A stretch of DNA of 64,000 nt, from assembly GCA_963665775.2 (NCBI GenBank), contig CAXXTF010000002.1:576001-640000 (forward strand). The letters are read 5' to 3'. The position numbers were made by a program, and so were the translations under genes. The notes beneath the pieces are model-generated. The model worked only from the letters and a program-made list of their open reading frames with translations. It made no database searches and was not told the DNA's origin. The stretch's first letter is position 1, and the number at the start of each line of letters is the position of its first letter. Shown piece after piece: positions 1 through 64,000 of the stretch. This DNA comes from Dehalococcoidia bacterium. Its GTDB lineage: Bacteria > Chloroflexota > Dehalococcoidia > SM23-28-2 > RBG-16-64-32.

Positions 1-243
1 GTCGGCGCGGTGCGGGAAGCGATGCGGCAGGTCTATGACAGGGAGCCCATCGTCGTCCCCACCATGGCCGGGACGGGCCCCCTCCATCCCTTCGTCGCGG
101 TTCTCGGTCTGCCCACCGCCGACTGCGGCATCGGCTACCCGGACACCCATATCCACGCCCCGGACGAGAACATCCGCATCGAAGACTTCCGGCGGGGGAC
201 GAAAGCGATAGCGGCGCTGCTGGGGCGCTTCGGAGAGGCGTGA
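1..243 (+). CDS. M20/M25/M40 family metallopeptidase, C-terminal part (5' truncated by window edge)
   Basis: C-terminal motif 'GIGYPDTHIHAPDENIRIEDF' typical of M20 dipeptidases. Confidence 0.8.
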   Translation, partial: VGAVREAMRQVYDREPIVVPTMAGTGPLHPFVAVLGLPTADCGIGYPDTHIHAPDENIRIEDFRRGTKAIAALLGRFGEA

Positions 244-253
244 CGACCGACCT

Positions 254-850
254 CTAGACGTTGTACCCCGACCTTCGCAACGTCCGTCGGACTTCTCGCT
301 CAAGTATCCGCCGGACATGAACCCTGAATCGCTTCTCCAGCGCCTCGCGCGCCGCCGTGTAGAGCTCAATGGCGTTCTCGATAGAGTGCGGCGTCTCCGC
401 GACCCCCATGGGGCGCAACAGGTGTGCCGACATCTTGGCGAACTCCGGCCTGACCAGCTCGTACTTACCGCTGAAGTGCTTGGCCGCCAGCCAGAGGATC
501 CAGTCCCAGAAGTGGCTGTCCACGCCCTCGAGAGTCTCGGCGCCGACCTCCCACGGCGGTTCCAGCGTGTGCTCCTGGTTGAAGAGCAGATCCACCTTGG
601 CAGCGCCCGGCAGGATCAGCATGTACGTCCCCCACTGGCTCAGGCGATCCCACTGCTGGGCCAGGGGGCGCAGCGATGCAACCAGCGCAGGGATAGCCCT
701 AGCGACAGCCTGAAAATCGTCCGTCTCGACCGCGAAATCCCAGTCGGAGAGCTCCTTGGCGTCCCCCCGCTCACGTGATCCCACCAGACGGACCGACCTT
801 ATGGCGGGATATCCCTCCAGAGCCGACATGACCCGCTCTGCTATGTTCAC
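254..850 (-). CDS. Nucleotidyltransferase-domain protein (Pol beta superfamily; LinB/AadK-like architecture)
   Basis: 'LVGSRERGDAKELSDWDF' = GS...DxD motif, third Asp in 'KVDLLF', helical C-terminal domain. Confidence 0.7.
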   Translation of the reverse strand: MNIAERVMSALEGYPAIRSVRLVGSRERGDAKELSDWDFAVETDDFQAVARAIPALVASLRPLAQQWDRLSQWGTYMLILPGAAKVDLLFNQEHTLEPPWEVGAETLEGVDSHFWDWILWLAAKHFSGKYELVRPEFAKMSAHLLRPMGVAETPHSIENAIELYTAAREALEKRFRVHVRRILEREVRRTLRRSGYNV

Positions 851-885
851 CGAGACAGTCGTACGGGGCGACCCCTCGGCCGCCG

Positions 886-1128
886 CTAGTGCCCGCCCCC
901 GACCGACGGCTCCGCTGGTGACTCCTCCGAATCCTCAACGCCCAGGCAGCCGAAGCAGCCGAACTCCAGGGCCTGGTGCTCTGAGCTGATCCAGACCTCG
1001 CCGCAATCCTTATCGTCGCTGTCATTGCGCAGCCTCAAATGATACGGCTCCTGACAGAAGTTGCAGTCGGCGGAATTGGACTCGTCGACACCATCGCCAC
1101 ACACGCAGCAGACCAACGTCTCACTCAC
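886..1128 (-). CDS. Small Cys-rich zinc-finger protein (C4HC3-like)
   Basis: 80 aa; CxxC, CxxC-x4-H, C, CxxC; starts 4 nt after the cca stop. Confidence 0.65.
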   Translation of the reverse strand: MSETLVCCVCGDGVDESNSADCNFCQEPYHLRLRNDSDDKDCGEVWISSEHQALEFGCFGCLGVEDSEESPAEPSVGGGH

Positions 1129-1131
1129 GGG

Positions 1132-2436
1132 CTAACTCCACCTCCTACGGCTACCGCTCGCCAGCAGCGAACGCACCAACTGCTCCTCATCTCTCCTGGA
1201 ACTCACTTCGCCGTCAAGCTTAGCAACTTTCACTCGTTGCAGCAGCTCTCCTACCCTCGGTCCCGGCGGAACGCCCATTTCCAGCAGGATACTCCCTACA
1301 AGGGATGGCTTGACATAACGCCTGTGCCTGAGATAGTCCAGGCAACGCTCCCGCACCGTAGGAGATGTAGCCGCGGCTAGCAGGGCCTGAACCGCGGTCA
1401 GTGGGTAAGGCGCTAGTGTCTCGACGACCGCACTCGGCCTGAGTCCAGGCCTCGCCAGCGCATCCTGCAGCCCGTGCAGATGAGAGGCGGCGCAGACCGC
1501 CCGCGACTGCCTCTTGGTCAGCTGCAGCCGTCCGGCCAGGGCTGAGGCCTCACCCGCGTCGAGGCCCCAACCCAGAAGCGGCCAGTAGGCACCTGGGACA
1601 GCCTCCGGCATCAGCTCCCGCAGGGCTGCAAAGGCCTGGGCACGGCCCAGATCGAAGGCGAGCGAGGGGTGAATCGCGGATAGGGCACCCAGCTCGCGAA
1701 GTCGGAGTAACGCCCGCTCCGGTTCCGTCTCAGCCAGGATGCGCGCCATCTCCTGTCGCAGGCGGGCACCGCTTATCGATTCCAGCCATCCTATGTCTCG
1801 CTGGAGCCAGGCCTGCGTGCGCTCCTCCAACCGAAATCCCAACCGGACCTCATAGCGAACCGCCCGCAGGATGCGCGTGGCGTCATCCACGAAGCTGCCT
1901 TCGTGCAGCGCCCGTACCAACCCGGCCTGCAGATCAGCCTGCCCGGCCCAGGGGTCGAACAGCTCGCCTCGCTGTGGGCCGGTCATGGCAAGGGCCATGG
2001 CGTTAAGGGTGAAGTCTCGCCGCCCCATGTCCTCTCGGATGGAGGCGGCACGCACCCTGGGCAGCGCGCCTGGGTGGCGGTAGCTCTCGGAGCGGGCCAT
2101 CGCCAGATCCAGCGAGAAGCTTTCTACCTTGATCGTTGCCGTTCCGAATGTAACGTGCTCGACACAACCAGCGTCCATGACGACGGCGACCCGATGGGCC
2201 AGCGCGATGGCATCCCCCTCAACAGCCAGATCGAGATCGAGAGTCGGAACGCCCAGCAGCAGGTCTCGCACCGGGCCTCCCACCAGGTACAGGGGCTGGC
2301 AGGCGTCCCCGGCCAGCCTCACCAGCGTGACAACGGCCTCTTGTGCGGCGGCCGGGAGGCGACTCAGTATTTTATCGATAAGGTTAGCATTGCTACCAGG
2401 CATAAGCGGCTCCATTATAACCTGTCGTCTTGACAA
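1132..2436 (-). CDS. cca: CCA tRNA nucleotidyltransferase / poly(A) polymerase family (true start probably ATG at 2403)
   Basis: 'LVGGPVRDLLLG...DLDL', 'RRDFTLNAMA', 'SFVDDATRILRAVRY' motifs. Confidence 0.9.
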   Translation of the reverse strand: MSRRQVIMEPLMPGSNANLIDKILSRLPAAAQEAVVTLVRLAGDACQPLYLVGGPVRDLLLGVPTLDLDLAVEGDAIALAHRVAVVMDAGCVEHVTFGTATIKVESFSLDLAMARSESYRHPGALPRVRAASIREDMGRRDFTLNAMALAMTGPQRGELFDPWAGQADLQAGLVRALHEGSFVDDATRILRAVRYEVRLGFRLEERTQAWLQRDIGWLESISGARLRQEMARILAETEPERALLRLRELGALSAIHPSLAFDLGRAQAFAALRELMPEAVPGAYWPLLGWGLDAGEASALAGRLQLTKRQSRAVCAASHLHGLQDALARPGLRPSAVVETLAPYPLTAVQALLAAATSPTVRERCLDYLRHRRYVKPSLVGSILLEMGVPPGPRVGELLQRVKVAKLDGEVSSRRDEEQLVRSLLASGSRRRWS

Positions 2437-2597
2437 CTCCCTCAGCCCGTACCTATCATTGGCAGGTGACGAGGTTGGCTAGCCGGCGATCTTTTTTGGG
2501 AAATTAGTTATATAAAACCACAGTAAACAGCCAGGAGTGCCGAGCCGCATAGGGCGGCTCTCTTCATCAGGGCCATAATTTTAAGGTTACTGTTAGG

Positions 2598-3311
2598 ATG
2601 AGAACACCTACCAAGGCAAGGGAACCACAGGAGCTGGCACTCTCCCTGGGTATAGCCTTCCGTGAGCCCTCCCTTCTGGCGCAGGCCCTATTCCATCGCT
2701 CCTACCTCAACGAGGTGCCTGAATACGACATCGAGTGCAACGAGCGGCTGGAGTTCCTGGGCGATGCCGTCCTGGGGCTGATTATCTCCGAGAAGCTGTA
2801 TCAGGACTACCCCGACTTCAGCGAGGGCAAACTGAGCCAGCTACGATCACACCTCGTGCGCTGGGACACCCTGGCCAGTGCCGCCGAGCGCATCGGCCTG
2901 GGCAACTACCTCGTCCTGGGTAACGGCGAAGAGCTCTCCGGAGGCCGCGACCGCCCCTCCAACCTCTCCGGCGCCCTCGAGGCCCTCATCGGCGCGGCCT
3001 TCCTGGACGCCGGCCTGACGCAGGCCCGGAAGCTCATCCTTCAGCTTCTGAAACCCGATCTCGAGGAGGTCGCCGCCCGCGGCGCTACCGCCGATAGCAA
3101 ATCTGAATTTCAACACGTAGCGCAGACGCGCTGGCACGAGATTCCAGAGTATCGGCTCATCTCTTCCGAAGGGCCGGACCACGCCAAGCTGTTCAAGGTG
3201 GAGGTTTTGGTGGGGAGTAGAGTGATGGGTAACGGCCAAGGCCGCAACAAGAAGCAGGCCGAGCTCAACGCCGCCCGCCAGGCTCTCGAGACTCTGGCGG
3301 GGAGCAACTAG
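2598..3311 (+). CDS. rnc: Ribonuclease III
   Basis: 'NERLEFLGDAVL' signature plus C-terminal dsRBD 'GPDHAKLFKVEV...GRNKKQAE'. Confidence 0.97.
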   Translation: MRTPTKAREPQELALSLGIAFREPSLLAQALFHRSYLNEVPEYDIECNERLEFLGDAVLGLIISEKLYQDYPDFSEGKLSQLRSHLVRWDTLASAAERIGLGNYLVLGNGEELSGGRDRPSNLSGALEALIGAAFLDAGLTQARKLILQLLKPDLEEVAARGATADSKSEFQHVAQTRWHEIPEYRLISSEGPDHAKLFKVEVLVGSRVMGNGQGRNKKQAELNAARQALETLAGSN

Positions 3312-3321
3312 CGACTCGAAC

Positions 3322-6300
3322 GTGTACCTGAAGCGCCTGGACATCCAAGGCTTCAAGAGCTTCGCGACCCGGACTACCTTCGAGTTCGGGCACGGGATGA
3401 CGGCGATCGTCGGTCCCAATGGCGCCGGCAAGTCCAACATCGCCGATGCCCTGCGATGGGTTCTGGGAGAACAGTCCGGCCGCCTCCTCCGCGCCAGTAA
3501 GCTAGACGACATTATATACGCCGGCTCCGCCAAGCGCTCCGCGACCGAAAAGGTGGAAGTCACCCTCACCCTGGATAACACCGACGCCTGGCTCCCCCTA
3601 GAGTTCCGCGAAGTCGCCATCTCCAGGCGGGGCTACCGCTCCGGCGAGAGCGAATACCGGATCAACCGCAAGCGGATCCGCCTGCGCGACCTGCAGAGCC
3701 TCCTGGCGCGGGCCAACGCCGGCCAGAACTCGTACGCCATCATCGGCCAGGGGCTGGTGGAGAGCGTCCTCAACCTCCGCCCCGAGGAGCGCCGCCAGCT
3801 GATCGAGGAGGCCGCCGACATCCAGCGCTATCGTCTGAAGATCGAGGACGCCTATAGCAAGCTGGCGGCCACCCACGAGAACGTAGAGCGGATCAGGCTG
3901 CTCATCAAGGAGATCAGGCCCCAACTGGCTCAGCTGGAGCGCCAGGCCAAGCGGGCGGGAGAGCACGCTCGCCTCTCCCATGAGCTGTCGGTGGCCCTCC
4001 ACGCCTACTACGGGCACCGTTGGCACCACGCCAACGAGACGCTCATCGTCAGCCGCGCTGAACACGATCAGGCTCAGGCTGAGCTTATCCAGGCCAAGGT
4101 GGCTCTCGACACCTGCCAGTGGGAGCTAGCCGACATCTCCTCTCAGCTCGAGGAGCAGCGCCGCGCTGCCGCGGCGGGCGCCGCCGAGCGGGACCGGCTG
4201 GACCAGCGCCTACGCGAGATGGAGCAACGTCTGGCGGTCGCTGAGGATCGTCGCGCGATCCTGGCGGCGCGCCAACGCGAGCTTCAGGACGAGCTCACCT
4301 CTGTCGAGGCCGAGCGCGACCGCGCTACCGCTGGCCTGGCCGCCGCCGACGCCCGCCGCGCGGAGCTCGATCAGGCGGTCGCCACGGCAGGCGCGGTTCG
4401 GGACGGACGCCAGGCGGAGCTGGACGCCCTCGACGGGGAGTTCCGCGATGGCCAGGCCCGTGCCATCGACACCGAGGCCAGGAGCAAGCGGCTGCAGACG
4501 GCGGCCGCCGACCTCAAGGCTCGCCTCCAGCGCCTCTCCTATAGCCAGCGCGACATGGAGCGTCAGGTGGCTAGCCTGGACATCCGGCGTCGCTCCCTGA
4601 TCAGCCAGATGGCGGAGCACCTGCGCATCCTGCGCAGCTACCGAGCCCAGGATTCCCTGCTGACAGCCGAGGTGTCCCACACCAGCACCCGCCGCCAGGC
4701 CTTGGAGACGGAGGTGCAGGAGGTTCGCCGGTCGCTGGCCAAGGTGGAGGCGAATCAGAACGCGCGCCGCGGCAAGCTGGAGGCGCTGGAGGCCCGCTTG
4801 GACATCTTGGGCCGGGCCCAGAAGCAGATACAGACGCAGCCGGAGAACAGTGCGACCGTAGAGGGCGTCCAGGCTGCGATTACGGCGATCATACGCGTTC
4901 CCCAGGGCCTGGAGGAGGCGATTGCCGCCGCCCTGGCCGACCAACTGGACGCCCTCGTTTTCGAGCGTCAGACGGAGGCTATCGCTGCTGTGGAGGCCCG
5001 CCTCGAGCAGCGCGGCCCGCGGCTCACCCTGCTCCCCCTGGACACCATGAAGCAGGTCTACCCCCTCAACCTCATGCGCGAGAAGAGCGTCCTCGGTGTC
5101 GCCTCCCGGCTGGTCAAGTATCCACCACGGTACGAGAAGCTGGTCAGCACCCTCCTCGGCCGGACGATCATCGTGCAGGATACAGCCACCGCCGTCCGCG
5201 TTTTGCGCCGCGGCATGGGAAACGTCGTCACCCTGGACGGCGTCGTCTTCCACGCCTCGGGCTCCATCACCGTGGGCCAAGCTGAGGCTGGCCGCCCCTT
5301 CATCCTGGGCTACGAACGTGACCTGGAGTCCATACCCAAGGAGATCGACCGCGTTCGCCGGTCACTGGCCATAACCGATCGCGAGCTCCTATCGCTGCAA
5401 GACCGTCTCCGCCAGGACGAATCGGACCTGGCCGGCCTCAACCGAGAGGCGGAGGACAGCATGGAACGGCGTCTCCGCCTCCAGGACTCTTTGGCCCAGA
5501 GACAGCAACAGCTCGCCCGGCTCAAAGGCGAGCTGCGAGGTCTCATCGGCTCCCAGGCCGTCCTTCGCGACCAGGAGCGCTCCTTCGCTCAAGAGGCAGA
5601 GCGGCTGGAGCAAGAGCGCGAGGGTCTGCTGGCCGAGGCCAAGGAGGCTCAGGGTACAAGCGGTTACCTGACACGGGCCAACGTCATCGTCGAACAGAGA
5701 AGGGAGTCGCTCCTCGCCGCCGCTGACGAGGCCACCGCAGAGCACGCCCGCCTTGATGGAGAGCATCGCTCCCTGGCGATCCAGCGAGAGGGAGCCCAGG
5801 CCGCTCTCGCCCGCCTGGAGGCCCAAACCTCCGCCAAGGCGCTGCAGCTGCACGACTTGGAGACGGAACTCGCGGCTCTCGAGTCCGGTGGCCGCTCCGA
5901 CCGGGACGGGCTAGCCGAGGCCCGGGAACAGCTCGAACCCTTCCTCGGGACGAATCAGCCTGGGCAGGAGACGGGCCGCCATCTGGAAGCGCGCCGGAGC
6001 GATCTCCACCCTCAGGTGCTTCGCGCCCAGAGCCGCCTCTTCGACGCCGAGCGCTACGCCCAGGAGTCCGAAGCCCAAGTCCGCCGCTGGCAGAGCGAGA
6101 TCGACACGATTCGTGTGCGTATCCAGGAGGATGGCTTGCTCTTGACGCCCGAGGGCGATATTCAGCCTGTCGAGACCATCGCCTTGGGAACCTCCCAGTG
6201 GCTGGCCGCCGAACGGCCTCCCTTGAGCCCACAGAAGGGCCCGGACGAGGGCCCGAGCGATATGCGGATGCGGCCCGTTTCCGGCGGCGCTACCGTAGAC

Positions 6301-6960
6301 CCTGAGGACCTGGGCCGCGACATCGACCGGCTGCGGGCCCAGCTCCGCAACCTGGGCCCGGTTAACGTGGAGGCACAGACCGACTACCAGCAGTTGCGCG
6401 ACCGCCACGACTTCCTGGCCAGCCAGCTCGACGACCTGGCGGGGGCCGAGATCTCCCTCCACCACGCCATCGAGGAGCTGAACAAGGTGATGCGGGGTCG
6501 GTTCGAGTCTACCTTCGCGCAGGTGGCCGATGGGTTCGAGCAGTACTTCCAGGCCTTCTTCGGAGGTGGGCAGGCGAAGCTGACCCTGACGAACGAGGAC
6601 GATCCCAGCGCCTCCGGTGTGGAGATCGAGGCGCGACCGCCGGGCAAGCGGCTCCAGACGCTGGCCCAGCTTTCCGGCGGGGAGAAGGCCCTGACGGCCG
6701 TGGCCCTCTTGTTCGCCCTGCTCCAGACCAACCCCTCGCCCTTCTGCGTGCTGGACGAGGTGGACGCCATGCTGGACGACGCCAACGTTGGCCGCTTCGT
6801 GGCGGCCCTCCAGGCGCTATCCCAGCGGACCCAGTTCATCGTCATCACCCACAACCGCAAGACGATCGAGGTGGCGGACAGCATCTACGGCGTCTCCATG
6901 GGCCCGGACGCCGCCTCTCGCGTCCTCTCCATGCGCCTGGCGGACGTGGCGGCGAACTAG
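3322..6960 (+). CDS. smc: Chromosome segregation protein SMC
   Basis: Walker A GPNGAGKSN, coiled coils, hinge, LSGGE signature, Walker B LDEVD; rnc-smc-ftsY order. Confidence 0.97.
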   Translation: MYLKRLDIQGFKSFATRTTFEFGHGMTAIVGPNGAGKSNIADALRWVLGEQSGRLLRASKLDDIIYAGSAKRSATEKVEVTLTLDNTDAWLPLEFREVAISRRGYRSGESEYRINRKRIRLRDLQSLLARANAGQNSYAIIGQGLVESVLNLRPEERRQLIEEAADIQRYRLKIEDAYSKLAATHENVERIRLLIKEIRPQLAQLERQAKRAGEHARLSHELSVALHAYYGHRWHHANETLIVSRAEHDQAQAELIQAKVALDTCQWELADISSQLEEQRRAAAAGAAERDRLDQRLREMEQRLAVAEDRRAILAARQRELQDELTSVEAERDRATAGLAAADARRAELDQAVATAGAVRDGRQAELDALDGEFRDGQARAIDTEARSKRLQTAAADLKARLQRLSYSQRDMERQVASLDIRRRSLISQMAEHLRILRSYRAQDSLLTAEVSHTSTRRQALETEVQEVRRSLAKVEANQNARRGKLEALEARLDILGRAQKQIQTQPENSATVEGVQAAITAIIRVPQGLEEAIAAALADQLDALVFERQTEAIAAVEARLEQRGPRLTLLPLDTMKQVYPLNLMREKSVLGVASRLVKYPPRYEKLVSTLLGRTIIVQDTATAVRVLRRGMGNVVTLDGVVFHASGSITVGQAEAGRPFILGYERDLESIPKEIDRVRRSLAITDRELLSLQDRLRQDESDLAGLNREAEDSMERRLRLQDSLAQRQQQLARLKGELRGLIGSQAVLRDQERSFAQEAERLEQEREGLLAEAKEAQGTSGYLTRANVIVEQRRESLLAAADEATAEHARLDGEHRSLAIQREGAQAALARLEAQTSAKALQLHDLETELAALESGGRSDRDGLAEAREQLEPFLGTNQPGQETGRHLEARRSDLHPQVLRAQSRLFDAERYAQESEAQVRRWQSEIDTIRVRIQEDGLLLTPEGDIQPVETIALGTSQWLAAERPPLSPQKGPDEGPSDMRMRPVSGGATVDPEDLGRDIDRLRAQLRNLGPVNVEAQTDYQQLRDRHDFLASQLDDLAGAEISLHHAIEELNKVMRGRFESTFAQVADGFEQYFQAFFGGGQAKLTLTNEDDPSASGVEIEARPPGKRLQTLAQLSGGEKALTAVALLFALLQTNPSPFCVLDEVDAMLDDANVGRFVAALQALSQRTQFIVITHNRKTIEVADSIYGVSMGPDAASRVLSMRLADVAAN

Positions 6961-7013
6961 GCTCGCCGCTACCCGCTTGCCCCTTCTCCTCCTCCGCCCT
7001 ATCATCGGACTCG

Positions 7014-8042
7014 ATGACCCGCTTCTTCCGCCGCAAGCAAGGGGCTCCCGCCGAACCTATCGCCGCCGCCGAGCCCATCGCTGAACCAGCCGTCGAGGCC
7101 GCATCCGTAGACCAGGCCCCTTCGGCTTCGCTCAGGACAGGCGTCGAGCGCACGCGGCGGACCTGGTTCGGCCGCATCGGCGGCATGTTCCGCCGCGGCC
7201 TGGACGACGAGCTGTGGGAGGAGCTGGAAGAGACCCTCATCGCCGCCGACACTGGCGTCCAGACCACGACTAGGATCCTCGACGATCTGAAGGAGCGGGT
7301 AAAGAGCGAGGGCATCCGCGATCCGGACGAGGCTTTAGCCGCCCTGAAGGAAGAGCTCATCAGCATCCTGGAGATCGAGACGGGCCGGGGCAAGCTCTGG
7401 TATCGCGATGGGGAGCGAGAGGCGGCGGTGAGGCCGGCCGTTATCCTGACCGTCGGCGTCAACGGCACCGGCAAGACCACCAGCATCGGCAAGCTGGCCC
7501 ACGGCTACACGGCGGCCGGGAAGACCGTCATCCTGGCCGCCGCCGACACCTTCCGCGCCGCCGCCATCGACCAGCTCCAGCGGTGGGGCGAGACGGCCGG
7601 AGCCGATGTCGTGGCGCACCAGCAGGGCGCCGACCCCAGCGCCGTCATCTTCGATGCCCTGGCCGCCGCCGAGAGTCGCAAAGCCGATATCGTCATCATC
7701 GACACCGCCGGCCGGCTCCACACCAAGGTCAACCTGATGGACGAGCTGCGAAAGGTCAACCGCGTGATCCAGCGAAAGCTCGCTGACGCCCCTCACGAGG
7801 TGCTGTTGGTTCTGGACGCTACCACCGGCCAGAACGCCCTCCCCCAGGCGAAGCACTTCACCGAAGCTGTGGGCGTGACCGGAATCCTGCTGGCCAAGCT
7901 GGACGGCACCGCCAAGGGCGGCGTCATCTTCGCGGTGTGCGACCAGCTGGGTATCCCCGTGCGCTTCGTGGGTACGGGGGAAAGACCGGACGACCTCGCC
8001 CCGTTCGAGCCCCGAGAGTTCGTGGAAGCGCTGTTCGCCTGA
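7014..8042 (+). CDS. ftsY: Signal recognition particle receptor FtsY
   Basis: [30 protein letters not shown] motifs. Confidence 0.97.
7119..7142. repeat. 24-bp REP-like unit (CCTTCGGCTTCGCTCAGGACAGGC) inserted in-frame in ftsY
   Basis: Resembles the CCTTCGACTxCGCTCAGG / CCTGAGCGAAGxCGAAGG short repeat family; removal restores 'DQA-VERTRR'. Confidence 0.6.
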
Positions 8043-8230
8043 CCTAGCAATTGCCATCCCTGGCTCGGCGGTAGTAGTATGGGCCGCACCATGCCGCCGT
8101 CTGGCTTGGCGCGCAGAGCGCCAGCAGCTTCACCGGCCGGGTGGTGAGATGCCAGGAGTTCGGCAAGGGCTGGCCGTAGATATCTCCGTCTGAGCCTGAA
8201 CTGAGCCTCGCCGCCGCACCCGTAAGCGCC

Positions 8231-8695
8231 CTACGATTGGGCGAGAGTTTCCCGGTACTCGCGCAAGGCCTGGCGCACACCCTCGTGCTTCAGAGCGATG
8301 ATGGCGGCGGCGTAGAGGGCGGCGTTCTTGGCCCCGTTGACGGCCATGCAGGCCACGGGGACGCCCGGCGGCATCTGGGCGATCGAGAGAAGAGCGTCCA
8401 AACCGGACATGCCGGGTTTGCCGATGGGCACACCTATAACCGGGAGGGATGTCTGGGCGGCGACGACACCGGGCAAGTGGGCGGCCATACCGGCGGCGGC
8501 GATGATCGCCTCGAAGCCGCGGTCGGCGGCGGCGGTGGCGAACTCCCGCACCCTCTCCGGCGAACGGTGAGCGGACATGACCTGCAGCTCGTGCTCGATG
8601 CCGAGGTCAGTGAGGGTCTGGAGGCAGGGCTCCATGATGTCGGCATCGGACTGAGAGCCGAGGATGACGGCGACGCGGGGGTTGGTCATGACCAC
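8231..8695 (-). CDS. purE: N5-CAIR mutase
   Basis: 'GSQSD', 'SAHRSP', 'AGMAAHLPG', 'QMPPGVPVA'. Confidence 0.97.
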   Translation of the reverse strand: MVMTNPRVAVILGSQSDADIMEPCLQTLTDLGIEHELQVMSAHRSPERVREFATAAADRGFEAIIAAAGMAAHLPGVVAAQTSLPVIGVPIGKPGMSGLDALLSIAQMPPGVPVACMAVNGAKNAALYAAAIIALKHEGVRQALREYRETLAQS

Positions 8696-9147
8696 AAGCC
8701 TCCCAACCAGCTAACAAGCGTTGCTACCACCACAGAGGTCACAGCGCTAACGATGATTCCACGAATGACGCTCCTCAGTCCAAGTGCTCGTAGGAGTTTC
8801 ACGTACCACGAGGCAAGATGCTCCCTCGCGTAGGCGAAACCGTTTGAAGTGGGCTTGTAGACATTGCCGCCCACGTTGTAAATGTGGCCCCGTTTCACTA
8901 GCTGTGAGACAGCCTCCTCGATAGGCTGGAGTGGCTCAAACGTCCATTCCGTCTTAGTCCCTCGCTCAGTGCGTTCCTCCGGGCCTTTTCTTGCAAAGGG
9001 GATCTTGGCGGCATCGATCATGTCAATAGTGCCTAACCCTTGAACCCTGGCCTGGTCATCCTTTTGGTCGTCATAGGCCTTCACCATAGCGGCAAGCATT
9101 CGGTCAGCGTATTCGGATGGTTTAGGCTCCCTCCGAAACAAGTGCAC
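8686..9147 (-). CDS. Hypothetical protein, winged-helix-like core plus C-terminal transmembrane helix
   Basis: 153-aa ORF filling the purD-purE gap, visibly lower GC, hydrophobic C-terminus. Confidence 0.6.
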   Translation of the reverse strand: MHLFRREPKPSEYADRMLAAMVKAYDDQKDDQARVQGLGTIDMIDAAKIPFARKGPEERTERGTKTEWTFEPLQPIEEAVSQLVKRGHIYNVGGNVYKPTSNGFAYAREHLASWYVKLLRALGLRSVIRGIIVSAVTSVVVATLVSWLGGLWS

Positions 9148-9151
9148 CTAC

Positions 9152-10432
9152 TCACCCCACCCTCGCCTCCTGGGCGGGGGCGGCGATGTCCCTGCGGTAT
9201 TGGCAGCGGCTGAAGTGGATATACCGAACGTTGCGATAGGCCTTCGTCCGCGCCTCCGCCAGGGTGGGGCCCGTGGCCACGACGGTGAGGACACGGCCGC
9301 CCGCGGTGACCACGCTGCCGTCGTCGGTAGGGGCCGTGCCAGCGTGGAAAACGAGGGCGTCGGGCTCCACGGAGCCGAGGCCGGAGATGGGGAGTCCGGT
9401 CGGATAGTCGTCCGGGTAGCCGCCGGAAGCGAGGACGACCCCGACGCAGGCTTCGTCGGACCACTCGACCGACAGTTCGTGGAGGCGATTGTTGGCCACG
9501 GCCCAGCAGATCTCCAGCAGGTCGGACTTCAGGCGGGGAATCAGGACCTGGGCTTCGGGGTCGCCGAACCGGCAGTTGAACTCGATGACCTTCGGGCCCT
9601 CCGCCGTGACCATAAGGCCGGGGTAGAGGACGCCTCGATAGGGGCGATCCTCCTCCATCAGGGCACGCACGGTGGCGGCCGTGACCTGCTCATCGACCCA
9701 GCGGGCCGTCTCCTCTTCCAGCCAGGGCGGCGGGCTGTAGGCGCCCATGCCGCCGGTGTTCGGGCCCTCGTCGTCGTCCAGGGCGCGCTTGTAGTCGCAG
9801 GAGAAGGGCATAGGGACCACCGTGACGCCGTCCGTGAAGGCGTGGGCGGTGAGCTCGCGGCCGGAGAGCCGCTCCTCGATGACGACGGTGCGGCCGGAGT
9901 TCCCGAAGATCGCCTCGTCGCCCATCATGAGGTCGATAGCGCGCAGCGCCTCCTCCTGGGAATCGCAGACGAAGACGCCCTTGCCGGCAGCCAGGCCGTC
10001 GGCCTTAACCACGGGCGGTTCCGAGAGGCCCAGGATGTGGTTCCGGGCGTCGGTGCGGTTGTCGAAGGTGGCGGAGGTGGCGGTCGGGATGCCGTGGCGC
10101 CGCATCAGCTCCTTGGCGAACCCCTTGGACGACTCGATGTGGGCGGCGGCCCCTGACGGCCCGAAGACGGCGATGCCGCGCACGGCCAGCCGGTCGACGA
10201 GGCCGTCGGCCAGGGGCTGCTCCGGCCCGACGATGACCAGCTCCACACGCTGTTCGGCGGCGGTGCCGACCAGGCCATCGAGGTCGGTGGCCTTTATCGC
10301 TAGGTTTTGGGCTATCGAGGCCGTCCCCGCGTTGCCGGGGGCGACGAACAGGTCGGTCAGCCGGGGCGACTGGCGCAGCTTCCAGGCCAGGGCGTGCTCG
10401 CGGGCGCCGGAGCCGACGAGGAGGACGTTCAT
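9152..10432 (-). CDS. purD: Phosphoribosylamine--glycine ligase
   Basis: 'GSGAREHALAW', 'KADGLAAGKGV', 'GPNTGGMGAYSP', 'EFNCRFGDPE'. Confidence 0.98.
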   Translation of the reverse strand: MNVLLVGSGAREHALAWKLRQSPRLTDLFVAPGNAGTASIAQNLAIKATDLDGLVGTAAEQRVELVIVGPEQPLADGLVDRLAVRGIAVFGPSGAAAHIESSKGFAKELMRRHGIPTATSATFDNRTDARNHILGLSEPPVVKADGLAAGKGVFVCDSQEEALRAIDLMMGDEAIFGNSGRTVVIEERLSGRELTAHAFTDGVTVVPMPFSCDYKRALDDDEGPNTGGMGAYSPPPWLEEETARWVDEQVTAATVRALMEEDRPYRGVLYPGLMVTAEGPKVIEFNCRFGDPEAQVLIPRLKSDLLEICWAVANNRLHELSVEWSDEACVGVVLASGGYPDDYPTGLPISGLGSVEPDALVFHAGTAPTDDGSVVTAGGRVLTVVATGPTLAEARTKAYRNVRYIHFSRCQYRRDIAAPAQEARVG

Positions 10433-10546
10433 AGTGCGCGGGCTGGCAGGCTCACTTCACCCCCACGAATACACGCTGGCGGCGGCGCCGTCAAGGGGCG
10501 GGCAGGACGGGGGGTAGGGAGGGGAGGTGAATGTGGAGGGGAGTGG

Positions 10547-10774
10547 TCATCGTCTCATTAGCTCTCGGAACTCGTCGACAGTGAGGCCAGCCTGGCGAAT
10601 GAGGGCACGGAGGGCACCGGGCTTAAGCTCGCGATGGTCGGGGACGGAAAGCGTCTCCAAGGAATCTGGCTTGGTCATTATAATGTGGCTACCGCGCTGG
10701 CGTCTCACTTGGAAGCCTGCTCGTTCGAAGGTAGTGACGGCTCGCCTTCCGGAGACGTGAGGGAGCCGGGGCAT
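10547..10774 (-). CDS. hicA: HicA family toxin
   Basis: 'MPRLPHVSGRRAV...RQRGSHIIM...SVPDHRELKPGALRALIRQAGL'; ATG overlaps the hicB TGA. Confidence 0.9.
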   Translation of the reverse strand: MPRLPHVSGRRAVTTFERAGFQVRRQRGSHIIMTKPDSLETLSVPDHRELKPGALRALIRQAGLTVDEFRELMRR

Positions 10775-11070
10775 CAGACGGCGACCTCGGCCTCCACTTC
10801 CACGATGCGGGTCTCGATGGTGAGGGGCAGGCCCTCTTCGGCGCGGTCTTTCAAGCAGGCCTTGATCTCTTCGGCGACAATTTCCGGCGTCTCTTTCGGG
10901 GCCGGCAGCCCTTCCTCTTTGCCCACTTCGAGGCACAGGAGGATCGCCTCGCGGATGTTGCTTAGGGCCTCGTCTAGCGAGTCGCCCTGGCTCACGCAGC
11001 CGGGGATGGCGGGGCAGACGACGGAGTAGCCGCCGTCCGCTTCGGGGGAGAGGATAACCGTGAACTTCAT
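10774..11070 (-). CDS. hicB: HicB family antitoxin
   Basis: 'MKFTVILSPEADGGYSVVCPAIPGCVSQGDSLDEALSNIREAI'. Confidence 0.9.
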   Translation of the reverse strand: MKFTVILSPEADGGYSVVCPAIPGCVSQGDSLDEALSNIREAILLCLEVGKEEGLPAPKETPEIVAEEIKACLKDRAEEGLPLTIETRIVEVEAEVAV

Positions 11071-11234
11071 GGCTGGTCTATGATAGCACGCGCTGGATGC
11101 CAAACATGCACCGTGTAGAAAAAATATATCGCCAGCAGCACTAGAAGCGCCGCCGCAAATACACATATGAGGCTCCTACGGTCAGGTCACGTAACAACTT
11201 GACTGTGTTCATCGTGACCTCCCCCTTGTTTTTT

Positions 11235-11705
11235 CTACCCATGTTCCAAAAGCCAGTGGGCATGAAGGCGGAACCTCAAAGATTCCGCGCGGAGATAGGC
11301 GGCATCATTGGATATGGCACTAAAGTGCTGTTTCACAAGCTCGTCGGTCTTTTTGTATAGACCAATCGCGTGGACTAGCGGATCTCCAAGATGTGGCATA
11401 ACACCTGCATAGTGGTCGAGGCGGTTCGCTGCAACCAATAAAGCAAGTCCCGTACTTGACGCAACGTCCTGAGTTATCTCAACAGAGACAGCTAACCATA
11501 CGCTTTGAGATAGACCCACAAACGGACTGGAAATTGTATTGAGAACTGTCTCTAAATCGGATTTCCAATCAGCCCTATTGGCATCTACTTGAATTCCATA
11601 GTTGGGCTGGATATTCGTGTCAATTTCATCGATCACCAGTCGTACTGCCACTTGAATTGTATCGACGTCTTCTGGTGTGAGCATCCACTTGCGCTTTGAA
11701 GCCAT
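11235..11705 (-). CDS. Hypothetical protein (AT-rich, immediately downstream of guaA)
   Basis: 156-aa ORF with atypical composition; no recognisable motif. Confidence 0.55.
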   Translation of the reverse strand: MASKRKWMLTPEDVDTIQVAVRLVIDEIDTNIQPNYGIQVDANRADWKSDLETVLNTISSPFVGLSQSVWLAVSVEITQDVASSTGLALLVAANRLDHYAGVMPHLGDPLVHAIGLYKKTDELVKQHFSAISNDAAYLRAESLRFRLHAHWLLEHG

Positions 11706-11714
11706 CTGCCACCC

Positions 11715-13385
11715 TCACTCCCACTCGATCGTGCCGGGTGGCTTCGACGTGATGTCGTACACCACCCGGTTCACCGTCGGCACCTCGTTCACGATGCGAC
11801 TGGAGATGCGGGCCAGCAGGTCGTAGGGCAGCCGCGCCCAGTCGGCGGTCATCGCGTCCTCCGCCGTGACGGCGCGCAGCGCCACCACGTGGCCGTACGT
11901 GCGCAGGTCGCCCATCACGCCCACGGAGCGGCTGTCCGTCAGGACGGCGAACGATTGCCACAGATCGCGATACAGCGCCGCCTTCTTCACCTCGTCCATC
12001 ACCACCCAGTCGCAGCCCCGCAGGATCTCCAGCTTGTCGCGCGTCACCTCGCCGATTATGCGGATGGCCAGGCCGGGCCCAGGGAAGGGCTGCCGAAGGA
12101 TCATCTCTTCGGGCAGGCCCAGGACCAGGCCCGCCTGTCGCACCTCGTCCTTGAACAGGTAGCGCAGGGGCTCGATCAGGGTGAACGTCATCTCCTTGGG
12201 CAGGCCACCCACATTGTGGTGAGTCTTGATCTTGGCGGCGGCGCTATGGCCCACGGCGGACTCAATAACGTCCGGGTAGGTCGTCCCCTGGGCGATGAAG
12301 TCCACGCGGCCCAGTTTGTCCGCCTCCTCCTCAAAGACGCGGATGAACGTCTCGCCGACGATCCGCCGCTTCTCCTCCGGGTCGGTGACGCCGGCCAGGC
12401 GCTCCAGAAAGCGGTCGCTGGCGTCCACGTACATGAAGTTCATCTTGATGTGGCGGCGGAAGGTATCCTGGACCCGTTCCGCCTCCTCGCGGCGAAGCAG
12501 GCCGTTGTTGACGAAGATACAGATGAGCTGGTCGCCCACGGCCCGGTGGACGAGGGCGGCGGTGACGGCGGAATCGACGCCGCCGGAGAGCGCGCAGATG
12601 ACGCGGCCCTCCCCCACCTGCTGTCGAACCGCGTGGATGGAATCGGCGATGAAGCCGCCGGGGGTCCAGTCGCCGCGGCAGCCGCAGAGGCGGTAGAGGA
12701 AGTTCTCAAGTAGCGATTTACCCTGCGGGGTGTGCACGACCTCCGGATGGAACTGGAGGCCGATGAGGCCGCGGTCGTTGCCCATCACGGCGATGGGCGA
12801 GCTATCGGAGTGAGCGAGGGCACGGAAGCCGGGCGGCAGCTCGTCTACGCGATCGCCGTGGGACATCCATACAGGCATGGAGGGCGGCAGGCCGTGGAAG
12901 ATGCCGGTGTCGTCGCCCTGATAGATGACGGCGTGGCCGTACTCACGACTCGCGGAAGGGGCGACGACACCGCCGAGCTGGTGGGCCAGGAGCTGCATGC
13001 CGTAGCAGATGCCGAGCACGGGCAGGCCGGAATCGAAGACGTACATGGGGGCCAGAAGCGCCCCTTCGTCGTATACGGAAGAGGGGCCGCCGGAGAGGAT
13101 GAAGCCGAGGGGGTTCAGCTTGCGGACCTGCTCCCACGGCGCGTCGAAGGGGACGACCTCGCAGTATACGCGACACTCGCGGACTCGGCGGGCGATGAGC
13201 ATGCTATACTGTGAGCCGAAATCGAGGATGACGACGGTCTGGGGTTGGGCAGGAGCGGAGGGTTCGCCGCTGCGGGGCTCCTCGCCTTCCCGCTGGCGGG
13301 CGATTTCCAGGTAAGTGGAGACCTCCAGGTCATCGGAGGTGGGGACTCTGTGAGTGGTGTCCGGGGCGTTCTCGGTTTCGCTCAC
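11715..13385 (-). CDS. guaA: GMP synthase (glutamine-hydrolysing)
   Basis: 'ILDFGSQY', 'GICYGMQ', 'QFHPEV', 'LSGGVDS', C-terminal '[13 protein letters not shown]'. Confidence 0.98.
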
Positions 13386-13411
13386 GGGGGCTGCGCGCCC
13401 TCCTTTTTCGT

Positions 13412-13440
13412 ATCATACCAGTCGGGCAGTTCCGGGTCAA
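13412..13440 (-). promoter_or_regulatory. Sigma70-type promoter of guaA
   Basis: Minus strand TTGACC-N17-TATGAT, followed by an AAGGAGG SD. Confidence 0.7.
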
Positions 13441-13595
13441 GGAACGCTGATGAAGAGCGTAGATGGGTTAGCAAAAACGACATCGATAGCGGTCTTCGAC
13501 CGAGACGGCGTTAGCGCTATGAATAGGGTACTCGATCCGGCTTTCAACTCTGGAACCCGCCTGTCGCCGGTCAGGCGGTCCCCTTTGATCACACG

Positions 13596-14225
13596 ATGGC
13601 GAAGATAACCTTCGCCACAGCGGGGAGAGGCGTGGAGGAGGCGGTACGGCTACTCCGACAGGGAGAGCTGGTCTGCTACCCGACAGACACCGTCTACGGC
13701 CTCGCCGCCGCGGCGGGAAACGCTGAGGCGGTAAGGAAAGTGTTCGCCGCCAAGGAACGATCCCCTGACAAGGCGATGCCGCTGCTTATCGCGGCTGCCG
13801 AGGACGCGCCCCGTCTGGCGGAGGTGACCCCGAGAGCCCGCGCTCTGATGGATCGCTTCTGGCCCGGCGCCCTGACTATCGTGATGCGAGTGGCGAAAGG
13901 GTACAGCAGCGTGGCCCTCGCCCAGCAGGGAACGGTGGCGCTACGAGTCCCAGACCACGCCGTGATCCAGGAGATCATTCGGGCCCTGGGCGAGCCCATC
14001 ACCGGCACCAGCGCCAACCGGGCAGGCGCGCCCCCACCGTTGTCCGCAGCCGAGACAGCGCTGCAGATGGGAGAGGCGGTATCCCTGGTTGTGGACGGGG
14101 GTCCCTGCCCCCGTGGCCGGGAGTCGACCGTGATCGACATAACAGGCGACGCGCCGCGCCTCCTGCGGGACGGAGCGGTGAGCCGGGAGGAGATCGAGAA
14201 GGCGCTGGGGCAGCAGGTGGAATGA
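13596..14225 (+). CDS. tsaC: L-threonylcarbamoyladenylate synthase (Sua5/TsaC)
   Basis: 'PTDTVYGL', 'KER', 'FWPGALTIV', 'TSAN'. Confidence 0.93.
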   Translation: MAKITFATAGRGVEEAVRLLRQGELVCYPTDTVYGLAAAAGNAEAVRKVFAAKERSPDKAMPLLIAAAEDAPRLAEVTPRARALMDRFWPGALTIVMRVAKGYSSVALAQQGTVALRVPDHAVIQEIIRALGEPITGTSANRAGAPPPLSAAETALQMGEAVSLVVDGGPCPRGRESTVIDITGDAPRLLRDGAVSREEIEKALGQQVE

Positions 14226-14297
14226 GGCAGTCTCGGTCGGACGTGCCGACGCTGGCAGAGGTGCCAGCACTGGCCGGGCGAGCCAAGGGGGCAGGCT

Positions 14298-16700
14298 ATG
14301 GGGATGGGTAGGGTGGCGCGGACGCTGGCGCTGGGCCTCGCGGTGGCCTTGGCGGCCACGGCTGCGGCATATCTGCTGCGGCGTCCGCTGCCGCGGGTCA
14401 AGGGCCGTCTGACCCTAAGGGGGTTGGAGTCTTCGGTAGAGATCCTGAGAGATCGCTGGGGGGTGCCGCATATCTACGCCTCGAACCTGCGGGACGTCTT
14501 CTTTGGCGTTGGCTATGCTCAAGCCCAGGATCGGCTATGGCAGATGGAGTTCAACCGGCGTCTCGCCTCGGGAACGCTTTCCGAGATTGCGGGCGAGCGG
14601 GGGCTGGAAGTGGATCGGTTGGTGCGGCGAATCGGCTTCCGGCGCATGGCGGAGCGGGAGTGGCAGGAGGCGGACGAGGAGGAGAGAGCGATTGCGGAGG
14701 CGTTCAGCGCCGGCGTGAACGCCTACCTGGATGTAGGTCGCCTGCCCCTGGAGTTCACGCTGCTGCGCCGTCGGCCCGCCCCGTGGAGTTCCATAGACGG
14801 CATCGCCTTCGGCCGGTTCATAAGCTGGACGCTGGCCGGCAACTGGGACACCGAGATACTGCGCTCGTGGACCATAGAGCGATTCGGCCCAGAGGTGACG
14901 GCCGATCTGGAGCCCGGCTACCCTTCAGACGGGCCGCTGATCGTGCCGCCGGGAACGGAGGCGAAGGGCGCCGGGCCGGATCTGGGTGACGACTTCCGGC
15001 GGGCGGCGGAGTTGATCGGCGCGGCGGGCCGGGAGATGAGCAACCATTGGGCCGTGGACGGCCAGAAGTCGGCCACGGGAAAACCCCTCCTGGCCAACGA
15101 CCCGCACCTCCCCCTGATGATCCCCTCCCTCTGGTGGGAGCTTCATCTGGACTGCCCGGAATTGAAGGCGGCTGGCGTCGCGCTGCCGGGGACGCCGGGG
15201 GTAATGATCGGCCACAACGACCGGATCGCCTCGGGCATAACGGCGGCTATCGTCGACGCGGACGACCTGTTCGTGGAGCGGGTCAACCCAGACAACCCAT
15301 CCCAGTACGAGCACCGCGGCGAGTGGGTCGACGGCGAGCTGATTCGGGAGGAGATCGAGGTGAGAGGCCGCGCCAAACCGGTAGTGGAGGAGGTGCTGAT
15401 CACCCGCCACGGGCCCGTGGTGAGCCCGGCGATCGGGGGGGAGACCAGAACGCTGGCCCTACGTACCGCGGCGCTGGAGCCGTCGCACCAGATGCGGGCC
15501 CAACTCTTGCTCATGAGAGCGGGCAACTGGGCCGAGTTCCGAGAGGCCTTACGGGGGTGGACGGTGCCCTCCCTGAACTTCGGCTACGCCGATGTGGACG
15601 GCAACATCGGCTACCAGCTGGCCGGTCTGGCACCCATCCGAGCCAAGGGCCATGGAATGGTGCCGGTTCCGGGTTGGACGGACGAGTACGACTGGACCGG
15701 GCATATCCCTTTCGAGGAGTTACCGTCCTCCTACAACCCACGGACACACTGGCTGGCCAGCGCCAACAATAAGATCGCCGATGACAGCTATCCCTACTTC
15801 CTGGGCGCCAGCTACGCCGACAGCGCCCGACAGGCGCGGATCATCGAGATGCTGGAGGCGAAGGGTAAGCTCTCGATGGATGACTTCCGGGCGATGCAGG
15901 CCGATCAGCTGTCGCTACCGGCCCGGGAGTTAGTCCCTCGCATTCTGGCGCTGACCCCCCGGGACGAGTGGTCGCGGCGGGCCCTCTCCTTCCTGCGGGC
16001 CTGGGACTACGTCGTCGCCCCGGAGAGCGTGGCGGCCTGCATCTTCGAGCTGTTCTTCAGCCACCTGGTACGGCGGGCCCTATCGGAGAAGTTGGGCTCC
16101 TGGTCGGACTACTATATGGGGAAAGGGATTCACCCCCTGCGCCCGGACAGCATGTTCTTCTACGCTACCTCTTCCTGGCTGACGAAGAAGATGCGGGAGC
16201 GGCCGGACTGGTTCGAGGGGAAGAGCTGGTCGGAAGCGATGGAGGATTCCCTCGCCTCCGCTACGATGGATCTACGCCGGCGGCTGGGGAACGAGGTCTC
16301 GCGCTGGCAGTGGGGGCGGCTTCACAGGCCCAGATTTCGGCATCCACTGGGACGGCTGCCCGGTCTGAGCCGGATATTCGACCGGGGGCCGATACCGATG
16401 GGAGGAGACGCCAACACCGTCTTCGCAACGGCGTATCCGCCCTACCACGGCTACGACCGGATCAGCTTCACGCCCTGCTGGCGCCAGATTATCGATCTGG
16501 CCGACTTCAACCGCAGCCTGGCCGTGCTGCCATCGGGGCAGTCTGGACACCCTGGCAGCCGCCACTACAGCGACATGATCGGTATGTGGCAGCGGCTGGA
16601 GTACCACCCGATGCCCTGGGACCGACAGGCGGTGGAACGGGCGGCGCGGGCACGGCTCGTTCTGGCGCTGGCAGTGAACGGCGAGGCCGAGAGGGCGTAA
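14298..16700 (+). CDS. Penicillin acylase family protein (peptidase S45)
   Basis: 'RDRWGVPHIYA', 'AQDRLWQME', beta-chain nucleophile 'SNHW', 'ANDPHL', 'GQSGHPGSRHYSD'. Confidence 0.93.
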   Translation: MGMGRVARTLALGLAVALAATAAAYLLRRPLPRVKGRLTLRGLESSVEILRDRWGVPHIYASNLRDVFFGVGYAQAQDRLWQMEFNRRLASGTLSEIAGERGLEVDRLVRRIGFRRMAEREWQEADEEERAIAEAFSAGVNAYLDVGRLPLEFTLLRRRPAPWSSIDGIAFGRFISWTLAGNWDTEILRSWTIERFGPEVTADLEPGYPSDGPLIVPPGTEAKGAGPDLGDDFRRAAELIGAAGREMSNHWAVDGQKSATGKPLLANDPHLPLMIPSLWWELHLDCPELKAAGVALPGTPGVMIGHNDRIASGITAAIVDADDLFVERVNPDNPSQYEHRGEWVDGELIREEIEVRGRAKPVVEEVLITRHGPVVSPAIGGETRTLALRTAALEPSHQMRAQLLLMRAGNWAEFREALRGWTVPSLNFGYADVDGNIGYQLAGLAPIRAKGHGMVPVPGWTDEYDWTGHIPFEELPSSYNPRTHWLASANNKIADDSYPYFLGASYADSARQARIIEMLEAKGKLSMDDFRAMQADQLSLPARELVPRILALTPRDEWSRRALSFLRAWDYVVAPESVAACIFELFFSHLVRRALSEKLGSWSDYYMGKGIHPLRPDSMFFYATSSWLTKKMRERPDWFEGKSWSEAMEDSLASATMDLRRRLGNEVSRWQWGRLHRPRFRHPLGRLPGLSRIFDRGPIPMGGDANTVFATAYPPYHGYDRISFTPCWRQIIDLADFNRSLAVLPSGQSGHPGSRHYSDMIGMWQRLEYHPMPWDRQAVERAARARLVLALAVNGEAERA

Positions 16701-16707
16701 GGGTCTT

Positions 16708-17247
16708 ATGACGCCGGACCTCAGGGCGGAACCCGTCGAGATAGCCGAATACGACCCGAACTGGCCCGACTTGTTCGAACGGGAGCGCGCCCTAATCGCC
16801 GGCGCGCTGGGCGGTCTCGTGGTCGCCGTCGAGCACGTGGGCAGCACGGCCGTGCCCGGGCTGGGTGCTAAGCCGGTCATCGACATCATGATCGGGGTGC
16901 GCACCCTCGCTGACGGTGAGAAGTGCGTCGGGCCGCTGGAGGGGCTGGGCTACGAGTACAAAGGCGAGCTTGGCATTCCGGGGAGGCTCTACTTCTACAG
17001 GCTCGCCAAGGGCTGGCGGAGTCACCAGCTCCACATGGTGGAGTACGGGAGCGACTTATGGGAGCGGCACCTCCTCTTCCGCGATTACCTGCGGGAACAC
17101 CCGCAGGAGGCGGTGGAGTACTATCGTCTGAAGGTGCGACTGGCGACAGAGTTCCGGATGAACCGTGAGGGGTATACGGAGGCCAAGACGGCGTTCATCG
17201 AGTCGGTGCTGGCGCAGGCAACTAAGATGACCGGAGGGACAGGATGA
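16708..17247 (+). CDS. GrpB family protein
   Basis: 'HVGSTAVPGLGAKPVIDI', 'FRDYLR', 'YTEAKT'. Confidence 0.9.
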   Translation: MTPDLRAEPVEIAEYDPNWPDLFERERALIAGALGGLVVAVEHVGSTAVPGLGAKPVIDIMIGVRTLADGEKCVGPLEGLGYEYKGELGIPGRLYFYRLAKGWRSHQLHMVEYGSDLWERHLLFRDYLREHPQEAVEYYRLKVRLATEFRMNREGYTEAKTAFIESVLAQATKMTGGTG

Positions 17248-18431
17248 ACAAGAAGACGATGCGCGATGTCGACGTTCGCGGCAAGCGAGTCCTGGTGCGG
17301 GTGGACTACAACGTCCCCCTGGAGCCGGAGAGCGGCCGCCTGCTGGACGACACACGGATCAGGGCCACGTTGCCCACCATAACGTATCTGCGGGAACAGG
17401 GCGCCAAGCTGATCCTCTGCTCCCACCTGGGGCGGCCCCAGGGCCGCGACCCAGCGCTGAGCCTTTGCCACGTGGCAAAGCGACTGTCGAACCTGATCGG
17501 GCAGCCGGTGAAGACGACGGGCTGCTGCCGCGGGCCGGATGTCCAGCAGGTGGCCCACGCCCTGGCGGCCGGCGAGGTGTTGCTGCTGGAGAACCTGCGC
17601 TTCCATCCTGAGGAGGAAGCGAACGACCCGGAGTACGCCGGGGCGCTGGCCAGCCTGGCCGAGGTGTATGTTAACGACGCCTTCGGCGCCGCGCACCGGG
17701 CCCACGCCTCGACGGTGGGCGTAGCGGCCTTCCTGCCGGCGGTGGCCGGCTCCCTGATGGAGAACGAGATCGACTTCCTGAGTCGGGCGGTCGTGAACCC
17801 GGAGCGCCCCTACGCCGCCATAATCGGAGGGGCCAAGATCAGCACTAAGATGGCGGTGCTGGAGGCCCTGTTGGAGCGCGTGGACAAGCTGCTCATCGGG
17901 GGTGGCATGGCGAACACCTTCCTGAAGGCCGAAGGGTTCGCGGTGGGCGAATCGCTGGTGGAGGATGGCTACCTGGAGCAGGCCCGACAGGTTATGGCCC
18001 ACGCGCAGGAGCGAGGCGTTAGGCTGCTTCTGCCCACGGATGTACTGGTGGCGGAACGGGTTGCCGAGGACTCGCCGGCGCAGCGAGTCTCCGTCCGCGA
18101 CGTGCCGGTGGGATGGCGAATCGTCGACGCGGGGGAGACAACGATCGACGTGTTCGGGCGGGCGTTGCAGGGGTGCCGCACGGTGGTCTGGAACGGCCCG
18201 ATGGGCGTCTTCGAGCTCGCCCCCTTCGCCCACGGGTCGCACCGGCTGGCGACGGCGATCGCCGGCCTCGAGGGGGCGACGACGATACTCGGCGGCGGCG
18301 AGACGGCGGCCGTCGTGGAGAAGGTGGGGATGACGAGCAAGTTCTCCCACGTTAGCACCGGCGGTGGCGCCGCCCTGGAGTTCCTGGAGGGGCGCGAGCT
18401 GCCGGGGGTAGCCGCCCTGCTGGACGCCTGA
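17244..18431 (+). CDS. pgk: Phosphoglycerate kinase
   Basis: 'RVDYNVP', 'SHLGRP', 'LLENLRF', 'STGGGA'. Confidence 0.98.
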   Translation: MNKKTMRDVDVRGKRVLVRVDYNVPLEPESGRLLDDTRIRATLPTITYLREQGAKLILCSHLGRPQGRDPALSLCHVAKRLSNLIGQPVKTTGCCRGPDVQQVAHALAAGEVLLLENLRFHPEEEANDPEYAGALASLAEVYVNDAFGAAHRAHASTVGVAAFLPAVAGSLMENEIDFLSRAVVNPERPYAAIIGGAKISTKMAVLEALLERVDKLLIGGGMANTFLKAEGFAVGESLVEDGYLEQARQVMAHAQERGVRLLLPTDVLVAERVAEDSPAQRVSVRDVPVGWRIVDAGETTIDVFGRALQGCRTVVWNGPMGVFELAPFAHGSHRLATAIAGLEGATTILGGGETAAVVEKVGMTSKFSHVSTGGGAALEFLEGRELPGVAALLDA

Positions 18432-18526
18432 GGCGCTTGCCGCATCGACAGCGAAATGTGGACAGCCAGCCGCCTTAGGGTCCTTCGCTAGCTTACGCGG
18501 CCCAAATCCCGCATAATCATCTCGCT

Positions 18527-19729
18527 ATGGAGCTTGACTTGGCCAGACAGCTCTCCACCGAGAACGGCACCAAGATCGTGCTGTTCGTCATGGACGGCCT
18601 GGGCGGGCTGCCGCACCCGGAGACCGGCCGCACGGAGCTGGAGAGCGCCCGCACTCCCAACCTGGACCGCCTGGCCAAGGAGAGCGCCTGCGGCTTCACG
18701 CTCCCCGTGGCGCCTGGCGTCACGCCGGGGAGCGGACCCGGCCACCTCGCGCTCTTCGGCTATGACCCCCTCCAGTACAATATCGGCCGCGGGGTGCTCG
18801 AGGCAACCGGAATCGATTTCGACCTGACGGCCGACGACGTGGCCGCCCGGGGCAACTTCTGCACCGTGGACGGCCGCGGTCTCCTCACCGACCGGCGGGC
18901 CGGCCGCCTCAGCACGGAGCGATCCTCCGCGCTGGTCGAACGGCTGCGCGCGATACCCCTTGACGGCGCCGAGCTGTTCGTAGAGCCGGTGCGCGAGCAC
19001 CGCTTCGTGCTGGTCCTGAGGGGGATCGGGCTGTCGGACGCGGTAGGGGAAACGGACCCCCAGAGGGAGGGCACGCCGCCACTGGCCGTTCGAGCCACGG
19101 CTCCAGCGGGCGAAGCGACAGCCCGGCTTGTGGCCCGGTTCGTGGAAGAGGCGAAGCGAATCCTGGCCGATGAGTCGCCCGCCAACATGCTCCTCCTGCG
19201 CGGCTTCGCCAAGCGACCGCACTGGCCCAGCATCGCCGAGGTGTTCAGGCTGAGGGCGGCGGCGGTGGCCTACTACCCCATGTATCGGGGTCTGGCCAGG
19301 CTCGTCGGGATGGAGGCGCTGCCGGCGGGAGAGGCGGTCGAGGAGTCCATCGCAACCATGCGGGAGAACTGGCACCGGTTCGACTACTTCTTCGTCCACT
19401 ATAAGTACACGGACACGGCGGGCGAGGACGGCGACTTCGAGCGGAAGGTGGCGAAGCTGGAGGAGGCGGACGCAGCGATCCCTGCCCTGCTGGCGACGGA
19501 GCCGGACGTGCTGATGGTGGCCGGCGACCACTCGACGCCGGCGATTATGGCCGCCCACTCCTGGCACCCCGTGCCGTTCCTGCTGCGGGCCAGATGGGCT
19601 CGCGCCGACGCCTGTGACGCCTTCAACGAGGTGGCCCTTCAGCGAGGGTCGCTGGGGACGTTTCCGGCGGTGGAGGCGCTGCCCCTGGCCATGGCCCACG
19701 CCGGCCGCCTCAAGAAGTACGGAGCGTAG
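18527..19729 (+). CDS. apgM: 2,3-BPG-independent phosphoglycerate mutase (archaeal-type)
   Basis: 'DGLGG', 'PGSGPGHLALFGYDP', 'DRRAGR', 'GDHSTP'. Confidence 0.93.
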   Translation: MELDLARQLSTENGTKIVLFVMDGLGGLPHPETGRTELESARTPNLDRLAKESACGFTLPVAPGVTPGSGPGHLALFGYDPLQYNIGRGVLEATGIDFDLTADDVAARGNFCTVDGRGLLTDRRAGRLSTERSSALVERLRAIPLDGAELFVEPVREHRFVLVLRGIGLSDAVGETDPQREGTPPLAVRATAPAGEATARLVARFVEEAKRILADESPANMLLLRGFAKRPHWPSIAEVFRLRAAAVAYYPMYRGLARLVGMEALPAGEAVEESIATMRENWHRFDYFFVHYKYTDTAGEDGDFERKVAKLEEADAAIPALLATEPDVLMVAGDHSTPAIMAAHSWHPVPFLLRARWARADACDAFNEVALQRGSLGTFPAVEALPLAMAHAGRLKKYGA

Positions 19730-19799
19730 AGATGATTAGCCACAGAAAGACGCAGATAAGCTCAGATGTGAACTCCGCTCATGGAGAGCCGTTCGAACC

Positions 19800-20609
19800 A
19801 TGGCTAGTACCATAGCGGATAATTCAGGGGGAGACGATGGGTTGAGGACGCCGGTAGTAGCAGGCAACTGGAAGTGCCACACGCGGCTGGCCAGCGCGCG
19901 CCAGCTCGTGGCCGGGCTGCGGGGCCGCATCGATGCCGTCGACGGCGTGGAGAAGGTGGTCTGTCCGCCATTCGTCTATCTGGGGGTAGCGGCGGAGGCG
20001 CTGGTCGATTCGTCCCTAAGGGTGGGAGCGCAAGACGTCCACTGGGAGGACGACGTTGCCGCCACCGGCCAGATTGGCCCGAAGATGCTGGCGGAGCTGG
20101 TGCAGTACGTGATCATCGGCCACTCCGAGCGGCGTCACCAGCTCGGCGAGACGGAGGCGATGGTGCGCCGGAAGGTGGAGGCGGCCCTGGCGGCCGGGCT
20201 CAAGCCCATCATGTGCGTGGGGGAGACGCTGGGGGAGCGCGAGGCGGGCCGGACCGAGGAGATGCTGGTGCGGCAGACCCGCAGCGCCCTGGAGGGGATC
20301 GATCTGCCCGCCGGCTTCATCGTGGCGTACGAGCCGGTGTGGGCCATCGGCACGGGAACCGCGGCCACCAGCGAGGACGCGGACAGCGCCATCGGCCTGA
20401 TAAGGCAAGAGGTGGCGGCGATGTTCGGGCCGGCAAAGGCGGAGACGGTACGCATCCTCTATGGCGGCAGCGTGACGGCGGAGAACGTCGCCGAGCTCCT
20501 CTCGCGAGTCGGGATCGACGGGGCTCTGGTGGGTGGGGCGAGCCTGAAGATGGACGCCTTCTCGGGCATCGTGAAGGAGGCGGCGCGGGTGAAGGCGGGC
20601 GCCTCGTGA
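19800..20609 (+). CDS. tpiA: Triosephosphate isomerase (start may be further downstream)
   Basis: 'AGNWK', 'GHSERR', 'AYEPVWAIGTG', 'LVGGASL'. Confidence 0.97.
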   Translation: MASTIADNSGGDDGLRTPVVAGNWKCHTRLASARQLVAGLRGRIDAVDGVEKVVCPPFVYLGVAAEALVDSSLRVGAQDVHWEDDVAATGQIGPKMLAELVQYVIIGHSERRHQLGETEAMVRRKVEAALAAGLKPIMCVGETLGEREAGRTEEMLVRQTRSALEGIDLPAGFIVAYEPVWAIGTGTAATSEDADSAIGLIRQEVAAMFGPAKAETVRILYGGSVTAENVAELLSRVGIDGALVGGASLKMDAFSGIVKEAARVKAGAS

Positions 20610-21553
20610 CACGAAGGCTGGTCGCCATCGTGGGGCCGACGGCGGCCGGGAAGACGGCCCTGGCCGCCGAGCTGGCGCACCGGTTGCCTGGGGAGATCGT
20701 CGGGGCCGATTCGCGGCAGGTGTACCGCCACATGGACATCGGCACGGCCAAGCCCACGGACGGCGAACGGGCGGCGGCGCCACATCACCTCATAGACGTG
20801 GTGTACCCGGACGAGCCGTTCAGCCTGGGGCGCTGGCTGGATCTGGCCCTGGAGGCCCTGGACGGAATCTGGTCCCGTGGCAAGCAGCCCTTTCTTGTGG
20901 GTGGTACGGGGCAGTACGTGTGGGCGCTGCTGGAAGGGTGGCAGGTGCCACGGGTGCCCCCGCAGAGAGAGCTGCGGCGGGAACTGGAAGCCCAGCCCGT
21001 TAGCGCTTTGATCGAGGAGTTACGTCGGGCCGACCCGGAGTCCGCCGCTCAGATCGACCCACGGAACGCGCGTCGGGTCATCAGGGCGCTAGAGGTGTAC
21101 CGGGTTACGGGGAAGCCCCTCTCCTACTGGCGGACCAAGGCGCCGCCGTCTTTCCAGACGCTGGTCATCGGACTGAGGATGCCACGGGAGGAGCTCCATC
21201 GGCGCACCGACTCACGGGTGGACCGGATGATGGATGGTGGCCTCATTAGCGAGGTGCAGCGGCTACTGGCGATGGGCTACGGGCGGGAGCTACCGTCCAT
21301 GTCTGGCATCGGCTATCGGGAGATATGCCAGTACCTGGCCGCAGAGATGGACCTGATAGAGGCCACCACCAGGATCAAGATGGGGACGCACCGGCTGGCT
21401 CGACACCAGAGCTCGTGGTTCAAGCCGGACGACCCGCGCATTCGTTGGATCGAGGCGGGGGAGAGTGCTGCGGAGGCGGCGACACGCCTCGTGGTGGAAT
21501 GGCTGGGCGCGGTCGGGCCCGCGGAGCGCCGGGCAGCGAAGGTGATTCGATGA
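20606..21553 (+). CDS. miaA: tRNA dimethylallyltransferase
   Basis: GTG overlapping the tpiA stop; 'GPTAAGKT', 'DSRQVYRHMDIGTAKP', 'VGGTGQY'. Confidence 0.96.
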   Translation: MTRRLVAIVGPTAAGKTALAAELAHRLPGEIVGADSRQVYRHMDIGTAKPTDGERAAAPHHLIDVVYPDEPFSLGRWLDLALEALDGIWSRGKQPFLVGGTGQYVWALLEGWQVPRVPPQRELRRELEAQPVSALIEELRRADPESAAQIDPRNARRVIRALEVYRVTGKPLSYWRTKAPPSFQTLVIGLRMPREELHRRTDSRVDRMMDGGLISEVQRLLAMGYGRELPSMSGIGYREICQYLAAEMDLIEATTRIKMGTHRLARHQSSWFKPDDPRIRWIEAGESAAEAATRLVVEWLGAVGPAERRAAKVIR

Positions 21554-22389
21554 AGTTCGTCAAGATGCAGGGAACGGGAAACGACTTCATCCTCGTCGAG
21601 GCGAAGGGGGAGGAGAAGGACTGGCCCCAGCTAGCGCTGGAGATGTGCGACCGCCACTTCGGGGTGGGAGCGGACGGACTGATGCTGGTTCTGCCCTCGC
21701 AACGAGCGGACGTGGCCATGCGCTTGTTCAACGTCGACGGCTCGGAGGCGGAGGTCAGCGGCAACGGCGTGCGCTGCCTGGTTAAGTATGCGGTGGAGCG
21801 CGGCCTAACAGCGGCAACCTCCGGCCGAGTTACGGTAGAAGCGGCCTCCGGCCTGCTGGCAGCGGAGGTATTCGCCGAGGCGGGACAACTGAGCGGTGTG
21901 CGCCTGGCCATGGGAGCGCCACGCTTCCTGCCGGCGGAGATACCGGTGCTGGCCGACACGGAGCCACCGCTGCTGGATTTACCCCTGGACATAGAGGGGC
22001 AGCGGCTGCGGGTCACCTGTCTCTCCATGGGCAACCCCCACGCGGTGCTCTTCTTCGCTCAACCCGTCGAGCGCTACCCGTTGGAGCGGGTGGGGCCTAC
22101 GGTAGAGCGCCACCCCAGCTTCCCGCAGCGAGTGAACTTCGGGGTAGCACGCGTGTTGGGCCGCGCCCGCATGGAGCTGCGGGTGTGGGAGCGAGGGGTG
22201 GGGGAGACGCTGGCCTGCGGGTCGGGCTCCTGTGCCGCCATGGTCGCCGCCCGCTTGCACCACCTGGTAGAGGACCAAGTTGACATAAGTCAGCCGGGCG
22301 GCACACTGACCGTAGAATGGGACGGTAGGGGAGAGGTCTACCTGACCGGGCCGGCCAAGTTCGTCTTCGAGGGAGAGTGGAAGAAGTGA
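21550..22389 (+). CDS. dapF: Diaminopimelate epimerase
   Basis: 'MKFVKMQGTGNDF', 'SGNGVRC', 'GNPH', 'ERGVGETLACGSG'. Confidence 0.95.
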   Translation: MKFVKMQGTGNDFILVEAKGEEKDWPQLALEMCDRHFGVGADGLMLVLPSQRADVAMRLFNVDGSEAEVSGNGVRCLVKYAVERGLTAATSGRVTVEAASGLLAAEVFAEAGQLSGVRLAMGAPRFLPAEIPVLADTEPPLLDLPLDIEGQRLRVTCLSMGNPHAVLFFAQPVERYPLERVGPTVERHPSFPQRVNFGVARVLGRARMELRVWERGVGETLACGSGSCAAMVAARLHHLVEDQVDISQPGGTLTVEWDGRGEVYLTGPAKFVFEGEWKK

Positions 22390-23549
22390 CGCAGTTCGCC
22401 AAACGGATCGAGAAGCTACCGCCCTACCTCTTCGCGGAGATCAGCCGCAAGATCGCCGAAAAGCGGGCGCAGGGGGTGGACGTTATCTCCTTCGCCATCG
22501 GCGACCCGGACCTGCCGACCCCGGACCACATCCTCGGCGCCCTGACGGAGGCGTCACTGGACCCGACCAACCACCGCTACCCGGAAACGGACGGCCTGCC
22601 GGAGCTGCGAGAGGCGATCGCCGCTTGGTACGAGCGGCGGTTTGGCGTCCAACTGGACCCCCAGAAAGAGGTGCTGCCCCTCATCGGCTCCAAGGAAGGG
22701 ATCGGCCACATCGCTCTCTGCTTCATCGATCCCGGAGACGTGGCGCTCGTGCCCGACCCCGGCTACCCGGTGTACGCCGTAGGGACGATGTTCGCCGGCG
22801 GCGAGGCTTACTACCTGCCGCTGCGGGAGGAGAACGAGTTCTTGCCGGACCTGGACTCCGTGCCGCAGGACGTATTGCGACGGGCCAGGCTGCTCTGGTT
22901 AAACTACCCCAACAACCCTACCGGCGCCGTAGCCGACATCGACTTCTTCGAGCGGGCGGCGGCCTTCGCCCGGCGCCACGGGTTTGCGGTCCTCCACGAC
23001 GGACCGTACTCGGAGGTAGCCTTCGACTCCTACCGGCCGCCCAGCTTCCTGCAGGCGGAGGGCGCACGCGAGGTGGGGATCGAGTTCCACTCGCTCTCCA
23101 AGTCCTACAACATGACCGGTTGGCGGATAGGGATGGCCGTGGGCAACGCCGCCATCATCGACGCCCTGATGCGGGTGAAGTCCAATCTGGACTCCGGGAT
23201 ACCGCAGGCCATCCAGCGCATGGCGATCGCCGCCCTGGAGGGGCCGCAGGACTGCATCGAGGAGCACAATCAGGTGTATCAGCGACGGCGCGATCGGCTG
23301 GTGGCGGCGCTTTCGGCCATGGGGCTGCGCCTGCGCCCGTCCAGGGCCAGCCTCTACCTCTGGGCACGGGTGCCGGATCGGACGACGAGCATGGAGTTCG
23401 CCACGCGGCTGCTGGACGAGGCGGGCGTTGTAGTAACGCCCGGGGCCAGCTACGGCCCCAGCGGCGAGGGGTACGTGCGGCTCTCCCTGACGATAGCCGA
23501 CGAGCGGCTGGAGGAGGGAGTGCGGCGGCTGGAGGGGCTGCGGGGGTAG
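22386..23549 (+). CDS. dapL: LL-diaminopimelate aminotransferase
   Basis: 'LPPYLFAEI', 'GSKEGI', 'NYPNNPTGA', 'HSLSKSYNMTGWRIG'; adjacent to dapF. Confidence 0.9.
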   Translation: MTQFAKRIEKLPPYLFAEISRKIAEKRAQGVDVISFAIGDPDLPTPDHILGALTEASLDPTNHRYPETDGLPELREAIAAWYERRFGVQLDPQKEVLPLIGSKEGIGHIALCFIDPGDVALVPDPGYPVYAVGTMFAGGEAYYLPLREENEFLPDLDSVPQDVLRRARLLWLNYPNNPTGAVADIDFFERAAAFARRHGFAVLHDGPYSEVAFDSYRPPSFLQAEGAREVGIEFHSLSKSYNMTGWRIGMAVGNAAIIDALMRVKSNLDSGIPQAIQRMAIAALEGPQDCIEEHNQVYQRRRDRLVAALSAMGLRLRPSRASLYLWARVPDRTTSMEFATRLLDEAGVVVTPGASYGPSGEGYVRLSLTIADERLEEGVRRLEGLRG

Positions 23550-23556
23550 CGTCCCC

Positions 23557-24270
23557 TTACGCCGCAGCCGTCTCCGCCTCCGATAGCCGCCACAGGCCAA
23601 CGCCCGAGCCCAGGATCCAGATGAAGCCCAGGATGGAGCTGATATTATCGACCGTTTCGAACGCTTCCGCCGCCAGGAAGAAAGCGCCGATAATGCCGAG
23701 GACTCCGCTGGCTATGCCGATCCAGCCCACCACCGACCAGAAGCGCTGTCCCAGCCGCAGCATCACCAGGCTGGCGGTTATGGCCGCTATGCTGATGGTC
23801 ACGCTGAACATGGCGAACATGACATCGCTGGCCCACGCCAGGGCCTTGGCATCGGACAGCAGTATGGCGCGGGTGGCCTCGTCGCCCGCCTCGTCCCAGG
23901 CGGGGAGAATGTAGGCCGTGAAGGTGGCCATAGGTGCGGTGCCCAGAACGCTGAGCATGGCCGCCAGCACGGCAAAAAGGACGGCGACGCGCATGTAGCT
24001 CTCGCCCCAGCGTCGCAGGCCGTAGTACAGCCCCAGGCTGTAGGGCACTAGGAGCAGGGCGGAGAAGGCGAACAGCCACACCAGCGCAATGACGAATTTC
24101 TTGTTATCAGATACGTCGTCTAAGAACTCTGCGGTCTCTGTCCTCGGGTTGGCCCCGGAAAGGCTCTCAAAGCTGGCGATCGCAACGACGAGCGTCGCTA
24201 CCAGCAGGAAAGCGGCCACCGCCCCCACCTTCATGAAGTTGATCTCCCGGGGAATCGCGACCATTCGCAT
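23557..24270 (-). CDS. Multi-pass membrane protein (DUF4386-like)
   Basis: About six hydrophobic segments, 'GWIG', 'FIW' near the C-terminus. Confidence 0.6.
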   Translation of the reverse strand: MRMVAIPREINFMKVGAVAAFLLVATLVVAIASFESLSGANPRTETAEFLDDVSDNKKFVIALVWLFAFSALLLVPYSLGLYYGLRRWGESYMRVAVLFAVLAAMLSVLGTAPMATFTAYILPAWDEAGDEATRAILLSDAKALAWASDVMFAMFSVTISIAAITASLVMLRLGQRFWSVVGWIGIASGVLGIIGAFFLAAEAFETVDNISSILGFIWILGSGVGLWRLSEAETAAA

Positions 24271-24332
24271 GGCTTCTCCTTACCTAGCACCTGCAGAACT
24301 CTCGTGGGGTCCACGGCCCGCACCTTCGCCCC

Positions 24333-25649
24333 ATGGGACGCCGTGGGGGGAAGATGGTTAACGATAAAGGCGTATACTGGGATCGGAAGGCTCAGCAGGC
24401 CTCAGTAACGCGTCATTCGGAGGTTAGCAGACCCATCGCCAAGACGTTACATCAAACGGCAGAGCCCCAGGAGCGGGCATTCCTGGTAGCAGCCGAGGTC
24501 AAAGGCCGCGGTGACGGCTGGACGGGCGACAGCTCCCTGGACGAGCTCTCGCTCCTGGCGGACACGGCCGGAGCACGGGTCGTCGGCCGAACGATTCAGC
24601 GGCTGGACGGGCCGCAGCGGGCGACCTACGTCGGTAAGGGGAAGCTCCAGGAGGTCGCCTCGCAGCGACTCGCCCTGAACTTTTCGACGGTCATCTTCGA
24701 CGACGAACTATCGCCGTCGCAGCAACGGAACCTGGAGACCGCTCTCAAGGTGAAGGTGCTGGACCGGACGGCCCTGATCCTCGACATCTTCGCCCAGCAC
24801 GCCCACACACGAGAGGGGAGACTGCAGGTAGAGCTGGCCCAGCACGAATACCTCCTGCCGCGGCTGCGCGGCCAGTGGTCTCACCTGGAACGGTTGGAGG
24901 GGCGCATCGGCACCCGCGGCCCCGGCGAAACGCAGCTGGAGACGGACCGCCGACTGATCCGGGAGAAGATTCGCAGGCTCAAACGGCAGATCGAGGCGGT
25001 GCGACAGCAGCGGGCGCTGCACCGCCGCCAGCGGGCCCGTCAGGGCATGCCCGTGGTTTCCCTCGTCGGATACACGAACGCCGGCAAGAGCACCCTCATG
25101 CGCGCCCTCTCCGGCGCAAACGTACTTGTCGAAGACAAGCCTTTCGCTACCCTTGACCCTGTAACGCGACGGCTACGCCTACCGTCGGGAGCGACGGCCT
25201 TGCTGACCGACACGGTCGGCTTCATCCAAAAACTGCCGACACAGCTTGTCGCTGCCTTCCGGGCCACACTGGAGGAGCTGCAGGAGGCGACGCTGCTCCT
25301 CCACGTAGTAGACATAACGCATCCAAGCGCGCTGGAGCAGAGCGGCAGCGTGGAGGAGACTCTGAGGTTGCTGCGGTTAGGAGAGAGGCCGCAGCTGACG
25401 GTTCTCAACAAGACAGACCTCCTCACTGACAAGCAGGGAAATCAGACGGTCGACGGCGCCGCGACGGCCGTGCCCGGGATAGCGCTCACCGAATGGCCGC
25501 CGGATACGCTTCTAGTCTCGGCGGCGCAAGGCTGGGGCATGGACGAGCTGCTAGAGCGGATCGAGGGGGCCCTGGCCGCCGGCTCGGAAAAAGCGGCTTA
25601 CAGCCAGGCATACCAGCAGGGGATAACCAGCGCCCTGAGCCAGCAGTAG
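24333..25649 (+). CDS. hflX: GTPase HflX (true start possibly ATC at 24435)
   Basis: 'DDELSPSQQRNLE', 'GPGETQLE', 'GYTNAGKST', 'FATLDP', 'DTVGFI'. Confidence 0.96.
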   Translation: MGRRGGKMVNDKGVYWDRKAQQASVTRHSEVSRPIAKTLHQTAEPQERAFLVAAEVKGRGDGWTGDSSLDELSLLADTAGARVVGRTIQRLDGPQRATYVGKGKLQEVASQRLALNFSTVIFDDELSPSQQRNLETALKVKVLDRTALILDIFAQHAHTREGRLQVELAQHEYLLPRLRGQWSHLERLEGRIGTRGPGETQLETDRRLIREKIRRLKRQIEAVRQQRALHRRQRARQGMPVVSLVGYTNAGKSTLMRALSGANVLVEDKPFATLDPVTRRLRLPSGATALLTDTVGFIQKLPTQLVAAFRATLEELQEATLLLHVVDITHPSALEQSGSVEETLRLLRLGERPQLTVLNKTDLLTDKQGNQTVDGAATAVPGIALTEWPPDTLLVSAAQGWGMDELLERIEGALAAGSEKAAYSQAYQQGITSALSQQ

Positions 25650-25751
25650 CCAGCGGCCAGGGCACTCAGCTATATTGACAACAGTCGTAATTACCCCCTT
25701 GACGTAGGTACTTGTTCATGGTACGATATCCCCGAAAGGTAGGTAGAAACC

Positions 25752-26627
25752 ATGAACAAGTACACAATCCGAGACCTCGATAGTCAGTTCCCCACGGACG
25801 ATGCTTGCCTGGACTGGCTGAAGGATTACCTCTACCCCGATGGCATCTTTTGCAAGGTCTGCCAAGCCGTCACTAAGCATCATCGGATTAAGAGCCGCAC
25901 TTCCTACTCATGTGACCGCTGCGGGCACCATGAGCACCCGATGGCCGGAACGATTTTCGAGAACTCACGCACCCCGCTCCGACTGTGGTTCCATGCTGTA
26001 TTTCTCATGGCCTCCACACGCTGCGGCATTTCGGCTAAGCAGCTTGAGCGTCAATTGGGCGTCACCTATAAGACGGCTTGGCGCATGTTCAAGCAGATTC
26101 GTACCCTTCTGGCTGAGCCGCCTAGCCTCCTCTCCGGCCAAGTGGAGGTTGATGAGACCTACATCGGCGGCAGGCCGCGTCAGAGCACCGACAGGCGAAC
26201 CGCCGCCCGAACCCGCATGAGTAACAAGTCTGCGGTTGTTGGCCATGTCCAGCGCGGTGGTAGGCTTCACGCCATCCACCTACCAGATGGTACAGCCAAG
26301 GTGCTGGTGCCCCTAGCTGAACAGTACATCATCCCTGGCTCCACGGTTTACAGCGACGAACTCCCCGCCTACAAGGCGCTTGCCCGTAAGGGCTACCAGC
26401 ACAAGCGGGTCCACCACGCTGCTAAGGTCTACGTTTCCGGCGACGCCCACACCAACACGATTGAGGGCTTTTGGAGCCTGCTGAAGCGCGGCATTGGCGG
26501 CGTCTACCATGCAGTTAGCGCGCAGCATCTACAATCCTACCTGAACGAATACGCATTCCGTTACAACCATCGACGTGATACTCAGCCTATGTTCGAGACG
26601 ATTCTCCGCCAGGTGGAGAAGACTTAG
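25752..26627 (+). CDS. IS1595-family DDE transposase
   Basis: Zn ribbon CKVC...CDRC, HTH 'ISAKQLERQLGVTYKTAWRM', 'VEVDETYIGG', 'YSDE', 'HTNTIEGFW', 'YLNEYAFRYN'. Confidence 0.96.
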   Translation: MNKYTIRDLDSQFPTDDACLDWLKDYLYPDGIFCKVCQAVTKHHRIKSRTSYSCDRCGHHEHPMAGTIFENSRTPLRLWFHAVFLMASTRCGISAKQLERQLGVTYKTAWRMFKQIRTLLAEPPSLLSGQVEVDETYIGGRPRQSTDRRTAARTRMSNKSAVVGHVQRGGRLHAIHLPDGTAKVLVPLAEQYIIPGSTVYSDELPAYKALARKGYQHKRVHHAAKVYVSGDAHTNTIEGFWSLLKRGIGGVYHAVSAQHLQSYLNEYAFRYNHRRDTQPMFETILRQVEKT

Positions 26628-27595
26628 CCCGGCGACTCACTTTCTTGAGAGCTGCTTCGAAGGTCCGACGCGTTAACCCCTGCATCTGCTTCGTCCGCTT
26701 TGGCTTCGGCTTCCTTCCGCTCTTCTTCTGTTGCTGCCCTGGGTCTCGCGACACTAGATCCCTCCTCTGCCAAAATCTTGGAAAGCCTCGCCGCGTCAGT
26801 CGTGATCGACTGGAGCTCTAGCGTGCGCATTGTATTAAACATCGTGGTAAGCTCTTGAGTCACCCGCGACGTGGGCTCGTATTGCATCCTGCCCCCGGCT
26901 ATGACGTGCCAAAGATCAGTAGTGCCGCCGACTCCGGGCGCTTCCTCGGCTCGTTTCTTCGCAAACAGAGCGATACGCATCGCTGAAAACCAATTTCTCT
27001 TGGGGCTGTACATCGCATGAGCAAATTCCGCTTCAGCATGCCCAGCGCCAATCCCTATCGCACAGAAGCCCGTTCCGGTCCAATTGCGCTCCCATCCAGG
27101 CCCCTCAATCGTATATAACTGAGCGTACTCCTGACCCTCTAGGGTATCGAATCCAGCGATGATGATTGAGCCTAAGTCGTTGTCGTCATCACCAATTAGG
27201 ATGCTTAACCGCTCGAAAAAGTCTGGTGTCCACTCTTTCTGACGGCTGATGAGACTGTCAACATCGAGACCGCAAGGGTGAAGATAGCGCCTCTCTACGT
27301 CTCTACGACGAATAGCCTGTACTTCCACTGCGACGACCTTCGCTAACTCCTGAACCGTACAGTCCTTCTCTACTCGCTTCCACGCATTCATGTACGCTTC
27401 ATAGAGAGAGTCAACCGATCCCGACATCAATACTGCCGTATTGTCACGAAACCAAGTCACCTTGGTCTGGTCAGCTAGTTCGTACTCTCGTATGCGTCTC
27501 GCGGTTATCATTCGGTCAGATGCTAAAATGATAGCTGAGCGCTGGACGCCCTCCGTGTCCAGGTAGGTAGACAATGCCGCTATGCAAACCGTCAT
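26624..27595 (-). CDS. Proteasome beta-subunit-like (Ntn-hydrolase) protein, IS passenger
   Basis: Begins M-T-VCIAA; 'ILASDRMIT', Lys in 'QTKV', 'IIIAGFD', 'LYTI', 'FCAIGIGAGHA', 'APGVGG'; alternative start 27649 adds an 18-aa basic extension. Confidence 0.7.
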   Translation of the reverse strand: MTVCIAALSTYLDTEGVQRSAIILASDRMITARRIREYELADQTKVTWFRDNTAVLMSGSVDSLYEAYMNAWKRVEKDCTVQELAKVVAVEVQAIRRRDVERRYLHPCGLDVDSLISRQKEWTPDFFERLSILIGDDDNDLGSIIIAGFDTLEGQEYAQLYTIEGPGWERNWTGTGFCAIGIGAGHAEAEFAHAMYSPKRNWFSAMRIALFAKKRAEEAPGVGGTTDLWHVIAGGRMQYEPTSRVTQELTTMFNTMRTLELQSITTDAARLSKILAEEGSSVARPRAATEEERKEAEAKADEADAGVNASDLRSSSQESESPG

Positions 27596-27719
27596 AGGCC
27601 GTCGTCTCCGCAGTACTCTCTTGCGCTTAAGGCGCTGCTGGGATATCATATCCCCGCTCCCCTACCTACGTCAAGGGGATAATTACGACAACAGTCGATA
27701 TAAGGCCTATCATAGCGTC

Positions 27720-28079
27720 ATGGCTATGGAAGTGAAGGTCACCAGCGAGAAGGGCTGCTGCGACGTGGAGGAGGAGCCGCTCAGGGAGGCGGCGTCCGCT
27801 ACGGATAGCGCCCTGGCCGATGCGGCAACGCTGTTCAAGGCGCTCTCCGATGAAACGCGGTTGGGCATCCTGCGAACGATGGCGCACTCTGGAGTAGAGG
27901 TGTGCGAGTGTGAGATAGTGCCCCTGTTTGGGCTATCGCAGTCGACGATCTCCTACCACCTGAAGGTGTTGCGCGAGGCGGGGTTCGTGGAGTGCGAGAA
28001 GCGGGGGCTGTGGAGGTACTGTAGAGTCAACCCGCGCGCTTTGATGGCCGCGGTAAAGACGCTGGCCGAGCTGGCCTAA
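27720..28079 (+). CDS. arsR: ArsR/SmtB family metalloregulator
   Basis: 'FKALSDETRLGIL', 'VCECEI', 'SQSTISYHLKVLREAG'; N-terminal CC; upstream of arsM. Confidence 0.92.
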   Translation: MAMEVKVTSEKGCCDVEEEPLREAASATDSALADAATLFKALSDETRLGILRTMAHSGVEVCECEIVPLFGLSQSTISYHLKVLREAGFVECEKRGLWRYCRVNPRALMAAVKTLAELA

Positions 28080-28095
28080 ATCGATAGATATCGAT
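28080..28095. promoter_or_regulatory. Palindrome ATCGAT-N4-ATCGAT, probable second ArsR operator
   Basis: Perfect dyad between arsR and arsM with the same N4 geometry as the reconstructed upstream operator. Confidence 0.55.
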
Positions 28096-28112
28096 AGAGA
28101 GGAGGGTTACCC

Positions 28113-28952
28113 ATGACCACCGAGCGAGAGATCAAGGAGACGGTGCGCGAGCGTTATGCTGAGAGCGCACGTCAAGTAAAAGCGGCGGACGAGACGTCCT
28201 GTTGCGGGTCCGACTGTTGCGGGTCCGAGACTACGGCGGACGTGACCAGCTCCAAGCTCTACACGACGGACGAGCTCCAGGAGCTGCCGCAGGAGGCGGT
28301 GGCCGCCTCCCTGGGCTGCGGCAACCCGGTGGCGATGGCGGAGCTTCGCCAGGGCGAGGTAGTGCTGGACCTCGGCTCCGGCGGTGGCATCGACGTGCTC
28401 CTCTCGGCGCGTAGGGTCGGTCCCACGGGCAAGGCCTACGGGTTGGACATGACGGACGAGATGCTGGAGCTGGCCAGGGAGAACCAGCGCCAGGCCCGAG
28501 TCACCAACGCCGAGTTCCTAAAGGGCGAAATGGAGGATTTACCCCTACCGAACGGCTCCGTGAACGTGATCATAAGCAATTGCGTGATCAACCTTTCGCC
28601 GGACAAAGACCGGGTGCTACGGGAAGCGTACCGGGTGTTGGAGCCGGGCGGCCGCATCGCCATCGCGGACATCCTGACCAGGGGAGAGATGCCACCAGCG
28701 CTGAAGCGCGATATGGAGCTATGGGCGGGCTGCGTAGCGGGAGCGCTATCGGAGGTAGCGTACCGGAGCAAGCTAGAGGCAGCCGGTTTCCAAGAAGTGG
28801 AGATCGAATCGGTGCCTGAGCACACAGCCACGGGGCTCCGGCGATCGTATGAAGGAGAAGTGCCGGGAACAGAGGACACGCCACCCGGCCCTGCCCACGC
28901 GGAGCGGCTGGGGCTCGCCAGTGTCATCGTGCGGGCAGGGAAGCCGCGGTAG
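28113..28952 (+). CDS. arsM: Arsenite S-adenosylmethyltransferase
   Basis: N-terminal CC..CC, 'SLGCGNP', 'LDLGSGGGID', 'ISNCVINL', 'WAGCVAGA'. Confidence 0.93.
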   Translation: MTTEREIKETVRERYAESARQVKAADETSCCGSDCCGSETTADVTSSKLYTTDELQELPQEAVAASLGCGNPVAMAELRQGEVVLDLGSGGGIDVLLSARRVGPTGKAYGLDMTDEMLELARENQRQARVTNAEFLKGEMEDLPLPNGSVNVIISNCVINLSPDKDRVLREAYRVLEPGGRIAIADILTRGEMPPALKRDMELWAGCVAGALSEVAYRSKLEAAGFQEVEIESVPEHTATGLRRSYEGEVPGTEDTPPGPAHAERLGLASVIVRAGKPR

Positions 28953-29036
28953 GAAGGGCCGTCGTTCAGACGACAAATTGGAGAGCGGCGGCGAAGTCCT
29001 ACGCCGCTATAGAACTAGAAGGGGCCACCCACGGAT

Positions 29037-29474
29037 ATGGAGAAGGATCTGGAAGCCAGAGTGCGAGAGCTGGAGGACGTTCGCGCGATCATGGCTCTGG
29101 AGGCGGATTACGCGCGTGCGGCCGATAGCCTTGATCCGGAAGGATACAGCAACGTCTTTGCCCATGACGGTGTGATTGAGCTCAACCAAGATGGTGATCA
29201 GGAGACCCAGCGTGTCATAGGCCGGGAGGCGATCGCTGGATTCTGCCGCGAGGTGATCGCTAAGCGCTATAAGTTCGCTATCCACAGCCTCCACAACCCC
29301 CGGATCGTTATCGATGGGGATACGGCCACCGGAAAGCTCTACTTCGAGGTAACGAGCCACACCGTCGCGGATGAAACGGGATGGAGCGCCGGCTCTTACC
29401 AGGACGAGTACGTGAGAACGGATGAGGGGTGGCTGATTAGCAAGAAGGTCATCACGTTCTCATTCCGTGGCTAA
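29037..29474 (+). CDS. SnoaL-like / NTF2 family protein
   Basis: 'ADYARAAD', 'H...NPRIVIDGDTATG', 'YQDEYVRTDEGWLI'. Confidence 0.85.
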   Translation: MEKDLEARVRELEDVRAIMALEADYARAADSLDPEGYSNVFAHDGVIELNQDGDQETQRVIGREAIAGFCREVIAKRYKFAIHSLHNPRIVIDGDTATGKLYFEVTSHTVADETGWSAGSYQDEYVRTDEGWLISKKVITFSFRG

Positions 29475-29503
29475 CGCAGAACCCGGCCCGCGGCGGCCTA
29501 CTG

Positions 29504-30007
29504 CTACCCGAATAGCCGAACGGCCGTCTCCGCGACACGCCGACCCAGGGCGCGGGCCTGCTGACGGTCCTCCTCGCTGACCTGACCGTGAGCCGTGGCC
29601 CCGTAGTACGAGCCGGAGAGCCGCATCTCCTCCGTCCAGGGCAAACCGACGACCAGCATGCCGTGGGCGAACAGGAGGTGGAGCAGCTGCAAAAGAGTGG
29701 CCTCGATGCCGGCAGAGCGGGACAAGCCCGCCGTGAACGCGGCGCCTACCTTACCCGCTAGCTCACCGCTCCGCCAGAGGTCGCCCGAGTAGTCGATCCA
29801 GTCCTTGAGCTTGCCGGTCATGCCGCTCCAGTTGGGAGAGCCCAGGATGAGGGCCTCGCACTGTGTCAGCTCCCCGACATCGGCTTCGTCCAGGCGGCGA
29901 TAGAGGAGACGGGCGTCGGGAACGGAGCGTACGCCCTCGGCGATGGCTTCCGCCAGCTGCTCCGTGAGGCCGCCGCGGGAGTCGAACAGGAGAAGGACGG
30001 TGGCCAT
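29504..30007 (-). CDS. Flavodoxin / WrbA-like NAD(P)H:quinone oxidoreductase
   Basis: 'SRGGLTEQLAEAIAEG', 'ILGSPNW', 'GKVGAAFT'. Confidence 0.85.
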   Translation of the reverse strand: MATVLLLFDSRGGLTEQLAEAIAEGVRSVPDARLLYRRLDEADVGELTQCEALILGSPNWSGMTGKLKDWIDYSGDLWRSGELAGKVGAAFTAGLSRSAGIEATLLQLLHLLFAHGMLVVGLPWTEEMRLSGSYYGATAHGQVSEEDRQQARALGRRVAETAVRLFG

Positions 30008-30022
30008 GGCAGAGGAGGCCGC

Positions 30023-31102
30023 TCAGGCCCGCTCCTTCGTGGCGATGAAGCAGAAGTTGATGCCGCCTCCGGGCGTGCTCTCTACCGTCACCTGACCGAA
30101 TCCGGCCTCAGCCAGCATCTGTCGCGCCTTCTGCTCCCCCCACATCGTGCCCAGCCCCGCGCCACCCAGCCCCAGCGATATCGTCATGCAGCGCATCGTC
30201 GAACTGGCGTACAGAAACGGCCCCATCGGCAGATCCAGGTTCTCGTGCAGGTTGCTCGAGGCGCCGATATCGACCATCAGGAGCGTCCCACCGGGCCGAA
30301 GAGCGTCGACGATCGCCGCCAATACCCTGGCGGGCTGGGCCTGGTCATGAATCACATCGAAGGCCGTAATAAGGTCGTACTCACTGCCCATATCTAAGTC
30401 CGCGATGTCCCTCACCGCAAAGCGGGCGTTGGCAAGACCCATCTGGGCGGCCTCTGCCCTTCCCCCGATCGCCCCCTCCTCAACAAAGTCGTAGCCGGTG
30501 AACCGACTGTTGGCGAAGGCTTGGGCCATCAGATTGACGGCGTGCCCGGAGCCGCAGCCGAGATCGGCTACGTCGATACCGGCCTGTAAGCGCGGGATCA
30601 ATCCGGGGACGAGCGGAAGCGTCACGTCGACGAGCGTCCTATCGAACGTCGCGCTGGACATCTCGGACATCAGCTGCGGGAAGCGGGGATAAGCCGAGTA
30701 GGGCACGCCGCCACCGTCGCGGAAGCTATCGATGACCCTCTCTTCGACGTTGCCGTACATAGCGACCAGCTGGGTAACCGCCGCCATGTTCGCCGGCCCG
30801 GCCGCCCGAGTGAGAGCGGCGGCATGCTCCTGGGGAAGACTGTAGGTGGCTCCGGCGGGGTCGTAGTCGATGATGCGGCCGGTGACCATGGCGCCCAGCC
30901 ACTCCCGCACGTATCGCTCGTTTAGCCGGGCCGCCTCGGCGATCTGGTGGCTCGTTGAGGGAGGCAGGCTAGCCATAGTGTCGAACAATCCGACCTGATG
31001 GCCGATGCTGGTCATCAAGGCGAGCGCCGCCTCGTCCATGATGCCGATCATCTGCCCCGCAAACGCCTCCACCCGTGCCTTATCGAGCTCTTGAGTCGCC
31101 AT
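30023..31102 (-). CDS. Class I SAM methyltransferase with N-terminal wHTH (Rv2258c-like), paralogue 2
   Basis: 'LNERYVREWL', 'VADLGCGSG', 'AFDVIHD'. Confidence 0.9.
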   Translation of the reverse strand: MATQELDKARVEAFAGQMIGIMDEAALALMTSIGHQVGLFDTMASLPPSTSHQIAEAARLNERYVREWLGAMVTGRIIDYDPAGATYSLPQEHAAALTRAAGPANMAAVTQLVAMYGNVEERVIDSFRDGGGVPYSAYPRFPQLMSEMSSATFDRTLVDVTLPLVPGLIPRLQAGIDVADLGCGSGHAVNLMAQAFANSRFTGYDFVEEGAIGGRAEAAQMGLANARFAVRDIADLDMGSEYDLITAFDVIHDQAQPARVLAAIVDALRPGGTLLMVDIGASSNLHENLDLPMGPFLYASSTMRCMTISLGLGGAGLGTMWGEQKARQMLAEAGFGQVTVESTPGGGINFCFIATKERA

Positions 31103-31126
31103 GGGTCCCTCCGCCCGCTCTTCGTT

Positions 31127-32197
31127 TCAGCCCTTCCTGGCGATGCAGTAGTAGTTCCTGTCGCCTGGAACCCGCTTGAACTCCAGGCGGGAGAACCCCG
31201 CCTCGGTCAGCATCTGCCGCGCCTTCTGCTCCCCCCACATCATGCCCAGACCCTCCCCACCCTCCGCCAGCGATACCGTCATACAGCGCATCGTGGAGTT
31301 GGCGTACAGGTACGGCCCCATCGGCAGATCGAGGTTCTCGTGCAGGTTGCTCGAGGCGGCGATATCGACCATCAAGAATATCCCATCGGGCCGAAGGGCC
31401 CTGGCGATCCCCCGCAAGGTCTGGGTGGGCCGGGCGAGGTCGTGGATAACGTCGAAGGCGGTGATGAAATCGTACCGGCCGGGCCTGCCCAGATCGGCAG
31501 CGTCCTTAACCTCAAATCGAACGTTGGCGAGCCCCATCTGGGCAGCCTCGGTCCTGGCCGCGGCCAGCGCCTCCTCGGAGATATCGTAGCCCCTGAGCCG
31601 GCTACGGGGGAAGGCTTCAGCCATCAGGTTGAGGGCGTGGCCGGAGCCGCAGCCCACGTCGGCCACATCGATGCCCGCCTCCAAGCGCGGCACCAGGCCC
31701 GGGACCAGGGGCAAACTTCTGTTGGTAAGCGTCTCGTCGTACCGGGGCCGCGTCGCGTCTGCTATCAGTTGAGGATAGCCAGCAAAGGCGGATAGGGGCA
31801 CACCGCCGCCCTTTCGAAAGCACTCAACGATCCCTCCCTCGACCCTGGAGAGCAGGCCGATGCGCTTAGTACCGGCAGCCATGTTGCGCGGCCCCGCGGA
31901 CCGGGTAAGGGAAATCGCATGCTCTGGGGGCAGGGTATAGGTGCCGCCAGCCGGGTCATAGTCGATGATGCGGCCCGTGACCAGAGCCCCCAGCCACTCA
32001 CGAACGTACCGCTCGTTCAGTCCGGCCGCCTCGGCGATCTGGTGACTGGTTGACGGAGGCCGGCCGGCCATAGTCTCGAACAGACCTGTCTGGTGGCCGA
32101 TACTCGACATAAGCGCAAGCGCCGCCCCATTCAGGATGCCCACCATCCGGCTGGCGAACGCCTCCACCTTCTGATGGTCGAGCTCTTCAGATGCCAC
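31127..32197 (-). CDS. Class I SAM methyltransferase with N-terminal wHTH (Rv2258c-like), paralogue 1
   Basis: Same motifs; long near-identical DNA blocks shared with 30023-31102. Confidence 0.9.
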   Translation of the reverse strand: MASEELDHQKVEAFASRMVGILNGAALALMSSIGHQTGLFETMAGRPPSTSHQIAEAAGLNERYVREWLGALVTGRIIDYDPAGGTYTLPPEHAISLTRSAGPRNMAAGTKRIGLLSRVEGGIVECFRKGGGVPLSAFAGYPQLIADATRPRYDETLTNRSLPLVPGLVPRLEAGIDVADVGCGSGHALNLMAEAFPRSRLRGYDISEEALAAARTEAAQMGLANVRFEVKDAADLGRPGRYDFITAFDVIHDLARPTQTLRGIARALRPDGIFLMVDIAASSNLHENLDLPMGPYLYANSTMRCMTVSLAEGGEGLGMMWGEQKARQMLTEAGFSRLEFKRVPGDRNYYCIARKG

Positions 32198-32234
32198 GAC
32201 CCACTCCCCAGAAAGCCACGTGAGAGGCCGAGCC

Positions 32235-32780
32235 TTAGTCGCCCAGCAGGGTGGGATAGGCCATTGCTATGACGTCCTCCACGTATTCGGAGCGCCAGCC
32301 GGCACCGGGGACAGGGTGGTGACGATCGCGGAACCACTGGTGAATCTTGAGGTATTGCTCCTCCAGATGGCGGCGGCCCGATGCCTCCTCCTCGAACAGG
32401 CCGGGGTCCACGTCTTCCAGGCGCTTCTCCATCTCCTGCGGGTCGATATCCAGATCTTCGCGCCAGTATTCCGCCAGGTAATCGAGAGCTTCCTCAAGGC
32501 GGTGGCGACATTCCTCCAGGAGGGCGACCATGAAACCTTCCTCATCGACGCGGCGGCCCCTGAGACGGACCTCGACAGCGCAACCCTCGCAGAGGGCAAC
32601 GAACTTGCGGCTATCGCAGTCCTCACGCTTTGTGCACGCCTCGCAAAAAGGTGCCCAGGCGCTGGCCTCAGGGGTACGCAGATAGCCGACCAAGACCTCG
32701 GCGGTGAGGCCCCCGCAACGGGGGCAGGAGAGCCTCTTAGCCAGGATATCGTCAATCGTGCGTTGCCAGTCGATCTGCAT
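32235..32780 (-). CDS. Hypothetical Cys-rich protein
   Basis: 181 aa; CPRC, CEAC, C, CEGC, then an acidic helical region. Confidence 0.7.
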   Translation of the reverse strand: MQIDWQRTIDDILAKRLSCPRCGGLTAEVLVGYLRTPEASAWAPFCEACTKREDCDSRKFVALCEGCAVEVRLRGRRVDEEGFMVALLEECRHRLEEALDYLAEYWREDLDIDPQEMEKRLEDVDPGLFEEEASGRRHLEEQYLKIHQWFRDRHHPVPGAGWRSEYVEDVIAMAYPTLLGD

Positions 32781-32854
32781 TCTCTTTCCGGTTAGGTTAG
32801 GCTACATCAACCACAAATTTAGCACGGTTTATGATAAGACTTCTATCCCTGCTG

Positions 32855-33352
32855 TCAACCGGCTTGCATGGCACCGAAGTCCAGCTTAAACCAGCCCGTC
32901 TGCCCCGGTGCTTCCTCCACGCCCACCGTCACGCTGCCAAGATGGGTGACACCGGCGGCCCGCAGCTCCTCCGCCAGACGCCCGGCCAACCATTCCGCCA
33001 GACGCTCAGCGGTGGAGTTGTCGATGGGCAGAGCGACCACATCGGCCTTCGGTATGACATAACGTCGGCCCTGAGAACGAATCTCGTACTCCACGTCGTT
33101 CTCCACGACATCAAGGTCCGAATTCCGCTCTGGCAGCAGGAAGCGGTGGTCAAGCTGACGGCAGATGCCGCCGACGATCCGCTTGACCTGGGAGAAGTCC
33201 AGCACCCAGGAGTCCACCGTCAGGTCGCCCTCGATCTCCACCAGCACGTCATAGTTATGACCGTGCAGAGGCTCGCACTCACCACCGAACGTCGTAAAGT
33301 GAGCGGCCGCAAACCGAAGGGCATTGCGTTCAACCGTAATCCGGTGCGTCAT
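32855..33352 (-). CDS. queD: 6-carboxytetrahydropterin synthase / PTPS (QueD) family
   Basis: 'FAAAHF', 'CEPLHGHNY', 'LDH', 'STAERLA', 'VEE'. Confidence 0.85.
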   Translation of the reverse strand: MTHRITVERNALRFAAAHFTTFGGECEPLHGHNYDVLVEIEGDLTVDSWVLDFSQVKRIVGGICRQLDHRFLLPERNSDLDVVENDVEYEIRSQGRRYVIPKADVVALPIDNSTAERLAEWLAGRLAEELRAAGVTHLGSVTVGVEEAPGQTGWFKLDFGAMQAG

Positions 33353-33423
33353 GGCGATTAGGCATCGATAACACAGGGCTGCGACCCAGATGGTAACTAT
33401 ACCATCTGCACCGCCTATTGTTG

Positions 33424-33451
33424 TGTTCGCACTATATATCTTATGTTGAGA
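33424..33451 (+). other. dif-like XerC/XerD recombination site
   Basis: TGTTCGCACTA-TATATC-TTATGTTGAGA vs E. coli dif GGTGCGCATAA-TGTATA-TTATGTTAAAT (7/11 and 8/11 arms, 6-bp spacer); intergenic. Confidence 0.55.
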
Positions 33452-33516
33452 ACTAGCTGCGCGGACCGCTAGCTAGCCCCGGCCTGACCCAGACTTGGCC
33501 CTCTGGCAGGTGGGCG

Positions 33517-33810
33517 CTATGGCAGAGAACCGACGATGCTCCGGTACTCGTCCTCAGTGAACGCCTTCAGGCTGTTAGTGCGGACGTTGCCCAGCGAGCC
33601 CACCTGAAGAAGGACGCGGGCGCCCGTCTCATCGTCGGGCACCTCAAATACCACCGCGAAATCGTACTCCCCCATGGTCAGGTAGAAGGAGATTACCCGC
33701 CCCCCAGCAGCCTGGACCGCCTGCTTGAACGCATCGAGTCGCTGGAGGCCGTCTTTGACGTTTCGAATGCCCTGGTCAGTCCAGTTGGCCAAAGTAAGAT
33801 AGCTGGGCAT
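33517..33810 (-). CDS. GYD domain-containing protein
   Basis: 'MPSYLTLANWTDQGIRNVK', 'TMGEYD', 'GNVRT'. Confidence 0.88.
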   Translation of the reverse strand: MPSYLTLANWTDQGIRNVKDGLQRLDAFKQAVQAAGGRVISFYLTMGEYDFAVVFEVPDDETGARVLLQVGSLGNVRTNSLKAFTEDEYRSIVGSLP

Positions 33811-34235
33811 GATTCTCCTCCCTCTCTGAAAGCCAGACAAAGCGTTGTGCGCCACAAGATTAGTCCTCGCCCCCCAGCCTGTCAATCGGAATTGTGCTGC
33901 GTTCGGCCGGCCGCTGGGGCGTTTTACGTTCGATCAATCGCTGGTTGGCAAACGCTGGCGGGCCAGCTGCTGGCTGACGCGGAAGAAGGCGCGAGCAGGG
34001 GCGTTGAGACGGCCTTCGCTCGCCTCGTCAGCCGCCCCCTGGCCTGGGGCTATCGGTGGCGCCCTACACAACGCCGCAAATTGCCAGAGGAAAGAGAGCA
34101 ATGCTAGACTGAACGCAGATACTTAGAGTTTCCGGCAGACGGCGATAGGCGAAACAACCAACGCGCGAAAATCGTAATCATTCATGAGGAACGGCGTCTA
34201 AGGCTGGACGGTTATGTCGATTCGGAAGAGGTGAC

Positions 34236-35462
34236 ATGATGTGGAAAGCGGCAAAGTGGGGGATGTTCTCGCTGGTGGTAGCCCTGGCCATCGTCCTGGC
34301 GGGCATCGTGGGATTCGCCATAGGCGAAGACGGCGAATCGCCAACGGTAACCGTCACACAACCGGAACCCGCCCGCTTCGAGATACTGGACGAGATCTAC
34401 CAGATCCTGGGAGAGTCGTTCGTCGATCCGAATTCTGTCGACATCGACGTCCTGCGGGACGGAGCCATCAACGGCATCCTAGAGGCGCTAGGCGACCCTC
34501 ACACCGTCTACATAACACCGGCGGAGTTCGAGCTGGGCATCGACCCTATTACCGGAGCGTTCGAAGGTATCGGGGCCCAAGTCGAACTTGACCCGATAAC
34601 CGGCGACATCGTCATCGTGACGCCGTTCCGCGACTCGCCCGCGGAGAAGGCCGGAATACGCCCGGGCGACATAGTGCGCGCAGTGGACGGCGAGACTACC
34701 GAGGGCTGGTCCGTAGCACAGGCAGTTAGACGCATCCGTGGCACAGCGGGCACCCTAGTAACGCTAACGATCGAGCACGCCGACAGCACCTCCGAGGAGG
34801 TGCCCATCACACGGGACACCATCGTGATCCAGACACTATTCGCCCGCCCGATCGTGGACGCCGACGGAGAGCCAGTCGAGGACCTCGCATACATCGAGCT
34901 GGAGCAGTTCACGGAGCAGACGGTGACCGAGCTGCGGGACGAGCTCAGGCGGATCAGCGACGAAGGCTACGCCGGCCTCATTCTCGACCTCAGACGTAAT
35001 CCAGGCGGCTCCCTGCAAGCGACCGTGGACGTCGCCGACATGTTCCTGGACGGAGGAGTGGTGCTGACCCAGGTAGACCGCGATGGCAGTGAGACGGTGT
35101 TCGAAGCGAGGCCCGGCGGCGAGGCCACGGATATACCCATGGTGATCCTGATCGGCCCTGGCTCAGCCAGCGGCTCTGAGGTGGTAGCCGGTGCCCTGCG
35201 CGATCACGGCCGGGCTGTCCTCATCGGCCAGCAAACCTTCGGCAAGGGTTCTGTCAATCAGCTCCGCACCCTCTCCGACGCGGGCGCCCTCTACGTCACA
35301 ATCGCCCGTTGGCTCACCCCCAATGGCGAGCAGATCGAGGGGGTGGGACTGCTGCCCGACATCACCGTAGAGGCGTCAGAGGACGAGCTGGTGACCGGCG
35401 CCGGGCCTCAGCTTTATAGTGCCATCGATCTCCTGCGTGCCGGCCTGATACAAGCTCAGTAA
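34236..35462 (+). CDS. ctpA: C-terminal processing protease, S41A (PDZ)
   Basis: 'GIGA', 'DLRRNPGG', 'SASGSE', 'TFGKG'; N-terminal TM. Confidence 0.92.
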   Translation: MMWKAAKWGMFSLVVALAIVLAGIVGFAIGEDGESPTVTVTQPEPARFEILDEIYQILGESFVDPNSVDIDVLRDGAINGILEALGDPHTVYITPAEFELGIDPITGAFEGIGAQVELDPITGDIVIVTPFRDSPAEKAGIRPGDIVRAVDGETTEGWSVAQAVRRIRGTAGTLVTLTIEHADSTSEEVPITRDTIVIQTLFARPIVDADGEPVEDLAYIELEQFTEQTVTELRDELRRISDEGYAGLILDLRRNPGGSLQATVDVADMFLDGGVVLTQVDRDGSETVFEARPGGEATDIPMVILIGPGSASGSEVVAGALRDHGRAVLIGQQTFGKGSVNQLRTLSDAGALYVTIARWLTPNGEQIEGVGLLPDITVEASEDELVTGAGPQLYSAIDLLRAGLIQAQ

Positions 35463-35496
35463 GGGTTATGTCAACCCCTCCCCGACGAGGACATCC

Positions 35497-35949
35497 TTGG
35501 ACGACAAGACCATCACGGTCAACCGAAAGGCACGGTACGACTACCACATTCTGAAAACCCTGGAGGCCGGTCTGTCCCTCCTGGGCACAGAGATCAAGTC
35601 CATCCGCGAGGGCCGCGTGAGCATACGCGAGGCCTACGTGAGGCCGCAGGAGGACGAGTTGTGGCTCGTCGGCGCCCATGTGGCTCAGTATCCACCCGCC
35701 AGCGCCAAGAACCACGACCCCACCCGTAACCGTCGCCTGCTGCTGCACCGGAAGGAGATACGGGATCTGGCCAGAGCCGTAGCGGCGGAGGGGGTTACCG
35801 TGGTGCCCCTGCGGCTCTACCTGAAGCGCGGCCGGGCCAAGCTGGAGATCGCGCTGGCCCGGGGGAAGAAGCATTACGACAAGCGCGCAGCGATCGCCAA
35901 GCGGGAATCTGATCGGCGGATGCAACAGGCCCTCCGCCACAGAGGCTAG
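35497..35949 (+). CDS. smpB: SsrA-binding protein
   Basis: 'NRKARYDY', 'GTEIKSIR', 'RLLLHRKEI', 'GKKHYDKR'. Confidence 0.98.
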   Translation: MDDKTITVNRKARYDYHILKTLEAGLSLLGTEIKSIREGRVSIREAYVRPQEDELWLVGAHVAQYPPASAKNHDPTRNRRLLLHRKEIRDLARAVAAEGVTVVPLRLYLKRGRAKLEIALARGKKHYDKRAAIAKRESDRRMQQALRHRG

Positions 35950-36017
35950 CGCAGCCCGTCATCCCGCAAAGACCTACCATCCAGAGAGCCCCTCGCCTCG
36001 TGTTATAATAGTCTCGC

Positions 36018-36372
36018 GGGGACGCAAGGGTTCGACAGGGAAGGTTGAGCCCGGATTGCAAGCCGAGGTCGCCACCACACCTCGCTAAACCGGTGGCGAA
36101 AAAATAACTGGCGAAAACCAGTACGCTCTAGCCGCCTAATAGCGGTGGCTACGTCGGCTCCAGGCCTCTCCTCGACGGGCCGGATCCGGCGTCACGAAGT
36201 CGAGGTGCGGCTCCCCTGACGCCGATACGGGGGCCAAAGACTCATCGGCTGGCCTGCCGGTTACTGTGCTGGCGGAGGTACGGCGGGCGAGACCCAAACG
36301 CCGGCTAAGCTTGTAGATATCCGGAGAGGTCTTCCACTGGACGAGGGGTTCAATTCCCCTCCGTCTCCACCA
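36018..36372 (+). ncRNA. ssrA: tmRNA; tag peptide (A)GENQYALAA at 36110-36139
   Basis: Acceptor GGGGACG/CGTCTCC-ACCA with G3:U wobble, 'GGTTCGAC' 5' motif, T-arm GGGGTTCAATTCCCC; downstream of smpB; extended -10 TGTTATAAT at 36001-36009. Confidence 0.95.
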
Positions 36373-36502
36373 CACCGTCCACTATGGGGCCGACCATTTG
36401 GCTCCTATTTTCGTTGGGGCTCTGAGGCTCCACAAGAGACGGGCCGGCATGGCCCATCAGTGGGTATTCCGAGGTTGTGCCGCGATCGTCTAGCTGCCCC
36501 GG

Positions 36503-36877
36503 TTACCAGAGTGAGTGGATAACCGTAGACCCGTGCAATACCGCAACCTTCACTCTACTGGCCCAGCTAACGAAGGCGCCAAAGTCATCCCAGGTCTCGG
36601 CACCCATCTTCCAATGATCCGCTAGGCCGGCTGGGGTCTCATACACTTCATCAAGGACGAAGCAAGTGTTGCCCGTGGGCGCGGACGACGGGTCCAACGG
36701 ATTCGACAACTCCGGCCCCTTCACGACGTTGTAATGCCGTAGGGCCAGGTCCCCCTCGCGGTGGTGGGTTCTTTCCATCCACGGCGCGTGGCTCGCGAAG
36801 AGTCGGTCGCCTTCCGCTACCTGGTCTGGGGTGGCGGTGAAGATAAAGGTGAGCTGGCTCTTACCCTGATGCGACAT
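36503..36877 (-). CDS. Hypothetical protein (possible dimeric alpha/beta-barrel)
   Basis: ATG 36877 with AAGGAGG SD; 124 aa; 'FVLDEVYE...GLADHW'. Confidence 0.65.
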   Translation of the reverse strand: MSHQGKSQLTFIFTATPDQVAEGDRLFASHAPWMERTHHREGDLALRHYNVVKGPELSNPLDPSSAPTGNTCFVLDEVYETPAGLADHWKMGAETWDDFGAFVSWASRVKVAVLHGSTVIHSLW

Positions 36878-37238
36878 CGTCCCCTCCTTATAATACCCTT
36901 CTCGGTTGTGATCTTTCTGTCCTCCGTAGCCGGGATGTTCCATTTCAGTCAGCCTGGGCGCGAGCAAAGCACGACCGACAACGAGAGGGTCGGTAATAGT
37001 TTCTATCTCGCAGACTGTCAACCTGTGGGGGCGCGGGCTGCCAGCACTCGTATAGCCGTCCGGAGAGCCCCTGAACGATCTCGTTCAAGGAACCGCCGCG
37101 AACGCCGCGATTGCTCGCTCGCCGCCCCGTTCACGCATGCTCACAATTCCGTACACGCGCTTGTTACCGTGCTTGTTACAATGACGCCCCCCTGATATAC
37201 TCCCCCCTAGACATTTCAACGCTTAGAGGAGCTATTGT

Positions 37239-38072
37239 TTGGCCACAGCGGTATCCATGAAAGCCCTGTTAGAGGCCGGGGTTCACTTCGGTCACCAGAC
37301 CCGTCGCTGGAACCCCAAGATGAAGCGATTCATCTTCGCCGAACGCAACGGCATTCACATTATAGATCTCCAACAGACCGTCGAGGGCATAGAGGAAGCC
37401 TGTGAGTACGTCCGCGATCTAGTCGCGACCGGCGGCGTCGTCCTTTTCGTCGGCACCAAACGCCAGGCTCAGGAAACCGTAGAGTCGGAAGCGAAGCGCT
37501 GCGGCATGCCGTACGTCACCACCCGCTGGCTCGGCGGCACCTTCACCAACTTCCACACCATCCAGAGCCGCATCGATCACCTCGTCCGCCTCGAGGATGC
37601 CAAAGCCCGCGGCGAACTGGACGCCTTGCCCAAGAGAGAGAGACTCCGCAACGAAGAAGAGATCGCCCGCCTCAACCGCTACCTGGCCGGCATCAAAGAG
37701 ATGACCGCCCTCCCCAGCGCGATCTATATCATCGACACGACCAAGGAAACCATCGCCGTCGCCGAGGCCCTTCGCGCCGGCATCGCCATCACCGCCCTCG
37801 TTGACACCAACAGCGACCCAGACGTCGTCGATTACCCTATCCCCTCCAACGACGACGCTATCCGCGCCATCAAGCTCATCACCGCCCGCATCGCTGACGC
37901 CGTTCTGGAAGGCCTCACCGTTCGCGAATACGCTCAGAAAGCCGAGCTGGAGGCGGAAGGGATCGAGGTTAGCGCCTATCAGGAGACCGGCTACATCGCT
38001 TCCCCAGATGAACCCGAACCCACCCGCGAAGAAGAGCCCGCTACCGAGACCCAGGCCACCGACCCCGGCTAG
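37239..38072 (+). CDS. rpsB: 30S ribosomal protein S2
   Basis: '[19 protein letters not shown]', 'RWLGGTFTN'. Confidence 0.99.
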
Positions 38073-38093
38073 ACCCGGGCAGGAGAGCTACAC

Positions 38094-38597
38094 GTGGCGA
38101 TATCGTCTGAGGCTGTAAGAGAGCTGCGCGAACTCACCGGCGTCGGCATCCTCGAATGCAAGCGTGCCCTTGAGGAAACCGACGGCGATCTGGAGAAGGC
38201 CAAAGACAGCCTCCGCAAGAAGGGCCTCGCGGTCGCCGCCAAGAGATCAGATCGCGCCACCACCCAAGGCCTCGTCCAGGCCTACGTGCATCACGACGGC
38301 CGCCTTGGCGCCCTGGCCGAACTCAACTGCGAATCAGACTTCGTCGCCCGAACGGAGGACTTCCGCCAGCTCGCCCAGCAGATCGCTCTCCAGGTTGCCG
38401 GCACCAACCCCAGCTACCTTTCCCCCGAAGAGATTCCCGAGGGCAGCGACGGCGACCCTAAGGAGCTCTGCCTCCTCCTCCAACCCTTCATCCGAGATGA
38501 GTCTCTCACCGTCCAGGACCTCGTCACAGATACAATCCGCAAGACCGGCGAGAATATCCGCATCCGCCGCTTCGCCCGATTCGAGCTGGGCCGCTAA
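38094..38597 (+). CDS. tsf: Elongation factor Ts (short form)
   Basis: 'VRELRELTG', 'ELNCESDFVA', 'GENIRIRRFARF'. Confidence 0.97.
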   Translation: MAISSEAVRELRELTGVGILECKRALEETDGDLEKAKDSLRKKGLAVAAKRSDRATTQGLVQAYVHHDGRLGALAELNCESDFVARTEDFRQLAQQIALQVAGTNPSYLSPEEIPEGSDGDPKELCLLLQPFIRDESLTVQDLVTDTIRKTGENIRIRRFARFELGR

Positions 38598-38609
38598 GGG
38601 GCGCCTTCC

Positions 38610-39374
38610 ATGAATGGCCCTCCCCATGAGCGCATCCTCATCAAGCTAAGCGGCGAAGCCCTCCAGGGCGACCAGTCTTACGGCATCAACACCGGCATGC
38701 TCGACACAATTGCCGCGCAACTGAAGAACGTCCAGCAGATGGGCCTTCAGGTCGCCATCGTCGTCGGTGGCGGCAACATCTTCCGCGGCGCCGCGGCCTC
38801 GGACGCCGGCATGGACCGCGCCACCGGCGATTACGCGGGCATGCTCGCCACCATTATCAACGCCCTTGCCCTCCAGGACGCCCTGGAGCGCAACGGCCTC
38901 ACCGTCCGCACCCAGTCCGCCATCGCCGTTACCGCCGTCGCCGAACCCTACATCCGCCGCCGCGCCATCCGTCACCTGGAGAAGGGCCGCGTCGTCATCT
39001 TCGCCGCCGGCACCGGCAACCCCTACATGAGCACCGATACCGCCGCCGCCCTGCGCGCCATCGAGATCGACGCCAAGATCCTTCTCATGGCCAAAAAGAA
39101 CGTCGACGGCGTCTACGAGGCGGACCCCATTACGGAGCCCGCCGCGCGCAAGTTCCATACCCTCTCCTACCTCGATGCCATCAACCGCCGCCTCCAGGTG
39201 ATGGACTCCACCGCCCTCTCCTTGTGCATGGACAACTCCCTCCCCATCATCGTCTTCGACCTCCGGTCCGCCAATAGTATCGAGCGGGCCGCCTCCGGCA
39301 GCCACACCGGCACCACCGTCGGCGACCTACAGACCGTTTTAGAAGAACCCTCTACCCCCAGACCCACCCGCTGA
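38610..39374 (+). CDS. pyrH: UMP kinase
   Basis: 'KLSGEAL', 'GGGNIFRG', '[10 protein letters not shown]'. Confidence 0.98.
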
Positions 39375-39381
39375 GCCAGCC

Positions 39382-39939
39382 ATGGTACAGGAAGCTACTC
39401 AAGACGCCAAGGAGCGAATGCTTAAGTCCATCGATTCCCTCCGCCGCGATCTGGCAGGCCTCCGTACCGGTCGCGCCAGCCCCGGCCTCGTCGAACACCT
39501 CAGGGTAGACTACTACGGCGCTCCCACCCCTCTTAATCAGATCGCCACCATCACCACACCCGAGGCCCGCCTCATCGTTATCCAACCCTGGGACCACTCC
39601 GGCCTCAACGCCATCGAGAAGGCGATCCTCAAGTCAGACCTGGGCCTCAACCCAACCAACGACGGCACCATCATCCGCCTCGCCATCCCACCCCTGACCG
39701 AGGAACGCCGCCGCGATCTCGTCAGACATCTCCACAAGCGCATCGAAGAGTCCCGCGTCGCCGTCCGCAACGTCCGCCGCGACTGTCACGAGCAGATCCG
39801 CCGCCTTGAACGCGACCACGACATATCTCAGGACGACCTCCGCCGCTCCGAGGCCGACCTCCAAAAGCTCACCGACGAGCAGGTCAGGGAGATCGATAAG
39901 CTGGGCGAAGAGAAAGAGGCGGACCTTCTGGCCATCTGA
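39382..39939 (+). CDS. frr: Ribosome recycling factor
   Basis: 'LRTGRASP', 'DLGLNP', 'PPLTEERR'. Confidence 0.98.
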   Translation: MVQEATQDAKERMLKSIDSLRRDLAGLRTGRASPGLVEHLRVDYYGAPTPLNQIATITTPEARLIVIQPWDHSGLNAIEKAILKSDLGLNPTNDGTIIRLAIPPLTEERRRDLVRHLHKRIEESRVAVRNVRRDCHEQIRRLERDHDISQDDLRRSEADLQKLTDEQVREIDKLGEEKEADLLAI

Positions 39940-39981
39940 CTGCCAGCGGCAACTCAACCGCCGCCAAACTGTTCTATACTT

Positions 39982-40821
39982 GTGACAACCATGGCCACCG
40001 CTCTGCGTCCCCACCATCAGCCCTCATCCTCATCCCCCCTACCGCTACCCCATATCCCTGACCACGTCGCCATCATTATGGATGGCAACGGCCGCTGGGC
40101 CCGGGCCAGGGGACGTCCCCGCCTGTCCGGCCATCGCGCCGGCACCGAGAACCTCCGCCGCGTCATAGAACGCTTCGCTGACTATAGCGTCTCCCACCTC
40201 ACCCTCTACGCCTTCTCCACGGAGAACTGGAACCGCCCGAAACGGGAGGTCAGCGGCCTTATGAGCATCCTCTCGCGCTACCTCAAGCGCGAGACCGAAC
40301 GACTCCACCAGAACGGTATCCGCCTCCTCCACATCGGCAATCTGGACGCCCTCGACCCTCGGCTCCAGCACCAGGTCCGCGACGCCACGCAGCTCACCAG
40401 GAATAACCGCCGTATGACCCTCACCATCGCCTTCAACTACGGCGGCCGCGCCGAAATCGTGGACGCCGTTCGCCGCATAGTCAGCAGCGGCATACTCCCG
40501 GAACAGATAGACGAGGCTCTCTTCGCCGCTTACCTTTCCACCGCGTCTCTCCCCGATCCGGACCTCATCATCCGCACTGCCGGTGAGATGCGCATCTCCA
40601 ACTTCCTCCTCTGGCAAGGCGCCTATGCCGAGTTCTGCACCACTCCCGTCTACTGGCCGGACTTCGACATCGACGAGATCGATGAGGCACTCATATCCTA
40701 TAGCCAGCGCAAGCGTCGCTTTGGCGGCCTCCTCCCTGAGGAGGTTGACTACCCGATCCCTCCCCGCAACGGCAAGAACGGCGATCGTACCCAGCTCCGC
40801 CGCAACGGCCGGAAAACTTAA
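39982..40821 (+). CDS. uppS: Undecaprenyl/isoprenyl diphosphate synthase
   Basis: 'IIMDGNGRWA', 'FSTENWNRP', 'RISNFLLWQ'. Confidence 0.97.
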   Translation: MTTMATALRPHHQPSSSSPLPLPHIPDHVAIIMDGNGRWARARGRPRLSGHRAGTENLRRVIERFADYSVSHLTLYAFSTENWNRPKREVSGLMSILSRYLKRETERLHQNGIRLLHIGNLDALDPRLQHQVRDATQLTRNNRRMTLTIAFNYGGRAEIVDAVRRIVSSGILPEQIDEALFAAYLSTASLPDPDLIIRTAGEMRISNFLLWQGAYAEFCTTPVYWPDFDIDEIDEALISYSQRKRRFGGLLPEEVDYPIPPRNGKNGDRTQLRRNGRKT

Positions 40822-40830
40822 CGCCGCCCC

Positions 40831-41679
40831 ATGCTCGCTCAGCGGGTCGCCACCGCCCTTATCGGCGTGCCCGTAATCCTCGGCCTCATCGTTTGGGGTG
40901 GTGTGGTCGCCTACTCCATCGCCGTCGCCATCATCCTGGCCGCCGCCGCCCTAGAGTTCTTCGCCGCCACTGATCCTGCACCACCGCCTCCCGGCAAGCG
41001 CTCCCCTCTCCCATTGGGCCTGGACCGTCTCCTGGAGCAGCGCCTTCCCGCCCTCCTGGGCACCGCCGCCATCGCCCTCCTGGTGGCCGGCGCCCACAAC
41101 GGTGGCGACTGGTGGACCGGCGCACTCGTACTTACGCTCTTCCTCACCTTCCTCATCCTCATCCTCCAGGGCGACACCGAGGCCGGCCTCCGCGATTGGC
41201 TGTGGGTCACGGGGGGAGCGGTTTACGTGGGATTCCTGGGCTCCCACCTCGTCCTCCTCCGACATCTAGATGACGGTCGCCAGTGGGTCGCGATCGTCAT
41301 CTTGGCCACCTGGGCTACAGACACCGCCGCCTACTTCGTCGGCCGCGCCATCGGTCGTATCCACATCACACCCAACATCAGCCCCAATAAGACCCTGGAA
41401 GGCTCCCTGGCCGGCCTCGTCGGCGGCTTCGGCGCCGTCCTCTTCCTCAACTGGCTCACCGGCCTCCAGGCCGACTTCGCCGACATTATCCCCATCGCCC
41501 TCCTCCTCCCCCTTGTCGCGCAGATCGGAGACCTCGCCGAATCACTCCTCAAGCGCAGCGTCGGGGTCAAGGACACGGGAGCGCTTATCCCGGGCCACGG
41601 CGGCTTTCTGGACCGGCTGGATAGCATCCTGTTCACTGCCCCTCTGGTATACTATCTTGTGAGATGGGTCATTCTGTAG
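40831..41679 (+). CDS. cdsA: Phosphatidate cytidylyltransferase
   Basis: 'SPNKTLEG', 'GDLAESLLKR...KDTG..IPGHGGFLDRLDS'. Confidence 0.96.
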   Translation: MLAQRVATALIGVPVILGLIVWGGVVAYSIAVAIILAAAALEFFAATDPAPPPPGKRSPLPLGLDRLLEQRLPALLGTAAIALLVAGAHNGGDWWTGALVLTLFLTFLILILQGDTEAGLRDWLWVTGGAVYVGFLGSHLVLLRHLDDGRQWVAIVILATWATDTAAYFVGRAIGRIHITPNISPNKTLEGSLAGLVGGFGAVLFLNWLTGLQADFADIIPIALLLPLVAQIGDLAESLLKRSVGVKDTGALIPGHGGFLDRLDSILFTAPLVYYLVRWVIL

Positions 41680-42836
41680 CGGGCCGCCCTATCGGCTTGG
41701 CCGTCCTCGGCTCCACAGGCTCCGTCGGACGCCAAACCCTGGACGTAGTTCGCTCCCTGCCCGAAAGATTCAACGTCATCGCCCTGGCCACCGGCCGCAA
41801 CGGCACCCTCCTGGAGGAGCAAGCCCGCCAGTTCCAACCCCGCCTCATCTTCGCCGACCGGGAGGCCGACTACCTCTACCAGTGCATCGCCGGCGGCAAG
41901 CTGACCGCCTCCTGGGCAACCATGGAGGAGATGGCCTCCCATCCGGATGTGGACCTGGTCGTCGTGGCCACCATCGGCGCTACGGGCCTCGGCCCTAGCC
42001 TGGCCGCCCTCCGCGCCGGCAAGGCCCTGGCCATCGCCAACAAAGAGGTGTACGTGATGGCCGGCCATATAATCACCGCCGAGGCCCGCCGCTACGGCGC
42101 CGAGCTCCGCCCCATCGATTCCGAGCACTCCGCCATCTGGCAGTGCCTCTGGGGCGAAGCCCCCGACTCCATCCACCGCATCATCCTCACCGCCTCCGGC
42201 GGCCCCTTCCGCGACACACCCCGAGAGGAGTTGGCCCACATCACCCCCGAGGAGGCTCTCCGTCACCCCACCTGGCAGATGGGCCCGAAGATCACCGTGG
42301 ATAGCGCCACTCTCCTCAACAAGGGGCTGGAGTGCATCGAGGCCCAATGGCTCTTCGATATCCCTCTCGAACAGGTGGATGTAGTAATGCACCGCGAGAG
42401 CATCGTCCACTCCCTCGTCGAATTTAAGGATGGCTCCATCAAGGCGCAACTAGGCGTCCCAGATATGCGTCTACCTATTCAGTGTGCGCTCACTTATCCT
42501 GAGAGGGTGTCAGGCGCGCCTGTACCCAAACTCGATATGAAACGGATAGGTACCCTGAACTTTGGCGATCCCGATATGAAGCAGTTTCCCTGCCTGGCGC
42601 TGGCCCTAGAAGCCGGCCGACGCGGCGGCAGCTACCCCGCCGTCCTAGCTGCCGCGGACGAAGTGGCCGTTCAGCACTTTCTGGCCGGACACCTCCCCTT
42701 CCTGAGCATCCCTTACGCCATTGAAGAGGCCCTCGACGCTCACTCGGGCGTCGCCGACCCTACGCTCGACGATGTCCTGGCCGCCGATGCCTGGGCCCGC
42801 TCTTTCACCCAGGATTGGGTCAGCGCCAAGACCTAG
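41664..42836 (+). CDS. dxr: 1-deoxy-D-xylulose-5-phosphate reductoisomerase
   Basis: 'LGSTGSVG', 'PIDSEHSA', 'HPTWQMGPKITVDSA'. Confidence 0.97.
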   Translation: MGHSVAGRPIGLAVLGSTGSVGRQTLDVVRSLPERFNVIALATGRNGTLLEEQARQFQPRLIFADREADYLYQCIAGGKLTASWATMEEMASHPDVDLVVVATIGATGLGPSLAALRAGKALAIANKEVYVMAGHIITAEARRYGAELRPIDSEHSAIWQCLWGEAPDSIHRIILTASGGPFRDTPREELAHITPEEALRHPTWQMGPKITVDSATLLNKGLECIEAQWLFDIPLEQVDVVMHRESIVHSLVEFKDGSIKAQLGVPDMRLPIQCALTYPERVSGAPVPKLDMKRIGTLNFGDPDMKQFPCLALALEAGRRGGSYPAVLAAADEVAVQHFLAGHLPFLSIPYAIEEALDAHSGVADPTLDDVLAADAWARSFTQDWVSAKT

Positions 42837-42843
42837 AGCCCCT

Positions 42844-43926
42844 ATGACCGTCCTCCAAGCGATCATCCCCTTCGTAGCGATCATCCTCGTCCTCATCGTG
42901 ATCCACGAGCTGGGCCACTACCTCACGGCCAAGCTGTTCGGGGTGAAGGTCCTCGAGGCTGGTATCGGCTACCCGCCGCGAGCCTGGGGCTTCACCCGGC
43001 GTGGCACCATATACTCCATCAACTGGCTCCCTCTGGGCGGCTTCGTACGGCTCCTGGGCGAGGAGGACCCCTCCGATCCCCAGAGCCTCGCGGCTAAACC
43101 CCGCTGGCAGCGCCTCATCGTCCTCGCCTCCGGCTCCGGGATGAACATCCTCCTCCCCATCCTTCTGTTCGCCATCGCCTTCATGATCCCCCGCCAGGTG
43201 GCCGTCGGCCCCGCCTTCATCAACATCGTCGAGCCGGATGCCCCCGCCGCTGTGGCCGGCCTCCAGGCCACTGATGTCATCCTCGAACTCAATGGCGAGA
43301 GCATCAAGAATACCCAGGAGGTCAGCCGCCTGATCCGGCTCAACCTGGGCGAGACCATCACCTTCACCGTCAAGCGCCAGCTCTTCGGTGGCGGCTCCGA
43401 GATCGTCACGATACCGGTTCAGGCTCGCTGGAGCCCACCTTCCGGCCAGGGCCCCACCGGTATCCGCATCGCCAACCTCTACCCGCAGTTCACCGAAACC
43501 GAGAGCTACCCCCCCTGGGAAGCCATCGGCAAGGGCTGGACATCCACCGTGGACTCCCTGACCCTCGCCCGCAACCAGGTCATCGTCTTGTTCAAAGGCG
43601 GCTCCGGACCTGCAGTCGCCGGGCCGGTCGGCATCGCCCAGGCCACCGGTGAAGTCGTCGACCAGGCCGGTTGGCAGGTCCTCCTGGATCTCGCTGCCAT
43701 CCTCTCCATCAACCTGGCCATTATCAATATCCTCCCCCTCCCCATGCTGGACGGTGGCCGGATCGCTTTCGTCCTCCTGGAGATCGCCCGCCGCGGCAAG
43801 CGCATCGCCCCGGAGAAGGAGGCTCTCGTTCACTTCTTCGGCCTGGCCCTCATAATCACGGTGGCGGTCGTCGTTACCTACTTCGACGTGGTCCGGATCT
43901 TTAGCGGCGAGAGCCTGTTCCGGTAG
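42844..43926 (+). CDS. rseP: RIP metalloprotease RseP (M50)
   Basis: 'HELGHY', 'PLGGFV', PDZ, 'NILPLPMLDGG'. Confidence 0.95.
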   Translation: MTVLQAIIPFVAIILVLIVIHELGHYLTAKLFGVKVLEAGIGYPPRAWGFTRRGTIYSINWLPLGGFVRLLGEEDPSDPQSLAAKPRWQRLIVLASGSGMNILLPILLFAIAFMIPRQVAVGPAFINIVEPDAPAAVAGLQATDVILELNGESIKNTQEVSRLIRLNLGETITFTVKRQLFGGGSEIVTIPVQARWSPPSGQGPTGIRIANLYPQFTETESYPPWEAIGKGWTSTVDSLTLARNQVIVLFKGGSGPAVAGPVGIAQATGEVVDQAGWQVLLDLAAILSINLAIINILPLPMLDGGRIAFVLLEIARRGKRIAPEKEALVHFFGLALIITVAVVVTYFDVVRIFSGESLFR

Positions 43927-44060
43927 CGACAGATTGACGCGGCCTATATACTGTTTGTATCGTGTCAAGCGGAAGAAGTCAGGCCAGCGAGCCGTCTCCG
44001 GCGGATGCCCGTACACACAGCTCGGCTAGGCCGAGTACCTGGAAGGGAGCGCTCAGTCCG

Positions 44061-45254
<1,194 letters not shown>

Positions 45255-45401
45255 CCGCCTAGTCGCTTGACAGGCCAGCCTGCGCGGGCATAAGGTGGGC
45301 GCGCCATGGAGGAGCCGGTCATTCAGACGCTCGCTGACCGCATATGTCCATAATCGCCACCTCCTGACCAGTCTTCCTTACCCAACCGTGACCCCACCCT
45401 C

Positions 45402-45722
45402 GTGACCCTAGAAGCGCGCATCGGCTTCATCCTCATCTTCTTTGCTCTATGGTCCGTCATGGGCCTCCTCCCCTGGGCCGTCACCGCCGTCCTCGCCCGT
45501 GGTCGCGGCGCCCTCCTGGCCCTCCCCTTAGCCCTGGCCGGCGCTGCCGCCGCCGGCGTTCTCGTACCCCTCGTCGGCCTCCGCGACGCCTTCGGCTTCT
45601 TCATCAGCCTTCCTGTCGCGCTGGCCGGTGGCGCCCTCGCCTCCACCGCTGGCATCCGCATCGCGCGTCGCCTCTCGGCCGCTCCATCTGCCCCCTTGGC
45701 CGACGACGAACCCACCGATTGA
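45402..45722 (+). CDS. Small membrane protein (about 3 TM)
   Basis: 106-aa hydrophobic ORF with host-like codon usage. Confidence 0.6.
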   Translation: MTLEARIGFILIFFALWSVMGLLPWAVTAVLARGRGALLALPLALAGAAAAGVLVPLVGLRDAFGFFISLPVALAGGALASTAGIRIARRLSAAPSAPLADDEPTD

Positions 45723-45778
45723 CGGCAGACGCCCGATCGTTTGTAGATCGTAAGGGTCGTCGCCTCTACACTCTAACC

Positions 45779-46783
45779 GTGACCCCCCCTTCGGCATCAG
45801 ATCCCGAACACCAACCGCCGATCGTAGCCCTCTCCACCATGTGGTCTCAGGGCCGCTTCCCGCGCCGGGGACCCGAAGGCGACGACATGCTCGCTTTCGC
45901 TCAGACCGCGACCCGCCTCGGCTTCAGTTATGTCGAGATCAGCTACGTCATACCGCCCGACGGTGTCGAGCAACTCATCACCACAGACGAAATCGCGGTC
46001 GCCTCCCTCCATTCCCCGGCCCCTCGCATCAAGACCGCCAACGGCCGTATGTCGGACGCGCTCAACCTGGCCTCGCTCGATCAGAGCGAACGGGCCCTCG
46101 CCGTCCAGCGAGCCCAGGCCACCATCGATCACGCCGCTCGCGCTCGCGCCGGCTACATCGTGGTTCACCTCGGTGGCATCGGCTCAGCCGTCTTCGACGA
46201 GGAGCGGCAGCTCCGCCGGCTCTACGACGAGGGGGTTCACGGCGGCGAGGCGGTGGACGAGCTCCGCCGCCAGGCTCTCGATCGCCGCCGCGAAGGCGCC
46301 AGCCGCCACTTATCCGAGGCCCGCCGCTCCCTGGCCGAGATGGCCGAATACGCTGCCCGCTTCGGCGTCGCCATCGGCCTGGAGAACCGCTACCGCTACC
46401 ACGAGATTCCCAGCATCGACGAGATGCACGAACTCCTTGCCGACTACCCTCCCGATCTTGTCGGCTTCTGGCTCGATGTCGGCCACGCTGAGGTCATGGA
46501 TCGCCTTGGCCTCACCGCCAATCAGCGGTGGCTGAATGAGCTGGCCGGTCGCTGCCTGGGCGCTCACGTCCACGATGTCGATCACCTGACCGATCACCGC
46601 GCCCCCGGCCACGGCACCGCCGACTGGGCACACCTCGCCCGCCGCCTGCCGCCACACGTCCCCCGCATCTTCGAGATCAACCAGCTGACTCCGGAGGACC
46701 AGGTCGCGGCCTCTATACCGTTCCTCAGAGGGCGCGGCGTCCTCCCCTCGTCGCCTCTGACAACGACGGCGACGCATGGATGA
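45779..46783 (+). CDS. Sugar phosphate isomerase/epimerase family TIM-barrel protein
   Basis: 'SLHSP', 'IVVHLG', 'GLENR', 'LDVGH', 'HVHD...DHRAPGHG'. Confidence 0.85.
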
Positions 46784-48197
46784 GCTGGCCCTCCTCGATG
46801 CCACCGCCCAGGCCGACCTCGTACGCCGTAAGGAGGTCAAGGCCGTAGAGCTGCTCGACGCCGCCATCGACCGTATCGAGCGCCTCAACCCCACCCTCAA
46901 CGCCGTTGTCACTCCCCTGTACGACCAGGCCCGCGCGGCCGCCTCCGACCCCCTCCCGGACGGCCCCTTCGCCGGTGTCCCTTTCCTCCTCAAGGACCTG
47001 GGCGCGGAATACGCCGGCGCACCCCTCAGAGCGGGCTCCGCCTTCCTCCGCGATTACGTCTCCCCTGACGATTCCGAGCTCGTCAGGCGCTACAAGGGCG
47101 CCGGCCTCATCATCCTCGGTAAAACCAACGCACCGGAACTCGGCCTCGTCCCCACCACCGAGCCTCTCCTCTTCGGTCCCACGCGCAACCCATGGGACAC
47201 CTCCCGCACTCCCGGCGGCTCCAGCGGCGGCTCGGCGGCCGCGGTGGCCTCCGGCATGGTGCCCGCCGCGCACGGCAACGACGGCGGCGGCTCTCTTCGC
47301 ATCCCCGCCTCCTGCTGCGGCCTCTTCGGCCTCAAACCCACCCGCGCCCGTCTCCCCATGAGCCCCGGCAGCGACATCGCGGGCGCCCTTGGCCAGGATC
47401 ACGTCCTCACCCGCTCCGTCCGCGACAGCGCCGCCCTTCTGGACGCCACCGCCGGCCCTGACCTGGGTGCCCCTTACTGGGCGCCGCCGCCCTTCCGGCC
47501 ATTCGCCCAGGAGGTGGGCGCCGACCCCGGCCGCCTGCGCATCGCCTTCACCACCTACACGCTCACCGGCACCTCGCTCCATGCCGATTGCGTAACCGCC
47601 GTCCGCGACGCCGCCGCCCTCTGCGCCGATCTCGGCCACGAGCTCACGGAGGCCGCCCCCAACCTCGATGGCGAACGCCTCACTCGGGCTTTCGACACCG
47701 TATGGGCCGCCGGCTGTGCTCGCACCCTCGACGGCCTTTCGCGGCTGCACGACCGCGAGCTGACCCCGGCCCTGTTTGAGCCGCTCACCTGGGCCCTCTA
47801 CGAGCGGGGCCGGCGGGTCTCCGCCTCCGACTACCTCCTCGCCATCTCCGACCTCCAGCAGGCCTCCCGCGATGTCGCCCACTTCCTCCTGGACTACGAC
47901 CTCTGGCTCACCCCTACGCTGGGCGAGCCCCCACTCCCCCTCGGCGCCCTCGCGCCCGCCCCTGACGACCCGCTCGCCGGCTACTTCCGCGCCTTCGCCT
48001 TCGTCCCCTTCACCCCTCTGGCCAACGCCAGCGGCCAGCCCGCCATCTCCGTACCGCTGTATTGGAACGCCGATGGCCTGCCCGTCGGCGTCCACTTCCT
48101 GGCCCCCTTCGGCGACGAGGCCACCCTCTTCCGCCTGGCCGCCCAGCTAGAAGCGGCCCGCCCCTGGGCCAATCGCCGCCCGCCGCTGAGCGCGTAA
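46776..48197 (+). CDS. Amidase signature family enzyme
   Basis: 'GVPFLLKD', '[12 protein letters not shown]', '[10 protein letters not shown]'. Confidence 0.95.
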
Positions 48198-48200
48198 GGA

Positions 48201-48226
48201 GGTAGAGGGTCACGTGACCCTCTACC
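48201..48226. repeat. Perfect 26-bp palindrome GGTAGAGGGTCAC-GTGACCCTCTACC (REP-like)
   Basis: Directly visible; intergenic amidase/proS; GTAG...CTAC ends. Confidence 0.7.
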
Positions 48227-48266
48227 CTTGACCCAGCCCTCGCCTCCATCGCACCATAGCCTCGAC

Positions 48267-49979
48267 ATGCGCATGTCCCAGCTATTCGGCAAGACCCTCC
48301 GCCAGACCCCGGCGGAGGCGGACAACCCCTCCCATCAGCTCCTCCTCCGCGCCGGTATGGTCCAGCAGATCGCCGCCGGCGTCTACGCCCTCCTCCCCCT
48401 CGCCTGGCGCGCCCTCCACAAGATCGAGGCCATCATCCGCCAGGAGATGGACGCCGCCGGTGGCCAGGAGCTAATGATGCCCGCCATCCACCCCATGGAG
48501 CTCTGGCAGGCCTCCGGCCGCGACCAGGCCATGAAAGATATCCTCTTCCGCTTCAGCGATAAGCGCGACCGCCAGTTCGTCCTCGGCCCCACCCACGAGG
48601 AGATCATCGTCGAGCTGTTCAAGCGCAACGTCCGCTCCTACCGCGATCTCCCCCTCCTCGTCTACCAGATCCAGCAGAAGTTCCGCGACGAACCCCGCCC
48701 TCGCGGCGGCCTCATCCGCCTTCGCCAGTTCACCATGAAGGACCTCTACTCCTTCGACGTCGACTTCGAGGGCCTCGACGTCTCCTACCGTAAGATGTAC
48801 GACGCCTACGCCCGCATCTTCGACCGCTGCGGCGTTCCCACCATCCCCGCCCTGGCTGACTCCGGCGCCATGGGCGGCCGCGACACCCACGAGTTCATCT
48901 TCCTCACCGACTACGGCGAGGACTCCTGCCTCCTCTGCCCCACCTGCGGCTACGCCGCCAACGCCGAGGTCGCCGCCTTCGTCAAAGAACCCGCCCACAG
49001 CGCCGAGGAGCCCCAGCCGGTACAGGAGATACCCACCCCCGGCCTGTACACCATCCAGGCCCTGGCCGACCATCTGGGCATTCCCAACTCCAGGACCTGC
49101 AAGGCGGTCTTCTACTCCGCTGCCTATCCCGATCGTGAAGAGCCGGTGTTCGTCGCCGTCCGCGGCGACATGGACGTCAACGAGCCTAAGCTTCGCCGCG
49201 CCCTCGGCGCCATAGAAGTCCGCTACCTGAGCCAAAACGAGGCAGTCGCGGCCGGCTTCGTCGCCGGCTCCGCCTCCGCCGTCGGCCTCAAGGGCGTCCG
49301 TATCGTGGCCGACGACCTCCTCCCCCAGGAGCGAAACCTGGTGGCCGGGGCCAACAAGCCCGATGCCCACCTCCTCAACGTCAACTACGGCCGCGACTGG
49401 CAAGCCGACATCGTCGCCGACATCGCCCTCACCCAGGAAGGCCACCTCTGCGCTCAGTGCCGCACCCCGATGACCCTCAGCCGCGGCATCGAGATGGGAC
49501 AGGTCTTCAAGCTCGGCACCTTCTACGCCGAGAAGCTGGGCGCCACCTTCCTCGATCAAGAGGGCAAGCAGCGCCCCGCCGTCATGGGCAGCTACGGCAT
49601 CGGCACCGAACGCCTCCTGGCCACCGTGATCGAGGCCAACCACGACGAGCGGGGCATCGTCTGGCCCCCAGCGCTAGCCCCCTACGACGTCCACCTCGTT
49701 GCCCTCCAGGTCGATCGCTCCCAGGTCCGCCAGCCCGCCGAGGAGCTGTACGAGCGTCTACAGACCTCCGGACTCGCCGTCCTCTACGACGACCGAGACG
49801 AGACGCCCGGCGTTAAGTTCAACGACGCGGACCTCCTGGGCATGCCCCTCCGCGCCATCATCAGCCCCCGCACCCTGGAGAAGGGCGCCCTGGAACTCAA
49901 GCGGCGCCCTCAAACCGAGACGACCTTGGTGCCCCTGGAGCAGGCCGTTGAGGAGGTCAACAGGGCCCTTCAGGGGTAA
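48267..49979 (+). CDS. proS: Proline--tRNA ligase (with editing domain)
   Basis: 'LGPTHEE', 'KFRDEPRPRGGL', 'GSYGIG', 'GVKFNDADLLG'. Confidence 0.98.
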   Translation: MRMSQLFGKTLRQTPAEADNPSHQLLLRAGMVQQIAAGVYALLPLAWRALHKIEAIIRQEMDAAGGQELMMPAIHPMELWQASGRDQAMKDILFRFSDKRDRQFVLGPTHEEIIVELFKRNVRSYRDLPLLVYQIQQKFRDEPRPRGGLIRLRQFTMKDLYSFDVDFEGLDVSYRKMYDAYARIFDRCGVPTIPALADSGAMGGRDTHEFIFLTDYGEDSCLLCPTCGYAANAEVAAFVKEPAHSAEEPQPVQEIPTPGLYTIQALADHLGIPNSRTCKAVFYSAAYPDREEPVFVAVRGDMDVNEPKLRRALGAIEVRYLSQNEAVAAGFVAGSASAVGLKGVRIVADDLLPQERNLVAGANKPDAHLLNVNYGRDWQADIVADIALTQEGHLCAQCRTPMTLSRGIEMGQVFKLGTFYAEKLGATFLDQEGKQRPAVMGSYGIGTERLLATVIEANHDERGIVWPPALAPYDVHLVALQVDRSQVRQPAEELYERLQTSGLAVLYDDRDETPGVKFNDADLLGMPLRAIISPRTLEKGALELKRRPQTETTLVPLEQAVEEVNRALQG

Positions 49980-50051
49980 GCCAGCCCCGGGGCGCAGGTT
50001 GCGACCTCCCGACCGTCATGATATAGTTCAGATACAGTAATATGCCTGTCG

Positions 50052-50079
50052 AAGGAGTGGGGTGGCCCCACTCTTTTTT
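50052..50079 (+). terminator. rimP/nusA-leader-type attenuator hairpin
   Basis: GAGTGGGG-TGG-CCCCACTC followed by T6, about 40 nt upstream of the nusA start. Confidence 0.75.
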
Positions 50080-50116
50080 GGCTCAGGGAGCGGGCGCTCA
50101 GGAGGTCGATGCGGAC

Positions 50117-51580
50117 GTGAAGAGCGAGTTCATGATCGCCATCACGCAGTTGGCGGCAGAGAAAAACTTGCCCAGAGAGGTCGTTCTCCAAGCAATGGAG
50201 GCTGCCCTCGTCTCCGCTTACAAGAAGGACAGTGAGCTTGCCGGCAACATCGTCGTCCAGATCGACCGCGAGACCGGCGACCACCACGTCTTCCTGGAGC
50301 GGATCGTGGTTCAGGAAGTCACCGACCCTAAGTTGGAGATCAGCATCACGGACGCCCGCCGCATCAAGCCGGACGCCACCATCGAAGATGCCATTCGGAC
50401 CCCGGTGCAACCCTCCCAGGCTAGTCGCATCGCCGCTCAGACAGCCAAGCAGGTCGTCCTCCAGCGGCTGCGAGAAGCCGAGCGGGAGATGGTGTTTGAG
50501 GAGTTCTCCAACCGCGAAGGGGACATTGTCTCAGGTGTCATCCAGAGGATGGAAGCCGATCAACTCATAGTGGACCTAGGCAAGACAGAGGCCGTCCTAC
50601 CTGCGGCTGAGCAAGTGCACATGGAGCACTACCGCCCTGGTCAGCGAATGAAGTTCTATCTCGTAGAGGTTCGTCGCTCCATCAGGGGACCGCAACTGAT
50701 CCTCTCCAGGACTCACAAGAGCCTCATCAGGCGGCTGTTTGAATTGGAAGTACCGGAGATATTCAGAGGTACCGTGGAGATCAAGTCAATCGCCCGAGAG
50801 GCCGGCCATCGCAGCAAGGTAGCCGTCACCACTCACCAAGAGGGCGTCGACCCCGTAGGCTCCTGTGTCGGCCTGCGTGGCATACGCATCCAGAATATCG
50901 TCAATGAGCTGAACGGAGAGCGGATCGACGTCATCCAATGGGACCCCGAGGCGGCGCGGCTCGTTGCCAATTCCTTGAGCCCGGCTCAGGTCCTCACTGT
51001 ACAGATCAGCCCAGACGACAACACCGCCTCTGTCATCGTGCCGGACAGACAGCTCTCCCTCGCTATCGGCAAGGAAGGGCAGAACGCCCGCCTGGCCGCC
51101 AAGCTTACGGGCTGGCGCATCGACATCAAACCAGAGTCCGCCGCCCAAGAGCTCCTGGCCGCCGCCCCGGTCGCCGAGAAGCCGGTGGCTACTACCGCAA
51201 ACGTCAAATCCGCCGCGCCAGAGCAGCCCCCGCCCTGGACGGAAGTGATCCAGGAGGGAGAGAGTGCGGCGGCTCCGAAGGAGGAGGCAGCCCTGGCAGA
51301 GGTGGCCGCTCCGCCATCGGCAGCGGCAGCGCCTGCCACCTCCAAGCTTCGTTTTGCCGAAGACCTGCCTGCCGCTACCCCCCCCAGCCAGCCCAAGAAG
51401 AGGAAGGCCAAAAAGGGAGGGAAGCCGGATGAAGCGGAAGCGGAAGGGGAAGCCAGGGCAACTAAGACCCGACGCGCCCGCCGACCAGCTATCGTAGAGG
51501 ATGACCTTGACGAATCAGAGGACGGCATAGACATCGACATCACCTACGAGACACCGGACGACGAGACACCGGACGACTAG
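50117..51580 (+). CDS. nusA: Transcription termination factor NusA
   Basis: GTG with GGAGG SD; 'AAQTAKQV', S1/KH motifs, '[25 protein letters not shown]'. Confidence 0.98.
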
Positions 51581-51582
51581 AC

Positions 51583-51878
51583 ATGCCAACGAAGACGCCT
51601 CTCCGGCCCAAGCATGTGCCCAGCAGAAGCTGCGTTAGCTGCGACACGACCACGGCCAAGCGCACCCTCGTCCGCGTTGTACGCACCCCAGAAGGCCAGA
51701 TCCTGCCGGATCCTAGCGGAAAGCAACCCGGCCGGGGCGCCTACCTCTGCGCCGACTCTCAGTGCTGGGACCGGGCCCTTAAGAAGGGCCGTCTGGAGCG
51801 CTCGCTGAGGGCGAAGCTCTCGCCGGAAGAGATGGATGGCCTGCGCAGTTTCGCCCACGATCACATAGGGGAGGGAGG

Positions 51879-51882
<4 letters not shown>
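51583..51882 (+). CDS. ylxR: YlxR/RnpM family RNA-binding protein
   Basis: 'PSRSCVSC', 'GRGAYLC'. Confidence 0.93.
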
Positions 51883-53627
<1,745 letters not shown>

Positions 53628-53661
53628 ACCCGCACCCGCCTGCATAGAAAGGCGTGAAATC

Positions 53662-54018
53662 TTGAGCCGACGCCTACTGCGTCTCAACGCTCAGTTCCGC
53701 CAGGAGCTGGCACAGCTTATCCATTTCGAGGTGCGGGACCCTCGCCTGGCGGACTTCGTCAGCATCACGCAGGTAGAGATATCCCCAGACCTCGCAAACG
53801 CCAGCGTCCACGCCAGCGTCATGGGCGACGAGCAAGCCAAGCGCTCGACGATCGAGGCGCTGACAGCGGCCGCTCCCTTCCTTCGCCGCCACCTCACTGA
53901 GCGCATAGCTATACGACGCATACCCATCCTCCACTTCCTCCTGGACGAGAGCATCGAGGAGGCAGCCCGCCTCCTGACGCTAATGAAACAGGTGACCGAG
54001 ACAAAATCCCCGCCATGA
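53662..54018 (+). CDS. rbfA: Ribosome-binding factor A
   Basis: 'VRDPRL', 'SPDL', 'P.LHF..DESIE'; position after infB. Confidence 0.95.
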   Translation: MSRRLLRLNAQFRQELAQLIHFEVRDPRLADFVSITQVEISPDLANASVHASVMGDEQAKRSTIEALTAAAPFLRRHLTERIAIRRIPILHFLLDESIEEAARLLTLMKQVTETKSPP

Positions 54019-54926
54019 CCCGCTCCGGCATACTCAACGTTAACAAGGAGCCCGGTTGGACATCGTTCCAGGTTGTCGCGTTGGTGCGAAACGGTAGCGG
54101 GATACGAAAGGTGGGCCACGCCGGGACACTCGACCCCGCAGCCACCGGCGTCCTCCTGGTATGTCTCGGTCAGGCCACGCGCGTCAGCGAGTATCTGATG
54201 GAGCTGCCCAAGACCTATCAAGCTCAGATCGTTCTCGGCATCGCTACGGACACGTACGACGCGGATGGCCGGCCTCTTTCGACAGGCGACTTCACGGGTA
54301 TCACAGAAGACCGCTTGAGCGTGGCCCTTCTGCGGTTCGTCGGCGATATTCAGCAGGTTCCGCCCAGCTTCAGCGCCGTCAAGGTAGGCGGCCAGCCGGC
54401 CCACCGCCTGGCGCGAAAGGGCCAGCAGCCGACCCTTAAGGCACGCTCAAGACGCATCGATTCCATAGATCTGCTCAGCTTCGCACCGCCCGTCGTGGAG
54501 ATCGAAGTCCACTGCGGCAAGGGCACCTACATCCGTAGCCTGGCCCACGATTTGGGCCGGCATCTGGGCTGCGGAGCACACCTGGGCAGCCTCACTCGCA
54601 CACAGGTAGGCCCTTTCAGCCTCGACATCGCCATTACGCTGCCGGAGCTCCAGCAAGCTCTCGGCAACGGCACCTGGAAGGCACACCTCCTCCCTATCGA
54701 TTCCGGCCTGGCCAATATCCCCTCCCTCACCCTGAAGGATGACGACGCGCGGTCGATCCGGCATGGCCGCCCCCTGCTCGCTGACGGATACCCCGCTCTC
54801 CTGACGGACCCAGCCATTGGTCCACGCTATCGCGCCTACGGAGAAGATGGCTCTTTCCTGGCGATCCTGGCCCAAGATAGCGAATCGCACCTCTGGCGGC
54901 CGGAGAAGGTCTTCACCCCTATCTGA
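54015..54926 (+). CDS. truB: tRNA pseudouridine(55) synthase
   Basis: 'KVGHAGTLDPAATGVL', 'QQVPPSFSAVK', 'CGKGTYIRSLA'. Confidence 0.98.
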   Translation: MTRSGILNVNKEPGWTSFQVVALVRNGSGIRKVGHAGTLDPAATGVLLVCLGQATRVSEYLMELPKTYQAQIVLGIATDTYDADGRPLSTGDFTGITEDRLSVALLRFVGDIQQVPPSFSAVKVGGQPAHRLARKGQQPTLKARSRRIDSIDLLSFAPPVVEIEVHCGKGTYIRSLAHDLGRHLGCGAHLGSLTRTQVGPFSLDIAITLPELQQALGNGTWKAHLLPIDSGLANIPSLTLKDDDARSIRHGRPLLADGYPALLTDPAIGPRYRAYGEDGSFLAILAQDSESHLWRPEKVFTPI

Positions 54927-55077
54927 GCGGCCCTCTCCGGCAGCGAAATGCGTCCAACCGGGCCCAATTCGCGATATTAGGCCCACAGATACGGCTCTCC
55001 CCTTGACAAGGCGTCCAGAATCATTATGCTTGTCGCAAAGGTAAAGCGGAATTCATATCTGAGCGAAGGGGGCTAAT

Positions 55078-55218
55078 ATGGAAGCTTACTGCCTGAAGTG
55101 TCGTCAAAAGAGGGAGATTCGCAACCCGCAACAGGTGAGCCTTAAGAACGGCCGGCCGGCAACCCAGGGCTCTTGCCCGGTCTGCAACACCAAGATGTAC
55201 CGCATCGGCAAGAGCTAG
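55078..55218 (+). CDS. DUF5679-like small basic zinc-ribbon protein (46 aa; absent from ORF track)
   Basis: MEAYCLKCRQKREIRNPQQVSLKNGRPATQGSCPVCNTKMYRIGKS; promoter TTGACA-N16-TATGCT at 55003-55030; AAGGGGG SD. Confidence 0.85.
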   Translation: MEAYCLKCRQKREIRNPQQVSLKNGRPATQGSCPVCNTKMYRIGKS

Positions 55219-55725
55219 GCCCCGCCGATCCCTTACTTCGGACAACGGACTGCATCGGGCAGCGCCGCACTGCCCGGAGGACGCGCCGGCGGTACGTCGC
55301 GGCCCAGCCCATACCCGATCAACGGCCGAGGTTCGCCTCGCCCCATCCATATCGACCCGTCTACGTCTACCTGAGCAAGCTGGTCAGCACGGACCGTGTG
55401 TTATAGTGGGGAAACGTGGGCCCGCAGGCCCATCCCGTTCGCGATAACGCCTGTTCCCTAGCGCGGCGAGAAGTGGATCTTCCCGCCGTCCGAAGCAACG
55501 CCGCCCCGTCAGCCAGAACTATGCGCCAAAGCTGATGATGGGCCGCCGCTTAAGATAGAATGCGTTTGGAAGTTATGACGATGAACGCTCCCTGATCAGA
55601 ATATCGCCCTAGCCAGAAGACAACCGTAGAAACAGAAAGCGCCAGCCCCAGCCTTGCTGGACCCGAGGCCAGGGAATACAATGCAGCGGGCCGCTCGCTG
55701 GCGCGGCAGAAGGAGGACAACGTAG

Positions 55726-56817
55726 GTGGGTAAGATCAACGTTGCTATCATCGGCGTCGGTAACTGCGCCTCTTCGCTTGTGCAGGGAGTCCATTTTTAC
55801 CGGAGCGTGGAGAACGATGCCACCGTGCCGGGCCTCATGCACGCGAACCTGGGTGGCTATCACATCAGCGACATCGAATTCGTAGCCGCTTTCGATGTTG
55901 ACCGGAATAAGGTGGGCAAGGACATAGCAGAAGCGATTTACGCCCCCCCCAACAACACTCATAAGTTCGCAGACGTGCCAAACCTGGGCGTGACAGTCTC
56001 CCGCGGCATGACCCACGACGGCATCGGCAAGTACCTGGAGGAGGTGGTAACTAAAGCCCCAGGACCGACCGCCGACGTCATCCAGATACTGAAGGACACT
56101 GAGACCGACGTCGTGATCAACTACCTGCCGGTAGGCAGCGAAGAGGCCACAAGATGGTACGTGGAGCAGGTGCTTCAGGCCGGCTGCGCCTTCGTCAACT
56201 GCATCCCGGTCTTCATCGCCCGCGAGGATTACTGGCAGCACCGGTTCCGGGAGCACGATCTGCCCCTCGTCGGTGACGACATCAAGTCCCAGGTCGGGGC
56301 CACGATACTCCATCGCATCCTCACCCGCCTCTTCGTGGAGCGCGGCGTCCGGCTGGACCGGACCTATCAGCTCAACTTCGGCGGGAATACGGATTTCCTC
56401 AACATGTTGGAGCGAGACCGCCTGTCCAGCAAGAAGATATCCAAGACCAACGCCGTCACATCTCAGCTCGACCGCAAGATAGACGACGGAGATATCCACA
56501 TAGGCCCCAGCGACTACGTTCCCTGGCTAAACGACCGTAAGTGGTGCTATGTGCGCATGGAGGGCACCGCCTTCGGCGAGGTGCCTCTGAGCCTGGAGGC
56601 CAAGCTGGAGGTTTGGGACAGCCCGAACTCCGCCGGCGTCGTCATCGACGCCATTCGCTGCTGCAAGCTGGGCTTGGACCGCGGCCTCTCTGGGACCCTC
56701 GTCGGCCCCAGCTCATACTTCATGAAGTCACCGCCACGCCAGTTCACCGACGAACAGGCGCGAATCCTGACCGAGGAGTACATAAAGGCCGAGAACGGCA
56801 GCTCCCCAACTGGCTAG
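55726..56817 (+). CDS. ino1: Myo-inositol-1-phosphate synthase
   Basis: '[12 protein letters not shown]', 'YLPVGSEEA', '[11 protein letters not shown]', 'WDSPNSAG'; promoter TTGCTG-N17-TACAAT at 55654-55682. Confidence 0.96.
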
Positions 56818-56828
56818 TCCGGTACGGC

Positions 56829-57746
56829 ATGTGGAAACTCGCCCTGTTCAGGGTGGCGCCTCACACCTTAGGACGGCTCCCTTTGCCCGTTCTGTACAGC
56901 GCCGTCAGCCTCCTCGCCAACCTCTTTTACCTCCTCTCGCCCAAGGCCCGCCGGAACGTTTGGGATAACCTGCGTCACGTGATGCCTGCGGGCACCTCCA
57001 AGGGCCAGATGCGTGCCGCCGCCCGGCGAATCTTCCGGAACGTCTCCCTCTACTACGCTGACCTAATACGCTTGCCCCTAATGGACGTTGACGACTTCGT
57101 CCGCAACCGTCTCATCTTCCATGGCTTCCAGGAGAACCTCCTTCCGGCCATCGAGGCTGGTAACGGGGTCGTCATCATCAGCGGGCACTACGGCAACCCG
57201 GAGCTGGCCCTACAGGCGCTGATACCGCTGGACGTCCGCATCTTCGCCCTAACGGAACCCGTGAAACCCCTCTCCCTCTCCCGGCTCATAGACGATATTC
57301 GCTCCAGCACCGGACACACCTTCGCCGCCGTCAGCGTCGGCAGCGTGAAGAGCGTCATGCAGAGATTGAGACGCGGCGAAGTGGTAGCCCTTATGAGCGA
57401 CCGCGATATCGAAGGTCCGAAAGCGGTCCTGCCCTTCTGCGGCACGGAGACACTCATGCCCACCGGTCCTATCGAAGTCGCCCTTCGCACCGGGGCTGCC
57501 GTCGTCCCTGCCTTCAACTTTCGCAAGGGCAGATACGAGATCGTCGCAAGCCTGGAGAAGCCCCTGGACTTGCAGCGCTCCGGCGACTTCGATGCCGACG
57601 TGCGCGCGGGCACCCTGCGCTTCCTGGAGCGGCTGGAGCAACACCTCCGTGACGACCCCACCCAATGGCTCGTCTTGGAAGCGATCTGGGAGCCTCTTGA
57701 CGAACCCGCTCTCGAGCCGGCCGCCGCCGGCAGGGGGGAAGCGTGA
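56829..57746 (+). CDS. Lysophospholipid/PIM acyltransferase (PatA/LpxL-like)
   Basis: 'GHYGNPE' HxGNxE motif, 'LMSDRD', 'P.QW' near the C-terminus. Confidence 0.82.
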   Translation: MWKLALFRVAPHTLGRLPLPVLYSAVSLLANLFYLLSPKARRNVWDNLRHVMPAGTSKGQMRAAARRIFRNVSLYYADLIRLPLMDVDDFVRNRLIFHGFQENLLPAIEAGNGVVIISGHYGNPELALQALIPLDVRIFALTEPVKPLSLSRLIDDIRSSTGHTFAAVSVGSVKSVMQRLRRGEVVALMSDRDIEGPKAVLPFCGTETLMPTGPIEVALRTGAAVVPAFNFRKGRYEIVASLEKPLDLQRSGDFDADVRAGTLRFLERLEQHLRDDPTQWLVLEAIWEPLDEPALEPAAAGRGEA

Positions 57747-58516
57747 ACAGCGACCGCCTGGGCAAGGCCGACCTGCACCTCCACACAGCCCTTGGCGATG
57801 GGATGGCAGAGGTTCCAGCGCTGCTCGACTACGTTCAGGAGCAGACCGACCTAGACGTAGTCGCCGTCACTGACCACGACGACATTCGAGGTGCCTGGGA
57901 GGTCCGCGAGGCCTGGGCCAGAGGCCGCTACCGCTTCCAGGTAGTGCTAGGCATAGAGGTTACCACCATCGAGGGCCACCTGTTGGCCCTGTTCGTCGAG
58001 GAGCCAGTGCCCGGCCTCCGCCACTTGGAGGAGACGCTTCAGGCGGTGCACCGCCAGGGCGGGATCTGCATCATCCCTCATCCCTTGAGCTGGCTCACCC
58101 GCAGCCTGGGTCAGCGCACCATCCAACGTGTCATCGACTCGCCCCGCGAGGGGATTCACTTCGAGGGGATAGAGACGGCTAATCAGGCGCCCGGCAGCCG
58201 CATACGCCTGCGAAAGGCCACGGACCTGAACCGCCGCCACTTTCACTTGGCCGAGGTAGGCGGCAGCGACGCTCACTTCCTCAAGGCTATCGGCACCGCC
58301 TACACGGAGTTTCCCGGCCGCAGCGTCGAGGATCTGCGGCGAAGCATCCTGGAACACACCACCCGCGGTGTCAACGGCCGCCACCCCAAGCTCCTACAGA
58401 TCGGCCCGGGACAGCTGCTGCGGCAGACCTGGCGCGGCTTGACGGTAACCCCCCGCAGGATGGGCTGGGGCCCTACGGCATCTAGCTTCGTGAAGCGCAT
58501 CTTCCACCTCCAATGA
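57743..58516 (+). CDS. PHP-domain phosphoesterase
   Basis: 'ADLHLHT..GDG', 'AVTDHD', 'GIEVTT..GH', 'PHP', 'GGSDAH'. Confidence 0.9.
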   Translation: MNSDRLGKADLHLHTALGDGMAEVPALLDYVQEQTDLDVVAVTDHDDIRGAWEVREAWARGRYRFQVVLGIEVTTIEGHLLALFVEEPVPGLRHLEETLQAVHRQGGICIIPHPLSWLTRSLGQRTIQRVIDSPREGIHFEGIETANQAPGSRIRLRKATDLNRRHFHLAEVGGSDAHFLKAIGTAYTEFPGRSVEDLRRSILEHTTRGVNGRHPKLLQIGPGQLLRQTWRGLTVTPRRMGWGPTASSFVKRIFHLQ

Positions 58517-59658
58517 AGATAGCCCTCGTTTCCCCCTACGACTGGGCCGTCCCCGGCGGCGTCAACAGCCACCTGTCGCAGCTGGCCAAGCAGTTCATCA
58601 GAGCCGGCCATACCGTCCGCATCGTCGCCCCCTCGTCGCGGCCGGGCAGCCACGATTGCGACTACCTGACGATCATCGGCGAGAACACCTTCGGCCTCCC
58701 TGCCAGCGGCTCTATAGCCAACGTTTGCCTCTCCTTCAACCTGGGCCCTCGTGTTAAGCGCCTCCTGGCCCGAGAGGGGTTCGACCTCGTCCACCTCCAC
58801 GAGCCGTTCATGCCCCTGCTCCCGTTCCAGTTCATTCGCTATCCCCGCGCTACCACCGTGGCTACGTTTCACGCTACCCGCGAGGGCGGCAGCCGCCTTT
58901 ACGCCTACTCCCGGTTCATCCTCAAGCCCTGGTGGCCCAACATAGACGGACGTACCGCCGTCTCTCGCGTTGCCCTCCGAATGATCGGCCGCTACTTCCC
59001 GGGCCGCTACCGGATCATCCCCAACGGCATCGACTACCCTTTCTTCGCCGCCCGGGTCCCACCCATCCCTTCCTTCATGGACAACAAGAGGAATATCCTT
59101 TTCCTGGGCCGGCAGGAGAAGCGCAAGGGCCTGCCTTACCTCCTCGAGGCCTACGCCCAACTGAAACGCGAAATGCCCGACATACGGCTCATCGTAGTGG
59201 GACCGGACGGTGGGATGCGCGCCGCCTGCCTACGTTATGTCGAGCACCATCAGCTCCAGGACGTTCATTTCACCGGCCTTATCCCCGCGGAGGAGTTGCC
59301 CCGCTACTACAAGACGGCGGACATCTTCTGTGCTCCCAACACCGGTCAGGAGAGCTTCGGCATCGTCCTCCTGGAGGCGATGGCCGCCGGTACCCCCGTC
59401 GTCGCCTCCAGCATCGAGGGGTTCGCGGGCCTGCTGGCCGATGGCGAAGACGGCCTGCTGGCGCCGCCGCGCGACAGCGAAGGACTATGCGCTGCCCTGA
59501 AGCGCCTCTTGTCAGACGATGCCATGCGGGAGGAGATGGGTAGACAGGCCAGCAAGACCGCCCAACGATACAGCTGGGATCGGGTCTCCACCCAGGTGCT
59601 CGACTACTACGAAGAGACCATCGCCGCCCACAACCAGGGCGACGGCGCCACCCCTTAG
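58513..59658 (+). CDS. GT4 glycosyltransferase, PimA-like phosphatidylinositol mannosyltransferase
   Basis: 'SPYDWAVPGGVNSH', 'SGSIA', 'HLHEP', 'ATFH', 'RKG', 'APNTGQESFGIVLLEAMAAG'. Confidence 0.85.
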   Translation: MKIALVSPYDWAVPGGVNSHLSQLAKQFIRAGHTVRIVAPSSRPGSHDCDYLTIIGENTFGLPASGSIANVCLSFNLGPRVKRLLAREGFDLVHLHEPFMPLLPFQFIRYPRATTVATFHATREGGSRLYAYSRFILKPWWPNIDGRTAVSRVALRMIGRYFPGRYRIIPNGIDYPFFAARVPPIPSFMDNKRNILFLGRQEKRKGLPYLLEAYAQLKREMPDIRLIVVGPDGGMRAACLRYVEHHQLQDVHFTGLIPAEELPRYYKTADIFCAPNTGQESFGIVLLEAMAAGTPVVASSIEGFAGLLADGEDGLLAPPRDSEGLCAALKRLLSDDAMREEMGRQASKTAQRYSWDRVSTQVLDYYEETIAAHNQGDGATP

Positions 59659-60246
59659 ATGCCCACCCTTCTGCCCCGGTCCGCCCCCCACTGGCTGACG
59701 GACCCTGTCGTCGGTGTCCTGGCCAGCCTCGGCGTCACCCCGAACATGTTGACCGCCGCCGGCGTCCTCGGCAACATCGCCGCCGCCGTCCTCGCCGCCC
59801 GTGGCGACTTCCTGCCCGCCGGCATCGTCGTCCTGGCCGCCAGCTCCCTCGACATGTTCGACGGTGCCCTGGCCCGCGCCACCGGACGCGTCACCGATTT
59901 CGGCTCCGTCTTCGACGCCGTCATGGACCGCGTCTCCGAGTCGGCCGTCCTCTTCGGCCTCCTGGTCTACTTCAGCGACCGCGGCGGCCGCACTGAGGAG
60001 CTGCTCCTCTTCGCCGCTGTCGCCGGCTCGTTCCTCGTAAGCTACATCCGTGCCCGCGCCGAAATCATCGATGTCACCCTGCGGGAGGGGCTCCTCACCC
60101 GCGTCGAGCGCGTGCTCCTTCTGGGTGGGGGCCTTACAATAGACCAGGTGACCCCAATGCTCTGGATACTGGCCGTCCTCGCCGGCGCCACAGCCGCCCA
60201 GCGTCTACTCATCGTCTGGATCAGGGCCCGCAGGCAGGAGGAGTGA
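59659..60246 (+). CDS. CDP-alcohol phosphatidyltransferase (PgsA/PIP synthase-like)
   Basis: 'TPNMLT', 'DMFDGALAR..G..T.FG..FD..MDR', 'SYIRARAE', 'R.ER'. Confidence 0.88.
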   Translation: MPTLLPRSAPHWLTDPVVGVLASLGVTPNMLTAAGVLGNIAAAVLAARGDFLPAGIVVLAASSLDMFDGALARATGRVTDFGSVFDAVMDRVSESAVLFGLLVYFSDRGGRTEELLLFAAVAGSFLVSYIRARAEIIDVTLREGLLTRVERVLLLGGGLTIDQVTPMLWILAVLAGATAAQRLLIVWIRARRQEE

Positions 60247-60247
60247 C

Positions 60248-61024
60248 ATGATCCCCCTCAAGGAGCAGGAGATCGTCCGCGAGAAGTTCGCTCACGAGCT
60301 CACCGGCCCCGTGAAGATCGATCTCTTCACCGCGCGGGAGCGGGCCCTGACCGTCCCCGACGAGCAACCCTGCGCCGGCTGCAAACCCACACGTGAGCTG
60401 CTTCAGGAGCTCTCCTCCCTCAGCGACCTCCTGAGCCTCCGCGTCCACATCTGGAAGGAGGCCAAGGAAGAGCGGGAGAGGCTGGGCATCGTGCGAGTGC
60501 CGGGCATCGCCCTCCGCGACCACGGTAGTGCCGCCGTCAAGTTCTACGGCTTCCCCAGCGGCACCGAGTTCCCCGGCTTCGTCCAGTCCATTATCGACAT
60601 CTCGCGGGGCGAACCTCTCCTCCCGCCCTTATCCGTCAAGTCCCTCCGCAAGCTGAAAGACGATGTCACGGTCCGCGTCTTCGTCACGCCCACCTGCCCC
60701 TACTGCCCCCAGATGGCGCGTGCCGCCTACCATCTGGCCCTCGCCAACCCCAAGGTTCAGGCCGAGGTCATCGAGATCACCGAGTTCCCGGAGCTGGCCC
60801 AGCGCTACGACGTGCGCGCCGTCCCCCTCACCGTCATTGCCGACAAGGCTCGCATAGCGGGCGTGGTCCAGCCGGAAGTCCTGGTGGATCAACTCCTGAC
60901 GGCGGCTCGGTCGCCGGCCGCCGATACGCCACAGGCAGCGGGCTCTTCCCTGCTGGTCTCTCCTGCCGCCGAGGGACCGCCAAGGCGCGGCCAGCAGCGC
61001 GACAGCGGCCTCATAATCCCCTAG
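60248..61024 (+). CDS. Two-domain thioredoxin-fold protein disulfide oxidoreductase (PDO/AhpF-N-like)
   Basis: CAGC and 'TPTCPYCP' active sites, 'G.PSG.EF', 'VP'. Confidence 0.85.
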   Translation: MIPLKEQEIVREKFAHELTGPVKIDLFTARERALTVPDEQPCAGCKPTRELLQELSSLSDLLSLRVHIWKEAKEERERLGIVRVPGIALRDHGSAAVKFYGFPSGTEFPGFVQSIIDISRGEPLLPPLSVKSLRKLKDDVTVRVFVTPTCPYCPQMARAAYHLALANPKVQAEVIEITEFPELAQRYDVRAVPLTVIADKARIAGVVQPEVLVDQLLTAARSPAADTPQAAGSSLLVSPAAEGPPRRGQQRDSGLIIP

Positions 61025-61345
61025 CTAATCATCGACCTGGTTCCGCTGATCCCGCCAGAGGCACCCAAATCGTATCTGAGTCAGGTCGATTTAGCACTTG
61101 CCCAGAAGCTCTGCAAATCACCGGAGGGCCATTTTGCAAACGAAATGCAAACATGCGCCCACCGCCTAGTTGCCGCTTCAATACGAACGGAGTTCTTGTA
61201 TCACAGTCCTCCTACGGCACAGGCGACCAGGCGGGCGCGGGCAAGAGTTCGGAAATACGTTCGGATTATACCCCCGCCGAAGAGGCGGTCAAATGCCACA
61301 AGTGACCGCCACCGTGACGGCCTTAATCGGGAGGGCGTCCACGAC

Positions 61346-62485
61346 CTAGCCGAATACCAGCGCAGCCACCTTCTCAGCGGCCTCTTCCTGCATTGCTGGA
61401 ATCGCGTGAGAGTAGGTGTCCAAAGTAATGGATACCGTTGCGTGGCCAAGTCTCTCGCTTACCACCTTTGGGTGGACACCGGCGCTTAGGGCGAGTGTCG
61501 CATGTGTGTGCCGCAGATCATGAAGGCGGATAGGTGGTAAGCCAGTGGCCTTGATGTGCCGCTCGAACCAGGCGGAGAAGCGGTCGGGATGAATCGCCTC
61601 CCCATCCTCAAGACGAAATACTAGGTCGCTGTCCGGCCAATCCTGCCCGAACACGAGCCGTTCCTCAATCTGAACCCTGCGATGCTCACGCAGGGCGGCC
61701 ACAGTGGCCGCGTCCAGCGCCACGGATCGCCTCCCTTTCGCCGTCTTGGGAGTGGAATACGATGGCTTGTTCCGTACTGTAACGAGAGTCTGCGTCACGG
61801 CTATCCTGCCTGCGTCGAGATCGACATCCCGCCAGCGCAGGCCCAGCACCTCACCCCTCCGCATACCTGTCGTGGCGGCCACGAGCCACGCCGCGTATAA
61901 GCGATCATCCTTCACCTGCTCCAAGAAGGCGCGAAGCTCCTGGGCACTCCAGGTTCGCATCTGGCCACCAGTTGAGCTCTGGCGCGGTGGATCGGCAAGA
62001 TCCGAAACATTCCGAGCAAGCTGATTCCACCTCACTGCCTCGGAGAGGGCCTTCCGCAGGATGGTGTGGTTGTAACGCACCGTACGGGCGCTTAGACCTC
62101 CGCTGCCTCCCCTCCTGCCACTCTCTAGCAGTTCCGCGTAGAAAGCGTTCAGGCCAGACGCAGTGAGGCCCTGGAGGGGTGTCGTGCCGATACGCGGGAT
62201 GATATGCGACCCGACGTTCATCTGATAGGATGCCCAGGTCGAGGGTCTAAGCTTCGGCCGGATAGCAGCTAGCCAGCCGCGCAAGAAATGGGCGAGGGTC
62301 TGTTTCGAAGGCTCCACGTAAAGGCCGCTCTGCAACCTGCCGAGAATCTCAGTCAGCGCCTTCGAAGCCTCTCGCTTAGTGTCGAAGCCCGAGTGCCATC
62401 TCTGCTTCCGGCGGCCGTTCTCGTCGTAGCCGGTATCTACAACGACCACCCACTTCTCGCCGCGCCGCCTGATATGTCCTCTCAT
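61346..62485 (-). CDS. Tyrosine integrase with N-terminal arm-binding domain
   Basis: 'MRGHIRRRG', 'TGMRRGEVLGLRW', 'HDLRHTHAT', 'LGHAT..IT..TYSH'. Confidence 0.96.
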   Translation of the reverse strand: MRGHIRRRGEKWVVVVDTGYDENGRRKQRWHSGFDTKREASKALTEILGRLQSGLYVEPSKQTLAHFLRGWLAAIRPKLRPSTWASYQMNVGSHIIPRIGTTPLQGLTASGLNAFYAELLESGRRGGSGGLSARTVRYNHTILRKALSEAVRWNQLARNVSDLADPPRQSSTGGQMRTWSAQELRAFLEQVKDDRLYAAWLVAATTGMRRGEVLGLRWRDVDLDAGRIAVTQTLVTVRNKPSYSTPKTAKGRRSVALDAATVAALREHRRVQIEERLVFGQDWPDSDLVFRLEDGEAIHPDRFSAWFERHIKATGLPPIRLHDLRHTHATLALSAGVHPKVVSERLGHATVSITLDTYSHAIPAMQEEAAEKVAALVFG

Positions 62486-63333
62486 CGATGCGCTCCTTTC
62501 TGTCTCTCGCGAGAACGACGTGCATTACTGCGATTCCTGCATCCCGCATCATGGTATTCCTGACGTGGGTCAACCATCGCATAGAGGCGTCCGCAGCCAT
62601 TGCAGGTGCTCAAACTCCGACCACCCGTGAACGCCTCGTAGGCTTGAAGCCAGGCTACGGAGATCAGATCCTGACAGGAAAATCCGGTTTGGAGCCGACC
62701 AGAACGGTCATCTCTAAGCAGGACAAGGGATACCACCGGGAGGTAGGTTGAAATAGCCATCTGGAGATCCAGCTGCAGGCCGGAGAGTTCGCTGTCACTG
62801 CGCCGCTCCTCGTCGTCCAGCGCATCTTTTTCAAGCGAGCGTACCTGCCGGATTAGTACTAGTGCTTTGTTGAGTTCGTATGCTTCACTGATAAAGTCAG
62901 CCACCCGCCACCCAATGGGGGTAAGTTCGGTTCGGGGAATACGTAACGGTCCATGATCGCGCACGAATCTTAGAACTCGCTGTTGGATACCCCTGTCCTC
63001 TGCGGCCGAGACACTCCAATCAGGTGGCCCGAGTGGTTCACCTCGTCTAGCTATCTCACTTGGTTCTCCCCGTCCTCTGCGCGCCGGAACTTTCGCATCA
63101 ATTTCGCTCGCTATTCGCTCTCCCTCTTGGCAAGCTCTTGCGCCAAGCGCCGCTAGCTCCTCGAAGAGGCGTGGCACCTCATCCAACGGCCGGTAAGGAT
63201 TGTCCCACGGATGCGGCCAGCCTTGGTCGTAGACTATTAAAGGAGGGAGGCTGGCCACATCCGCCAGAACGCTCCACCCTTCGGACTTGCCTCGTGGCCA
63301 CGTGAAAGCCAATATAGTCGTACTTTTCATCAC
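62482..63333 (-). CDS. Hypothetical protein with C-terminal CGNR-like zinc finger
   Basis: 'CNGCGRLY...RQEYHDAGCRNRSNARRSRER'; stop overlaps the integrase ATG. Confidence 0.65.
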   Translation of the reverse strand: MMKSTTILAFTWPRGKSEGWSVLADVASLPPLIVYDQGWPHPWDNPYRPLDEVPRLFEELAALGARACQEGERIASEIDAKVPARRGRGEPSEIARRGEPLGPPDWSVSAAEDRGIQQRVLRFVRDHGPLRIPRTELTPIGWRVADFISEAYELNKALVLIRQVRSLEKDALDDEERRSDSELSGLQLDLQMAISTYLPVVSLVLLRDDRSGRLQTGFSCQDLISVAWLQAYEAFTGGRSLSTCNGCGRLYAMVDPRQEYHDAGCRNRSNARRSRERQKGAHR

Positions 63334-63439
63334 TAGTATTGCAAAAGTAATAGCATCTCAGCTTGTCTCAACATACTATTCTACTTTACGCTTCATCACG
63401 GAACTAGGTCAACCCATCACCATCCTGAGGAGGCAAGAG

Positions 63440-63640
63440 GTGGAAGGCAATAGGACATTGTCCATCGAGGCAGCAGCGAAAGAGATCGGCATCTCACGGT
63501 GGCTTGCATACGACCTGGCTCGAAGGGGCAAATTTCCGTGCCGTATCCTGCGAGTGGGCCGCCTTCTAAAAGTGCCCCGTGCCGAGCTGGAGCGCCTGCT
63601 AGGCGAGCAGGAACATGAGCTCGGGGGTCGTAGAGGTTGA
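63440..63640 (+). CDS. Excisionase-like HTH_17 DNA-binding protein
   Basis: 'TLSIEAAAKEIGISRWLAYDLARRGKFP..RVGR...VP'; GAGGAGG SD. Confidence 0.85.
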   Translation: MEGNRTLSIEAAAKEIGISRWLAYDLARRGKFPCRILRVGRLLKVPRAELERLLGEQEHELGGRRG

Positions 63641-63704
63641 CTTACAGGCGCTGGCTCACCGGGGCTACCAGGGAGCGACCCTTCAGCAAGGGACGAGGCG
63701 CGGG

Positions 63705-64000
63705 ATGACGTTGCCAACGCTCCCTGGGGTCGCCTGTCCTCTCTGTCGGAAGTCCGTCAAGGAAGCGCCGGATGGCTCCCTGCTATGCACGAACTGCCGT
63801 TTGCCCGTAGACCGCTGTGACTTAATTCCAGATGGCGCTGCCGAGGCCAGAAAGGAACATTTCGTTCAAGCCCGGAGCAATAACGGACGGACGCCAGACC
63901 GTCAGCCGAAGTATCGGACTCTTCGCGAAATAGCGGCGAACCCCGTACCAGAGCCACCGATGCAGATAGATGGGATCTGCAGGGAGGGTGAAGTCGGTAT
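63705..64000 (+). CDS. Zn-ribbon plus probable AAA (RepA/AAA_25-like) replication protein, 3' truncated
   Basis: Open frame to window end: MTLPTLPGVACPLCRK...LCTNCR...TLREIAANPVPEPPMQIDGICREGEVG. Confidence 0.55.
   Translation, partial: MTLPTLPGVACPLCRKSVKEAPDGSLLCTNCRLPVDRCDLIPDGAAEARKEHFVQARSNNGRTPDRQPKYRTLREIAANPVPEPPMQIDGICREGEVG

Follow-up and report, generated by a model that had tools for sequence, protein, structure and literature searches.

The window, a stretch of 64,000 nucleotides, contains an intact insertion sequence (IS) of the IS1595 family that is 2,002 bp in length (positions 25686–27687). It is bounded by terminal inverted repeats of 25 nt that match at 24 of 25 positions (25686–25710, + strand, and 27663–27687, - strand). 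These are flanked by two perfect 8-bp copies of a target-site duplication, which have the same letters on both sides (25678–25685 and 27688–27695). A mechanical search gives an exact direct repeat of 11 nt and not 8 (25677–25687 and 27687–27697), because the duplication and the tips of the inverted repeats have letters in common. The bounds of the element are placed at 25686 and 27687 since an 8-bp target duplication is expected for the IS1595 family. The end sequence presumably resembles that of the ISNwi1 subgroup of this family. Two genes lie between the ends, a transposase on the + strand and a passenger on the - strand. They are convergent and their stop codons overlap (26625–26627 and 26624–26626). 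An earlier note on this DNA had described an intact element with an intact transposase and a convergent 323-aa passenger whose stop overlaps that of the transposase, and the coordinates agree. The element has an hflX-type GTPase gene on one side and an arsR-methyltransferase gene pair on the other.

The transposase (25752–26627, + strand) is an uninterrupted IS1595-family DDE protein of 291 aa. It matches the ISXO2-type DDE domain PF12762 with an E-value of 5.2e-44 over profile positions 2–153 of 153, and NF033547 with an E-value of 6.4e-61 (score 206, cut-off 75 bits). An N-terminal zinc ribbon is recognized by PF12760 (3.1e-08, 33.9 bits, cut-off 25.4). A promoter-like site in the left end (25699–25727, + strand) has its -35-like hexamer in the core of the left inverted repeat. 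The promoter-like site of the passenger (27645–27674, - strand) has its -35 in the right inverted repeat and is identified by a consensus match only, with 10 of 12 positions in agreement. Both genes may be transcribed from these putative promoters, which point inward and would use the conserved core of the terminal repeats as the -35 box. In addition, a 15-nt perfect inverted repeat at positions 25708–25763 (+ strand) forms a hairpin in which the transposase start codon is paired with IS-end sequence. The RNA fold has a value of -27.1 kcal/mol and a z score of -5.1, and 0 of 200 shuffled sequences are equally stable. This 5' hairpin could mask the transposase start codon in transcripts that enter from outside the element.

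The IS end sequence is present in only three copies in the genome. A second copy of the element is 99% identical over IS bases 1–741. It is truncated and is interrupted by another transposase gene (PF13701, 3.6e-58). The element junctions are also found in contigs of runs from several studies. None of the listed runs that contain the element is on record as RNA, which has no bearing on expression. No empty site is seen among the joints listed, 15 of 24, as 0 of the 15 skip the element. In none of the five nearest genomes examined does arsR, the transposase or the protease come after hflX, so that these genomes do not show the original target. The element is probably an IS1595-family "transporter" insertion sequence that has been active in the recent past.

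The passenger (26624–27595, - strand) encodes a protein of 323 aa with the four-layer alpha-beta-beta-alpha N-terminal-nucleophile (Ntn) hydrolase fold of proteasome beta subunits (MEROPS T1), as seen in an alignment of 46 sequences (alignment A1), a profile comparison with the PDB, an AF2 model and structure alignment. The open reading frame extends over positions 26624–27649. Its first ATG would give a protein of 341 aa, and the second Met (27595), which is directly followed by Thr, one of 323 aa. A start codon is found directly 5' of this Thr in 65 of 65 locus-encoded relatives, a reading that is partly by construction, as it was anchored on the start of the tblastn match. The -10 box of the passenger promoter-like site overlies the upstream ATG. 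Because the relatives start before Thr and the -10 box covers the upstream ATG, the 323-aa start is likely the real one.

The AF2 model has a pLDDT of 92.3 and a pTM of 0.83. Alignment with chain 1j2q_H, the 20S beta subunit of A. fulgidus, by VIA-align shows a Z score of 24.9 and an rmsd of 2.4 A, with 194 of 202 chain residues aligned and model residue 2 placed on chain residue 1. All 1000 chains that were re-aligned have a Z of at least 8 with the model. A Foldseek search returns at least 500 hits, with bacterial 20S beta subunits and Anbu on top. The A1 profile matches 176 PDB sequences (E up to 10, best 2.8e-5), and the best 60 of the 176 are all proteasome subunits or HslV. As to HslV, a compact subunit that acts together with the HslU ATPase, 6 of the 46 A1 members have a match in the PHROG "peptidase HslV family" (best 2.1e-05), and the weak PDB profile matches include one HslV chain (0.0022). 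PF00227 is matched by 24 of the 46 relatives (E up to 0.01, best 4.3e-10) and is a precomputed domain in 17 of 55 homologues. The window protein has no match to PF00227 at E up to 1, nor to any Pfam or NCBIfam family.

The residues of the active site are conserved. In A1, Lys45 is invariant and Thr2, Asp27 and Gly59 are each present in at least 90% of the sequences. The PDB profile alignments place Asp27 on Asp17, Lys45 on Lys33 and Gly181-x-Gly183 on the Gly-Ser-Gly turn. Gly181 and Gly183 are invariant in A1, and the residue between them is Ile in the window protein and variable across the family, so that Ser129 of this turn is conserved in neither. Modelled helices are at residues 61–74 and 81–108, followed by extra helices at 112–117 and 124–134 and by strands from residue 142. 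Helices 184–193 and 202–216 are only eight residues apart. The passenger has a helical insertion at approximately residues 109–138, and it has long C-terminal helices. The earlier note had proposed the fold from the Thr after Met, the order of the motifs (with Ile in place of Ser), a helical insertion and a charged tail; profile, model and fold search bear this out, and the conservation of Thr, Asp and Lys is in accord with it.

These features suggest a proteasome-superfamily Ntn hydrolase without a propeptide. Removal of Met would leave Thr as the N-terminal residue of the mature protein and as the nucleophile, and Asp27, Lys45 and Gly59 would complete a proteasome-type centre. The two-helix insertion after helix 2 and the long C-terminal helix probably control access or assembly. 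The passenger may be independent of an ATPase, as no ATPase gene is present within the element. Overall, we consider the identity of the element and its two genes as given here to be likely.

The earlier note had termed the passenger solitary. This needs revision, as the 3' end of the gene has a second conserved frame. The last ~130 nt of the passenger gene appear to encode a conserved basic peptide in the +1 frame, within a micro-ORF of 55 codons (26587–26754, - strand) supported by frame-specific conservation and profile matches. The micro-ORF begins with GTG, and has a strong ribosome-binding run 6 nt upstream. Its last 37 nt lie beyond the passenger stop, within the 3' end of the transposase. 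In the clade of the window, which consists of four sequences, the motif is at a constant offset, 50 nt before the protease stop. Start codons are at matching positions, and three of the four have the strong ribosome-binding run 6 nt upstream. Nucleotide differences on +1-frame codon positions 1, 2 and 3 are 32, 17 and 51, counted in these four related sequences only. Peptide identity in the clade is 13–16 of 20 in the +1 frame vs 4–10 of 17 for the protease. One relative within these ranges, with a protease of just 38% identity, has 15 of 20 vs 4 of 17. Third-position differences amount to 421 of 712 in the gene core vs 11 of 49 in the last 20 codons (Fisher p = 7e-7, for pairs that are not independent).

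When 10 loci are compared over 13 codons, the mean identity is 43.6% for the +1 frame, whereas the protease frame gives 19.3% and the third frame 29.6%. The conserved +1-frame part continues beyond the protease stop in two of these loci. The profile of the micro-ORF alignment (A2) has two matches outside its training set, with E-values of 1.2e-5 and 1.1e-3 among 14,181 ORF pieces, and both are at the 3' ends of protease genes. A further match (E 1.2e-5 among 2,497 pieces) is in frame and forms the C-terminal tail of a Trypsin_2-type peptidase. This peptidase is unrelated to the protease, and the basic peptide follows an acidic linker. The motif reaches significance in no more than 12 of the 69 protease loci, i.e., the 10 rows of A2 (window included) and the two matches outside the training set. 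The iterated profile has no matches beyond L057, L066 and L095, no annotated homologue of the micro-protein is present among 5.8 billion proteins, and it matches no Pfam family. A metagenome scan for the clade of the window gave one locus, which ends at residue 208 and is without the 3' end. Complex prediction for the protease (A1) with the micro-protein (A2) gives a score of 0.01, which is no answer either way.

Other candidate lines were rejected. The openness of the +1 frame is equal in synonymous shuffles (observed mean 36.2 open codons vs 35.5, with 126 of 300 shuffles reaching the observed value) and is uninformative, because the amino acid make-up of the protease tail fully explains it. 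Convergent small ORFs at the 3' ends of passenger-free transposase genes (L098–L101) resemble the micro-ORF but fall short of significance (E 0.037 and 0.13).

The peptide would most likely be made as a separate micro-protein of 55 aa from its own GTG and ribosome site. It could instead be the true C-terminal tail of the protease, joined to it by a programmed +1 ribosomal frameshift. The tail of the Trypsin_2-type peptidase is consistent with this, as a protease frame continued in the +1 frame would be built alike. Just 5' of the motif, a purine run resembling a ribosome site and C- or G-runs are present in several lineages, and in the window a run of four Gs is at the frame junction. However, no slippery site is common to the loci, and in the window's clade two of the four sequences are without one. 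Also against a frameshift are the start codons, with their ribosome sites, at matching upstream positions. Fixed fusions would be expected for a true tail, yet the motif is in frame in 0 of 199 family proteins; the search for such fusions found two pattern matches, both elsewhere in the proteins. We regard a frameshift as unlikely.

The protease belongs to a large family (~1,500 clusters) of patchy distribution without a described function. Of 201 genomes in the class only 8 have the gene, which is also borne by seven viral contigs. Outside of insertion sequences, the neighbourhoods of the family have many integrases, recombinases, phage genes and defence genes. Relatives are mostly in surroundings with many mobile elements and lie on these and not at fixed chromosomal places, the matter that the earlier note had left to the neighbourhoods of homologues. 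The sole recurring neighbour of the protease gene is a transposase. An IS1595-type transposase adjoins it in 12 of 68 non-duplicate related loci (11 of the 55 loci that extend downstream for 1 kb or more, and one of eight further loci from the class survey). Four other elements from three phyla (L013, L030, L039 and L046) have inverted ends around both genes together with perfect 8-bp duplications. The best explanation is that the protease, with its basic peptide, is a self-contained module carried on several kinds of mobile element.

The passenger may be a threonine peptidase that is active without an ATPase, with the basic peptide setting its activity or its target. Such a protease could benefit the mobile element through defence, counter-defence or addiction. 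A defence role is a guess from the surroundings, because 0 of 46 family members match the PADLOC 2.0 models (E up to 0.001). The biological role as proposed is put forward tentatively. A more specific possibility is that the hydrolase and the overlapping peptide form a two-part mobile module, a new protease-based addiction or anti-phage system on insertion sequences, prophages and islands. The peptide would then be a tethered or free regulator or a substrate, and a portable tail common to a trypsin-fold peptidase. We hold this to be rather doubtful.

An ordinary host function, i.e., a stress or quality-control protease standing in for HslV or the proteasome and picked up by an insertion sequence, appears improbable. 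Roles in ATP-independent clearance have been suggested for orphan homologues (Fuchs et al. 2021, PMC8665760, section 4). Apart from the passenger, no gene of the PF00227 type turned up in this genome (91% complete), which fits a stand-in. Occurrence in so few genomes of the class, the variable surroundings rich in mobile elements and the presence of the gene on viral contigs are at odds with a housekeeping function. So is the conserved overlapping peptide, since no such peptide is known from housekeeping homologues.

The protease is best explained as cargo that would be dispensable for transposition, because, among the 29 closest relatives of the transposase within the phylum (35–65% identity), none has the protease within 1.5 kb and some have other cargo. 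The latter are elements of 1.7–2.0 kb that carry, for example, DUF2299, or DUF6941 with a HicB-like gene. The alternative is an accessory transposition factor, e.g., one that trims or destroys the transposase or a host inhibitor. The recurrence of the convergent layout, with overlapping or abutting stops, in the 12 transposase-linked loci from several phyla is in its favour, as is co-inheritance of transposase and protease in three shallow clades. In opposition to these, at least 56 of the 68 protease loci are without such a transposase, and the IS-linked members are scattered on the family tree (7 changes for 9 rows). With the other cargo of the transposase relatives, this makes an accessory factor quite improbable. 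Transposase and protease identities show a Pearson correlation of 0.74 and a Spearman correlation of 0.03, and the former comes only from the three shallow pairs. The two genes may have been linked early and separated by many losses, or may have been joined by repeated capture.

Least probable of all is conservation of the 3' end at the nucleic acid level (a terminator, antisense pairing or a transposase-binding site) without a second peptide: the region is the meeting point of convergent genes, +1-frame openness is within chance and a homologous annotated protein is lacking, but the differences follow a +1-frame codon pattern (third > first > second position), the peptide is conserved in transposase-free loci (L007, L024, L033, L044, L056, L022 and L034) and is in frame in another protein, and no terminator-like site is found at the 3' end.

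For the large set of orphan proteasome homologues in bacteria, no function is known. The recurring home of the passenger family in small and well-defined insertion sequences indicates that such homologues act as self-contained units on mobile DNA, and the 2-kb element is a compact object that can be cloned. The second frame, if translated, represents a candidate partner, regulator or substrate and a part of the module that gene callers have missed. For the biology of insertion sequences, a protease joins the known kinds of passenger, and close relatives of the transposase bear very different cargo.

The element is similar to the transporter IS (tIS), i.e., IS1595-family elements with passengers, of Siguier, Gagnevin and Chandler 2009 (as cited in PMC3129680). 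The features in common with tIS are a DDE transposase of the ISXO2 type that has a zinc ribbon at its N terminus, inverted repeats, an 8-bp duplication and a passenger within the ends that is unrelated to transposition (positions 26624–27595 here). In the literature searched, no publication was found on an IS1595-family element with a proteasome-like passenger, in keeping with the earlier note, which knew of no IS with such a gene. The passenger itself is similar to PHI (Fuchs et al. 2021, PMC8665760), which has a beta-type fold with a Thr/Asp/Lys centre, lacks both a propeptide and an AAA+ partner, and shows a long helical stretch inserted after helices 1 and 2, a long C-terminal helix and a wide but sparse distribution in bacteria and some archaea. 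PMI-2 to PMI-6 are marked by a large insertion between helices 3 and 4 (PMC8665760, section 3.3). The model has the PHI layout, with the insertion after helices 1 and 2 and none of large size between 3 and 4. By these published descriptions only, the passenger would be a PHI rather than PMI-3 or PMI-4. Fuchs et al. 2021 report no genomic context suggestive of function, and the stem "transpos" is absent from the paper (PMC8665760), whereas here an IS context recurs and a peptide frame overlaps the gene.

The best structural match is the catalytic 20S beta subunit of archaea and bacteria (e.g., 1j2q chain H, 1pma and 1q5q, Z 23–25). The N-terminal Thr is placed on the mature Thr1, and the equivalents of Asp17, Lys33 and the oxyanion residue Gly47 are conserved. 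Sequence identity is 14–21%. The passenger differs in having no alpha subunit, no propeptide and no conserved equivalent of Ser129, and in its insertions, which add ~60 residues, and its C-terminal helices with the tail, which make up ~70. The phage-borne PPH and AAH (Fuchs et al. 2021) are also proteasome-like genes spread by mobile elements and have no known function. PPH is ~140 residues in length and is without helix 2, and Group I proteins are compact with no insertions. The passenger, in contrast, has 323 residues and an insertion, and is borne by an insertion sequence.

The insertion sequence at positions 25686–27687 of the window is intact. The earlier note had described an intact IS1595-type element here, and this is borne out by the inverted ends, the target duplication, the uninterrupted transposase and the convergent gene. 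The 25-nt inverted ends (25686–25710 and 27663–27687) are alike at 24 of 25 positions and are flanked left and right by an exactly matching 8-base target duplication (25678–25685 and 27688–27695). The transposase gene (25752–26627, + strand) encodes 291 aa, with matches to the ISXO2-type DDE domain PF12762 (5.2e-44), the zinc ribbon PF12760 (3.1e-08) and the NCBIfam IS1595 model (6.4e-61). The passenger, a gene for a 323-aa proteasome-beta-like protease (26624–27595, - strand), is convergent with it, and the two stop codons overlap. An hflX-type GTPase gene is 37 nt ahead of the element; about 30 nt past it is an arsR-type regulator gene, followed by a methyltransferase gene. Because the insertion site is this close to the start of the arsR-type gene, the element may have interrupted a promoter or operator serving this gene and the methyltransferase gene. 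The insertion flanks (25671–25685 and 27688–27702) are near-palindromic, and an inverted-repeat finder reaches 15 nt into them.

A second copy in the same genome (C2:858429–862169) has 99% identity over IS bases 1–741. It stops at base 741, where a 441-aa DDE_Tnp_1_4 (PF13701) transposase gene begins; the remainder, including any passenger, is absent from the assembly. The first 741 IS bases have about 2.6x the flank depth in one sequencing run, and the element end sequence occurs just 3 times in the genome. Both junctions of the window copy are bridged by public-run contigs from several studies, and no joint skipping the element is found among the joints listed from these contigs. Three more IS1595-type transposase genes are present in the genome (C2:102287–103120, 302633–303136 and 647928–648737), with 34–40% identity to that of the window.

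The passenger protein has a proteasome-beta fold with conserved catalytic residues, lacks a propeptide and has no co-encoded ATPase. By itself it has no Pfam or NCBIfam match, and 17 of its 55 homologues have a precomputed PF00227 domain. In an alignment of 46 relatives, Lys45 never varies, and Thr2, Asp27 and Gly59 each occur in 90% or more of the sequences; PF00227 is matched at E <= 0.01 by 24 of the 46. When a profile of this alignment is compared with the PDB, 176 sequences match at E <= 10, and the best 60 of the 176 are all proteasome subunits or HslV. Asp27 aligns with Asp17, Lys45 with Lys33, and Gly181-x-Gly183 with the Gly-Ser-Gly turn. This turn is without its Ser, as the earlier note said; Ile takes its place here, and the position is variable across the family. 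The AlphaFold model, with a pLDDT of 92.3, is of high confidence and gives at least 500 Foldseek matches, with actinobacterial beta subunits and Anbu on top. Model residue 2 is superimposed on the mature Thr1 of the Archaeoglobus beta subunit (VIA-align Z 24.9, rmsd 2.4 A, 194 residues). Extra parts in the model are two helices after helix 2 (112–134), a 38-residue helix (244–281), another helix and a disordered acidic tail. In all 65 locus-encoded relatives the Thr comes immediately after the start codon, so that a propeptide is absent.

The protease family is large and has a patchy distribution, and is carried by insertion sequences, prophage-like contigs and islands. At E <= 1e-30 the alignment profile matches 1,541 cluster representatives among 1.84 billion, and at 1e-10 it matches 3,817. 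The nearest ESM-Atlas clusters have PF00227 on 25–45% of members, and one cluster is 63% viral, counting members of known taxon. In the genome collection the gene is found in 65 loci, which span many phyla and include a few archaeal bins, and it is on 7 viral contigs. It is present in 8 of 201 genomes of the window's own class, and this genome (91% complete) has no further PF00227-type gene. Two bins of one study that are assigned to different phyla, Binatia (L008) and Pirellulales (L009), are identical over 6 kb or more, including the protease and a patatin-like gene; either an artefact of binning or very recent transfer could account for it.

Among 68 non-duplicate loci, a transposase profile search finds 12 with an IS1595-type transposase next to the protease, counting two remnants. 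The pair is present in 11 of the 55 loci having at least 1 kb downstream and in 1 of 8 further class-survey loci, and its orientation is almost always convergent, as in the window. Four loci have inverted ends around both genes and perfect 8-bp duplications outside (L013, L030, L039 and L046, from Verrucomicrobiota, Acidobacteriota (two) and Gammaproteobacteria); another, L003, has inverted ends and no duplication. The arrangement is also found on 2 viral contigs. The transposase aside, no neighbor gene recurs around the protease loci; other surroundings are variable, with many integrases, recombinases, terminases, and toxin-antitoxin, restriction and other defence-type genes. IS-linked members are scattered on the protease tree (7 changes for 9 rows). 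Identities of transposase and protease give a Pearson correlation of 0.74 (Mantel 1/5,000) and a Spearman of 0.03, and covary within three shallow pairs only. Weak IS1-type transposase matches adjoin the protease at L015:5923–6822 (0.0031) and L018:6265–7131 (9.4e-09), the former convergent and abutting in the same layout as the window.

The window transposase has a match at 1e-20 in 71 of 401 searched genomes of the phylum. At the 29 best other loci, where the transposase is 35–65% identical, no proteasome-like gene is present within 1.5 kb. Some of these relatives are 1.7–2.0 kb elements with other passengers, i.e., DUF2299, DUF6941 plus a HicB-like gene, or an unknown 260–287-aa protein. 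Transposases that match that of the window as closely as does that of the nearest protease-carrying relative therefore function in the absence of the protease, which points to the protease as cargo.

A conserved reading frame overlaps the protease gene at its 3' end. In the window this is a 55-codon micro-ORF (26587–26754, passenger strand, frame +1) with a GTG start and a strong ribosome-binding run 6 nt upstream, ending 37 nt beyond the protease stop. In the window's clade (the window, L003, L004 and L007, the last with a protease only 38% identical to the window's), start codons are at matching places and a conserved 20-codon stretch has an identical offset in all four. Nucleotide differences at +1-frame codon positions 1/2/3 are 32/17/51, and peptide identity is 13–16/20 in the +1 frame compared to 4–10/17 in the protease frame. 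Protease third positions account for 421 of 712 differences in the gene core and for 11 of 49 in the last 20 codons, in pairs that are not independent. An alignment of 10 loci from deeply separated protease lineages has one invariant and four nearly invariant residues. Over 13 codons, mean identity is 43.6% for the +1 frame, compared to 19.3% for the protease frame and 29.6% for the third, a frame that stops keep closed. At two loci the conserved part extends beyond the protease stop. The profile of this alignment finds two further matches, each at a protease-gene 3' end. In one of them, L057:5001–7232, the family protease gene is split by an IS3-type element with rve domains, and the motif is behind the insertion. 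The profile also has one in-frame match, the C-terminal tail of a 375-aa Trypsin_2-type peptidase (L124:1503–2630, equal to L095:11–562), whose gene has an NYN-domain gene beside it and, 0.9 kb away, an IS1595 transposase with 65% identity to that of the window.

The balance of this evidence favors a separately started micro-protein as the probable product. Synthesis of the peptide by +1 ribosomal frameshifting has a real but lesser probability, as no common slippery site precedes the motif and the peptide is not in frame in any of 199 family proteins. There is a small chance that the +1 frame is not translated, in that it is no more open than in synonymous shuffles, no annotated relative of the peptide was found, and the motif is significant in just 12 of 69 protease loci. 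In a second clade, mostly Actinomycetota and Chloroflexota (L043, L059, L061 and L063), a 55–75-codon ORF at the protease downstream end starts 5–35 nt before the protease stop and has a common helix-like stretch and a conserved C-terminal motif. Small ORFs are also convergent on the transposase 3' end in passenger-free or other-cargo IS1595 relatives (L098:2252–2464, L099:2375–2554, L100:1281–1511 and L101:2377–2595). They are like the micro-ORF by eye, but none of their profile scores is significant (0.037, 0.13, others lower).

Putative expression signals, which consist of consensus matches and computed folds, are present at both ends. A -35-like hexamer is inside the conserved core of each inverted end, as part of an inward-pointing promoter-like site: 25699–25727 (+) for the transposase and 27674–27645 (-, 10/12 consensus matches) for the passenger. 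Five such sites are found, compared to 1.0 in shuffles, and related elements from other phyla have this core in their ends too. The passenger -10 box overlies the first ATG of a 341-aa ORF, a placement that fits the 323-aa start, the one common to all relatives. The transposase start codon is paired with sequence beside the left IS end in a hairpin (25708–25763; -27.1 kcal/mol, z -5.1) built on a perfect 15-nt inverted repeat. Hiding the start codon in outside read-through transcripts is a classical route of IS silencing. A transcript from the element's own promoter would carry the 3' arm only, and the hairpin is a putative guard against translation of read-through transcripts.

Removal of Met would give a putative active Thr1 peptidase or transpeptidase, with the insertion and C-terminal helix perhaps controlling access or assembly. 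The basic peptide might regulate the enzyme, target it or be cut by it. The module could benefit mobile elements via defence, counter-defence or addiction; none of 46 family members matches a PADLOC model, and this is therefore the weakest of these proposals.

By its described features the passenger is a candidate member of PHI, an orphan proteasome-homologue family: a helical insertion follows helices 1 and 2, helices 3 and 4 are free of one, the C-terminal helix is long, and the spread is wide but sparse. The authors of PHI report no genomic context that suggests function (Fuchs, Alva and Lupas 2021, PMC8665760).

The literature search, with ISfinder and the 2009 IS1595 paper outside it, found no paper joining IS1595 elements to proteasome homologues. 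IS1595 elements with cargo are known, as are orphan proteasome homologues. To these the window supplies a clean intact example, target duplication included, and adds evidence for the protease as exchangeable cargo, together with the overlapping peptide and its recurrence as the in-frame tail of a trypsin-fold peptidase.
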